A stretch of DNA of 43,805 nucleotides, taken from contig JAOPWP010000087.1 in NCBI GenBank assembly GCA_025965615.1, forward strand, positions 1-43,805. Direction: 5' to 3'. The notes beneath the pieces were generated by a model. It was not told where the DNA came from and searched no databases. It saw only the letters and a program-made list of their open reading frames with translations. Source of the DNA: Frankiales bacterium (GTDB taxonomy: Bacteria; Actinomycetota; Actinomycetes; Mycobacteriales; SCTD01). The translations under genes were made by a program, and so were the position numbers. Numbering within the stretch: position 1 is the first letter of the stretch; each line of letters opens with the position of its first letter. This document shows, piece by piece, positions 1 through 43,805 of the stretch.

Positions 1-581
1 GCCAGGCCCTCGATGAGCACCTGCATGCCGAGGTAGGGCATGTCCCACCGGCTGTCGGACAGGGTGTCGTCCAGCAGTGTCTTGAGGTACGGGTTGATGG
101 GATACAGCAGGCCGACCTTCTCCTGCAGGAAGCGGGCGTAGGTCTCGGCGTGCCGCGCCTCGTCCATCGTCTGCGTCGCGGCGTAGAACTTGGCGTCCAG
201 GTCGGGGACCGACTCGACGATGCGGGCGGAGCAGATCATCGCCCCCTGCTCGCCGTGCAGGAACTGGCTGAACTGCCAGGCCGTCATGTGCTGCTTGAGC
301 TGGCCCACGGCCGCCCGGTCGTCCTTGATCTTGTCCCACTGCGGCGTCCCGAAGATCGCGATGCTCTCGTCGGGGAGGCCGAGGACGTCCATCGGGTCGA
401 CCTCGATGTCCCAGTCGATCCGGTGCACCTGGTCCCACTGCTTGTCCTTGCCCTTCTGGTAGAGCGACAGCAACCGGTCCCGGCCGTCGTCGTAGTCCCA
501 GGTGAAGCGGGAGGCGCCTGCCATGTCGACGTCCCACGTCGCGTGCTCGGCGGGGATCGTGTAGAGCTCGTGCGTGCTCAT
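1..581 (-). CDS. Ferritin-like diiron domain protein (AurF/N-oxygenase-like), 3' end outside window
   Basis: Not in the ORF track because it runs off the edge. Hand translation from ATG 581 gives MSTHELYTIP...FSQFLHGEQGAM...TMDEARHAETY...MQVLIEGLA, with GE and DEARH (ExxH) diiron ligands. ATGA overlap with the upstream TetR stop. Confidence 0.8.
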   Translation of the reverse strand, partial: MSTHELYTIPAEHATWDVDMAGASRFTWDYDDGRDRLLSLYQKGKDKQWDQVHRIDWDIEVDPMDVLGLPDESIAIFGTPQWDKIKDDRAAVGQLKQHMTAWQFSQFLHGEQGAMICSARIVESVPDLDAKFYAATQTMDEARHAETYARFLQEKVGLLYPINPYLKTLLDDTLSDSRWDMPYLGMQVLIEGL

Positions 582-1162
582 GCGGGGCCTCCAGAGGCGT
601 CAGACGTGGCGTGGGAGAGCAGGGAGTCGACGAGCCGGGCGATGTCGGCGCCCACCTGGTCGGGGCGAGCACCGGGCAGCACCAGGTGGGACAGCGTCAG
701 CCGGTTGACGGTGTCGGCGACGAAGAGCACGAGATCGCCTGGCAGGGAGGGCCAGTGCCCCGACAGGTAGCGGGCGCAGTGGTCGTTCGCGGCGCTCAGC
801 AGCGCCTCGGACCTCGTTGTGAGGAACGGCAGCAGCCCGCCGGTGTCATCGGTGAGCACCGCCTTGAGCAGGGGGTTGCCGGCAGCCTCGGCGAGGGTCC
901 ACTCGGTCGCGGCTCCCACGGCCTCGCCGGGACTGCCCCCGTGGCCGACCATCGCCGCGTCGGCGCCCTCCATGTAGCGGGCCGCCTCGCGCAGCGCGAG
1001 GGCCTGGGCGAGAGCGTCCTTGGAGCCGAACTCGTAGTAGAGCGTCTGCCGGCTCACGCCGGCCGCCCTCGCGACGTCGGCCATGCGCAGGCGGTCCCAG
1101 TCGGCCCCGGAGCGCACGGCGTCGGCCGCCGCCTCGAGCAGCAGGTCCCGGGTGGTGTGCAC
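578..1162 (-). CDS. TetR/AcrR family transcriptional regulator
   Basis: N-terminal HTH MADVARAAGVSRQTLYYEFGSKDAL; C-terminal NPLLKAVLT..LLPFLT resembles AlkX-type TetRs. Confidence 0.9.
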   Translation of the reverse strand: MHTTRDLLLEAAADAVRSGADWDRLRMADVARAAGVSRQTLYYEFGSKDALAQALALREAARYMEGADAAMVGHGGSPGEAVGAATEWTLAEAAGNPLLKAVLTDDTGGLLPFLTTRSEALLSAANDHCARYLSGHWPSLPGDLVLFVADTVNRLTLSHLVLPGARPDQVGADIARLVDSLLSHATSDASGGPA

Positions 1163-1168
1163 GGCGTC

Positions 1169-1196
1169 ACATTGACACAGACTCGCGTGGTGTCAA
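1169..1196 (-). promoter_or_regulatory. Leaderless promoter of the tetR operon overlapped by an inverted-repeat operator
   Basis: Minus strand TTGACA-N16-CAATGT-N6-GTG start; perfect inverted repeat TTGACAC-N11-GTGTCAA at 1172-1196. Confidence 0.7.
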
Positions 1197-1323
1197 GACA
1201 CCAGTCGGCTGAACGTCAAGGCAGCTGTGCGGTGGCGGCGCCCTGTCGAGGGGTCCCGCGTCGAGGAGGTCGGCGGAAAGGTCCTGCGGGTCGCGCCCGC
1301 ATAAAGCGTGGTGGACGGCGTCG

Positions 1324-2520
1324 CTAGGTCGTCTTCGCGCCGAGGTCGAACTCCCGCTGGCGCCCGGTCGCCCACTCCACCATCAGGCACGTCGCATCGT
1401 CCTGGAGTGCCTCGTCCTGGTGGTCGAGGACCGCACGGAACAACCGGCGCAGGGTCTCGGGCGGGGGTTGCTGCGCCGCAGACTCTCGGCTCAGGAAGTC
1501 CGCCAGCCGGTGGACCCCGAACTGCTCGCCGTCGGGTGCCCGGGCCTCGACGAGCCCGTCGGTGAACATCAGCAGGGCGTCACCCGGCTGGAGCCTGAAC
1601 TCCCCGACGACGTCGTCCCGGCCGCCCAGCCCCAGGGGGACGCCCGCCGCCACGTCGACGGCACCGAGGACCTTGCCGGCCCGCAGCAGCAGCGGCGCCG
1701 GGTGTCCGGCCAACAGCAGCGTGACCGTGCCTGTGCTCAGGTCCAGCTGCACGAGCAGGGCTGTCACGAAGGAGCTCTCGCCGAACTCCGCCGCCACGGC
1801 TGCGTCCATGGCGGCGGCTGTCTCGACGAGGTCCGCGCCGTACCGCCTGCTGATCCGGTACGCGGCGAGAGCCACGCTGGTCATCAGCGTGGCGGACAGC
1901 CCGTGACCCATCCCGTCGAGCACGGCCGCGTGCAGGACGGCTCCGTCGTCGGCATGGTCGAAGGCGTCCCCCGCCGCCTCCCCCCACGGCTCGAGCAGGC
2001 CGGTGACGGTCACGTGCTCGGTGCTGTAGGTGAAGGGCGGCAGCTGCCTCCACAGCAGCTGCGCCGCCACGGTCATCGGCCGGGACTCGCGTGTCCGAGC
2101 GATCAGGTCGGTGTGCTGGCTGCGGCTGCGCAGGAGCTCGGCCACGAGCGAGGCGTAGAGCTGCGCCTCGCGCCGGATCTCCTCGACCTGCTCGGCGCTG
2201 CAGAGCAGCTCCAGCACACCGAGGCGCTCGGCTCCGTCGAGGAGCGGGAGCCACAGCCGAGGCTGGTCGTCCACGGCGCTCGGAAGGACCTCGAGCGTCT
2301 TGTACGCCCGTCCCGGCACGCTGCCCTCGACCGCCACCACCGCCCGGTCCCGCTCGCCGAACGGGACGAGCCGCGCCTGGTCGCGGTCCACGAGGTAGAC
2401 GAAGGCGTCCAGCGCACCGAGCCGGCGGGCCCCCTCGGCGACGGCGGCCGGGAGGTCGTGCGGCGCGAGCAGGTGGGACCGGTCCAGCAGGAAACCCAGA
2501 CTGCCCTCGACGCCGGTCAT
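1324..2520 (-). CDS. PP2C/SpoIIE family protein-serine/threonine phosphatase with N-terminal GAF-like region
   Basis: Motifs GDAFD, LDGMGHG, LAGHPAP, FTDGLVE, DDATC. Start reset to ATG 2520 (GGAGG upstream); the track's upstream extension is out-of-frame overlap with the K+ channel gene. Confidence 0.88.
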   Translation of the reverse strand: MTGVEGSLGFLLDRSHLLAPHDLPAAVAEGARRLGALDAFVYLVDRDQARLVPFGERDRAVVAVEGSVPGRAYKTLEVLPSAVDDQPRLWLPLLDGAERLGVLELLCSAEQVEEIRREAQLYASLVAELLRSRSQHTDLIARTRESRPMTVAAQLLWRQLPPFTYSTEHVTVTGLLEPWGEAAGDAFDHADDGAVLHAAVLDGMGHGLSATLMTSVALAAYRISRRYGADLVETAAAMDAAVAAEFGESSFVTALLVQLDLSTGTVTLLLAGHPAPLLLRAGKVLGAVDVAAGVPLGLGGRDDVVGEFRLQPGDALLMFTDGLVEARAPDGEQFGVHRLADFLSRESAAQQPPPETLRRLFRAVLDHQDEALQDDATCLMVEWATGRQREFDLGAKTT

Positions 2521-2627
2521 CCGACCTCCTCTGCTCGCACCACGGTCAGGTGCCCCGTCGCCCGTACCCCCACCCGCTCGGCCGTCTTGCGGATGCCAGG
2601 GCCGCGCCGGACGAGCAGGTACCTGCT

Positions 2628-3716
2628 CTACTCCCGGACACCCGGGGTGCTCACGTGCACGCCCCCGGCCGGCGCACCGCGCACGACCACGATGCGGTCG
2701 GACTTGCGCAGCTTCAAACCCTCGTCGGCGGTGAACATGAACGTCTCGCCGTCCCGGACGATGGCGACGACGAGGTCCCGGCACGCCCGCGGGGTCAGGC
2801 CGACCTCGTCGCGCTGCACCGCGCGCTCGACCAGCTCGAGACCGGACCCGGGGACCAGCAGGTCCTCGAAGATCGCGCCGGTGGTGGGGCTGCTGGCTGC
2901 GACCCCCAGCAGCCGACCGGCCGCCTCCGAGGAGACGACGACGCCGTCGGCACCGCCTTCGCGCAGCAGCGGCGCGTTCTCGCTCTCGCGCACGGCCGCG
3001 ACGACGTAGGCCGAGGGGTTGTGCCGGCGGACGGTCAGCGTCACGAGCACGGCTGCGTCGTCCCGGGGGACCGCGACGATGACCCGCTTGGCGTGCTCGA
3101 TGTCGGCCCGACGCAGGACGTCGGCCCTCGTGCCGTCGCCGACGACCGCCGTGATGCCGTCGTCGGTGGCGTCGGCGATGTGGGTCGGGTCGTTGTCGAC
3201 CGCGACGATGCTGGCCTTGTCGGCGCCGTCGTCGATCAGGGCGCGGACCGCGCTGCGCCCCTTGGTGCCGTAGCCGACGACGACGGTGTGGTCGCGCAAG
3301 GAGGACCTCCAACGGTTCTGCCGGAACTGGTCGCGCGTGCGCTCGGTCAGCACCTCGAGCGTCGTCCCGACCAGGATGATGAGGAAGAGCAGGCGCAGCG
3401 GGGTCACGCACAGGATGTTGACCAGCCGCGCGCCGTCGCTGACCGGTGTGATGTCGCCGTAGCCGGTCGTCGAGAGGCTGACCGTGGCGTAGTAGAAGGC
3501 GTCGAGCAGGTCCACCTCGCCGTCCGAGGTGTCGTTGTAGCCCTCACGGTCGAACCAGACGATCAGCGCGACGGCGGACAGCGCGACGAAGGCGATCACG
3601 ATCCGCCGCAGCACCGCCTTGACCGGTCCGATCTCGGAGCGCGGGAGGACGATGTCCGCCGTCTGGCGACCGGCAGAGCGCGACGACGGGCCCGGCACCG
3701 CGTTGGACAGGGGCAT
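2628..3716 (-). CDS. Potassium channel family protein (2TM pore plus RCK/TrkA-N domain)
   Basis: Selectivity filter STTGYGD, flanking TM helices, Rossmann motif VVGYGTKG, GDGT motif. Confidence 0.92.
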   Translation of the reverse strand: MPLSNAVPGPSSRSAGRQTADIVLPRSEIGPVKAVLRRIVIAFVALSAVALIVWFDREGYNDTSDGEVDLLDAFYYATVSLSTTGYGDITPVSDGARLVNILCVTPLRLLFLIILVGTTLEVLTERTRDQFRQNRWRSSLRDHTVVVGYGTKGRSAVRALIDDGADKASIVAVDNDPTHIADATDDGITAVVGDGTRADVLRRADIEHAKRVIVAVPRDDAAVLVTLTVRRHNPSAYVVAAVRESENAPLLREGGADGVVVSSEAAGRLLGVAASSPTTGAIFEDLLVPGSGLELVERAVQRDEVGLTPRACRDLVVAIVRDGETFMFTADEGLKLRKSDRIVVVRGAPAGGVHVSTPGVRE

Positions 3717-3950
3717 CAGCCGGCGCGCTGGAGGCGCTCGTCGGCCGAAGCGGACACGACCGACAACGTCAACTCCTGGGGCACGGGACTGCTCGGGTGC
3801 CGGGTGCCTGGCCCCCGGCGCAGCAGCCAGTGTGAAGGATCACGGCCGCACGGCGAGCGGCGGGCTGCCCACGGGCCCGGGCAGGCGGGCGAGGCGCCCG
3901 CGCGTGTGGCCCGGGATGCCTCGTTGTGAGGCAAACCCGCAGGCGGAGCG

Positions 3951-3975
3951 GTTTGCGTGGAGGCGCGAGCGGTAG
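3951..3975 (+). promoter_or_regulatory. Possible SigB/SigF-type stress promoter upstream of the mannitol operon
   Basis: GTTT-N15-CGGTAG resembles the GTTT-N15/17-GGGTA consensus with one mismatch. Confidence 0.35.
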
Positions 3976-4069
3976 ATCAAGCACCGTGCGTTGAGAACCC
4001 AGCGCCGTCCGGTCGGTCGACGCTGGGCGATGCCGCGTCGAGAAGCACTGCGCACAGTACGGAGAGGTC

Positions 4070-5632
4070 ATGTCGAAGCCGGTCACCTGCCTGTCGCAGG
4101 CCACCCTGGACCTGCTGCCGGAGCATGTCGCGGTCCCGTCGTACGACCGGAGCTCGCTGGTCCCCTCGGTGGTCCACATCGGCGTCGGCGGGTTCCACCG
4201 GGCGCACCAGGCGGTCTACTTCGACGACCTCGCTGAGTGCGGCGACCCGGGGTGGGGGGTCGTCGGGGTCGGGCTGCGCCGGCCGCAGATGGGGGACGTC
4301 CTCAAGGGCCAGGACGGCTTGTTCACGGTGATCGAGCGCAGCCCCGACGGTGAGCGCGCGCGGGTCATCGGCTCACTGCTGGACTACCACTTCGCACCGG
4401 ACGACCCGGAGGCGGTGCTGCGCGCGCTGGCCGACCCCCGCACCCGGCTGGTCACCCTGACCATCACGGGCGGTGGCTACCTCGTGGGCGAGGACGGCAC
4501 GCTCACAGCCTCCGACGACGATCTGCAGCACGACCTGGACAACCCCGACCGGCCACGCACCACCGCAGGCTTCCTGGTCGAGGCGCTCCGGCGCCGCCGG
4601 GACGCCGGCGCCGGGCCGTTCACGGTGCTGTCGTGCGACAACCTGCCGGACAGCGGCGCGGCCGCCCGGGCGATGGTGGTGGGCTTCGCCGAGCTGCGTG
4701 ACCCGGAGCTGGCCGGCTGGATCTGCGAGCACGCGAGCTTCCCGGCGAGCATGGTCGACCGCATCACCCCCGAGACCTCGCCGGAGCTCCGCGACGAGGT
4801 CGAGCTGGCCTTCGGCGTCCCGGACCGGTGGCCGGTCGTCACCGAGCCGTTCCGCCAGTGGGTGGTCGAGGACGACTTCTGCGCCGGGCGGCCCCCGCTC
4901 GAACAGGTCGGCGTGGAGTTCGTGAGCGACGTCGCCGCCTACAAGCTGGTCAAGGCGCGGCTGCTCAACGGCGGGCACTGCGCGCTCGGCTACCTCGGGG
5001 CCCTGCGTGGACATCACACGACGGACCAGGCCATGGCGGACCCGGTCGTGCGCGAGTGCGTCGAGCGCATGCTCGCCGACGAGGTCGTTCCCCTGCTGCC
5101 CGACGTCCCCGGCCTCGACCTGCAGGCCTACCTGCAGACGACGCTCCAGCGCTTCGCGAACCCGGCGATCAGCGACAGCCTGGACCGGCTGTGCCGGCGG
5201 GGATCGGTCAAGATGCCGTCGTACCTGCTCCCGTCGCTGCGCGAGGCACGGGCCCAGGGCCGACAGGCACCACTGCTCGTGCTCGCTGTCGCGGGCTGGT
5301 TGAAGTACCTGCGGGGCGCCGACCTCGCGGGGCAGCCCCTCGAGGTGCAGGACCCCAAGGCGCAGAACCTGGTGGCCCTGGCCCAGGCCGGCGGCGATGA
5401 CCCGCGGAGGGTGCTCGGTGCGCGCAGCGTCTTCGGCGACCTCGTGGAGGACGGTGCCCTGGTCCAGGAGCTGGGCTGGGCCCTGCGGACCCTGTCCAGG
5501 GACGGGCTGGGCGCAGCCCTGCGGGACGCCGCCCTGAGGGACGTGGCGGCTGTCCTACGGGACGCGGACGCCGTGCTGCGGGACGCTGTGCTGCAGCAGG
5601 CGGACGCGATGGTCGGGGAGAGCGCCGCCTGA
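4070..5632 (+). CDS. Mannitol dehydrogenase family protein (long-chain polyol dehydrogenase), copy 1
   Basis: VHIGVGGFHRAHQ, SCDN, MVDRITP, KARLLNGGH; GGAGAGG RBS. Confidence 0.92.
   Translation: MSKPVTCLSQATLDLLPEHVAVPSYDRSSLVPSVVHIGVGGFHRAHQAVYFDDLAECGDPGWGVVGVGLRRPQMGDVLKGQDGLFTVIERSPDGERARVIGSLLDYHFAPDDPEAVLRALADPRTRLVTLTITGGGYLVGEDGTLTASDDDLQHDLDNPDRPRTTAGFLVEALRRRRDAGAGPFTVLSCDNLPDSGAAARAMVVGFAELRDPELAGWICEHASFPASMVDRITPETSPELRDEVELAFGVPDRWPVVTEPFRQWVVEDDFCAGRPPLEQVGVEFVSDVAAYKLVKARLLNGGHCALGYLGALRGHHTTDQAMADPVVRECVERMLADEVVPLLPDVPGLDLQAYLQTTLQRFANPAISDSLDRLCRRGSVKMPSYLLPSLREARAQGRQAPLLVLAVAGWLKYLRGADLAGQPLEVQDPKAQNLVALAQAGGDDPRRVLGARSVFGDLVEDGALVQELGWALRTLSRDGLGAALRDAALRDVAAVLRDADAVLRDAVLQQADAMVGESAA
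5515..5592 (+). repeat. Short intragenic tandem repeat, (A/V)LRD x4, in the C-terminal tail of dehydrogenase 1
   Basis: Protein ALRDA-ALRDVAA-VLRDADA-VLRDAVL; DNA units resemble g(c/t)nctnmgggacg. Confidence 0.6.
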
Positions 5633-5680
5633 CCGCTCTGCGCACAGCCACCGCCACCGCTCACGACGACGAGGAACTGC

Positions 5681-6508
5681 ATGTCGCTCGACCTGCCTGA
5701 CCTGGGCGATCTCGCGCTGGAGGCCGTGCTCTGCGACGCCGACGGCAACCTGTTCCCCTCGGAGGGGCCGGCCTTCGTCGCCTCGGCCGACGTCACGAAC
5801 GCCTTCCTCGAGCAGCTCGGTGTCCCGGCCCGGTTCACGGCTGAGCAGCTGCGGCTGGCGACGACGGGGAAGAACTTCCGGACCACCGCGGTCGACCTGG
5901 CGGTCGAGCACGGGGTCCCCGTGGAGGCGGTCCTCGCCACCCGGCGCCCCGGCGCGACGACGGCTCCCGCCGGCCCGGGGGTGCTCACGGCGGCAGCGCT
6001 CGAGCACTGGGTGCAGGAGGAGGGACGGCAGGTCACCCGCTACCTCTCCGACGTCCTGCGGCCCGACCCCGACGTCCTCGGACCGTTGACCTCCCTCGCG
6101 GACCGGTACGTGCTCGCGGCCGTCAGCAGCAGCGCGACCGCCCGGTTGACGGCCTGCTTCGAGGCGACCGGGCTCGACGCCCTGCTGCCTGCCCCGCTCC
6201 GGTTCAGCGCGGAGGACTCCCTGCCGGTCCCCACGAGCAAGCCGGACCCGGCGGTCTACCTCCACGCCTGCCAGGAGCTGGGCATCTCGCCGTCCCAGGC
6301 CGTCGCGGTCGAGGACTCCGTCCCCGGCGCCCAGTCGGCCGTCGCAGCCGGCATCGCGACCGTGGGGAACCTCCAGTTCGTCCCGGAGCCGGAGCGGGCC
6401 GAGCGGGCTGCGCAGCTGCGGGCCGCCGGTGTCGTCGCCCTGGTCACCAGCTGGGTCGAGGTCGAGGGCCTGCTGACCCGGGACTCCACCGCCCGGCGGA
6501 GCGCCTGA
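5681..6508 (+). CDS. HAD family phosphatase (candidate mannitol-1-phosphatase)
   Basis: Motif I DADGNL, motif II VSSS, SKPDPAVY, motif IV VEDSVPG. Confidence 0.88.
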   Translation: MSLDLPDLGDLALEAVLCDADGNLFPSEGPAFVASADVTNAFLEQLGVPARFTAEQLRLATTGKNFRTTAVDLAVEHGVPVEAVLATRRPGATTAPAGPGVLTAAALEHWVQEEGRQVTRYLSDVLRPDPDVLGPLTSLADRYVLAAVSSSATARLTACFEATGLDALLPAPLRFSAEDSLPVPTSKPDPAVYLHACQELGISPSQAVAVEDSVPGAQSAVAAGIATVGNLQFVPEPERAERAAQLRAAGVVALVTSWVEVEGLLTRDSTARRSA

Positions 6509-7149
6509 GCGCGGCGAACGCTCCGGACCAGGCCGCGCTCGCGGCGCTGGTCGCCCGCGCGCGCGAGCTCGCCTCCGGGGGGCGCCGGGTGCTCCTGGGC
6601 ATCGCCGGTTCTCCGGGTGCCGGGAAGTCCACGCTGGCCGCCGCCCTGGTCGATGCGCTCGGCCCGGAGGTCGCCGTCCTCGTCCCGCTCGACGGGTTCC
6701 ACCTCGACGACCGGGTCCTGGACGTGCTCGGGCGACGCGGCCGCAAGGGCGCCCCCGACACCTTCGACGCCGCCGGCTACGTCAGCCTGCTGCGCCGGAT
6801 CCGCGACCGGCACGACGACGTCGTCTACGCCCCGGTGTTCCTCCGCGAGCGGGAGCAGGCCGTGGCCGGCGCTCTCCCGGTCCGCGCCGAGGTCCCCCTG
6901 GTCGTCACGGAGGGCAACTACCTCCTGACCGACGGGCCGTTCGCCGCCGTGCGTCCCCTCCTGGACGAGGTGTGGTTCCTGGACGTGGACCCCGCCCTGC
7001 GCCGCCAGCGGCTGGTCTCCCGGCACGTCGCCCACGGCCGGCCCGCCGAGCAGGCAGAGCGCTGGGTCGCCTCGAGCGACGACGCCAACGCGCTGCTGAT
7101 CGAGGCCACCCGTGACCGCGCCGACCTCGTCGTGCGGCTCGAGCCGTGA
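6505..7149 (+). CDS. Nucleoside/nucleotide kinase family P-loop protein (FrcK/YggC-like)
   Basis: GIAGSPGAGKST, LDGFH, RKGAPDTFD, TEGNYLL. The family-like N-terminus extends upstream of GTG 6589; start tentatively placed at CTG 6505. Confidence 0.85.
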   Translation: MSAANAPDQAALAALVARARELASGGRRVLLGIAGSPGAGKSTLAAALVDALGPEVAVLVPLDGFHLDDRVLDVLGRRGRKGAPDTFDAAGYVSLLRRIRDRHDDVVYAPVFLREREQAVAGALPVRAEVPLVVTEGNYLLTDGPFAAVRPLLDEVWFLDVDPALRRQRLVSRHVAHGRPAEQAERWVASSDDANALLIEATRDRADLVVRLEP

Positions 7150-8645
7150 CGGCCTGCGGTCAGCAGCCGGACGGCGTGCCGCTTCGCGCGGCCACCGTGG
7201 CGGACCTCCCCTTGCCGCAGCCGTCGTACGACCGGAGCCAGGTCACGGTCGGCATCGTGCACCTCGGGGTGGGTGGCTTCCACCGTGCCCACGAGGCCGT
7301 GTTCGTCGACCGGCTCCTGTCGGCCGGCGCCACCGACTGGGGCATCTGTGGCGTGGGCACGCAGCCGGCCGACCGTCGGATGCGCGACGTGCTCCGGGCC
7401 CAGGACGGGCTCTACACCGTTCTGCTGAAGCACCCCGACGGGCGGATCGAGCCCCAGGTGATCGGGTCGCTGGTCGAGTACCTCTACGCGCCCGACGACC
7501 CGGAGGAGGTGGTCGAGCGCCTGGCGGCGGCCACCACCCGGCTCGTCTCCCTGACGATCACCGAAGGTGGCTACCTCGTCGACCCGCTGACCGGCGTCTT
7601 CCGCCCGGACGAGCCCGCAGTGCAGCTGGACCTGCAACCCGGGTCCCAGCCCACGACCGTGTTCGGCCTGGTCGTGGAGGCGCTGGCCCGGCGCCGCGAC
7701 CGGGGCACGCCACCGTTCACCGTGCTGTCCTGCGACAACGTCCCCCAGAACGGGGAGATCGCCCGGACGGCCTTCAGCGGCTTCGCTGCGCTCCGGGACC
7801 CCGAGCTGGGCGAGTGGGTCCGCTCTCGCGTCCTGTTCCCGAGCTCCATGGTGGACCGGATCACCCCGGCGACGACGGACGCCGACCGCGACCTGCTCGC
7901 CTCCCGGTTCGGCGTCAGGGACGCCTGGCCGGTCGTCTGCGAGCCCTACCTGCAGTGGGTCCTCGAGGACGGTTCCTCCGCCGCAGGTCCGGCGTGGGAG
8001 GACGTCGGGGTCCAGGTGGTGGAGGACGTCCATCCGTACGAGCTGATGAAGCTCCGGCTGCTCAACGCCGGCCACCAGGCCCTCGGCTACCTCGGCTACC
8101 TCGCCGGCTACCGCTACACCGACGAGGCCTGCGGCGACCCCGTCCTGACCGGCTTCCTGCTCGACTACATGGAGCTCGAGGCGACACCCACCCTGCGGCC
8201 GGTGCCCGGCGTGGACCTCCCCGCGTACTCCCGCTCCCTGCTCGAGCGGTTCGGCAACCCGGCGGTGCGGGACGCCCTGTCCCGGCTGTGCGCTGAGAGC
8301 TCGGACCGGATCGCGACCTTCCTGCTCCCGGTCGTCCGGGAGCAGCTCGCCCGGGGTGGGGACGTGCGCCGCTCCGCCCTGGTCTGCGCCGCCTGGGCCC
8401 GCTACGCCGAGGGCGTCGACGAGCAGGGCTCCCCCATCGAGGTGGTCGACCGCCTGCTCGAGACGGTGCGCGAGGCGGCCGCCGCGCAGCGCGACGACCC
8501 GACCGCCTTCCTGCGGCAGGTAGGCGTCTTCGGCGAGCTGGCCTCGGACCCCGTGTTCAGCGCGGCCTTCGTGGAGCACCTGCGCTCGCTGCACGAGCAC
8601 GGCGCTCGGGCGACGGTCGAGCGCCTGGTGGCAGCGGCCCGCTAG
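7146..8645 (+). CDS. Mannitol dehydrogenase family protein (mannitol 2-dehydrogenase-like), copy 2
   Basis: VHLGVGGFHRAHE, SCDN, MVDRITP, KLRLLNAGH, LCAESSDRI; GTGA overlap with the kinase stop. Confidence 0.92.
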   Translation: MTACGQQPDGVPLRAATVADLPLPQPSYDRSQVTVGIVHLGVGGFHRAHEAVFVDRLLSAGATDWGICGVGTQPADRRMRDVLRAQDGLYTVLLKHPDGRIEPQVIGSLVEYLYAPDDPEEVVERLAAATTRLVSLTITEGGYLVDPLTGVFRPDEPAVQLDLQPGSQPTTVFGLVVEALARRRDRGTPPFTVLSCDNVPQNGEIARTAFSGFAALRDPELGEWVRSRVLFPSSMVDRITPATTDADRDLLASRFGVRDAWPVVCEPYLQWVLEDGSSAAGPAWEDVGVQVVEDVHPYELMKLRLLNAGHQALGYLGYLAGYRYTDEACGDPVLTGFLLDYMELEATPTLRPVPGVDLPAYSRSLLERFGNPAVRDALSRLCAESSDRIATFLLPVVREQLARGGDVRRSALVCAAWARYAEGVDEQGSPIEVVDRLLETVREAAAAQRDDPTAFLRQVGVFGELASDPVFSAAFVEHLRSLHEHGARATVERLVAAAR

Positions 8646-8688
8646 CGAGGGTCGGGCTCACGAACCGTCCAAGGAGGAGCACTGCGAC

Positions 8689-9069
8689 GTGCGACCCGGC
8701 CGGGCTGAGGAGTCCGCGTCCCTGTGGTTGTCTCGGCACGTGGAGCCCGAGCAGAGCAGCGAGACCGGTGCGCGGGTGGACAACTCCGCCGTCCTGCACG
8801 CACTGGCCGAGCCTCGCCGGATCGAGCTGCTGCGGTTGCTCACCGACCAGCAGCTCTGCACCCGCGACCTGGTCCTCGCCACCGGCATGGCCCAGCCCCT
8901 GGTGTCCCACCACCTGCGCGTCCTGCGGCAGAGCATGCTCGTCGACAGCACCGTCTGCGCCAACCTGCGCGTCTACCGGGTGCGTGCCGCCACCCTGCGG
9001 GTGCTCGGCGAGCGGCTGGGCGTCATGGCCCGGCGGGCCGCCCTCACGTCCGACGAGCCGCCGTGCTGA
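8689..9069 (+). CDS. ArsR/SmtB family transcriptional regulator
   Basis: ALAEPRRIELLRLL...QPLVSHHLRVLR HTH; AAGGAGG RBS upstream of GTG 8689. Confidence 0.85.
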   Translation: MRPGRAEESASLWLSRHVEPEQSSETGARVDNSAVLHALAEPRRIELLRLLTDQQLCTRDLVLATGMAQPLVSHHLRVLRQSMLVDSTVCANLRVYRVRAATLRVLGERLGVMARRAALTSDEPPC

Positions 9070-9084
9070 GCCGGAAGACCCACG

Positions 9085-9327
9085 TCACGGGTCGAGCTGG
9101 GCCAGCAGCAGGTCGACGAGGGCGCCGACCGTCTCGATGCTCGTGACCTGCTCCTCGGGCAGCTCGACGTCGAAGGCCTCCTCGAGCGACAGGGCCCACT
9201 CGACGAGCGAGAGCGAGTCGAGCCCGAGGTCGTCCGCGAACCGGGCCGTCTCGAGCAGCGGCCCCGCCGGGACGCCGAGGGCCACGCCCCGCTCCCGCAC
9301 GAGGGCCAGGACCTGCTCGCGGGTCAT
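9085..9327 (-). CDS. Acyl carrier protein (ACP 1)
   Basis: DLGLDSLSLVEW phosphopantetheine site, acidic ~80 aa; TAGCGT -10 just upstream of ATG 9327. Confidence 0.88.
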   Translation of the reverse strand: MTREQVLALVRERGVALGVPAGPLLETARFADDLGLDSLSLVEWALSLEEAFDVELPEEQVTSIETVGALVDLLLAQLDP

Positions 9328-9357
9328 GGCCCGGCACGCTAGCGCCGGGGCGGCGGG

Positions 9358-10950
9358 GTGAGCCGAGACGACCACGACCTGGACGACCGGCCCGGTGACC
9401 CCGTCGTCGTGCAGACGTGGCTCGGCGCACCAGCGCTGTCGTACGCGCGCCGGCCCGCGACCGTGCTGGACGTGCTGGACCGGGCGGTGCGCCGATGGCC
9501 GCTGCGCACCTGCTTCGTCGACGTCGACGGCACGTCGGTCAGCTACGCGGAATTCGCCGCGAGGGTCGAGGCCGCCGCGGCCTCGCTGGAGGCCCGCGGC
9601 CTCCCGGCCGGGGCGTCGGTCGCTGTGGCGTCAGGCAACACCCTGGACCTCGCCACTGCCGTGTTCGCCTGCGCACGAGCACGTCTCGTGCTGGTGGGGC
9701 TGAACACGCGGCTCGCGCCGGCGCAGTGGTCGTACATGCTGGACCACTCCCAGGCGGCGCTCGCGCTCGGCAGCGAGCCCCACCTCGCCGGGCTCGCGGC
9801 CGCAGGAGCTCCCGACGTCGTCCCGCTCGGGGAGGCCCTGCGGGAGGCATCTCCGCGACCATGGGCCCGGGCAGCTGCCGGACCGGCCGAGGACGCGACC
9901 TACGCCGTCGTCTACACCTCCGGCACGACCGGACGCCCGAAGGCGTCGCAGGTGGTGCACCGGGCATCGGTCCACTCGGCCATGAGCTACCAGCGGGTGC
10001 TGCAGCTCGGGCCCGACGACGTCACCGCCGTGCTCTTCCCGATGTCCTACATCTCCGCCATGCACGCGCACGTCCTGCCCGCGATGCTCGCCGGCGCCTC
10101 CTGCGTCCTGGTCGACACGACGTCCCCGCGGGACTACGTCGAGCTGCTCGCGACCCGGCAGGTGTCCTGGGCCTACGCGGTGCCCTCGTGGTGGCGGTTG
10201 TGCCTGCGGGTGCCGGGGCTCGCTGATCTGCCCGCCCTCACCCGGGTCGCCGCCGGCGGGGCGCCCTTCCCGGCCGACCTCGTGGCAGCCCTGCGCGAGC
10301 GCCTGCCGCACGCCCGGCTGCACGACGTCTACGGCTTGTCCGAGACGCACTCCCCCGCATGCCTCGCCGACGACGACGACCTGCGCGCGCGTCCTGGCTC
10401 GGTGGGGCGCCCCCTGCCGTGCATGGAGGCCGAGGTCCGGGACGAGGACGGCACCGCGCTCCCGGCCGGCCGCCCCGGCGAGCTGTTCCTGCGCGGGTCC
10501 CTGGTCACCACGGGCTACGCCTTCGACCCGGCGGCGACCGCGGCCGCCATCGTCGACGGCTGGTTCGCCACCGGCGACATCGCCCGCCTCGGCTCCGATG
10601 GCGAGGTCACGATCCTCGACCGGAGCAAGGACATGATCAACCACGGGGGTACGAAGGTCTTCTCGGCAGAGGTCGAGGCGCTCCTGCGCACACACCCCTC
10701 GGTGGAGGACGTCGCCGTCGTGGGCGCACCCGACGCCCTCGCCGGCGAGGTGGTGGCGGCGTTCGTGGTCGCGCGCGGTCCGCTGTCCGCCGCGGACGTG
10801 CGGTCGTGGGTGCGATCGGGCCTGGCCGACTACGCCGTCCCCCGCCGGGTCGAGCTGGTCGACGACCTGCCCCGCGGGACGATCGGCAAGGTGGACAAGA
10901 CGGCCCTGCGGGCCCGCCTGTCCAAGACCGGTGCTTGCGCTTCCCCCTGA
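9358..10950 (+). CDS. Class I adenylate-forming enzyme (acyl-CoA/acyl-ACP ligase), copy 1
   Basis: YTSGTTGRPK, YGLSET, TGDIA, DRSKDMI, GKVDK. Confidence 0.92.
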   Translation: MSRDDHDLDDRPGDPVVVQTWLGAPALSYARRPATVLDVLDRAVRRWPLRTCFVDVDGTSVSYAEFAARVEAAAASLEARGLPAGASVAVASGNTLDLATAVFACARARLVLVGLNTRLAPAQWSYMLDHSQAALALGSEPHLAGLAAAGAPDVVPLGEALREASPRPWARAAAGPAEDATYAVVYTSGTTGRPKASQVVHRASVHSAMSYQRVLQLGPDDVTAVLFPMSYISAMHAHVLPAMLAGASCVLVDTTSPRDYVELLATRQVSWAYAVPSWWRLCLRVPGLADLPALTRVAAGGAPFPADLVAALRERLPHARLHDVYGLSETHSPACLADDDDLRARPGSVGRPLPCMEAEVRDEDGTALPAGRPGELFLRGSLVTTGYAFDPAATAAAIVDGWFATGDIARLGSDGEVTILDRSKDMINHGGTKVFSAEVEALLRTHPSVEDVAVVGAPDALAGEVVAAFVVARGPLSAADVRSWVRSGLADYAVPRRVELVDDLPRGTIGKVDKTALRARLSKTGACASP

Positions 10951-11114
10951 GTGACGCCGAACGCCTGCCTCCTGTGGACGGAGCCGCTGGGGGTGCGGGC
11001 AGTCCGGCGGTGGTGCACCATGTCCCGACGGCACGTGGTGACCCCGGAGCAGGTTGGGGCCGTCCCGACCGCACGACCCCTCGTACGCAGCGCTGCACTC
11101 GTACGCTGACGGCC

Positions 11115-11915
11115 GTGACCGAGCCCGCGGGGACGCTGCTCTCCGGAAAGCGCCTGCTCGCCACAGGGGTCCTCACGGAGTCCTCGCTGGCCAGTGCCGT
11201 CGTGCGCACCGCGCGAGCGCAGGGAGCGGAGGTGCTGCTGACGTCGCCGCTGTGCAGGGGGTTCTCGGTCACCTCGCGGGTGGCACCCCGCCTCGGCGTC
11301 GAGGCCGACGTGCTCGAGCTCGACGTGACGCTCCCGGACGACCTCGCCGGCCTCGAGCAGGCCGTACGCGAGGCCGGGTGGGACCGCGTCGACGGCGTCC
11401 TCCACTCGCTCGCCTACCTCCCTGTGGCCGACCGCTCCGCGGGCTTCGCCGCGGTGCCGTGGGAGGTGGTCGGCCCGTCGCTGCAGACCGGCGCCTGGTC
11501 GCTGGCCGCCCTCGTCCACGCGGTGCGGCCCTTGCTCGTACGCGGGTCGTCGATCGTCGGGCTCGACATGGACGCCGAACGCGCGTGGCCGGGTCAGGAC
11601 TGGCTCGGGGTCGCGCAGGCGGGGCTCGAAGCCACCACCCGCTACCTGGCGCGCGAGGTCGGACCGGACGGCGTGCGCGTCAACCTGGTGGCGACCGGGC
11701 CCCAGCGCACCCTGCTCGCCAAGGCGGTCGAGGGGAGGGACGAGCTCGTCCGCTCCTGGAACGACCGGGCGCCGCTCGGGTGGGACGCCGGCGACCCCAC
11801 CGCCGTGGCCCGCGCCGCCGTCATGCTGCTGTCCGACTGGTTCCCGGCCACCACCGGCTCGATCGTGCACGTCGACGGTGGCGCTCGAGCGGTCGCCATC
11901 TCCAGCCTGCACTAG
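11115..11915 (+). CDS. fabI: Enoyl-ACP reductase FabI/InhA homolog with substituted catalytic residues
   Basis: Colinear with InhA (LLSGKRLLATGVLTESS, DGVLHS, RVNLVATGP, APLGWD, LLSDWFPATTG..VHVDGG). Start GTG 11115 after TACGCT. The YxxMxxxK motif reads QDWLGVAQ. Confidence 0.82.
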   Translation: MTEPAGTLLSGKRLLATGVLTESSLASAVVRTARAQGAEVLLTSPLCRGFSVTSRVAPRLGVEADVLELDVTLPDDLAGLEQAVREAGWDRVDGVLHSLAYLPVADRSAGFAAVPWEVVGPSLQTGAWSLAALVHAVRPLLVRGSSIVGLDMDAERAWPGQDWLGVAQAGLEATTRYLAREVGPDGVRVNLVATGPQRTLLAKAVEGRDELVRSWNDRAPLGWDAGDPTAVARAAVMLLSDWFPATTGSIVHVDGGARAVAISSLH

Positions 11916-11924
11916 CGTCGCGGC

Positions 11925-12977
11925 ATGTCCCTCGACCTCGACGCGTCGCCCGTCGTCCTCGCGGCGAGCCGGCTCGCGAGGGAGCTCGCCGGGGACGCCG
12001 CCCGGCTGGAGCGCGAGGGCGTCGGTCGACCGCTGCTCGACCGCATGGCCGCCCTGGGTCTGCTCGCCGTCGCCGGCCCGCCGGACCTCGGCGGCGCGTG
12101 GCCGGCAGAGCAGCGGCGCATCGCCGAACTGCTGTCGGGTGCGAGTCCCGACGCCTGGTTCGTGTGGTTCCAGCACGGTCCGGTGGTGCGCATGCTCAAG
12201 GCCAGCGACAACGCCGACCTCGTCGCCAAGCACCTGCCGGAGCTGTGCGCCGGCCGGACGCTGGGTGGCGTCGCCTGGAGCCACCTGCGCACGGCGGAGC
12301 CGTCGGTCTCGGCGACCCGCGTCGACGGCGGGTGGTCGCTCTCGGGCTTCCAGCCCTGGTGCACCGGCTGGGGCCTCACCGACGTCGTGCTGGTCGGGGC
12401 GCTCGTGGCTGCGGACAGCGAGCACCCCGAGCGGGTGGTCTTCGGGATCGTCGCCGCAGGCGACCGCCCTGAGATGACGAGCGCGGGCGAGCTCTCGCTC
12501 GCCGCCATGGCGGGCACGGCCACCCACGCGCTGCGGCTGCAGGACCTGCAGCTGCCGGACGCCGACGTCGTCCTGCTCACGGACAGGGAGCCGTGGGCCG
12601 TCTCCGACCAGGCGCTCAACTGCAACGTCCAGCCGTCGACGTTCGGGATCGCCATGGCCGCCCTGGACCTGCTCGCCGAGCGCGAGCCCCACACGGCTTC
12701 CCTCCTGCGCCCCCGGGTCCTCGAGCTGCGCGCCAGGGCCTACCGGCTGATCGACGAGGTGGACGGCGCAGAGCGGCTCGACCAGCGGCTGTCGCTGCGG
12801 GCCGAGGCGCTGCTGGTCTCGATGGAGGCCTGCACCGCGCTGCTCGCCGCCCGCGGCGGTCAGGGCATGGACCTGTCCGAGCCCGCCCAGCGGCTGCTGC
12901 GTGCCGCTGCCTTCCAGCTGGTCCACAGCCAGGCCGCGCACGTCCGCACGGCCACGCTGGACGCGCTCGTCGCGTGA
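11925..12977 (+). CDS. Acyl-CoA dehydrogenase-fold flavoprotein (atypical), copy 1
   Basis: GGVAWSHLR, LSGFQPWCTGWG, LAAMAGTAT, PAQRLLRAAAF; leaderless TAGCGT-N6-ATG. Confidence 0.8.
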   Translation: MSLDLDASPVVLAASRLARELAGDAARLEREGVGRPLLDRMAALGLLAVAGPPDLGGAWPAEQRRIAELLSGASPDAWFVWFQHGPVVRMLKASDNADLVAKHLPELCAGRTLGGVAWSHLRTAEPSVSATRVDGGWSLSGFQPWCTGWGLTDVVLVGALVAADSEHPERVVFGIVAAGDRPEMTSAGELSLAAMAGTATHALRLQDLQLPDADVVLLTDREPWAVSDQALNCNVQPSTFGIAMAALDLLAEREPHTASLLRPRVLELRARAYRLIDEVDGAERLDQRLSLRAEALLVSMEACTALLAARGGQGMDLSEPAQRLLRAAAFQLVHSQAAHVRTATLDALVA

Positions 12978-14542
12978 CCGCGCCGGCGTCCTCCCAGAGC
13001 GGCCCGGACGCCCTCGCCGTCGAGGTCGTCGGCGGGCGGCAGGTGCGCTGCTACGCCGAGAGGCCCACCTCGGTCGTCGAGGTGCTGGAGCGCGCGCTGC
13101 CCAGCTCGGCCGGCGACGTGCTCCTCGTCGACCCGGCGCTGGGGACGAGCACGACGTACGACGGGTTCGCCCGCCTGGTCGAGGGGGCGGCCGCCGTGCT
13201 CACGGCTCGCGGCCTGCCCCGGCGCTCCCGGGTGGCCGTGCTCGCCCGCAACGGGCTGGAGGCGGCTGTCGCCATCTGGGCCTGCGCCCGGGCCGACCTC
13301 GTGCACGTCGGCATCCCCGTCGACAGCCCGCCGGCCCGGACCGCCGCGCTCCTGGAGCTGACCGGCGCCTCGCTCCTGCTCGTGCAACCCGAGCTGGTCT
13401 CCTCGCTCCCGGCGACCGGGGTGCCGGTCGCCGACGCGGCCGAGGTGCTGCTCGGCGCCGAGGTCCCGTGGCGCTCCGGGCAGCCGCTGCCGGACCAGGA
13501 CACGACCTACTCCCTGATCCCGACGAGCGGTACCACCGGGCACCCGAAGGCGGTGCAGGTCACCGGGCGGATGTCCGGGCACGCCGCGGCCTTCTACGTG
13601 CGCACGCTCGGTCTGGACCGTGCGGACCGCACCGCCATCCACCTGCCCTTCGCCTGGGTGTCCGGGCACATCACCCAGCTGGCCCCTGCGATGCTGTCGG
13701 GCGGCTCCGCCGTCACGATGGCGGCCTTCACGGCTCCGAAGCTGACCGCGGTCGTGGCCGAGTACGGGGTCACCTGGCTCGACGTCGTCCCGAGCATCTG
13801 GGAGATGCTGCTGCGCACCGAGACCTTCTCCCTGCCGGAGCTGTCGGGGCTGCGCCTCGCGGTCTTCGGTGGGGCGCCGGCGCCCCCCGGCACGCTCGAC
13901 CGCGTGCGCGAGCGGATGCCGCAGATGCGCCTGCTCGACGTCTACGCGCTGTCCGAGACCTGCGCCCCCGTGACCTGCCTCGGTGACGTCGAGGCCCGTC
14001 GCCGGCCGGGCAGCGTCGGGCGGCCAGCGCCGTACTGCGATCTGCGGGTGGTGGACCCTGCCGGGCAGGACGTGCCCCGGGGCGAGGTGGGCGAGCTCTG
14101 GGTCCGCTCACCGGCGGTGACGCCCGGCTACTGGGGCGGGGCGACGACGCCCGTCGACTCCGAAGGATGGCTGCACACAGGCGATCTCGGTCGCATGGAC
14201 GACGAGGGCTACCTCTACGTCGGCGGCCGGGCCGTCGACCTGATCATCCGCGGTGGCGTCAACATCTACCCGGCGGAGGTCGAGCGGGCGCTGCTCGGCA
14301 CCGGGTTGCTGGCCGACGCGGCCGCGGTCGGCATCCCGTCGGCGGTGACCGGTCACAACGTGGGGGCGGCCGTCGTGGCGCTTCCCGGAGCCGTTCCGGA
14401 GGTGCACGTGCTGCAGGCGGCCGTACGCGAGGCACTCGGGGCCCACGCCGTGCCTCGGCCGCTGCGCGTCGTGGACGACCTGCCGCGCAACCGCAACGGC
14501 AAGGTCGACCGGCCGGCTGTGGTGGCGCTGCTGACGTCCTGA
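12974..14542 (+). CDS. Class I adenylate-forming enzyme, copy 2
   Basis: PTSGTTGHPK, YALSET, HTGDLG, RGGVNIYPAEVE, NGKVDR; GTGA overlap with the previous stop. Confidence 0.9.
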   Translation: MTAPASSQSGPDALAVEVVGGRQVRCYAERPTSVVEVLERALPSSAGDVLLVDPALGTSTTYDGFARLVEGAAAVLTARGLPRRSRVAVLARNGLEAAVAIWACARADLVHVGIPVDSPPARTAALLELTGASLLLVQPELVSSLPATGVPVADAAEVLLGAEVPWRSGQPLPDQDTTYSLIPTSGTTGHPKAVQVTGRMSGHAAAFYVRTLGLDRADRTAIHLPFAWVSGHITQLAPAMLSGGSAVTMAAFTAPKLTAVVAEYGVTWLDVVPSIWEMLLRTETFSLPELSGLRLAVFGGAPAPPGTLDRVRERMPQMRLLDVYALSETCAPVTCLGDVEARRRPGSVGRPAPYCDLRVVDPAGQDVPRGEVGELWVRSPAVTPGYWGGATTPVDSEGWLHTGDLGRMDDEGYLYVGGRAVDLIIRGGVNIYPAEVERALLGTGLLADAAAVGIPSAVTGHNVGAAVVALPGAVPEVHVLQAAVREALGAHAVPRPLRVVDDLPRNRNGKVDRPAVVALLTS

Positions 14543-14543
14543 C

Positions 14544-15302
14544 TCAGGCGGTCAGGACGCGCTCGAGCACGGTCGCCTTGAGCCGCACGAACTCAGCATC
14601 AGCCAGCACCGCACGTCCCCGGTCCGCGCCGAACGGGACCGGCAGCTCGTCGACGACGCAGGCCGGGCGGTTGGAGAGCAGGCAGAGCCGGTCTCCGAGC
14701 AGGAGCGCCTCCTCGACGTCGTGCGTCACGAGCAGGACCGTCGTCGGGCGCTCTGCGAGCAGGGCGCGCAGCCACTCGTGCATGCGCAGCCTCGTCTGGG
14801 CGTCCAGTGCGCCGAAGGGTTCGTCCAGCAGCAGGACGGGTGGCCGGTTGGCGAGGACCTGAGCGATCGCGGCCCGCTGGCGCATGCCCCCGGACAGCTG
14901 CTTCGGGAGCGCGTCGGCGAACCCGTCGAGCCCGGTCGCGGACAGCAGCTCGTCGACGACGGCAGTCACCTGGGTGCCGGTCCTGCGGGAGGCGCGCGGC
15001 CCGAAGGCCAGGTTGTCGCGCAGGGTCAGCCACGGGAACAGCCCACCGGCCTGGGCGACCATGCCGCGGTCCGCCGAGGGCCCGCTGAGCCGCACGCCGT
15101 CGAGGAGCACCTCGCCGGAGGTCGGGGCCTCGAAGCCGGCCAGGACGCGGAGCAAGGTGGACTTCCCGCACCCGCTCGGGCCGAGGACGGACAGCACCTG
15201 ACCCGGCCGGGCCTCCAGGTCGATTCCGGCGAGCACCGACAGGTCCCCGAACGACTTGTGCAGGCCCCGGGCCGACAGAAGGCCCGTTCCGGTCCCGCTC
15301 AT
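14544..15302 (-). CDS. ABC transporter ATP-binding protein (TauB/SsuB/NitT family)
   Basis: GPSGCGKST, LSGGMRQR, LLLDEPFGALD, VTHDVEEA; ATGA overlap with the permease. Confidence 0.93.
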   Translation of the reverse strand: MSGTGTGLLSARGLHKSFGDLSVLAGIDLEARPGQVLSVLGPSGCGKSTLLRVLAGFEAPTSGEVLLDGVRLSGPSADRGMVAQAGGLFPWLTLRDNLAFGPRASRRTGTQVTAVVDELLSATGLDGFADALPKQLSGGMRQRAAIAQVLANRPPVLLLDEPFGALDAQTRLRMHEWLRALLAERPTTVLLVTHDVEEALLLGDRLCLLSNRPACVVDELPVPFGADRGRAVLADAEFVRLKATVLERVLTA

Positions 15303-16156
15303 GCCCGTGACCACCGGACCCAGCGAGCGGTCACCCCCCGCAGCACCAGGTCGGCGAGCAGCCCGACGGCCGCGAACACCACGATCCCGACGACGACCTG
15401 CTCGGTGCGGCCGGTCTCGCGAGCGGCGCTCATCATCGCGCCGACCCCCCGGTCGGTCCCGGACAGCTCGCCGACGATGACGCAGGTCCAGGCCAGCGTG
15501 AGCGACAGCCGCAGCCCGGTGACGACCTCCGGCAGGGCCGACGGCAGGTAGACCTTGCGCCAGAGCCAGCGGCGGGGCGTGCCGAGCATCCGGGCGGTCT
15601 CGACGTGCCCGCGCGGGACCCGGGCAGTGGCGTCGCCGACGGCCACGAGCACCGGCCACAGCGCGCCGACGAAGATGATCGCCCGGGCCGCCCCTTCGCC
15701 CAGGCCGAACCAGACCAGCGCGAGCGGCAACCAGGCGAACAGCGGCACCGCGCGCAGCGCGTTGAGGATCGGGTCGAGCAGGTCGCGGGCCAGCGACGAG
15801 AGGCCGAGCAGCAGTCCGACGACCGAACCCACGAGGACGGCGAGCAGCCACGACACCCCGCAGCGGGTGAGGCTCGCCGCCAGGTGCTCCGGACCGGCAC
15901 CCGTGAAGGGGACGACCCCGGCCAGGGTGTCGTTCCGGTCGCCCGTGAAGAACTCGGCCAGGGCCGTCGCCACCGTCCCTGGGCCGGGAAGCAAGCGGGT
16001 GCTGAGGATCTCGCGGTCGGAGACGACGTACCAGGTGGCGAGCAGCAGGACCGGCACGACCAGCCCCAGCAGCCGACGACCGCGGCGCCTCGCGCGCGAG
16101 TGCGCCGGGCCCGGGCCGGCCGGGACCAGCACGTCCTCGAGCAGGGCGGCTGACAC
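15299..16156 (-). CDS. ABC transporter permease (TauC/SsuC family)
   Basis: WFGLGE, VETARMLG (EAA-like loop), LAWTCVIVGEL, multiple TM segments; start approximate. Confidence 0.9.
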   Translation of the reverse strand: MSAALLEDVLVPAGPGPAHSRARRRGRRLLGLVVPVLLLATWYVVSDREILSTRLLPGPGTVATALAEFFTGDRNDTLAGVVPFTGAGPEHLAASLTRCGVSWLLAVLVGSVVGLLLGLSSLARDLLDPILNALRAVPLFAWLPLALVWFGLGEGAARAIIFVGALWPVLVAVGDATARVPRGHVETARMLGTPRRWLWRKVYLPSALPEVVTGLRLSLTLAWTCVIVGELSGTDRGVGAMMSAARETGRTEQVVVGIVVFAAVGLLADLVLRGVTARWVRWSRA

Positions 16157-16161
16157 GAGGG

Positions 16162-17181
16162 TCAGAGGTCCCAGTACTCGCGGGCGAACAGGGACTCGTA
16201 GTCGGGCTCGACCTTGATACCGCCCTGCTTCAGCAGCATCTTGCCCGCCCCCACGACCTCCCTGGCCCGCGCGTCGTCGAATCTCCACTCGGCGCCGACG
16301 TTCTCGAGAACGGCCTCGTACACAGGTTCGGTGTAGCCGAACTGCGTGACCAGCAGCTCCTTCCAGTTCGCCCGGTCGTTCCTGCCCCCCGGGCTGAGGT
16401 ACTCGGCGGCGGCCTTCTGCATCTTCACGACCTCGCGCACCACGTCCGGCCGTTCGGTCAGGATCTTCGCCGAAGCCCAGTTCGCCGTGTTGAAGTTCCC
16501 GACCGGCGTCTTCGTGGCCTCGGCGAGCCGCACCCCCTTGCCGCTGATGACGCTCTGCGTGCACAGCGGCTCGGTCCCGATGTAGGCGTCGATGTCCCCG
16601 CGCTCGAGCGCCGCCACGTGGTCGGCGTAGGCGAGCGGGATGCCCTGCACGTCCTTGCCGAGCACCAGACCGGCGGAGTCGAGCAGGTCGTTGAGGATGA
16701 GCACCTGGATGCCGGGCGGGGGCACGCCGATCTTCTTGCCCCGCAGGTCCGCGACCTTCTCGACCTTGCCCTTGGCTCCGATGAGGGCCACCCCGTTGCG
16801 GGCCGTCATGCTGACGATCTTCGAGGTCAGCTTCCTGTCACTGGCGGCGATGACCGTGCTGTAGGGGCCGAGCAGGCCGAAGTCGAGCTGTCCCCCCTCG
16901 AGGGCGTCCTGGATCTGCGTCGCGCTCGTGACCGGCGTGACCTCGATCGTGTAGCCCCTGGGGGCGAACTTCTGCCAGTACAGCGGCGACGAGGCGTGGT
17001 TCTTGGCGTACACGCAGGTCCGGACCGTCACCGGAGCAGCCGCTGCCGAGGCTCCCGAGGAGGACGCCGCCGACGGAGATCCGCTGTCGCCGCAGGCACC
17101 GAGCAGGACGGCTGCGCCGACCCCCGCGCCGAGGCCGAGGAACCCGCGACGGGACAGGGGCGACGGGAGGCGTACGGGCAC
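16162..17181 (-). CDS. ABC substrate-binding lipoprotein (TauA/SsuA/NMT1 family) with Tat signal
   Basis: LSRRGFLG twin-arginine motif, LLGAC lipobox, DLRGKKIG, ALERGDIDA; GGAG RBS before GTG 17181. Confidence 0.88.
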   Translation of the reverse strand: MPVRLPSPLSRRGFLGLGAGVGAAVLLGACGDSGSPSAASSSGASAAAAPVTVRTCVYAKNHASSPLYWQKFAPRGYTIEVTPVTSATQIQDALEGGQLDFGLLGPYSTVIAASDRKLTSKIVSMTARNGVALIGAKGKVEKVADLRGKKIGVPPPGIQVLILNDLLDSAGLVLGKDVQGIPLAYADHVAALERGDIDAYIGTEPLCTQSVISGKGVRLAEATKTPVGNFNTANWASAKILTERPDVVREVVKMQKAAAEYLSPGGRNDRANWKELLVTQFGYTEPVYEAVLENVGAEWRFDDARAREVVGAGKMLLKQGGIKVEPDYESLFAREYWDL

Positions 17182-17303
17182 GGGGCACTCCAGGAGGTGG
17201 ACGGGATCAGGGTCGGCGTCATCAAAGCAGGTGCATGAGGCCCCCGCCGGTCGCGCGCCGGCGCTCACCGCGGGCCGCTGCGCGGCGGCGCCTGGCGTGC
17301 ATA

Positions 17304-18035
17304 GTGAGCGAGGATGTGTCCGTGAACCGCCAGACGTGGATGACCCTGCTCGGCCTGGGTGAGGACGAGGTGCCGCGACTGCTGGTGCAGGAGGGCACCT
17401 GGTGGCGGCAGCAGGCACTGGAGCGCCGCCTGCCCCTGCTCACCGGCGTGCGCGAGCTGGGACTGCCGGACCTGTGGCTGGGCTGGTACGGCGAGGTGCC
17501 GGTCGCCTACTCCGTCGCCTACGGGGCCTCCCGGGCCGTGGAGCCGGTGCACGTCCTCGGCACCTGCGGAACGCCCGTCGTCGTCCAGATCGGCGCGTGC
17601 GGCGGGCTGCAGCCCACGGTGCAGACCGGCGACATCGTGCTGTCCGAGCGGGCGACGATCGGCGAGGGGGTCTCCCAGTACTACGGCGGCGAGGGCGTCG
17701 CGACCGCCAACCTGGGACGGGTCACCCGCGCAGCCTCGTTGTTCGCAGGTCGCGGCATGCACACCCACCGCGGCTTGACGATCACCGCCTCCGCCCCGCT
17801 CGCCCAGCCGCCGGGACTGCTGCGCAAGTGGGCGGCGGCCGGTCACCTGGCGGTCGACAGCGAGACCTCCGCCGTGTTCTCGGCGGCTACCGCGTTCGGC
17901 ATGCGCGCCGCCTCCGTCATGTACGTGCGCGACGAGCTCCCCGGGCGCTCGTGGACGGACGGCACCGGTGAGCAGGACCTCCCGCACGCCCAGGCGAGCG
18001 AGGCCGTGTTCGAGGTGGCCCTGGCCCTCGCCTGA
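17304..18035 (+). CDS. Nucleoside phosphorylase family (PNP_UDP_1) protein
   Basis: VQIGACGGL, GDIVL, GEGVSQYY, AVDSETSAV; start approximate. Confidence 0.78.
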   Translation: MSEDVSVNRQTWMTLLGLGEDEVPRLLVQEGTWWRQQALERRLPLLTGVRELGLPDLWLGWYGEVPVAYSVAYGASRAVEPVHVLGTCGTPVVVQIGACGGLQPTVQTGDIVLSERATIGEGVSQYYGGEGVATANLGRVTRAASLFAGRGMHTHRGLTITASAPLAQPPGLLRKWAAAGHLAVDSETSAVFSAATAFGMRAASVMYVRDELPGRSWTDGTGEQDLPHAQASEAVFEVALALA

Positions 18036-18044
18036 CGGCGGAGC

Positions 18045-19115
18045 TCAGGCCCCGGAGTCGCGGTACAGCTGCAGGGTCGCCTCGCGGACCGGCCCTGTCT
18101 GCCCCTGCACGAGGGAGAAGACCGCCTCTCGCAGGAGGCGCTGCGGAGCGGCGTCGAGCGACATCGCCGAGCCGCCCGTGGCCGCGACCAGGGCCGTCGC
18201 GCTCCGGACGACGAGGTCGAGAGCTGCTGCGCGTACGGCCAAGCGTTCGGTGACCGCCTCGTCGGGCGGCACCTCGTCCAGGAGCGTGTACGCCACCCGC
18301 CGCAACCGCTGACCCTCCTGCGCGAGCTGCTGCGCGAGCGCTGCGGCCGTCCCGTCGTCCCGCACGGACGCGGTCTCCAGCAGGCGAGCGACGCACTCGC
18401 GGTGGAGCCCGAACAGGTGGGGACCCGCGTTCGCCGTCTTCGTGGCATCAGCTGCGAGCCAGCCCGGGAGGTCCCCGACCTCGACGACGTCCGCGTCGTC
18501 GACCTCGAACCCGCGCAGGTCCAGCGAGACGGTGCGGGTCGCGCCCATCGCTGCGAGCGGCAAGGGCCCGGATGCGGTCAGTCCGCCGCCCTCGCCCGCG
18601 GGCACGAGCACCTGGACGACCTCGGCGTCGGGGCTCACCCCGGCGAGCAGGAAGACGTCGCAGATGCCCCACCCGGTCATCCACGCGACGAGACCGTCGA
18701 AGCGCCAGCCGGAACCGGTGCGCGTCGCGGTGACGGCCGGAGGTCCGGGCCGGCGCAGGTGCGCGATCGCGACGCCGGACAGCACCTCGCCGGTGCACAG
18801 CCCGGGGAGCAGCCGGTCGCAGAGCTGTCCGTTGCCCGACGCCGCGAGGGCCGCCAGGGGCGTCGCGTGCTGCGCTGCCACGAACCACGTCGCGCCGCAC
18901 GCCCCCGCCAGCACCTCGGTCACCTCACGCACGACTCCGGGGGGCGCCTGTGAGCCGCCCGCTCGGAGCGGACCGGCGAGGCCCAGCAGGCCCGCCCTCG
19001 CCCACGCGTCGAGGTGCGCGCGCGGCACGACCGAGCGGTCCACCTGCTCGGCCTGCGGACGCAGCAGCTCGTCGGCGAGGCGGCGCGCCCGGGCAACCGG
19101 ATCCGGGTCCGTCAT
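18045..19115 (-). CDS. Acyl-CoA dehydrogenase-fold flavoprotein (atypical), copy 2
   Basis: SGVAIAHLR, FDGLVAWMTGWG, LAAMGATRT, PQRLLREAVF; clear paralog of 11925-12977. Confidence 0.8.
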   Translation of the reverse strand: MTDPDPVARARRLADELLRPQAEQVDRSVVPRAHLDAWARAGLLGLAGPLRAGGSQAPPGVVREVTEVLAGACGATWFVAAQHATPLAALAASGNGQLCDRLLPGLCTGEVLSGVAIAHLRRPGPPAVTATRTGSGWRFDGLVAWMTGWGICDVFLLAGVSPDAEVVQVLVPAGEGGGLTASGPLPLAAMGATRTVSLDLRGFEVDDADVVEVGDLPGWLAADATKTANAGPHLFGLHRECVARLLETASVRDDGTAAALAQQLAQEGQRLRRVAYTLLDEVPPDEAVTERLAVRAAALDLVVRSATALVAATGGSAMSLDAAPQRLLREAVFSLVQGQTGPVREATLQLYRDSGA

Positions 19116-19123
19116 CCGCTGGC

Positions 19124-19369
19124 TCAGCCCTGGAGCTTGGCCACGATCACGTCCAGGAAGGCGCCGATCGTGGTGACGTCGGTCAGCTCATCCTCCGGCA
19201 GCGTGACGCCGAGGGTGTCCTCGAGGTCCATCGTGAACTCGACGAGCGAGAGCGAGTCGACGCCGAGGTCGTCGACGAAGGACGCGTCCTCCTGCACCGC
19301 GTCGGCGTCGACCTCGAGCAGCTCGACGGCCTTGTCCCGCAGGACCTGCATGACCTCAGCGCGTTCCAT
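19124..19369 (-). CDS. acpP: Acyl carrier protein (ACP 2)
   Basis: ASFVDDLGVDSLSLVEF, the most canonical AcpP-like copy; TAGGTT-N7-ATG. Confidence 0.9.
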   Translation of the reverse strand: MERAEVMQVLRDKAVELLEVDADAVQEDASFVDDLGVDSLSLVEFTMDLEDTLGVTLPEDELTDVTTIGAFLDVIVAKLQG

Positions 19370-19379
19370 GGGCGCGAAC

Positions 19380-20273
19380 CTAGCGGTCGAGCAGCGCCAC
19401 GTCGTCCGGGGCAGCCACCGACAGCACCCGCACCCCCGGCAGCGTCCTGCGCACGAGACCGGCGAGCACACCGCCGGGACCGACCTCCACGATCGTGTCG
19501 ACGTCGTACGCCCGCAGGTGCTCGAGCACCTGGCGCCAGCGGACCGGCGCCGTCAGCTGCTCGGACAGCGTCGCGGCGACGTCACTGCCGTAGGGAGCGA
19601 CCCGGGCACCGGACAGGACGGGGACGGACGGCTGCTCGTAGGCCATCCGGTCGAGCGCGGACTCGAGGCCGGGCCGCGCCGACTCCATGAGCGGCGTGTG
19701 GAAGGCCCCTCCGACCGGGAGCGGCAGCACGCGACGGGCGCCTGCCTGGCGCAGTGCGGCGCTCGCCGCCTCGACGCCGGCAGGCCGGCCCGAGATCACC
19801 ACGTGCGAGGGGGCGTTGTAGTTCGCCGTCCAGACGTCGGGCAGCCCGCGGCAGACGTCGTCCACGGCGTCCTCCTCCAGACCCAGCACGGCGGCCATGG
19901 TGCCCTGCGCCTCGTCCACTGCCGACTGCATCGCGGCCCCGCGTGCGGCCACGATCGCGAGCCCGTCCTCGACAGCGAGCACGCCGCCCGCGACCAGCGC
20001 GGTGATCTCACCGAGGGAGTGCCCGGCCACCACCGACACCGTCTGTGGTGACAGGGCCTGCCAGGCCAGCAGCGAGACGAGGTACGTCGACACCTGCGCC
20101 GCGGCCGTCCCGGCAAGCTCGTCAGCCCCGGCGTCGAGGAGCAGTCGCTCGACGTCCCTGTCGAGGACGACGCTGGCCCGCTCGACCAGTGACCACCCGG
20201 CGTCCCCGACCCAGGGCTCACCCATGCCGGGTCGTTGGGAGCCTTGGCCGGGGAAGACGAGGGCGAGGGTCAT
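19380..20273 (-). CDS. fabD: Malonyl-CoA:ACP transacylase
   Basis: FPGQGSQ, GHSLGE, ANYNAP, GAFHT, PVRW, EVGPG; start ATG 20273. Confidence 0.93.
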   Translation of the reverse strand: MTLALVFPGQGSQRPGMGEPWVGDAGWSLVERASVVLDRDVERLLLDAGADELAGTAAAQVSTYLVSLLAWQALSPQTVSVVAGHSLGEITALVAGGVLAVEDGLAIVAARGAAMQSAVDEAQGTMAAVLGLEEDAVDDVCRGLPDVWTANYNAPSHVVISGRPAGVEAASAALRQAGARRVLPLPVGGAFHTPLMESARPGLESALDRMAYEQPSVPVLSGARVAPYGSDVAATLSEQLTAPVRWRQVLEHLRAYDVDTIVEVGPGGVLAGLVRRTLPGVRVLSVAAPDDVALLDR

Positions 20274-20315
20274 GGGCAGCGATCCTGCCAGGACACGGGG
20301 CCTAGGCTCGGGCAG

Positions 20316-20618
20316 GTGACGACTCCCGGTGACCTGACCCAGCGCCTGCGGGGCCTGAGCAGCGAGCAACTGTCGGTGTCGCCCGCACAGCTGGTGCCGG
20401 ACGCCTCGCTCCTCGACGACCTGGGCGTCGACTCCCTCGCGGCGATCGAGTGGGGCATGAGCATCGAGGACGTGTTCGGGATCAGCCTCCCGGAGAACTC
20501 CTGGGAGCGGGTGGTCACCTACGGCATGGTCGAGGAGCTGGTCGTGGGCCTGGCAGCCGATCCGTCGGGCTCGGCAGGCACCGGCGCGAGAGCCTCCAGC
20601 ACCGCGTCCCGGAGCTGA
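20316..20618 (+). CDS. Acyl carrier protein (ACP 3) with short C-terminal extension
   Basis: DDLGVDSLAAIEW; TAGGCT-N7-GTG start. Confidence 0.85.
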   Translation: MTTPGDLTQRLRGLSSEQLSVSPAQLVPDASLLDDLGVDSLAAIEWGMSIEDVFGISLPENSWERVVTYGMVEELVVGLAADPSGSAGTGARASSTASRS

Positions 20619-20621
20619 GCC

Positions 20622-21803
20622 GTGCGACTCCCGAAGGCCGCGCGCCGCGTCGTCGTGACCGGGATCGGCGTGGTCTCCCCCGCCGGCATCGGCCTCGAGC
20701 CGTTCTGGAAGGGCTTGCAGACCGAGCCGGAGCACCGCCAGTCGCGGACGGTGGACGACTTCGACCCGTCACCGTGGTTGTCCGGCAAGCAGGCTCGTCA
20801 CCTGGACCGCTTCACCCAGTTCGCCGTCGCCGCAGCCCAGCTCGCGCTCGATGACTGCGGCGGGCCCCCGGTCGGACCACCGGAGCGCATCGGCGTGCAG
20901 CTCGGGACGGGGATCGGCGGCGTGGGGACCCTCGAGACCCAGGTCGGCGTGCTCGCTGCCCGAGGACCCGGCCGCGTCTCGCCGTTCACGATTCCGATGG
21001 TGATGCCCAATGCCGGAGCCGCCGCTGTCTCGCTGCGGCACGGTTTCCGCGGACCTTCTGAGACCCTGACGACGGCCTGCGCCGCAGGCACGCACTCCGT
21101 GGCAGCCGGGGCGCGGATGGTCGCGGACGGGCGGTGCGACGCCGTGCTCGCCGGCGGCGCGGAGTCGTCGATCACGCCGACGACGCTCGCCGCCTTCACG
21201 GTCATGACCGCCCTGTCGCGGACCGGCCACTCCCGCCCCTTCGACACCGGCCGCGACGGCTTCTGCATCGCCGAGGGGGCCGCCGTCCTGGTTCTCGAGG
21301 AGCGCGAGGCGGCGCTGGAGCGGGGCGCCCGGGTCTACGGCGAGGTGCTCGGTGCCGCCAGCACCTGCGACGCCCACCACATCACCGCGCCGTCCCCCGG
21401 CGGGGTCGGGGCCGCCGCCTGCATGCGGCTCGCCCTCGACGATGCCGAGCTCGCACCCGAGCAGGTGCGCGCGGTCAACGCCCACGGCACCTCCACGCCC
21501 CTGAACGACGCCGCCGAGGCGGCGGCGCTGGCTTCGGTCTTCGGGCCAGGCGCCGTTCCCGTCTCGAGCATCAAGGGCGTCACCGGGCACGGCCTCGGAG
21601 CTGCTGGGGCCCTGGAGGCAGCCAGCGTCCTGCTGTCGTTCCTCCACCGCGAGCTGCCTCCGACGATGGGGACGACCGAGGTCGACCCCGCGCTGGAGCT
21701 GGACGTCGTGCTGGAGCCCCGGGCGTGGGAGCCGGGGCCGACGGTCAGCAACAGCTTCGGCTTCGGCGGCCACAACGGCTCCTTGATCCTCGCGCCGGCA
21801 TGA
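20622..21803 (+). CDS. fabF: Beta-ketoacyl-ACP synthase II
   Basis: Cys-His-His triad intact: TACAAG, NAHGTST, GHGLGAAG; SNSFGFGGHN. Confidence 0.92.
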   Translation: MRLPKAARRVVVTGIGVVSPAGIGLEPFWKGLQTEPEHRQSRTVDDFDPSPWLSGKQARHLDRFTQFAVAAAQLALDDCGGPPVGPPERIGVQLGTGIGGVGTLETQVGVLAARGPGRVSPFTIPMVMPNAGAAAVSLRHGFRGPSETLTTACAAGTHSVAAGARMVADGRCDAVLAGGAESSITPTTLAAFTVMTALSRTGHSRPFDTGRDGFCIAEGAAVLVLEEREAALERGARVYGEVLGAASTCDAHHITAPSPGGVGAAACMRLALDDAELAPEQVRAVNAHGTSTPLNDAAEAAALASVFGPGAVPVSSIKGVTGHGLGAAGALEAASVLLSFLHRELPPTMGTTEVDPALELDVVLEPRAWEPGPTVSNSFGFGGHNGSLILAPA

Positions 21804-22597
21804 TGGCTGAACCTCACGTCGACCTCGAGAGCGATCTGGCCCTCGCGCTCGAACTCGCGGACGTCGCGGACGCCATCACCCTGTCCCGGTTCCTGGCGCT
21901 GGACCTGGTCGTGGACACCAAGCCCGACCTCACCCCGGTCAGCGACGCCGACCGGGCCGTCGAGCACGCCCTGCGTCAGGCGCTGGCGACCCGCAGGCCC
22001 GACGACGCCGTGCTCGGCGAGGAGGACGGCCAGACGGGCAGCGGGCCCCGCCGGTGGATCATCGACCCGGTCGACGGCACCAAGAACTTCGTCCGGGGGG
22101 TGCCCGTGTGGGCCACCCTGATCGCGCTGCAGGTCGAGGGCGAGGGAGCCGTCGGCGTCGTCAGCGCCCCGGCACTGGGCCGTCGGTGGTGGGCCGCGCG
22201 CGGGGCCGGGGCCCACGCCGGTGGGGCCCTCACCCCCGTGCGCCGGCTCCAGGTCAGCGCGGTGGACGACCTGGCCGCAGCCTCGGTCGCCTACTCGTCC
22301 CTCACCGGCTGGGAGGACCAGGGCCGGCTGGCCGGGCTGCTCCAGCTGTCACGCGAGGTGTGGCGGACCCGGGCGTACGGCGACTTCTGGTCGCACCTGC
22401 TGGTCGCCGAGGGCGCCGTCGACGCGTCCTTCGAGCCTGAGGTCTCGCTGTGGGACCTCGCGGCCGTCCAGGTCGTGGTCGAGGAGGCCGGGGGGCGGTT
22501 CACGGACCTCGCCGGCGTCGCCCGTGCCGACGGCGGCAGCGCCGTATGCAGCAACGGCCTGCTGCACGACCGGGTCCTGCTGTCCCTGCGACCGTGA
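21800..22597 (+). CDS. hisN: Histidinol-phosphatase, inositol monophosphatase family
   Basis: KPDLTPVSDAD, LGEE, IIDPVDGTKNFVRG, RAYGDFW, WDLAA; ATGA overlap with fabF. Confidence 0.88.
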   Translation: MMAEPHVDLESDLALALELADVADAITLSRFLALDLVVDTKPDLTPVSDADRAVEHALRQALATRRPDDAVLGEEDGQTGSGPRRWIIDPVDGTKNFVRGVPVWATLIALQVEGEGAVGVVSAPALGRRWWAARGAGAHAGGALTPVRRLQVSAVDDLAAASVAYSSLTGWEDQGRLAGLLQLSREVWRTRAYGDFWSHLLVAEGAVDASFEPEVSLWDLAAVQVVVEEAGGRFTDLAGVARADGGSAVCSNGLLHDRVLLSLRP

Positions 22598-22734
22598 GGG
22601 CCGGGAGCCGGCTTCGCGACCGGCGCCCTGCAGAACCGCGTGGCGCCGCTCGGCCTCGTCGACGCTCGCCCGCTCACTGACGTCGGCACCGGCTCTCGCG
22701 CTCCCAGATGCGCAGCGCCGTCCGGCAGACGGGA

Positions 22735-23169
22735 TCAACCCGTCGCAGCCCCTGGGCGCTGGCTCCGCAGGTCGATGACGGCGGCGGTCGCTGGGGCGTC
22801 CGATCCCCGGGACCCCGCTGACTCCACGTCGACCTTGCGCTCGGCGAACGCCCAGACGAGCTCCTCCCGCGAGGAGGCGAGGTCGGCGCGCAGCCCGGTC
22901 AGCTCCGACGTGGCGGCGGCCAGCTGCTCCTCGGCGCGGCGGGCCCGCAGGTCCGCAGCGGCCGCGGAGGCGGCGTGCCGGGCCCCGAGAGCGCGGAGCC
23001 GGGCCATCTCGGCATCGACGCGGAACAGGTCAGCCTGCAGGCCGATCACCACGCGCTGCTGCTCGTCCCACTCGACCCGTGCCGACGCCCGCGGCTGGAC
23101 CCGGCGAGCCCGGCTCGGCCACAACCACGCGAGCAGGGGTGACGGGCGGCGGTGTCGTCCTCTGGCCAT
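22735..23169 (-). CDS. Hypothetical coiled-coil protein
   Basis: TAGCCT-N7-ATG start; basic N-terminus MARGRHRR, heptad-rich middle, C-terminal VIDLR. Confidence 0.6.
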   Translation of the reverse strand: MARGRHRRPSPLLAWLWPSRARRVQPRASARVEWDEQQRVVIGLQADLFRVDAEMARLRALGARHAASAAAADLRARRAEEQLAAATSELTGLRADLASSREELVWAFAERKVDVESAGSRGSDAPATAAVIDLRSQRPGAATG

Positions 23170-23305
23170 GGTGCGCAGGCTAGGCACCCCGAGGGGGTGC
23201 GGCCGGTCGCCACGCCGCACGAGCGCGCATCCGTACGGCCACGAGTTCCGCCGCACTGGGCAGGCAGACAGGCGTTCGTACCGAACGGCGTTCTAGTCTT
23301 GGCCC

Positions 23306-25090
23306 ATGGCCAGCCTGCTGCTCAGCCGTCGTGACCTCGACTTTCTGCTCTACGAGTGGCTCGACGTCGAGAGCCTGAACCAGCGCCCCCGTCACGCGGA
23401 GCACTCCCGCGAGACCTTCGACGGGGTCCTGGCCCTCGCGGAGCAGATCGCGACCGAGCACTTCGCCCCGCACAACCGCCGCAGCGACGCGGAGGAACCG
23501 CGCTTCGACGGCGAGCGCGTGCACCTGATCCCCGAGATCGGCTCAGCTCTCGAGGTCTTCGCCTCGGCTGGTCTCCTGGGCGGCACCCTCGACGAACAGG
23601 TCGGCGGCCTGCAGCTGCCGACGGTGATCGGCAACGCGGTCTTCGCCTGGTTCCAGGCCGCGAACGTCGGGACCAGCAGCTACCCGTTCCTCACGATCGC
23701 GGGCATCAACCTGCTGCTCGAGCACGGCACTGCGGAGCAGGTCGACACCTACGTGCGGCCCATGGTCGACGGGCGCTTCTTCGGGACGATGTGCCTGTCC
23801 GAGCCCCAGGCCGGTTCGTCGCTGTCCGACGTCACCACCAAGGCCGTGCCGCAGGAGGACGGCAGCTACCGCCTGTTTGGCAACAAGATGTGGATCTCTG
23901 CGGGCGACCACGAGCTGACCGAGAACATCGTCCACCTCGTGCTCGCGAAGGTCCCGGGCGGACCGGCCGGGGTGAAGGGCATCTCGTTGTTCGTCGTCCC
24001 CAAGACGGTCGTCGAGACCGGGGAGCGCAACGACGTCGTCCTCGCCGGGCTCAACCACAAGATGGGGTTCCGCGGCACGGTCAACACGCTGCTGAACTTC
24101 GGCGAGGGCAAGCACACCCCGGGCGGTCAGGCAGGCGCCGTCGGCTATCTCGTCGGCGAGCAGCACCGCGGGCTGTCGTACATGTTCCACATGATGAACG
24201 AGGCCCGCGTCGGCGTGGGCCTCGGGGCGACCGCGCTCGGCTACACCGGCTACCTGCACGCGCTCGACTACGCGAAGGGCCGCCCGCAGGGCCGCCCCAT
24301 CGGGGCGAAGGACCCGACCTCGCCGCAGGTGCCGATCATCGAGCACGCTGACGTCAAGCGGATGCTCCTGGCGCAGAAGGCCTACGTGGAGGGTGCACTC
24401 GCGCTCAACCTGTATTGCGGGCGGCTGCTCGACGAGCAGAAGACCGGCGAGACCGAGCAGGCCCGTACCTCCGCGCTGCTGCTGCTCGACGTGCTGACGC
24501 CGATCGCGAAGAGCTGGCCCTCGCAGTGGTGCCTCGAGGCCAACAGCCTCGCCATCCAGGTGCTCGGCGGCTACGGCTACACCCGGGAGTACCCGGTCGA
24601 GCAGTTCTACCGCGACAACCGGCTGAACCCGATCCACGAGGGCACCCACGGCATCCAGGGCCTCGACCTGCTCGGTCGCAAGGTCGTCATGCAGGGCGGC
24701 GCCGGTCTGCAGCTGCTCGCCACGACGCTGTCGGCGACCGCCGCCAGGGCAGCGGAGCGGGGCGGCGAGCTCGCCGTGCTCGGCGCTCAGCTCGGCGACG
24801 CCGTGGAGCGGGTGGTCAAGGCGACCAGCGCCGTCTGGAGCGCCGGCGACGTCGAGGTGTCACTCGCCAACGCCTCGGTCTACCTCGAGGCTGTCGGGCA
24901 CGTCGTCCTCGCCTGGGTCTGGCTCGAGCAGCTGCTCGCGGCCGACGGCAAGGCCGGGGACTTCTACGAGGGCAAGCGCCAGGCCGGGCGCTACTTCTTC
25001 CGCTGCGAGCTCCCGCGGACCGGGCCTCAGCTCGACCTGCTCGAGGCGCTCGACACCACCTCACTCGACACGGCCGTCGCCTGGTTCTGA
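23306..25090 (+). CDS. Acyl-CoA dehydrogenase (long, ~590 aa type)
   Basis: GTMCLSEPQAGS, GNKMWIS, HKMG, MMNEARVG, IHEGTHGIQ with catalytic Glu. Confidence 0.93.
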   Translation: MASLLLSRRDLDFLLYEWLDVESLNQRPRHAEHSRETFDGVLALAEQIATEHFAPHNRRSDAEEPRFDGERVHLIPEIGSALEVFASAGLLGGTLDEQVGGLQLPTVIGNAVFAWFQAANVGTSSYPFLTIAGINLLLEHGTAEQVDTYVRPMVDGRFFGTMCLSEPQAGSSLSDVTTKAVPQEDGSYRLFGNKMWISAGDHELTENIVHLVLAKVPGGPAGVKGISLFVVPKTVVETGERNDVVLAGLNHKMGFRGTVNTLLNFGEGKHTPGGQAGAVGYLVGEQHRGLSYMFHMMNEARVGVGLGATALGYTGYLHALDYAKGRPQGRPIGAKDPTSPQVPIIEHADVKRMLLAQKAYVEGALALNLYCGRLLDEQKTGETEQARTSALLLLDVLTPIAKSWPSQWCLEANSLAIQVLGGYGYTREYPVEQFYRDNRLNPIHEGTHGIQGLDLLGRKVVMQGGAGLQLLATTLSATAARAAERGGELAVLGAQLGDAVERVVKATSAVWSAGDVEVSLANASVYLEAVGHVVLAWVWLEQLLAADGKAGDFYEGKRQAGRYFFRCELPRTGPQLDLLEALDTTSLDTAVAWF

Positions 25091-25821
25091 GCGGGCTCGG
25101 CGGGGCCCACGCCCCGCCAGGCGTCCCAGCGGGCGAGCAGCCGCGGCGCGACGAACAGCGCGGCGGCGTCGAAGAAGGCGTAGCCACCGGCGATCCCGCT
25201 CGGGGGGTTCCCGATCGACAGCAGTCCCGTGGGGTCCTCGGTCGACCAGGTCCAGGTGCCCAGCGACGTCCCCACCAGCTCGAGGTAGCTCACGACGAAG
25301 AAGGCGGCAGCGTAGAGCAGGGGGCTTCGCCCCTTCCACGCGAACAGCAGCAGGCAGACGTACCACCACGCACCGAGCAGGTCCTGCTGGGGCGACAGGG
25401 TCACGCCCCACACCGCCCAGCACCCCCCGAGGGTGAGGGCGGTGGGGACCAGCCACCTCGCCTGCCGGCGAGCCCAGGCGCTGCGCGCGACGGCGAAGGC
25501 GGCCAGGTAGATGAGGCCGTGCCCAGGCGGGACGAACGACGGCACGTTCTCGAGGCGGTAGACGTAGACGCCGAGCCAGTCGGCGAAGACGTACTCGATG
25601 ATCGTCGCGTAGACCACGACGACGCCGACCTGGACCCGGGTCGTGCGGTCCTCGCCTCGCAGGGCCAGGACGAGCACCAGCCAGGTGCCCAGGCCCAACA
25701 GGTGCTGCTCGGGCAGCGATGCGCCGACGTCCAGTCCGAGGACGGCGACGACCCAGACCGAGACGCCCGCGACGATGCGGGAGTCCCTGGTCGGCAGCAC
25801 CCTGGCAGGGTGCCACGTCAC
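25027..25821 (-). CDS. Conserved-looking multi-TM membrane protein of unknown function
   Basis: About 7 hydrophobic segments, [12 protein letters not shown] motif; GTGA overlap with the msrA stop. Confidence 0.72.
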
Positions 25822-26492
25822 GAGGCGGGGAGCTCGACCTCGGTCAGGGCCTGACGGTCGTACGCCACCTGGCAGAAGCCGTGGTTGCAGTAGCCGCGCG
25901 GGTTCTTGTGGAGGTACTGCTGGTGGTACGCCTCGGCGTAGTACCAGGGGCCCGCCTCGGCGAACGGCCTGATCTCGGTGGTGATCTCGCCGAAGCCGGC
26001 GGCGGACAGGGCCGCCTGGTAGCGCTCGGCCGAGGCGCGCACAGCGGCCAGCTGGGCCTCGGTCGTGGGGTAGACCGCGGTCCGGTACTGCGTGCCGTGG
26101 TCGTTTCCCTGCCCGTTCAGCTGGGTCGGGTCGTGGTTCTCCCAGAAGGCCTTGAGCAGCGTCTCGACGTCGGTCCGGGACGGGTCGTAGACGACCATCA
26201 CGGCCTCGGTGTGGCCGGTGCGCCCCGTGCAGGTCTCCTCGTAGGTGGGGTGCGGCGTGAACCCGCCGGTGTAGCCGGCGGCCGTGGTGAACACGCCCGG
26301 GATCTGCCAGAAGAAGCGCTCGGCGCCCCAGAAACAGCCCATGGCGACGTAGAGCACCTCGGACCCCTCGGGCCAGGGCGGGGTGAGCGGGGTGCCGAGC
26401 ACCTCGTGGCGGTCGGGGACCGGCAAGGGCGTCGACCGGCCAGGAAGGGCCGTCTCGGGGGTGGGCAGGTCGGGCTTGCTGCGCAGCCACAT
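25818..26492 (-). CDS. msrA: Peptide-methionine (S)-S-oxide reductase
   Basis: [38 protein letters not shown]. Confidence 0.97.
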
Positions 26493-26523
26493 GGTGAGCT
26501 CCAGGGTCGGGGGTCCCCCATAG

Positions 26524-26550
26524 CAACCCGCTCGGGTGCCCCGCCGTTCC
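26524..26550 (-). promoter_or_regulatory. SigR/SigH-type ECF promoter of msrA
   Basis: Minus strand GGAAC-N18-GTTG, matching the GGAA(T/C)-N18-GTT consensus; msrA is a known SigR/SigH regulon member. Confidence 0.78.
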
Positions 26551-26643
26551 CCACGGCGCGCCCATCGTGGTCACGTGCAGCGGCGGGGGCCCGGCAGGGC
26601 CGCTCGCGCTCGCTCTTCACGCCCTGCGCAGGTGGAGGAAGGG

Positions 26644-28137
26644 CTAGTCCGCTCCCCGGTCGCCCTTCCAGCGCGCCAGCTTTCCGCCCCGGGAGACAGC
26701 CCGCAGCCGGGCCTCGGTCTCGTCGCGGACCGCTCCGGTCGTCACGACCAGGAGCTGGTCGCCATGGGCGAAGTAGGTGTGCTGGTCCGGCACGATGGTC
26801 CGTCCGCCGCGGACGATCAGCGTGACGTGGGCCCCGACGGGCAGTCGCAGCTCCTCGACGTAGACGCCGTGCAGCTTCGAGGTGGGGGCGACCTTGAGCT
26901 GCAGCAGGTCCGCGCGCAGCTGCTCGAGCGAGGCGACCTCGATCTCGGTGTCCATGGCCAGGTTGCTGTCGACCACGCCGAGGCGACGACCGACCCAGGG
27001 CAGGGTGGGCGCCGTGACCAGGGTGTAGACGACGACCAGGACGAACACGACGTCGAGGACGCGTTCGGCCCCCACGACGCCCTCCGTGATCGGGATGGTG
27101 GCGATGACGATCGGCACCGCCCCCCGCAGCCCTGCCCACGACAGGAACACCTGCTCCTTCCAGGGCAGCCGGAAGGGCAGCGCCGACAGCGCGACAGCCA
27201 TCGGCCTCGCGAGGAACGTGGCTACCGCGCCGATGAACAGGGCCTCGGGCACGGCTGAGAGCAACCGGTCGGGGCTGACGAGCAGGCCGAGGAGCACGAA
27301 CAGGCCGGCTTCTGCGAGCAGCGCCGTCGAGCTGGCGAAGCCGAGGACGGCCCGCCGGTGGGGCAGCGGCGAGTTGCCGAGCACCAGAGCCGCTACATAG
27401 ACGGCGAGAAAGCCGGACAGGTGGAGCGCCTGGCCAGAGGCGAAGGCCAACAGGCACAGGGCGACCGTCGCCAGCGGGTACAGCCCGGAGGTGGGCAGCG
27501 CTGCCCGCACCAGGAGCTCCCGTCCGAGGCGCCCGACGAGGAGACCGAGGGCGACGCCGCCGACGAGCTCCACCAGGACCGTGCCCACTCCCGTCAGCAC
27601 CGAGGTGCGCCCCCAGGCATCGGACGATGCCAGCACGACCAGCACCACGACCGGAGCGTCGTTGAGCCCCGACTCGGCCTCGAGCACCGAGCTGATCCGG
27701 CCCTGCAGGGGCAGCCGGCGGAGCACGCTGAAGACGGCCGCGGCATCCGTCGACGCCACGACGCTGCCGAGGATCACGGCCGTACGCATGTCGGCGCCGA
27801 GGACCAGGACGACCAGGCCGGCGACCACTGCCACGCTGATCGCGACCCCGACGGTGGCGAGGACGACGGCGAAGGGCAGCACCGGCCGCACGACCGACCA
27901 GCGTGTCGTCAGCCCTCCCTCGGCGAGGATCAGCGCGAGAGCCAGGAGCCCGAGCTCGGCCGTCAGGCCGTAGTCGGAGAACTGGATGCCGAGACCGGCC
28001 TCACCGACGACGAGCCCGACCGCCAGGTAGATCAGCAGCGACGGCAGCCCCGTCCTGCTCGCCAGCCGCACGGCGACGACCGCGACGAGCAGCAGGGCGG
28101 ACGATCCGAGCAGGATCGTGTTGAAGTCGCCCTCCAC
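26644..28137 (-). CDS. cvrA: Potassium/proton antiporter (CPA1, NhaP2/CvrA) with C-terminal TrkA-C domain
   Basis: ASTDAAAVFS, LEAESGLNDAP, SWAGLRGAVPI. Confidence 0.92.
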   Translation of the reverse strand: MEGDFNTILLGSSALLLVAVVAVRLASRTGLPSLLIYLAVGLVVGEAGLGIQFSDYGLTAELGLLALALILAEGGLTTRWSVVRPVLPFAVVLATVGVAISVAVVAGLVVLVLGADMRTAVILGSVVASTDAAAVFSVLRRLPLQGRISSVLEAESGLNDAPVVVLVVLASSDAWGRTSVLTGVGTVLVELVGGVALGLLVGRLGRELLVRAALPTSGLYPLATVALCLLAFASGQALHLSGFLAVYVAALVLGNSPLPHRRAVLGFASSTALLAEAGLFVLLGLLVSPDRLLSAVPEALFIGAVATFLARPMAVALSALPFRLPWKEQVFLSWAGLRGAVPIVIATIPITEGVVGAERVLDVVFVLVVVYTLVTAPTLPWVGRRLGVVDSNLAMDTEIEVASLEQLRADLLQLKVAPTSKLHGVYVEELRLPVGAHVTLIVRGGRTIVPDQHTYFAHGDQLLVVTTGAVRDETEARLRAVSRGGKLARWKGDRGAD

Positions 28138-28194
28138 GCCCCGCCCTCCTGACCCGCCCCGCTCCGCCCGACCCCTCGCCCGACCGTCGCAGGA

Positions 28195-30774
28195 CTAGCT
28201 CCTCGCGCTCCCCGCCCGTGCCGGCCGGGGCGGCGGCCGACGCTTGGCAGGACGGCGCTGCGCCGAGCTCGACGTCTTGCGCTTGGGCATCGGCGGCGGC
28301 GCGGAGTTGCGCTGCTCGAACAGCAGCACCAGCGGCGACGCCACGAACGCCGAGGAGTAGGTGCCGACGAACAGGCCGATCAGCAGGGCCAGGGCGAAGT
28401 CGGTCAGCGAGCGGCCACCGAGGACGGTCAGGGCCCCGAGGATGAAGAACGCGCCGATGCCGGTGTTGATCGTACGAGGCGCCGTCGCGATGATGGCCGA
28501 GTTCACCACCTGGGCAAGCGGTTTCGTGCGGTTCTTCGCCCACGTCTCGCGGATGCGGTCCATCGTGACGACCGAGTCGTTGACCGACACACCGATGATG
28601 GTCAGCGCCGCCGCGAGGAAGATCCCGTCGATCGGCTTGCCCAGCCAGGCGAAGATGCCGAGGACGATCACCACGTCGTGGAACATCGCGAGCACGGTGC
28701 CCGCCGCGAAGGTCCACCGGAACCGCACCGCGAGGTAGGCCAGCTGGGCGAGCAGGGCGATGGCGAGGGCCAGGATCGCCTTCGTGCGCAGCTCGTCGCC
28801 GAGCGTCGGGCCGATCAGGTCATCGCTGTTGATGCGGACGTCGCCGCCGACGCTCGCCAGCCCGGCCCGCACCTGCTCGACCTGGGCGTCGTCGATGTTG
28901 CCGGTGCGCACGGTGATGTTCTCGCCGTTGCTCTCCTGCACGACGGCGGTCGGGAAGCCCGCGTCGCTGACGGCCCGGCGGGCGTCCGCCACGGAAACGC
29001 TCTGGCTCGTCGCGTACTCCACGACGCGGCCGCCGGTGAACTCCACCCCGAAGTTGAAGCCCCGGACGAACATGCCCGCCACGGCCACCAGGAGCACGGC
29101 ACCGGTGATGACGAGGTAGCGCTTGCGCCACTGCATCAGGTCGGGCTGCCGGCGCTCGAGCCACACGCGGAACCGGCCGAGCGAGGCGAGGCCCGTGATC
29201 CCCGGTCGCTTGTTCAGCAGCCCGCGCTTGAGGCCGAACTCGGTGAAGACCCGGGTGACCAGCAGCGCCGAGACGACGGAGGCGAGCACGCCGATCACGA
29301 GGGTGACACCGAAGCCCCTGACCGGCCCGGCGGCCAGCAGGAACAGCAGGCCCGCGGCCAGCAGCGTCGTGATGTTGGAGTCGGCGATCGCGCTGAACGC
29401 CTTGGCGAAGCCGTTGTCGAGCGCCGGCATGAGCCGCTTGCTGCGCGAGGCGGCGTACTCCTCGCGGGCACGTTCGAAGACGAGGACGTTCGCGTCGATC
29501 GCGAGGCCGGCCGACAGCAGCAGACCACCGAGCCCGGGGAGCGTGAGCGTCGCACCGAGGGCGACCAGCGCGCCGTAGGAGATGAGGCCGTAGCTGGCGA
29601 GCGCCACGGCGGCGAGGAACCCGACGAAGCGGTAGACGACGACCAGGAAGATCGTCGTCAGGACGAGGCCGATGATCCCGGCGCGGATGCTGGCGTCGAT
29701 CGCCTCCTGACCGAGGGTCGGGCCGACGGTGCTGCGAGAGATGATCTCGACCGGTACGGGCAGGGAGCCGCCCTTGATGAGAACGGCGAGCTCGGTGCCC
29801 GTCTCGAGGGTGAAGTCGCCCGTGATCTGGGTGCTGCCGCCCTGGATGCCCACGCCGCACTGCACGTTGGGGTTGGGGGGCGGGGAGGTGATCGCCTTGC
29901 CGTCGAGCACGATGGCGACGCGCCGCTTCGGGTCGCCGATCGGCTGGCAGGCCGCCTGCGCCGTGAGCTCCTCCCACTGACGACCGCCGTCCCCCTGGAA
30001 CTCGATCGTGACGAAGCGACCGGTCCCGGTCTGGGGGTCGACGCCGGTCGAGGCGTCGCCGACGCCCTCGCCGGTGAAGACCGCCGGTCCGACGACGATC
30101 GGCCGGCCGTCCTCGTCGAGGATCGTCTGCTGCTGGGTCGGGTCGAAGGCCGTCGGAGGGGTGGGCGGGGCGTCCGGAAGGATCGGGACCTCCTCCTCGA
30201 CCGGGGCCGGCGGAACGACGGGAGCGGCCGGGTCGACGGGAGGGGACGGGGCCTGGTCCACCGGAAGCCCGACCGCCGCGCGGTTCTGCGGCGCAGGAGC
30301 AGGCACGGCCCCCGGCGCGGGGACGGTGGCCGGGGCGGGGACGGTGGCCGGAGCGGGGGCTCCGGAGGGCGTCTGCCCGCTGGGGTCGACCACCTCGGGC
30401 TGGCGTCCTGCCGTCGGGTCAGGCGCGGCCAGGACGGCGTGGAACGTGAGCTGCGCGGTCTTGCCGAGCTGGTCTGCGGCCCTGGCTGCGTCCTGCACGC
30501 CTGGCAGCTCGACGATGATGCGGTTGCTGCCGGACCGGGCGAGCGTCGGCTCGGACACGCCGAGGGCGTCCACGCGGCGGCGGAGCACCTCGAGAGCACG
30601 ATCGGTGGCCTCGGCGTCTGCCTCGGTCGTGGGCGAGTCCTTGGTCTCCAGGGTGATGGACGTGCCACCCCGCAGGTCGAGGCCCAGCTTGGGTTCGCGG
30701 TCGATCGCGAAGAAGGCCGACAGGCCGAGGATCAGCAGCGCCGCGAGGGCGCGGAGGACGGGAGGACGGGTCAC
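28195..30774 (-). CDS. secDF: Protein translocase SecDF fusion
   Basis: LGLDLRGG, RIIVELPG, VGPTLG, IDANVLVFER, IADSNITT, GVEFTGG, HDVV, SVNDSVV..DRIRE, GTYSS. Confidence 0.95.
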   Translation of the reverse strand: MTRPPVLRALAALLILGLSAFFAIDREPKLGLDLRGGTSITLETKDSPTTEADAEATDRALEVLRRRVDALGVSEPTLARSGSNRIIVELPGVQDAARAADQLGKTAQLTFHAVLAAPDPTAGRQPEVVDPSGQTPSGAPAPATVPAPATVPAPGAVPAPAPQNRAAVGLPVDQAPSPPVDPAAPVVPPAPVEEEVPILPDAPPTPPTAFDPTQQQTILDEDGRPIVVGPAVFTGEGVGDASTGVDPQTGTGRFVTIEFQGDGGRQWEELTAQAACQPIGDPKRRVAIVLDGKAITSPPPNPNVQCGVGIQGGSTQITGDFTLETGTELAVLIKGGSLPVPVEIISRSTVGPTLGQEAIDASIRAGIIGLVLTTIFLVVVYRFVGFLAAVALASYGLISYGALVALGATLTLPGLGGLLLSAGLAIDANVLVFERAREEYAASRSKRLMPALDNGFAKAFSAIADSNITTLLAAGLLFLLAAGPVRGFGVTLVIGVLASVVSALLVTRVFTEFGLKRGLLNKRPGITGLASLGRFRVWLERRQPDLMQWRKRYLVITGAVLLVAVAGMFVRGFNFGVEFTGGRVVEYATSQSVSVADARRAVSDAGFPTAVVQESNGENITVRTGNIDDAQVEQVRAGLASVGGDVRINSDDLIGPTLGDELRTKAILALAIALLAQLAYLAVRFRWTFAAGTVLAMFHDVVIVLGIFAWLGKPIDGIFLAAALTIIGVSVNDSVVTMDRIRETWAKNRTKPLAQVVNSAIIATAPRTINTGIGAFFILGALTVLGGRSLTDFALALLIGLFVGTYSSAFVASPLVLLFEQRNSAPPPMPKRKTSSSAQRRPAKRRPPPRPARAGSARS
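30300..30360 (-). repeat. 18-bp tandem repeat encoding PAPATV units in a SecDF Pro-rich insertion
   Basis: ggggacggtggccggggc / ggggacggtggccggagc; protein PAPATVPAPATVPAPGAVPAP. Confidence 0.65.
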
Positions 30775-30780
30775 AGCGGA

Positions 30781-30852
30781 GTCTCCAGAGGGGGCGGCCT
30801 AGGGCCGGGGCGGCAGGGTCACGTCGGTGCCTGCCGCCGGTGGAGGACCCCG
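30781..30852 (-). promoter_or_regulatory. Anti-SD/SD RNA structure coupling the leader ORF to secDF translation
   Basis: mRNA GUCCUCCA (Gly-Pro-Pro codons, 30848-30841) is complementary to UGGAGAC (secDF SD, 30787-30781). It encloses a 9-bp perfect stem GGCGGCAGG/CCUGCCGCC (30838-30830 / 30817-30809). Confidence 0.6.
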
Positions 30853-31266
30853 GCTGCTGCGAGCGCCCGTCGCCGGTGACGCCGGGGCCTCACGAGGTGC
30901 GGCCGACAGTGACGGGGACGGGCCCCGGGGCGCGTCGGCGCTCCCCCGTCCGGGCCCGTCGGAGTCCGGCGGGTGCACCGGCGCCGGGACCCCCGCGAGG
31001 GGGACCGCGAGCGCTTCGAGGGTCCGCAGCGGGGCCTCTTGGTCAGAGGCGCTCAGCCCACCCCCCCGTCCCGTCGCCGGGACGGCAGACGCGGTGCCAG
31101 GTGTCGTTGCGGCGGTGACCGGCGCACTCCGCCCGGGCGACCGGGCGAGGTCCCACCCGCCGCAGGCCAGGACGAGGAGGGCCATCACCAGCGCGAGGAC
31201 GGCGCGGATGCCCGAGCTGTCAGGCGCGCGCGTGCTGCGCCGGCTCGGGTCCACGAACCAGGACAC
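30799..31266 (-). CDS. Putative ribosome-arrest leader peptide upstream of secDF (ApdA-like, RGPP motif)
   Basis: N-terminal hydrophobic segment (AVLALVMALLVLAC), low-complexity Pro/Ala/Gly linker, RGPP near the C-terminus (30852-30841), stop 24 nt before the secDF start. Confidence 0.75.
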   Translation of the reverse strand: MSWFVDPSRRSTRAPDSSGIRAVLALVMALLVLACGGWDLARSPGRSAPVTAATTPGTASAVPATGRGGGLSASDQEAPLRTLEALAVPLAGVPAPVHPPDSDGPGRGSADAPRGPSPSLSAAPREAPASPATGARSSRGPPPAAGTDVTLPPRP

Positions 31267-31354
31267 TACGTGCGGGCGAGCCCTTCAGGAGGCGTTCGGC
31301 AGCAGATCAGGCACGCCGACGGTCCTGGCCCCGGGTCGGCGTGACGGATCGGGC

Positions 31355-32968
31355 CTAGCTGCTGGCTGCCACGAGGGGCTCGAGCACGGCATCGGGGTGG
31401 TCGCGCTGGACGCGGGCGAGCCGCCAGTTGCCGGCGAACAGCGCCAGCAGCGCGCCGTCGCTCGTCCGCTCCAGCACCTCGACCCCACTCTCGCGGTCCA
31501 GGACCTGTGCCCACTGGCGGTCGGTACGGCGCGCCATGGAGTACTCGAGGCGGTCCAGGCGCACGGCAGCGGAGAACTCCCCGGCCATCCGGTGCTCGGC
31601 CACCTCGAACTGCATGGGGCCGACCGCTGCGAGCACCGGCGCCTGGTCTCCCCGCAGGTCCGAGCGCAGCACCTGCACCGTGCCCTCCTGCTCGAGCTGC
31701 TCGATGCCGCGGCGGAACTGCTTGTAGCGCCCGGAGTCCACGGCGCGGCAGACCGCGAAGTGCTCGGGGGCGAAGCTCGGGATGGGCGGGAAGGTGACGG
31801 GCTCGTCGACGTAGAGGCTGTCACCCACCCGCAGCGCGGCGGCGTTGACGAGCCCCACCACGTCGCCCGGGTAGGCGCGGTCCACGGTCTCGCGCTCGCG
31901 ACCGAACACCTGCTGGGCGTACTTCGTCGCGAAGGGCTTGCCGGTCGAGGAGTGCGTGACGACCGAGCCCCGCTCGAAGACCCCGGAGCAGACCCGCACG
32001 TAGGCGAGGCGGTCGCGGTGGGCGGTGTCCATGCCGGCCTGGATCTTGAAGACGAAGGCGCTGAAGGGCTTGTCGAGCGAGCGGGGAACCCCCTCGACGT
32101 CCGGTCGCGGCCCGGGCGGTGGAGCGACGGCCAGCAGGGTGTCGAGCAGCTGGCGCACGCCGAAGTTGAGCACCGCCGAGCCGAACAGCACCGGGGTGGT
32201 CACCCCGTCGAGGAAGGTGGACTGCTCGTGGACCTGACCAAGGGCCTCGAGCAGCTCGGTCTCCTCGACCGCGGTGTGCCAGGCCTCCCCCTCCTGCTCG
32301 GCGGCACGCTCGGCAGGCACCCGCTCCTCCGGCGCGATGGTCGCTCCACCCGCGGTCCTGGTGAACCGGAGGAAGTCACCGGTCGAGCGCTCGAGCACGC
32401 CCCGGAAATCACCGGCGATGCCGACCGGCCAGGTGAGCGGCGTCGGCTCCAGCCCGGTGCGGTCCCGGATCTCGTCCATCAGCTGCAGGGCCTCGAGGCC
32501 CGGCCGGTCCCACTTGTTGACGACCGTCAGCACCGGGATCCCCCGGTGGCGGCACACGTCGAACAGCTTCATGGTCTGCGGCTCGAGCCCCTTCGCCGCG
32601 TCGAGGAGCATCACGGCGCAGTCGACCGCGGCCAGCACGCGGTAGGTGTCCTCGGAGAAGTCGGCGTGGCCCGGGGTGTCGACGAGGTTGATCACGCAGT
32701 CGCCGTAGCCGAACTGCAGAGCGGCGGAGCTGATCGAGATGCCGCGCGCCTTCTCCATGTCCATCCAGTCGGACACCGTGCTCTTGCGGCCCGCCTTGCC
32801 GTGGATGGCACCGGCCTGCTGGATCACCCGGGCGTGCAGGGCCAGCGCCTCGGTCAGGGTCGACTTGCCGGCGTCGGGGTGACTGATGACGGCGAAGGTC
32901 CGCCGGCGGACCGCCTCGGTCGTGGCGAGGTCGGTGCTGGCGGGGCGCTCTGCATCCGCCACGGTCAT
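31355..32968 (-). CDS. prfC: Peptide chain release factor 3
   Basis: RRRTFAVISHPDAGKST, SDWMDMEKARGISI, DTPGHADFSEDTYR, NKWD, AVGPMQFEV; TACGAT-N6-ATG. Confidence 0.96.
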   Translation of the reverse strand: MTVADAERPASTDLATTEAVRRRTFAVISHPDAGKSTLTEALALHARVIQQAGAIHGKAGRKSTVSDWMDMEKARGISISSAALQFGYGDCVINLVDTPGHADFSEDTYRVLAAVDCAVMLLDAAKGLEPQTMKLFDVCRHRGIPVLTVVNKWDRPGLEALQLMDEIRDRTGLEPTPLTWPVGIAGDFRGVLERSTGDFLRFTRTAGGATIAPEERVPAERAAEQEGEAWHTAVEETELLEALGQVHEQSTFLDGVTTPVLFGSAVLNFGVRQLLDTLLAVAPPPGPRPDVEGVPRSLDKPFSAFVFKIQAGMDTAHRDRLAYVRVCSGVFERGSVVTHSSTGKPFATKYAQQVFGRERETVDRAYPGDVVGLVNAAALRVGDSLYVDEPVTFPPIPSFAPEHFAVCRAVDSGRYKQFRRGIEQLEQEGTVQVLRSDLRGDQAPVLAAVGPMQFEVAEHRMAGEFSAAVRLDRLEYSMARRTDRQWAQVLDRESGVEVLERTSDGALLALFAGNWRLARVQRDHPDAVLEPLVAASS

Positions 32969-33002
32969 GGGTCCATCGTAGGTGCGGCCTACGCTCGCCG
33001 GC

Positions 33003-33413
33003 ATGACACCGATCGGGTACGACCACAAGGGCTTCGACGCACTGCTCGGCCTGCAGATCACCTCCGCCACCGAGGACGAGGTCCGCGCCGAGTTCACGGT
33101 GCGCCCCGAGCTGCTCCAGCCGTACGGCCTGCTGCACGGCGGCGTGCTCTGCTCCGTCGTCGAGACGGTGGGGAGCGTTGCGGGTGCCGTCTGGTACGGC
33201 GACCGCGGCAACGTCGTCGGCACGAGCAACCACACGAACTTCCTGCGAGCGGTGCGCGAGGGGAAGCTCACGGCGGTGGCGACTCCGATCCACCGCGGAC
33301 GCACCCAGCAGCTGTGGTCGATCGACGTGCGGGACGAGCAGGACCGCCTCGTCGCGCGCGGCGAGCTGCGCGTCGCGAACCTGCCGACCGGCAACCCGGT
33401 CACCGAGGTCTAG
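33003..33413 (+). CDS. PaaI family thioesterase
   Basis: QPYGLLHGG..VETVGS, HRGRTQQLW; TACGCT-N7-ATG. Confidence 0.9.
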   Translation: MTPIGYDHKGFDALLGLQITSATEDEVRAEFTVRPELLQPYGLLHGGVLCSVVETVGSVAGAVWYGDRGNVVGTSNHTNFLRAVREGKLTAVATPIHRGRTQQLWSIDVRDEQDRLVARGELRVANLPTGNPVTEV

Positions 33414-33467
33414 ACCGCGCCCCTGCGACCAGGGGCGCCGGGTGCCTGGCCGGTGCCAGCCTGAGCA

Positions 33468-33707
33468 CGGGTTCACCCAGCCGATCATCCAGCGGGACAC
33501 GATGATCGGTCGGGTGGCCTCCCACGCCCACACCTGCGTACGGGTTCACCCAGCCGATCACCCAGCCGGACGCGATGATCGGTCGGGTGGCCTCCGACGC
33601 CCACACGTGCGTACGGGTCCACCCAGCCGATCAAGCAGCTGGACACGATGATCGGTTGGGTGGTCCTGCAGGCTCGTCGCGTTCGAGCGGGTTCACCCAG
33701 CCGATCA
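33468..33707. repeat. Tandem array of 73-bp palindromic (REP/BIME-like) units, ~3.3 copies
   Basis: cgggt(t/c)cacccagccgatca starts at 33468, 33541, 33614 and 33688; each full unit folds acccagccgatca-N15-tgatcggt(c/t)gggt. Confidence 0.88.
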
Positions 33708-33757
33708 CCTCGAGCGGGGCTGGCCGGCCTTCCGGGCCGGGACCGTCACCGACGGGC

Positions 33758-34990
33758 CTAGACGGCGTCCCTCGGGACGAGGGTGCGGCGGAACGCGAAC
33801 CCCACTGCGGCGGCCGCGACCGCCCCACCCAGGGCGACGAGCAGGGCGGTACGGGCGCTGCTGCTGTCGGCCACCGCGCCCGAGGCGGCAAAGCCGGCGG
33901 CCACGCCGACGCCGAGCCCGGAGTTGAGCCAGCTGAAGCCCTCCGTGCGGGCGGCGGGCGGGACCAGCGGGTCGACGAGACCGAAGGCCCCGATCAGGGA
34001 CGGGCTGATGGCGATGCCGGCGAGCAGGGCTGCTGGCGCCATCAGCGCGACGCTGGGCGCGAAGGTCATGGGGACGAGGCCGAACGCCAGGCCGACCAGG
34101 GCGATCAGGAAGCGCCGGTGCAGCGGCGCTGCCCAGTGCACGAGGCCGTAGCCGAGACCGGCGGCCGCGCTGCCGCCGGCGACGAGGGCCAGCAGAAGCC
34201 CCCCGGCGGCGGCGCTCCCCCGCTCCTCGGCGAAGGCCACCATGCTGACCTCGACGGTGCCGAACAGAACCCCGACGAACAGCATCGAGACGGTGAGCGT
34301 GCGCAGCCCCGGCGAGACCAGGGCGCTCGGGTGTCGGCCGCCTGACGCGCTGCGCACAGGAGGTTCCGTGGAGCGTTGAGCGACGAGCGCGAGGGTGCCG
34401 ATCGCGCCGAGCAGCGCTGCGAGGGCCAGGCCGACCGCGGGGTCGAGCAGGGCGCAGGTCACGACCACGAGAGGACCGAAGACGAAGACCACCTCGTCGA
34501 CGACGCTCTCCCAGGCGTAGGCCTTCGCGATGTCGCCCTGACGGTCGGCTGCGGTCAGCAGGTCGCTCCACCGCGAGCGCACGCACGACCCCAGCTGCGA
34601 GGACGAGGCGCTCATGACCGCAGCGGCGGCGACCAGCCAACCCGCCGGCGCCTGCGTCCCGGCGAGCAGGACCAGTGCGAAGACACCGAGAGTGCTGAGC
34701 CCCAGCGCGAACGGCAGCACGACGCGCTGACCACGGCGGTCCACCGCTCGGGAGATCAGGGGGGCGAGGACGGCGAGTCCCAGGGCGTAGGCCGCGCTGA
34801 CCAGCCCGGCCAGGGCGTACGAGCCGCGGCGGTCCTCGACGAGCAGGACCGTGCCGATGCCCAGCATGGCGATCGGGAGGCGACCGACCGCCGCGGCCCA
34901 CGTGAAGGCTGCGGCGCCGGGCGTGCGCAGGAGCGGGCCGTACCCACGGGTCAGAGCAGGAGAGGAGCCGGCGCCCGCAGTCGCTGTCAC
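33758..34990 (-). CDS. MFS transporter
   Basis: GRLPIAM, motif A-like SRAVDRRG, ESVVDEVVFVFGP, about 12 TM segments. Confidence 0.9.
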   Translation of the reverse strand: MTATAGAGSSPALTRGYGPLLRTPGAAAFTWAAAVGRLPIAMLGIGTVLLVEDRRGSYALAGLVSAAYALGLAVLAPLISRAVDRRGQRVVLPFALGLSTLGVFALVLLAGTQAPAGWLVAAAAVMSASSSQLGSCVRSRWSDLLTAADRQGDIAKAYAWESVVDEVVFVFGPLVVVTCALLDPAVGLALAALLGAIGTLALVAQRSTEPPVRSASGGRHPSALVSPGLRTLTVSMLFVGVLFGTVEVSMVAFAEERGSAAAGGLLLALVAGGSAAAGLGYGLVHWAAPLHRRFLIALVGLAFGLVPMTFAPSVALMAPAALLAGIAISPSLIGAFGLVDPLVPPAARTEGFSWLNSGLGVGVAAGFAASGAVADSSSARTALLVALGGAVAAAAVGFAFRRTLVPRDAV

Positions 34991-36213
34991 ACCGCTTCGG
35001 TGGAGAGGGTGAAACCGGCGGTCCGCAGCCGGTCGGCCAGGAGCCCGCCCATGGCCGTCGCGGGGGTCAGCACGCCCCCGCCCTCCGAGCCGGTCAGGTC
35101 GTCGAGGGCGAGGCAGAGCCCGCTCTGGCCGAGCATGACGGCCGTCGCGGCATAGCCCGGGTCACCCTTCGCCGCGACGGTGGTGCGGTAGCGCGCCCCG
35201 CTCGTGGTCGAGGCCGTGATCTCCATGCGGAAGTGGCCAGCCGCACGCGCCTTCTCGTCGGGCCCGCTGCCCGGTGCGGGCAGCAGCCGGTCGAGCACGG
35301 ACCGGGTCGGACCGAAGCCGAGTCCCGCACTGGCTCCCGCGACACCGGCAGCCGTGCCCGCCGCGAGCACGGGTCCGAGCGGGCTCGACCCGAAGCTCAT
35401 GGCCTCGCTGTAGCGGAAGGTCCGGCCGTAGGCCCAGTCCTGCAAGGCGTTGCTGCGGCGGACGATCCGCGTGTTGAACGGGGCCATGACGAACGGACCG
35501 GTCCAGCGGCGGCCGGACCGGCCGACGACGACCGTGTCGCTCTCGGTGCCGAGCGCCGGCTCGGCCGAGCGATCAGGGGTGAGGGCATAGGGGTCCGCGA
35601 GCACCCGGCGCAGGCCCGGCTGGGCCTTCACCGCGTCGACCTGCGCACGCAGGCTGTCGACGGTGCCCCCGCTGACGCCCCCGCGCATCGAGACGACGAC
35701 GAGTTGGGTGTCGGTGAGCTGGCCCGCCCCGTCAGCGGCAGCCCGCTCGGCCGTCGCCTGGACCCCGAGGTCGGAGGGGATCGAGTCGAAGCCGCAGGCG
35801 TGGACGATCCGCGCGCCTGAGCTCCGAGCCGTCACGTCGGCCGCGTCGATGCTGTCGCGGACGAAGAGCACCTCACCGGTGAGGTCGGCGTAGGAGGTGC
35901 CGGCCGCGGCGCAGGCCTCGACCAGGGGCAGGCCGTACCGCGCGTAGGGGCCGACGGTCGTGACGACCACCCGTGCCTGCTCGGCGAGCCTGGCGACGGC
36001 AGCACGGTCGGAGGAGTCCGCGACGAGAACCGGCCACTCGGACGCGGCCCCACCGAGCTGGTCGCGCACGGCGACGAGCCGGTCCGCCGACCGCCCCGCC
36101 AGGGCGATCGTCGTGCCGGCCGGGGCATGCTCTGCGAGGTAGGCCGCGGTGAGCGCACCGACGAACCCGCTGGCCCCGTAGAGGACGAGGTCGACGTCGG
36201 CAGAAGGCGGCAT
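34987..36213 (-). CDS. Saccharopine dehydrogenase-like NADP-binding oxidoreductase (trans-acting enoyl reductase family)
   Basis: LYGASGFVG, TTVGPY, YADLTGE, CGFDSIPSD, GDPGYAAT, GGVLTPA; TAGCGT-N7-ATG 36213. Confidence 0.88.
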   Translation of the reverse strand: MPPSADVDLVLYGASGFVGALTAAYLAEHAPAGTTIALAGRSADRLVAVRDQLGGAASEWPVLVADSSDRAAVARLAEQARVVVTTVGPYARYGLPLVEACAAAGTSYADLTGEVLFVRDSIDAADVTARSSGARIVHACGFDSIPSDLGVQATAERAAADGAGQLTDTQLVVVSMRGGVSGGTVDSLRAQVDAVKAQPGLRRVLADPYALTPDRSAEPALGTESDTVVVGRSGRRWTGPFVMAPFNTRIVRRSNALQDWAYGRTFRYSEAMSFGSSPLGPVLAAGTAAGVAGASAGLGFGPTRSVLDRLLPAPGSGPDEKARAAGHFRMEITASTTSGARYRTTVAAKGDPGYAATAVMLGQSGLCLALDDLTGSEGGGVLTPATAMGGLLADRLRTAGFTLSTEAV

Positions 36214-36372
36214 GTCGAGCACGCTAACCGCGATCCCCGACAGTCTCACCTCGGATCCTTCCCGAACCGTCCACGACGGCACGCCCGGCAGGGCGGTGTC
36301 CCTCGGCCGGGGGGCGGCGCTGCGCGAGGCGCGAGCTGCCGGGGGTGCGGGAGCCCGCGCCCATCCTCTCGG

Positions 36373-36620
36373 TGTACTGCCCAGGCAGGTTGGTCAAGCG
36401 TGACGGGCGGGTCTTGCCGATCGCGGTGTGGGGCCGGTGGTGGTCGTACTCGTGCAGCCAGGCCGGTAGTGCCTTTCGGCGGGCTGACTCGCTGGAGTAC
36501 ATGCGCTTGGAGGCCCACCGGTCAGCGAGGGTGCGGTGGAAGCGTTCGATCTTCCCGTTCGTCTGTGGGCGGTAGGGCGGGTGCGCTTGAGGGCGATGCC
36601 GAGCGCGGCGCACGTACCGG
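36373..36620 (-). mobile_element. IS481-family transposase 3' remnant (frameshifted) with right end
   Basis: CAALGIALKRTRP / frameshift near 36575 / YRPQTNGKIERFHRTL...HHRPHTAIG...NLPGQYT; ends in TGTA at 36373, typical of IS481 termini. Confidence 0.85.
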
Positions 36621-36663
36621 GACATCCCGCACGGCCCGGGTGAGCGTGCGCCACCACGACCAG

Positions 36664-38013
36664 CTAGCCGCGCACCTGGGCGTAGCGCTCCAGAGCGACC
36701 ACCCGCTCGTCCGCGTGGTTCACGACCCGTTCGGGATAGCCGGTCGGCACGCCACCGGGGAGCAGCCAGGGCTCGTGCACTGCCGCCCCGGCGACGTCGC
36801 GGAGTTCCGGCACCCAGCGCCGGACGTAGGCGCCGTCCGGGTCGTGCTCGCGCCCCTGGCGCACCGGGTTGAACACGCGGAAGTACGGCGAGGGGTCCGT
36901 CCCGGTCCCAGCGACCCACTGCCACCCGTGCTGGTTCGACGGCAGGTCGCCGTCCCGCAGCAGCGCCAGGAAGTGGGCCGCCCCGCGCCGCCAGTGCAGG
37001 TGCAGGTCCTTGGTGAGGAACGATGCCGTGACCATGCGCATCCGGTTGTGCATCCACGCCGCCCCCGCGAGCTGGCGCATGCCCGCGTCGACGATGGGGT
37101 AGCCGGTCGTCCCGGTGACCCACGCCTCCCAGCGCCGCTCGGCCTCGGGGCCGGTGTCGTAGGACAAGCCGCTCATCGGCGCCTGGACCTCGTCTCGGGC
37201 GGTGTCCGGAGCGTGCCAGAGCACGTCGGCGTAGAAGTCGCGGAAGGCCAGTTCCCGGCGGTAGGCCGCAGGCCCTGGTCCCTCGCCCAGGTCGGAGAGC
37301 AGGGTGCGGGGGTGCACGCACCCGTACTTCAGGTAGACCGACAGCTGCGACGTCCGGTCGGCGTCGGGCCGGTTGCGCTGCTCGGCGTAGTCGGCCAGGT
37401 CAGCGTCCGCGAACTCCCGCCACCGCGCGAGACCGGCCCGCTCCCCCGCCTCGGGCAGCTCGACGGGGCCGAGGTCGGGGTCGTCCGGCACGGCGACCGT
37501 CGGCACTCCCCCGTCCGTCCAGCGCACCGGTCCCTCGGCCACCGCAGGACCCCGCACGCCCCGTTCCTGCCAGGCCCGGAAGAACGGCGAGAAGACGCGG
37601 TAGGGCGACGCGTCGGCCTTGGTCAGCGAACCGGGCGTCACGGCGTACGGGGAACCGAGGTCCAGCAGCGGGACCTCGCCCAGCGCAGCGGCGACGGCTG
37701 CGTCCCGCGTGCGGCCGTACGGCCCGGCGTCGGTGCTGATGTGGACGTTCGAGGCACCCACCCGTCGCACGAGGTCGGGGAGGACGTCCTGCGGCCGGCC
37801 GTGCAGCACCCTTAGCGCCCCGCCGGTCCGCTCCTGCAGGTCGCGCAGGCACCGGAACAGGAAGGCACGGCGCGGGGCACCGGCGGGGCCCAGCAGGACG
37901 TCGTCGAGCACGAACAGCGGGACGACCTCGTCGGCGCAGTCCTGCGCAGCGGCCAGAGCAGGGTGGTCGCCGAGCCGCAGGTCGCGGCGGAGCCACAGGA
38001 CAGCCGTCGTCAT
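36664..38013 (-). CDS. phrB: Deoxyribodipyrimidine photolyase (class I/III CPD photolyase/cryptochrome family)
   Basis: WLRRDLRLGDHPAL, TSQLSVYLKYG, GTTGYPIVDAGMRQL, WMHNRMRM, GWQWVAGTG, YFRVFNP. Confidence 0.93.
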   Translation of the reverse strand: MTTAVLWLRRDLRLGDHPALAAAQDCADEVVPLFVLDDVLLGPAGAPRRAFLFRCLRDLQERTGGALRVLHGRPQDVLPDLVRRVGASNVHISTDAGPYGRTRDAAVAAALGEVPLLDLGSPYAVTPGSLTKADASPYRVFSPFFRAWQERGVRGPAVAEGPVRWTDGGVPTVAVPDDPDLGPVELPEAGERAGLARWREFADADLADYAEQRNRPDADRTSQLSVYLKYGCVHPRTLLSDLGEGPGPAAYRRELAFRDFYADVLWHAPDTARDEVQAPMSGLSYDTGPEAERRWEAWVTGTTGYPIVDAGMRQLAGAAWMHNRMRMVTASFLTKDLHLHWRRGAAHFLALLRDGDLPSNQHGWQWVAGTGTDPSPYFRVFNPVRQGREHDPDGAYVRRWVPELRDVAGAAVHEPWLLPGGVPTGYPERVVNHADERVVALERYAQVRG

Positions 38014-38357
38014 CCCGGAACGGTAGGGCGGGGCGAGGCGGTCCGCACGCCGGGCCGGGCCTACTGGACGAAGCAGATGACGCCTGCCGCGACCGGAGCC
38101 GTGACGAGCAGGGTCACCTACGCAGCGGAGGTGCGGTCGTTCGGGCCGCCGACGGACACCCCGTCACCGACCGAGGCGGCCCCTCCCCCGGGTCCGCAGG
38201 CACCGACGATGACCTGCCTCCCAGGACCTGGGCAGGCCCAGGTCCCCGTGCCGCCCCGAGGAGCCGGTCGCTCGAGGGGCGTCAGGTCCGTACGCCTGCT
38301 CAACGGGCTTCCGCACCCGCCGCCGCGTCGGCGATCTCGCCCCCGTGCGGCGCGGGC

Positions 38358-39815
38358 TCACACCGCCACCAGGCCCTTCCTCGCCGGGCGCACGGGCCGC
38401 GCGGTCGGGCCGCCGTGCCGCAGGGCGAGCTCCGTCGTCGCCTGGGCCAGCAGGTCGTCGCTGTCCACCCCGAGGTGCTCCGCCATCCCGTCGCGGAAGC
38501 CGGGAGACCAGCGCAGCTCCATCGCGCGCAGGGGCACCGTCGCCTCGAGCTGGCACAGCAGTCCCACCAGGCCGAGGGCGACCCGGTGGAGCATGAGGTA
38601 CTCCGGCGGCAGCCGCAGGTGCGACGCGACGGTGTGCGAGCTCGAGCGGGGGTTCGCCAGCTTGACCGCCTCCTCACGCAACCACCTGCGGGTGAAGGTG
38701 AACGTCGAGCCCCGGAAGACCTCACTCATCGGCGAGAGGTAGTCGATCACCTCGGCGACGGTGACCGGGGCGTCCGGGGCGAGGAACCCCAGGCCGGTCA
38801 TGGCCTCCATCAGCCCCGCCTCGTCGCCGTTGAGCACCAGCGCGGCGTTGCGCCCGAGCGGTGCCGGGATGCCTCCGGGCAGGCGGTGCACAGCGCCGAA
38901 GTCGAGCACCCCGACCCGCCCGTCGGCCAGCAGCAGGAAGTTCCCGGGGTGCGGGTCCCCGTGCATGAGCCCGGTCAGCTCGGGTCCGGCGTAGATGGCG
39001 TGCACGAGCGCCGTGCCGATCCGGTCCCGCTCGACCCGGGTCAGGCCGGCGTCGTGGATCCGGCTCGACAGGGGGATCCCGTCAAGCCATCCGGTGACGA
39101 GCACCTTGCTCGTGGCGTGGTGGACGGCGGGGACGACCACCATCGGGTCGTCGACGAAAGCCGACGCGAACCGCCGCTGGTTGTCGGCCTCGCGCTCGTA
39201 GTCCAGCTCCTCGTCGAGCCGGGCAGCGAGTTCGTCGACCAGACCGGTGGCGTCGGCGAGGTGGCCGAGGTGACCCAGCAGCCGAGCGATCCGGCGCAGC
39301 TGGCGCAGGTCGGACTGCAGCGCCTTCGCGACCCCGGGGTACTGCACCTTGACCGCGACCGCGACCGGATCGGCGTCAGCGGTGGCCCGCCACTGCCCGC
39401 GGTGCACCTGACCGATGCTCGCGGCCCCGGCCGGTGCGTGCTCGAGCGTGAGCCGGGTCGACCAGTCGGGTCCGAGCTCGGCGACGAGCACCCGCTCGAC
39501 GGTGGTCCACGGGAGCGGCGGGGCGGCGTGCTGCAGGGCGTTCAGCGTCGCGCGGTACGGGGCCGCGAGCTCCTCGGGCAGGACGGCCTCGAGCACGCTC
39601 AGGGCCTGGCCGAGCTTGAGCGCCCCGCCCTTGAGCTCACCGAGCGTCCGGCACAGCTGCTCGACGGTGCGCCGCTGCACCTCCTCGGCCACCGCCTCGG
39701 CGGGGGCGCCTCCCACCTTCTTGGCCACGCCCAGGGCGGTGCGCCCGGCGTACATGCCTGGGAGTGCGGCGAGCCGGGCGCCCCGGAGGAGGGAGTTGGT
39801 GCGCAACGTGACCAC
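38358..39815 (-). CDS. AarF/ABC1/UbiB family atypical kinase
   Basis: KGGALKLGQ, AASIGQVH, VAVKVQYPG, EELDY, HGDPHPGN, LDFG; AGAGGAG RBS before GTG 39815. Confidence 0.92.
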   Translation of the reverse strand: MVTLRTNSLLRGARLAALPGMYAGRTALGVAKKVGGAPAEAVAEEVQRRTVEQLCRTLGELKGGALKLGQALSVLEAVLPEELAAPYRATLNALQHAAPPLPWTTVERVLVAELGPDWSTRLTLEHAPAGAASIGQVHRGQWRATADADPVAVAVKVQYPGVAKALQSDLRQLRRIARLLGHLGHLADATGLVDELAARLDEELDYEREADNQRRFASAFVDDPMVVVPAVHHATSKVLVTGWLDGIPLSSRIHDAGLTRVERDRIGTALVHAIYAGPELTGLMHGDPHPGNFLLLADGRVGVLDFGAVHRLPGGIPAPLGRNAALVLNGDEAGLMEAMTGLGFLAPDAPVTVAEVIDYLSPMSEVFRGSTFTFTRRWLREEAVKLANPRSSSHTVASHLRLPPEYLMLHRVALGLVGLLCQLEATVPLRAMELRWSPGFRDGMAEHLGVDSDDLLAQATTELALRHGGPTARPVRPARKGLVAV

Positions 39816-39914
39816 GGCGGGGCTCCTCTGATGGGTCTCAGCAGGTCCCATCGGGGCCAGCGCTCGCCGGGCGGACCCCCGTTCGGGTGGTCAACCGCCC
39901 GCGGCCGGCGGCGG

Positions 39915-40799
39915 TCAGCCGAAGACGGGGAACCGGCGCTTGGCGGCCAGGCGGTCCATGCCGGCCTGGATCTCGCGCTCCACCTGGTCGTAGATCTTCT
40001 GGACGTAGGCGGTGTCGCCGAGGCGCTCCGGGTCGTGGTCGACCTCGATGGGGTCGAGCAGCTCCGTGCGGATCTTGGCGGGCAGCGGGAGGTGGGCCGG
40101 GAGCACCTCGACCGCGAGCGGGAAGGGGAAGCCGGCCACGATGGGGATGTTCGCTCCTCGCAGCTTGGAGCTCAGGCCGCCGAACTTGTCGACGACGTTC
40201 GCCAGCCACTTGCCCTCGGAGACCACGAAGACGGTGTCGTGACCGCCGACCGAGGCCACAGGCAGGATCGGCACACCGGAGCGCATCGCCTGGCGCACGA
40301 AGCCCTTGCGGCCACCGAGCGTCGCGACGTCGCGCTTGCGCCAGTTGCGCATCGCGTCGACCTCACCACCCGGCCAGACGATGACGTCCTCCCCCTTCGC
40401 GAGGGCTGCGCCGACGCTCTTGCGGTTGGCCGCGATGACCCCCGTGGCCCGGAAGTAGTCACCGAGAGCAGGCGCAGCCATGAGCACGTCGTGCGCCGTG
40501 CCGTGCAGGAGCCGCTTGCCCTCGTAGCGCTTGTGCCAGGCGTTGACGAGCGTCCACGCGTCCATCGTCAGGGCGCCGCCTGAGTGCACGCCGATCAGCA
40601 GGCAGGTCTCGTCCGGCACCCGGTCCCACCCGTCGATCTCGAGCCTGAAGTAGAACTTGTTCATCAGGTCGTAGATCGGCTGCTGCACCTTCAGCACCGT
40701 CTCGTTCGCCGGCTTGGGCTCCATGGCCGCCTCGACGCGCCTGGCGATGACCCGCTCGATCAAGCTGGGCTGCGGCTGCGGCTGGTCGGTGCTGGTCAC
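39915..40799 (-). CDS. Lysophospholipid/diacylglycerol acyltransferase family protein
   Basis: HSGGALTMD, VWPGGEVD, RKGFVRQA, PILPV. Confidence 0.88.
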   Translation of the reverse strand: MTSTDQPQPQPSLIERVIARRVEAAMEPKPANETVLKVQQPIYDLMNKFYFRLEIDGWDRVPDETCLLIGVHSGGALTMDAWTLVNAWHKRYEGKRLLHGTAHDVLMAAPALGDYFRATGVIAANRKSVGAALAKGEDVIVWPGGEVDAMRNWRKRDVATLGGRKGFVRQAMRSGVPILPVASVGGHDTVFVVSEGKWLANVVDKFGGLSSKLRGANIPIVAGFPFPLAVEVLPAHLPLPAKIRTELLDPIEVDHDPERLGDTAYVQKIYDQVEREIQAGMDRLAAKRRFPVFG

Positions 40800-41005
40800 G
40801 GCGGGTCCTCCCGGGGCGGTGAAGGCGGTCCTGGTACGACACCACGGACGAGTGTCGCGGGGAACACTTTCTCAGAGCGGCGCTTCGAGGGCGCGGGGCC
40901 CTCGCCGCACCGTCTTCCCCCTGCCGCGCTGATCACTCGGTGGCGGCGCAGGGGGGCAACGACGCAGTGGTGCGCGTGACACGAGGTAGGGGTAGACACC
41001 TGCCC

Positions 41006-42415
41006 ATGTCGCGTCAGACGGACACAGAGCCAGCGGGTACTCCCCCCGAGGAGCTCACCCGGTCGATCACGGGTCGCCTCCTGTTCTTCTACGTCCTGGG
41101 CGACGTCCTGGGGTCCGGGGTCTACGTCCTGATCGGCCTGGTCGCCGGCGCGGTCGGGGGCGCCTTCTGGATCGCCTTCGCAGCCGGAGTCACGCTCGCG
41201 ACGATCACCGGGCTGGCGTACGCCGAGCTGGCGACGAAGTTCCCCCAGGCGGCCGGCGCCTCGCTCTACGTGCACAAGGCGTTCCGGAACCCCGTGCTGA
41301 CCTTCCTCATCACGATCTGCTCGCTGTCGGCGGTCTTCGCCGCCTCGGGTTCGCTGGCCACAGGCTTCGCCCGCTACTTCGGCTCGATCTTCGACCTCGT
41401 CCCGGCGCTGCTGGTCACGCTCGTGTTCGTCGTGCTCCTGACCCTCGTGAACTTCATCGGCATCACCGAGTCGGTCGTGGTCAACATGATCATGACGTTC
41501 ATCGAGATCTCGGGGCTGGTCCTCGTCATGGTCATCGGGATCATCGTCGTGGTGCGGGGTGACGCCGACTTCAGCGTGTTGACGTCCTTCACCGCCGAGG
41601 GCAACCCGATCTTCGCCATCGTCGCCGGCGTGGCCCTGGCCTTCTTCGCGATGACGGGCTTCGAGAACGCCGCCAACGTCGCCGAGGAGACGATCAACCC
41701 GTCCAAGACCTTCCCGCGAGCCCTCATCGGGGGGATGGCGGCGGCCGGCCTCATCTACGTGCTGGTGGCCATGTCCGCGGCCCTGGTGGTCCCCGTTGGC
41801 ACCCTGGCCGGAGCCGACGCGGCGCTGCTCGAGGTCGTCCGGGCCGACGTGTTGCCGGGCTCGGTCGAGGTGATGCTCAAGGTCTTCGCGGTCATCGCCA
41901 TGATCGCCATCACCAACACGACGCTGGTGTCGATCGTCACGCAGTCCCGGATCCTCTACGGCATGGGCCGGGAGGACGTGGTTCCCGCCGTGTTCTCGAA
42001 GATCCACCCGACGCGGCGCAGCCCGTACGTCGCGCTGGTCTTCTCCACCCTGGTCGTCGCGTCGCTGCTCATCATCGGCGAGGTGCTCAGCAACGTGGAC
42101 CCCGACCTGGACATCGTCGGCCGGTTGGCCACGGTCACGGTCGTGTTCCTGCTGTTCATCTACGCCCTCGTCATCGTCTCGGCGCTGAAGCTGCGCGGCG
42201 AGGGCGAGACGGAGGACTCCTACCGCGCCAACACCGCGCTGCTCTACCTCGGCGTCCTCGGCAACATCGTGCTGCTGGGCTATGTGGTCATCGACGACCC
42301 TGCTTCCCTGTACTGGGTGGCGGGGCTGCTCGCCCTCGGCGTCGCGCTCTATCTCGTGAAGCGCGCCGCCGGCGGCCGGAGCAGCAAGGGGATCGCAACG
42401 GGTGGGGAGGCTTGA
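41006..42415 (+). CDS. APC family amino acid permease
   Basis: GDVLGSGVY, YAELATKFPQAAG, GFENAANVAEE, about 12 TM segments. Confidence 0.9.
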   Translation: MSRQTDTEPAGTPPEELTRSITGRLLFFYVLGDVLGSGVYVLIGLVAGAVGGAFWIAFAAGVTLATITGLAYAELATKFPQAAGASLYVHKAFRNPVLTFLITICSLSAVFAASGSLATGFARYFGSIFDLVPALLVTLVFVVLLTLVNFIGITESVVVNMIMTFIEISGLVLVMVIGIIVVVRGDADFSVLTSFTAEGNPIFAIVAGVALAFFAMTGFENAANVAEETINPSKTFPRALIGGMAAAGLIYVLVAMSAALVVPVGTLAGADAALLEVVRADVLPGSVEVMLKVFAVIAMIAITNTTLVSIVTQSRILYGMGREDVVPAVFSKIHPTRRSPYVALVFSTLVVASLLIIGEVLSNVDPDLDIVGRLATVTVVFLLFIYALVIVSALKLRGEGETEDSYRANTALLYLGVLGNIVLLGYVVIDDPASLYWVAGLLALGVALYLVKRAAGGRSSKGIATGGEA

Positions 42416-42416
42416 C

Positions 42417-42863
42417 GTGCACGTCATGGTCGCGACCGACGGGTCGAAGCAGTCGCTGGCGGCGGCGCAGCAGTTCATGTCGTTCGCCGACGTCGCGAAA
42501 GTCGAGCAGGTCTCGGTCGTCGCGGTCATCAGCCCCCTCGCGACGGTGCCGTTCGCCAACGAGCTCGGCGGTGACCGCCCCGACGACCCCACCCGGCTCA
42601 GCTTCCGCGAAGAGGCCAACGCCGCCGCAGGGGTCGTCGCGGCCGAGTTCGAGGGCTGGGGAGTGCCGGTCGTGCACCGGCGGATCCTGAGCGGCTCGCC
42701 AGCAGCCCAGATCGTCAAGGCCGCCGCGGAGCACCGCGCCGACCTGATCGTGGTCGCGAGCGGAAGCGGCGGGCTCAGCGAGACGATCCTGCTCGGCGCC
42801 ACGGCCCAGCGGGTCCAGCACTCCGCCCCGTGCCCTGTCCTGGTGACGCGGCCGAAGAGGTAG
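42417..42863 (+). CDS. Universal stress protein
   Basis: MVATDGS, ADLIVVASG, LLGATAQRVQHSAPCPVLV; GGGAGG RBS. Confidence 0.9.
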   Translation: MHVMVATDGSKQSLAAAQQFMSFADVAKVEQVSVVAVISPLATVPFANELGGDRPDDPTRLSFREEANAAAGVVAAEFEGWGVPVVHRRILSGSPAAQIVKAAAEHRADLIVVASGSGGLSETILLGATAQRVQHSAPCPVLVTRPKR

Positions 42864-43132
42864 GTCACCGGTGAGCGATGGACTGTTCAGCACCGCGCGG
42901 GGCCTCTCCCGACGAGCCCAGACCAGCGCCAGAGGCGCGTCGGGCGGAGCCCGCACTGGAAGCGGCCCGCGTTCCCTGCCGTCCTCATGTGGTCAGCGCT
43001 GACGGCCGTCATGGCATGACGAGGACTAGCTCGACCTGCAGGCCGAGGTTCACACCCTCAAGACCGGACGGGCCGACGCCGAAGTAGCACGGTGACCGTC
43101 AGCCCAGGTGACCTGTACACCGCGCTCGGCGT

Positions 43133-43157
43133 GGTGACGTCCCATCGCGTGGTGTAG
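43133..43157. mobile_element. Possible orphan IS256-family (IS1081-like) terminal inverted repeat
   Basis: ggtgacgtcccatcgcgtggtgtag; the minus strand reads SYTTRWDVT, like the YTTxxD ends I recall for actinobacterial IS256 elements (unverified). Confidence 0.35.
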
Positions 43158-43508
43158 CTCGGCGCGGATTCTGCGGGTGGACCATGACGCGATCGGAAGG
43201 GCTCGTTCTGGCCGCCCGGGGATCCGGACGACCGCGTTGGTCGGCCAGTGCGCCTTTTGATGGGCGACGGCGGCACGCATCCCCGTACAGGTGCACCAGC
43301 ATGAGCGCCTCCCCACTCAGGTCTGCGCCCGCCCGTTACCCCGCTTTTAGCCGCTCGACACGGCGACCCGAGGAGTCGGAGTGCGGCGGCGAAGCGGTGG
43401 CGCGGAAGCTTCAGTCGCACCTGATGAGGCCCCACCATGGGCGGGTGGGCTGTCGGGAGCGGTCATGCACGGTCGGCGTTGCCTATGAGGTGCCTACGCA
43501 CGACCAAC

Positions 43509-43538
43509 GGCCCCACCGCCCTTGCGGGCGGCGGGGCC
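43509..43538 (-). terminator. Hairpin terminator downstream of tRNA-Met
   Basis: Minus strand GGCCCCGCCGCCC-GCAA-GGGCGGTGGGGCC, 13-bp stem (one G-U) with GNRA loop. Confidence 0.75.
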
Positions 43539-43558
43539 TTTGACCGGCACTTCTTCTG

Positions 43559-43632
43559 TAGCGGGGGCAGGATTTGAACCTGCGACCTCTGGGTTATGAG
43601 CCCAGCGAGCTACCGAGCTGCTCCACCCCGCG
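43559..43632 (-). tRNA. tRNA-fMet (CAT), initiator
   Basis: CGCGGGGTGGAGCAGCTCGGTAGCTCGCTGGGCT-CAT-AACCCAGAGGTCGCAGGTTCAAATCCTGCCCCCGCTA; C1:U72 mismatch and three G-C pairs in the anticodon stem; CCA not encoded. Confidence 0.97.
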
Positions 43633-43644
43633 TCGGTGAACACA

Positions 43645-43674
43645 ACGTTAGCGGACCTCCCGGCGACGACCCAA
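43645..43674 (-). promoter_or_regulatory. Housekeeping promoter of the tRNA
   Basis: TTGGGT-N18-TAACGT, with the -10 ending 12 nt upstream of the tRNA 5' end. Confidence 0.55.
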
Positions 43675-43687
43675 ATCGGGTGGAGCG

Positions 43688-43805
43688 TCAGGCCGACTCG
43701 GCGTCCCGGAACACGTCTGGACGCCAGTGCGCCATCGCCTGGGTGAAGGCGGCAGGGTCGACGACGCGACGGTCGACCTGGACCGGCCCGAGGCCGCGGC
43801 GGCCC
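43688..43805 (-). CDS. 3' end of an unidentified CDS entering from beyond the window
   Basis: Open frame ...GPVQVDRRVVDPAAFTQAMAHWRPDVFRDAESA-stop with GC-rich third positions. Confidence 0.5.
   Translation of the reverse strand, partial: GRRGLGPVQVDRRVVDPAAFTQAMAHWRPDVFRDAESA

What the first reader, a model, noticed from the sequence alone, without database searches (positions are those of the whole stretch)
30774..31266. Ribosome-arrest secretion monitor upstream of secDF: RGPP motif codons double as the anti-Shine-Dalgarno
Seen: a 155-aa ORF ending 24 nt before secDF has an N-terminal signal/TM segment ending in a lipobox-like VLAC, a ~100-aa disordered linker and RSSRGPPP near the C-terminus. 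The G-P-P codons are GGT CCT CCA, rare A/T-ending codons in this GC-rich DNA, and are complementary to the secDF SD (UGGAGAC). A perfect 9-bp hairpin lies between them. Known: SecM, MifM, VemP and actinobacterial ApdA/ApcA are force-sensing arrest peptides upstream of sec/yidC genes, and RAPP/RGPP-like motifs cause stalling. Inference: stalling at RGPP melts the structure and induces SecDF (and possibly the downstream cvrA antiporter) when export slows. The class is described, but this RGPP, possibly lipoprotein, variant with a readable switch would usually be annotated as hypothetical.
Basis: partly seen in the sequence, partly recalled or inferred. Interest (0 to 1): 0.8.

Follow-up and report, generated by a model that had tools for sequence, protein, structure and literature searches.

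The report
Stalling leader peptide upstream of secDF
A small exported leader peptide that very probably stalls its own ribosome at an Arg-Gly-Pro-Pro motif to switch on the neighbouring protein-export gene secDF; it is a new member of an already described actinobacterial family (ApdA), so it is interesting but not new in kind.

Summary
They are a 155-codon ORF (30799-31266), a 24-nt gap to a fused secDF, RSSRGPPP near the C-terminus, codons GGT CCT CCA and a perfect 9-bp hairpin.

An R[AG]PP motif sits near the C-terminus of the upstream ORF in 16 of 16 orthologous loci. The peptides are otherwise only 21-32% identical. This fits the published bioinformatic definition of ApdA, the actinobacterial arrest peptide upstream of secDF.

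In this genome the motif codons are predicted to pair with the secDF Shine-Dalgarno sequence, and a neighbouring helix pairs with the GUG start. Only about 1% of synonymous recodings give equal masking.

This masking is not predicted in most same-genus relatives. It recurs in distant ApdA lineages: 13 of 41 lineages tested. A 2021 paper reported finding no such structure for ApdA.

The lipobox is not conserved (1 of 15 peptides). The rare-codon argument is only partly specific. No RNA data cover the ORF.

This secDF is the only one found in the genome.

Verdict: a new member of a known kind, with a readable SecM-like switch. Stalling itself is untested.

The parts
30799..31266 (-). apdA-like upstream ORF: 155 codons plus TAG stop, GTG start
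   Evidence: GC is highest at codon position 3 in this frame (0.859). There is no Pfam or NCBIfam family above cut-off. The orthologous ORF carries an R[AG]PP motif in 16 of 16 related loci.
31159..31203 (-). N-terminal hydrophobic export signal or signal-anchor (residues 22-36, AVLALVMALLVLACG), preceded by basic residues
   Evidence: this is the best 15-aa hydropathy window, mean 2.85. The alignment shows the segment conserved in position in 15 peptides. The Cys is present only in this one.
30841..30852 (-). Arrest motif codons R139 G140 P141 P142 (CGG GGT CCT CCA). The expected stall has P141 in the P site and P142 in the A site.
   Evidence: Sequence. The stall position is inferred from toeprints of family members, reported in a passage of PMC10987492 and a passage of PMC7897499.
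30841..30851 (-). Anti-SD strand (GGGGUCCUCCA, C30845 bulged), predicted to pair with 30778-30787
   Evidence: Pair table. The probability that the SD partner lies in the stall footprint is 1.00.
30856..30862 (-). Second masking strand inside the uORF (codons about 136-138), predicted to pair with 30771-30777, which holds the secDF GUG start
30809..30838 (-). Perfect 9-bp stem-loop between anti-SD and SD. Its 5' arm starts 3 nt after the A-site codon.
   Evidence: The core stem is kept in 16 related sequences: 79.9% of cells paired against 41-54% when slid, covariation 0.225 against 0.152 shuffled (5 of 500), and a GC-to-AU compensatory change in 3 sequences.
30778..30787 (-). secDF ribosome-binding region UGGAGACUCC (GGAG at 30783-30786, 8 nt before the GUG)
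   Evidence: The GGAG column is kept in most of the 16 aligned leaders.
28195..30774 (-). Fused secDF, the regulated gene and the only SecD/SecF-family gene found in this genome
   Evidence: Pfam and NCBIfam matches. A PF02355 search of the whole genome gives two matches, both inside this ORF. The genome is 99.52% complete.

Best explanation
The ORF encodes an ApdA-type secretion-monitoring arrest peptide.

Proposed sequence of events:
1. The N-terminal hydrophobic signal takes the nascent chain to the Sec translocon.
2. About 104 residues later the ribosome reaches R139-G140-P141-P142. It stalls with Pro141 (CCU) in the P site and Pro142 (CCA) in the A site.
3. Pulling by active export releases the stall.
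4. On free mRNA, the motif codons and the codons just 5' of them pair with the secDF Shine-Dalgarno sequence and GUG start, which keeps secDF translation low.
5. A ribosome held at the motif covers this strand and the 5' arm of the adjacent hairpin. The ribosome-binding site is then freed and SecDF synthesis rises when export is slow.

Because this is the only SecDF found in the genome, the loop would be homeostatic autoregulation rather than induction of a back-up paralogue.

Shown here: the anatomy, conservation of the motif at the peptide level, and the predicted masking helix with its dependence on codon choice.
Inferred: stalling, release by force, and induction.
For: Position and architecture:
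- The ORF is a same-strand ORF 24 nt upstream of secDF, 155 aa, with no known family.
- It has a hydrophobic N-terminus and a 104-aa spacer to the P-site Pro. Full-length relatives have spacers of 80-118 aa.

Motif conservation:
- R[AG]PP is kept 5-13 residues from the C-terminus in 16 of 16 orthologous loci: 7 RGPP and 9 RAPP.
- All positions vary synonymously. Arg is CGG, CGC, CGT or AGG, and all four Pro codons occur.
- The peptides are only 21-32% identical to this one. The adjacent SecDF N-terminus is 64-85% identical.
- The motif is also found upstream of fused secDF in named Streptomyces, Aeromicrobium, Kibdelosporangium, Thermocatellispora, Pseudokineococcus and Cellulomonas records, 17 of 42 named loci.
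- It is found in 13 of 13 loci of the family around Kibdelosporangium: 12 RAPP/RGPP and 1 RSPP.
- A genome-wide six-frame scan for a hydrophobic N-terminus plus a C-terminal R[AG]PP gave 3 hits. Only this one looks like a real ORF.

Published basis:
- ApdA arrests with the third motif residue in the P site and needs Pro in the A site (PMC7897499, passages).
- 398 ApdA uORFs with RAPP-like motifs are reported in Actinobacteriota (PMC10987492, section 25).
- RAPP and RGPP give robust arrest that EF-P does not relieve (PMC12992588, abstract).

Switch:
- Fold -64.5 kcal/mol, z = -2.82; pair table.
- SD unpaired probability is 0.00 on free mRNA. It rises to 0.27-0.40 only when a ribosome is placed with its P site -4 to +6 codons from the stall site.
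- 1 of 100 and 2 of 400 synonymous recodings mask as well.
- The same design is predicted in distant lineages. The share of SD pairing that falls in the stall footprint is 0.7 or more in 13 of 41 lineages. In 10 of those 41, at most 5% of synonymous recodings reach the observed value.
- Helices between A-P-P codons and the SD are seen in L082, L083, L087 and L091.
Against: - There is no experimental or expression evidence. The one RNA run laid covers only prfC (31474-31685) and not the ORF.
- SD masking by the footprint is not predicted in most same-genus relatives. In one search only this locus of 15 has a high share. In several relatives the SD is more open than in synonymous recodings: L014 and L012, in 99-100% of variants.
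- With 16 close lineages examined, one hit at the 1% level could be chance about 15% of the time.
- With the footprint blocked, the SD opens only partly (0.27-0.44) in equilibrium folding.
- Folding predictions in 73% GC RNA are noisy.
- PMC7897499 (discussion passage) states that structure prediction found no SD-sequestering hairpin for ApcA, ApdA or ApdP.
- That paper also reports that RAPP alone does not suffice for arrest and that upstream residues matter. The residues upstream of the motif here are poorly conserved.
- No promoter or terminator was located, so co-transcription of the ORF with secDF is assumed.
Confidence: 0.6

Rival explanations
1. It is a true ApdA-type arrest peptide, but control of secDF does not work by unmasking the SD. 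Possible alternatives are translational coupling or re-initiation across the 24-nt gap, protection of the mRNA from RNases, or blocking of Rho loading on the C-rich spacer. The masking helix seen here would be a lineage-specific accident.
For: - Footprint:SD pairing is not predicted in most same-genus relatives and in 28 of 41 lineages overall.
- PMC7897499 (passage) suggests that ApdA may use a different mechanism because no SD hairpin was predicted.
- The conserved element in the genus is a stem-loop that does not include the SD.
- The uORF stop lies only 24 nt before the start, so a terminating ribosome would reach the SD region.
Against: - In this sequence the helix depends on codon choice at about the 1% level.
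- The same design recurs independently in Streptomyces, Kibdelosporangium-family, Thermocatellispora and Cellulomonas loci.
- For a related RAPP-like uORF of Alteromonas, arrest-dependent unmasking of the secDF2 SD was shown experimentally (PMC10987492, section 11 passages).
- No terminator-like site was found.
Confidence: 0.27
2. The ORF encodes an ordinary small exported protein or lipoprotein with a function of its own. The RGPP is an incidental feature of a Pro/Ala/Gly-rich tail.
For: - VLAC fits a relaxed lipobox pattern (recalled pattern; sequence).
- RAPP and RGPP strings are common in alternative frames of this GC-rich DNA (one search lists several out-of-frame ones).
Against: - The body of the peptide evolves fast (21-32% identity), while only the signal and the C-terminal [SG]R[AG]PP are kept.
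- The Cys is found in 1 of 15 peptides.
- The position right before secDF is kept in 16 of 16 loci.
- No protein family matches.
Confidence: 0.06
3. The ORF is not translated. The region is a non-coding leader of secDF whose open frame is a by-product of high GC content.
For: - High-GC DNA carries many long spurious ORFs (one search lists 52 in 9 kb).
- GC3 of this ORF (0.859) is lower than in neighbouring genes, 0.93-0.95.
- No clear SD lies at the usual distance before its GTG.
Against: - The frame, the hydrophobic N-terminus and the motif are kept across 16 loci with synonymous variation at every motif codon.
- GC is highest at position 3 in this frame and not in the two shifted frames.
- The start context (M-S/T/F, basic residues) is shared with relatives.
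Confidence: 0.03

Closest known systems
[quoted passage not shown] Prototype: Amycolatopsis japonica ApdA, 128 aa, R120-A121-P122-P123. PMC7897499; family of 398 uORFs in PMC10987492.
   Same: - Immediately upstream of a fused secDF on the same strand.
- Size within 80-200 aa, with an N-terminal hydrophobic export signal and a long hydrophilic spacer.
- R-[A/G]-P-P a few residues from the C-terminus.
- Actinobacterial host.
- Fast-evolving body with a conserved C-terminal motif.
   Different: - RGPP rather than RAPP here. RGPP variants clustering with RAPP uORFs are reported (PMC10987492, passage).
- 13 residues follow the motif here, against 5 in the prototype. The sub-lineage of this locus (here plus 4 relatives) lost the TGA and extended the ORF by 8 codons.
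- The papers describe the target as presumably a secondary SecDF2. Here it is the only SecDF found.
- The 2021 paper reports no predicted SD-sequestering hairpin. Here one is predicted.
- I could not see whether this lineage is among the 398, because supplements are closed.
SLIV_07330 of Streptomyces lividans, a RAPP/RGPP arrest peptide upstream of secDF (PMC12992588)
   Same: It is an actinobacterial uORF of secDF with the same motif class. The paper reports motif-dependent arrest for its S. lividans candidates (passage). The Streptomyces loci I fetched (L052, L053, L073) carry RAPP and an anti-SD just 3' of it.
   Different: - The peptide body differs.
- In Streptomyces the anti-SD lies 3-12 nt after the motif rather than in the motif codons.
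- I did not compare with SLIV_07330 itself.
SecM of Escherichia coli (secretion monitor upstream of secA)
   Same: The logic is the same: an export signal, a C-terminal arrest with Pro in the A site, a helix that masks the SD of the downstream sec gene, and a stalled ribosome that opens it (PMC10987492, introduction passage). Like SecM with SecA, the peptide here would control the cell's only copy of its target.
   Different: - The motif context differs (FxxxxWIxxxxGIRAGP) and the target is secA.
- SecM is proteobacterial and there is no sequence relationship.
- Here the anti-SD overlaps the arrest codons themselves.
uDF_RQH_Enterobacterales of Alteromonas naphthalenivorans (PMC10987492, section 11)
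   Same: It is a RAPP-like uORF of secDF2 for which a stem-loop masks the SD. Arrest-dependent induction and its relief by stem mutations were shown there (passages). It is the best experimental precedent for the switch proposed here.
   Different: It is a gammaproteobacterial, unrelated peptide. Its SD-masking stem-loop is described as a separate stem-loop 2.
VemP of Vibrio alginolyticus (upstream of secDF2)
   Same: It is a force-sensitive arrest peptide that controls a SecDF gene (PMC7897499, introduction passage).
   Different: Its arrest motif is proline-independent and its nascent chain is helical. It switches between Na+- and H+-driven paralogues, whereas only one SecDF is found here.

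Membership tests
ApdA (bioinformatic definition of PMC7897499 section 14 and PMC10987492 section 25) | ORF immediately upstream of secDF, on the same strand | tested here: met
   The stop is 24 nt before the secDF GTG. secDF is confirmed by Pfam and NCBIfam.
ApdA (bioinformatic definition of PMC7897499 section 14 and PMC10987492 section 25) | Small protein of 80-200 aa with no assigned function | tested here: met
   155 aa. Pfam gives 0 families. NCBIfam gives nothing above cut-off; the best match is 17.8 bits against a cut-off of 37.
ApdA (bioinformatic definition of PMC7897499 section 14 and PMC10987492 section 25) | N-terminal signal sequence or transmembrane segment | tested here: met
   Basic residues are followed by a hydrophobic window from residue 22, mean hydropathy 2.85. 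This is a hydropathy heuristic only. No SignalP or TMHMM was available, so cleavable signal and signal-anchor cannot be told apart.
ApdA (bioinformatic definition of PMC7897499 section 14 and PMC10987492 section 25) | Hydrophilic domain of at least 40 residues after the signal | tested here: met
   104 residues separate the end of the hydrophobic window from the P-site Pro.
ApdA (bioinformatic definition of PMC7897499 section 14 and PMC10987492 section 25) | C-terminal RAPP-like motif conserved among homologues of related species | tested here: met
   R[AG]PP is present in 16 of 16 orthologous loci, 17 of 42 named loci, and 13 of 13 loci in a second family, one of them RSPP.
ApdA (bioinformatic definition of PMC7897499 section 14 and PMC10987492 section 25) | Host in Actinobacteriota | tested here: met
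   The nearest named records are Mycobacteriales and Actinomycetota metagenome-assembled genomes, up to 70% identical over the SecDF N-terminal half.
ApdA (functional definition) | Arrests its own translation with the third motif residue in the P site and Pro-tRNA in the A site; arrest abolished by R, A/G or P substitutions | not testable with these tools
   Needs toeprinting or in vitro translation. It is inferred only from family members (PMC7897499, passages).
SecM | FxxxxWIxxxxGIRAGP arrest motif, upstream of secA | tested here: not met
   The motif is RGPP, no F/W/I spacing pattern is seen in the peptide, and the target is secDF. It works like SecM but is not a member.
Bacterial lipoprotein | Lipobox with an invariant Cys at the end of the signal peptide, kept among orthologues | tested here: inconclusive
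   VLAC fits a relaxed lipobox (pattern recalled). The Cys column holds T, H, A, F, W or G in the other 14 aligned peptides, so the Cys is present in 1 of 15.

The most novel reading that the evidence does not exclude
In this species one 11-nt stretch does two jobs. It encodes the arrest motif (G-P-P) and it is the anti-Shine-Dalgarno strand that masks secDF, so the stalled ribosome sits exactly on the switch. The same design, with the anti-SD inside the stall footprint and often made of the A/G-P-P codons GCU/GGN CCU CCN, appears to have arisen or been kept in about a quarter to a third of ApdA lineages. This would give ApdA the SecM-like mechanism that the 2021 paper could not find. Pro-Pro codons resemble the 16S anti-SD (CCUCC), which may have pre-adapted RxPP motifs for this role. 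Here the loop would autoregulate the cell's only SecDF.
Probability: 0.4. Interest if true: 0.45.

Novelty: new member of a known kind. Interest (0 to 1): 0.35.

Why it matters
- ApdA-type peptides are known to stall, but how they control secDF in their native hosts is stated as open (PMC7897499, discussion passage).
- This locus and about ten others found here give a concrete, testable switch, in which synonymous anti-SD changes should de-repress secDF.
- It is also a case in which the monitored SecDF is the only one found in the genome. That turns a presumed back-up inducer into a homeostat.
- For annotation, the ORF matched no protein family in Pfam or NCBIfam. It could instead be labelled an ApdA-family arrest peptide.

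Tried and rejected
1. RNA evidence. One search for runs and one laying of reads (runs X7, X1, X2, X5). The only RNA run holds one contig over prfC (31474-31685) and nothing over the ORF, so it says nothing about transcription either way. The DNA runs may include the source sample and are not independent.

2. Promoter and terminator scan of 26400-31700. It found 0 promoter-like and 0 terminator-like sites. The consensus used is of little value in a 73% GC actinobacterium. Folds of the prfC-uORF spacer (z = 0.60) and the secDF-cvrA spacer (z = -1.86) settled nothing about transcription units.

3. The idea that every ApdA locus has a strong stem-loop right after the motif with the stop codon in its loop. 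I rejected it as a general rule. The 44 nt after the motif fold less stably than other windows of the same ORFs (mean -13.3 against -17.4 kcal/mol, mean z against shuffles -0.48, 30 loci). Only the genus-level stem-loop has comparative support.

4. Lipoprotein reading. The Cys is not conserved.

5. The reading that the rare codons were chosen for the anti-SD.
- It holds against neighbouring genes, and CCT is over-represented at the P-site Pro: 7 of 30, against 30 of 457 other Pro codons, Fisher p = 0.005 with related sequences. In a second family CCT is found in 5 of 13 loci, against 0-5% in the adjacent gene.
- CCA is equally enriched (7 of 30), and first codons of other Pro-Pro pairs are A/T-ending in 12 of 51. 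The anti-SD cannot be the only cause.

6. Plain duplex energies between footprint and SD windows were noisy: rank at or below 0.05 in 7 of 30 loci, median rank 0.27. I replaced them with partition-function and synonymous-recoding tests.

7. In one search the secDF start of L055 was mis-set to an ATG. I corrected it to the TTG that follows the SD.

8. Genome-wide scan for further TM-plus-R[AG]PP ORFs. Of the 3 hits, the other two look like out-of-frame junk. Only one yidC is found, so no sign of an ApcA-type pair.

9. Rows dropped.
- L033-L035 were dropped because their C-terminal peptides are the same as those of L005, L012 and L007.
- L053 and L073 were left out as near-identical to L052.
- L014 and L043 are cut by contig ends and were kept for RNA analysis but not for peptide length.
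- The 25 of 42 named loci without the motif were not folded.

10. Literature. Three searches found no paper in the library that links RAPP/RGPP codons with an anti-SD. The arrest-peptide papers listed have 0 occurrences of 'anti-SD' or 'anti-Shine-Dalgarno'. Supplements are closed. Supplementary Fig. 4 and Data 2-4 of PMC10987492 and Table S7 of PMC7897499 may list this lineage or show leader structures.

What I saw of each paper:
- PMC7897499: passages.
- PMC10987492: passages and section 25.
- PMC12992588: outline, abstract and two passages.
- Preprint 10.64898/2026.10.26.761930: passages.
- PMC10951233 and PMC10951299: search listing only.

11. Unpublished genomes. G021 and G030 are counted in the tallies. 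No motif, fold or codon claim rests on them. L023 from G030 was only listed by tblastn.

The peptide is low-complexity, and the family is defined by motif and position.

Full report
OBSERVATION. The features are real and lie on the minus strand.
- An ORF runs from the GTG at 31266 to the TAG at 30801-30799 (155 aa). The next gene starts 24 nt later, at the GTG at 30774.
- That gene is a fused SecDF of 859 aa. It matches Pfam SecD_SecF_C, SecD_1st, SecDF_P1_head and Sec_GG and NCBIfam NF009583 at 907 bits against a cut-off of 721.
- Upstream lies prfC (RF3_C and GTP_EFTU domains, stop at 31355). Downstream lies a Na_H_Exchanger plus TrkA_C gene (26644-28137).
- The peptide begins with basic residues and a hydrophobic stretch from residue 22 that ends in VLAC. 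A Pro/Ala/Gly/Ser-rich linker follows, and the peptide carries RSSRGPPP at 136-143.
- R139-G140-P141-P142 are encoded as CGG GGT CCT CCA at 30852-30841.
- The frame looks coding. GC is highest at codon position 3 (0.859), though lower than in the neighbours (0.93-0.95).

RNA STRUCTURE IN THIS WINDOW. The 121 nt from 30875 to 30755 fold at -64.5 kcal/mol, z = -2.82, and 1 of 200 shuffles folds as well. The pair table shows:
- a 10-bp helix between 30841-30851 (C30845 bulged) and 30778-30787, which holds GGAG at 30783-30786;
- a 7-bp helix between 30856-30862 and 30771-30777, which holds the GUG start;
- the perfect 9-bp stem-loop 30830-30838/30809-30817 between them;
- a small 5-bp hairpin around the TAG.

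Further tests of this structure:
- In the partition function the SD is unpaired with probability 0.00, and all of its pairing falls within a 28-nt window around the expected P site.
- I placed a ribosome-sized block at successive codons. The SD opens (0.27-0.40) only for P-site positions -4 to +6 codons around P141, and closes again once the block has moved past the anti-SD.
- Among 400 synonymous recodings of codons 129-155 drawn from the codon usage of the neighbouring genes, 0.5% place 90% or more of the SD pairing on the footprint, and 1.3% fold as stably. A second test gave 1 of 100.
- The footprint size (-12 to +15 nt from the first P-site base) is my assumption. It is in line with the 15-17 nt toeprint distance quoted in PMC7897499.

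RELATIVES: THE MOTIF.
- The first 125 residues of SecDF find orthologues of 64-85% identity in 13 of 19 genomes of the same genus and in two further genomes.
- In all 16 loci, this one included, an ORF ends 24-63 nt before secDF and carries R[AG]PP 5-13 residues from its end (7 RGPP, 9 RAPP) within [SG]R[AG]PPxxxGT.
- Every motif position varies synonymously, which points to selection on the peptide.
- The peptides are only 21-32% identical to this one. The shared parts are the hydrophobic segment with LLGxGxx[DE] and the C-terminal motif.
- The spacer from the hydrophobic segment to the P-site Pro is 85-118 aa in the close full-length relatives and 104 aa here.
- Among named records, 17 of 42 loci with a related fused secDF have such an ORF. 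They include Streptomyces, Aeromicrobium, Kibdelosporangium, Thermocatellispora, Pseudokineococcus and Cellulomonas.
- The other 25 of 42 do not. Two fairly close ones, L036 and L037, have prfC directly followed by secDF.
- In the family around Kibdelosporangium, 14 of 61 genomes hold the fused secDF. All 13 newly fetched loci have R[AGS]PP near the end of an upstream ORF.
- In the window's own genome a six-frame scan for this architecture gave 3 hits, of which only this one is credible.

WHAT IS KNOWN.
- PMC7897499 defined ApdA as small ORFs (80-200 aa) immediately upstream of actinobacterial secDF, with an N-terminal export signal and a conserved C-terminal sequence. It showed that A. japonica ApdA arrests with Pro122 in the P site and Pro123 in the A site, dependent on R-A-P (passages).
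- PMC10987492 counted 398 ApdA uORFs with RAPP-like motifs in several actinobacterial orders, Mycobacteriales among them. It lists RGPP among the motifs that cluster with RAPP (section 25 and passages).
- PMC12992588 reports that RAPP and RGPP give robust arrest that EF-P does not relieve, and that a S. lividans uORF of secDF is among seven arrest peptides (abstract and passages).
- All bioinformatic criteria are met here (see the membership table). I therefore file the ORF as an ApdA-family member. Arrest itself cannot be tested with these tools.

RELATIVES: THE SWITCH. The 2021 paper says that structure prediction found no SD-sequestering hairpin for ApcA, ApdA or ApdP. My comparison gives a patchy picture.
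- Within the genus, only this locus shows strong footprint:SD pairing. L007 shows it weakly (share 0.23). In several relatives the natural SD is more open than in recodings.
- CUCC overlapping the motif codons occurs in 5 of the 16 close loci.
- Outside the genus the design recurs. One search gives a share of 0.74-1.00 for L018, L043 (Cellulomonas), L052 (Streptomyces), L055 (Kibdelosporangium, start corrected to TTG) and L063 (Thermocatellispora). One search gives 0.75-1.00 for 7 of 13 loci of the Kibdelosporangium family.
- In total, 13 of 41 lineages have a share of 0.7 or more. In 10 of the 41, at most 5% of synonymous recodings reach the observed share.
- In L082, L083, L087 and L091 the helix is formed by the A/G-P-P codons themselves (GCU or GGA, CCU, CCN) pairing with GAGGAG or GGAGG.
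- These lineages are related and the counts are not independent. Even so, the positives fall in different families.

THE STEM-LOOP.
- The 9-bp hairpin has a 6-bp core kept in all 16 aligned leaders.
- 79.9% of cells are paired, against 41-54% when the partner is slid. Covariation is 0.225 against 0.152 in shuffles (5 of 500 reach it). A GC-to-AU double change occurs in three sequences.
- In 11 of 16 leaders the uORF stop (TGA in 10, TAG in 1) lies in its loop. In this locus and four others the stop is lost and the ORF runs 8 codons further.
- Its role is unexplained. In this window it would bring the anti-SD and SD strands together.
- As a general property of ApdA loci, extra structure after the motif is not supported.

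CODONS AND LIPOBOX.
- GGT, CCT and CCA are rare in neighbouring genes. But 14% of this ORF's codons end in A/T, and another run of three such codons exists.
- At the P-site Pro, CCT and CCA are each used in 7 of 30 loci, against 6.6% and 3.5% of other Pro codons. Anti-SD selection therefore explains at most part of the bias.
- The Cys of VLAC aligns with T, H, A, F, W or G in the other 14 peptides. The lipoprotein idea is not supported.

MECHANISM AND RIVALS.
- Most likely (0.6): a force-sensitive arrest at RGPP holds a ribosome on the anti-SD strand and the 5' arm of the hairpin. This frees the SD and GUG of secDF when export is slow.
- The best experimental precedent for this switch is the Alteromonas RAPP-like uORF of secDF2 (PMC10987492, section 11).
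- Main rival (0.27): the peptide arrests, but control runs through coupling across the 24-nt gap, mRNA stability or Rho. The helix here would be a lineage-specific accident. One hit at the 1% level among 16 close lineages has about a 15% chance of arising by chance.
- Minor rivals: an ordinary exported protein (0.06) or a non-coding leader (0.03).

CONTEXT.
- PF02355 finds only this gene in the window's genome, which is 99.52% complete. It also finds only the fused gene in the two other genomes of the genus that were sampled (G003, G019).
- Other genera of the family hold split secD plus secF, or both kinds.
- The peptide would therefore control the only SecDF found, unlike the SecDF2 setting presumed in the papers.
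- The antiporter gene follows secDF in 12 of 13 genomes of the genus, but not in G024 or G037. Co-regulation is untested.

LIMITS.
- No expression data cover the ORF.
- The promoter scan is uninformative.
- The folding statistics are thermodynamic predictions in very GC-rich RNA.

VERDICT. The locus is a new member of a known kind. It has a readable SecM-like switch that is worth a bench test.

Noticed in passing
window 28195-30774 (-); genomes G000, G003, G019: The fused secDF is the only SecD/SecF-family gene found with PF02355 in this genome (99.52% complete) and in the two other sampled genomes of the genus. Other genera of the same family hold split secD plus secF, or both kinds. The genus seems to have lost the canonical pair.
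   Followed up: partly
L036 and L037, about 80 nt before position 2501: Two fairly close relatives (SecDF N-terminal half 60-61% identical) have the prfC stop 75-79 nt before secDF and no upstream ORF. The leader peptide is patchy even among near kin.
   Followed up: partly
window 30809-30838 (-) and the aligned columns of L004-L018: A conserved stem-loop lies just 3' of the arrest motif. The uORF stop codon lies in its loop in 11 of 16 leaders. A similar stem (an ACAGG/CCUGU-type arm pair) is seen in Kibdelosporangium L055. Its role is unknown.
   Followed up: partly
window 26644-28137 (-): A cvrA/NhaP2-like cation/proton antiporter gene (Na_H_Exchanger plus TrkA_C) starts 57 nt after secDF. 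It follows secDF in 12 of 13 genomes of the genus but not in G024 or G037. SecDF is driven by proton-motive force, so the pairing may be meaningful.
   Followed up: partly
window about 30130-30430 (-), SecDF residues about 117-215: A Pro/Ala-rich low-complexity insert of about 100 aa lies between the SecD_1st domain (58-114) and the P1 head (220-340) of SecDF. It contains repeats of the PAPATVPAP type.
   Followed up: no
window 31312-31343 (-): A perfect 9-bp inverted repeat with a 14-nt loop lies between the prfC stop (31355) and the uORF start. It might end the prfC transcript, but the fold of the region is not exceptional (z = 0.60).
   Followed up: partly
window 30915 and 31233: Metagenome contigs of runs X1, X2 and X5 carry G>A at 30915, which is P118S in the uORF linker. 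X2 also carries T>C at 31233. The contigs that span 30772-30862 show no change there. These runs may include the source sample.
   Followed up: no
motif P-site Pro codon in L003-L074 and L081-L093: The Pro codon expected in the P site is CCT or CCA in 14 of 30 loci, and CCT in 5 of 13 further loci. The background is at most about 8%. CCA cannot form an anti-SD, so another cause is possible, such as tRNA-Pro isoacceptor choice or avoidance of C runs.
   Followed up: partly
window 31355-33403 (-): The ORF listed for prfC (682 aa from a GTG at 33403) is probably over-long. The GTPase domain starts at residue 167, and a 143-aa ORF on the opposite strand (32982-33413) overlaps its 5' part.
   Followed up: no
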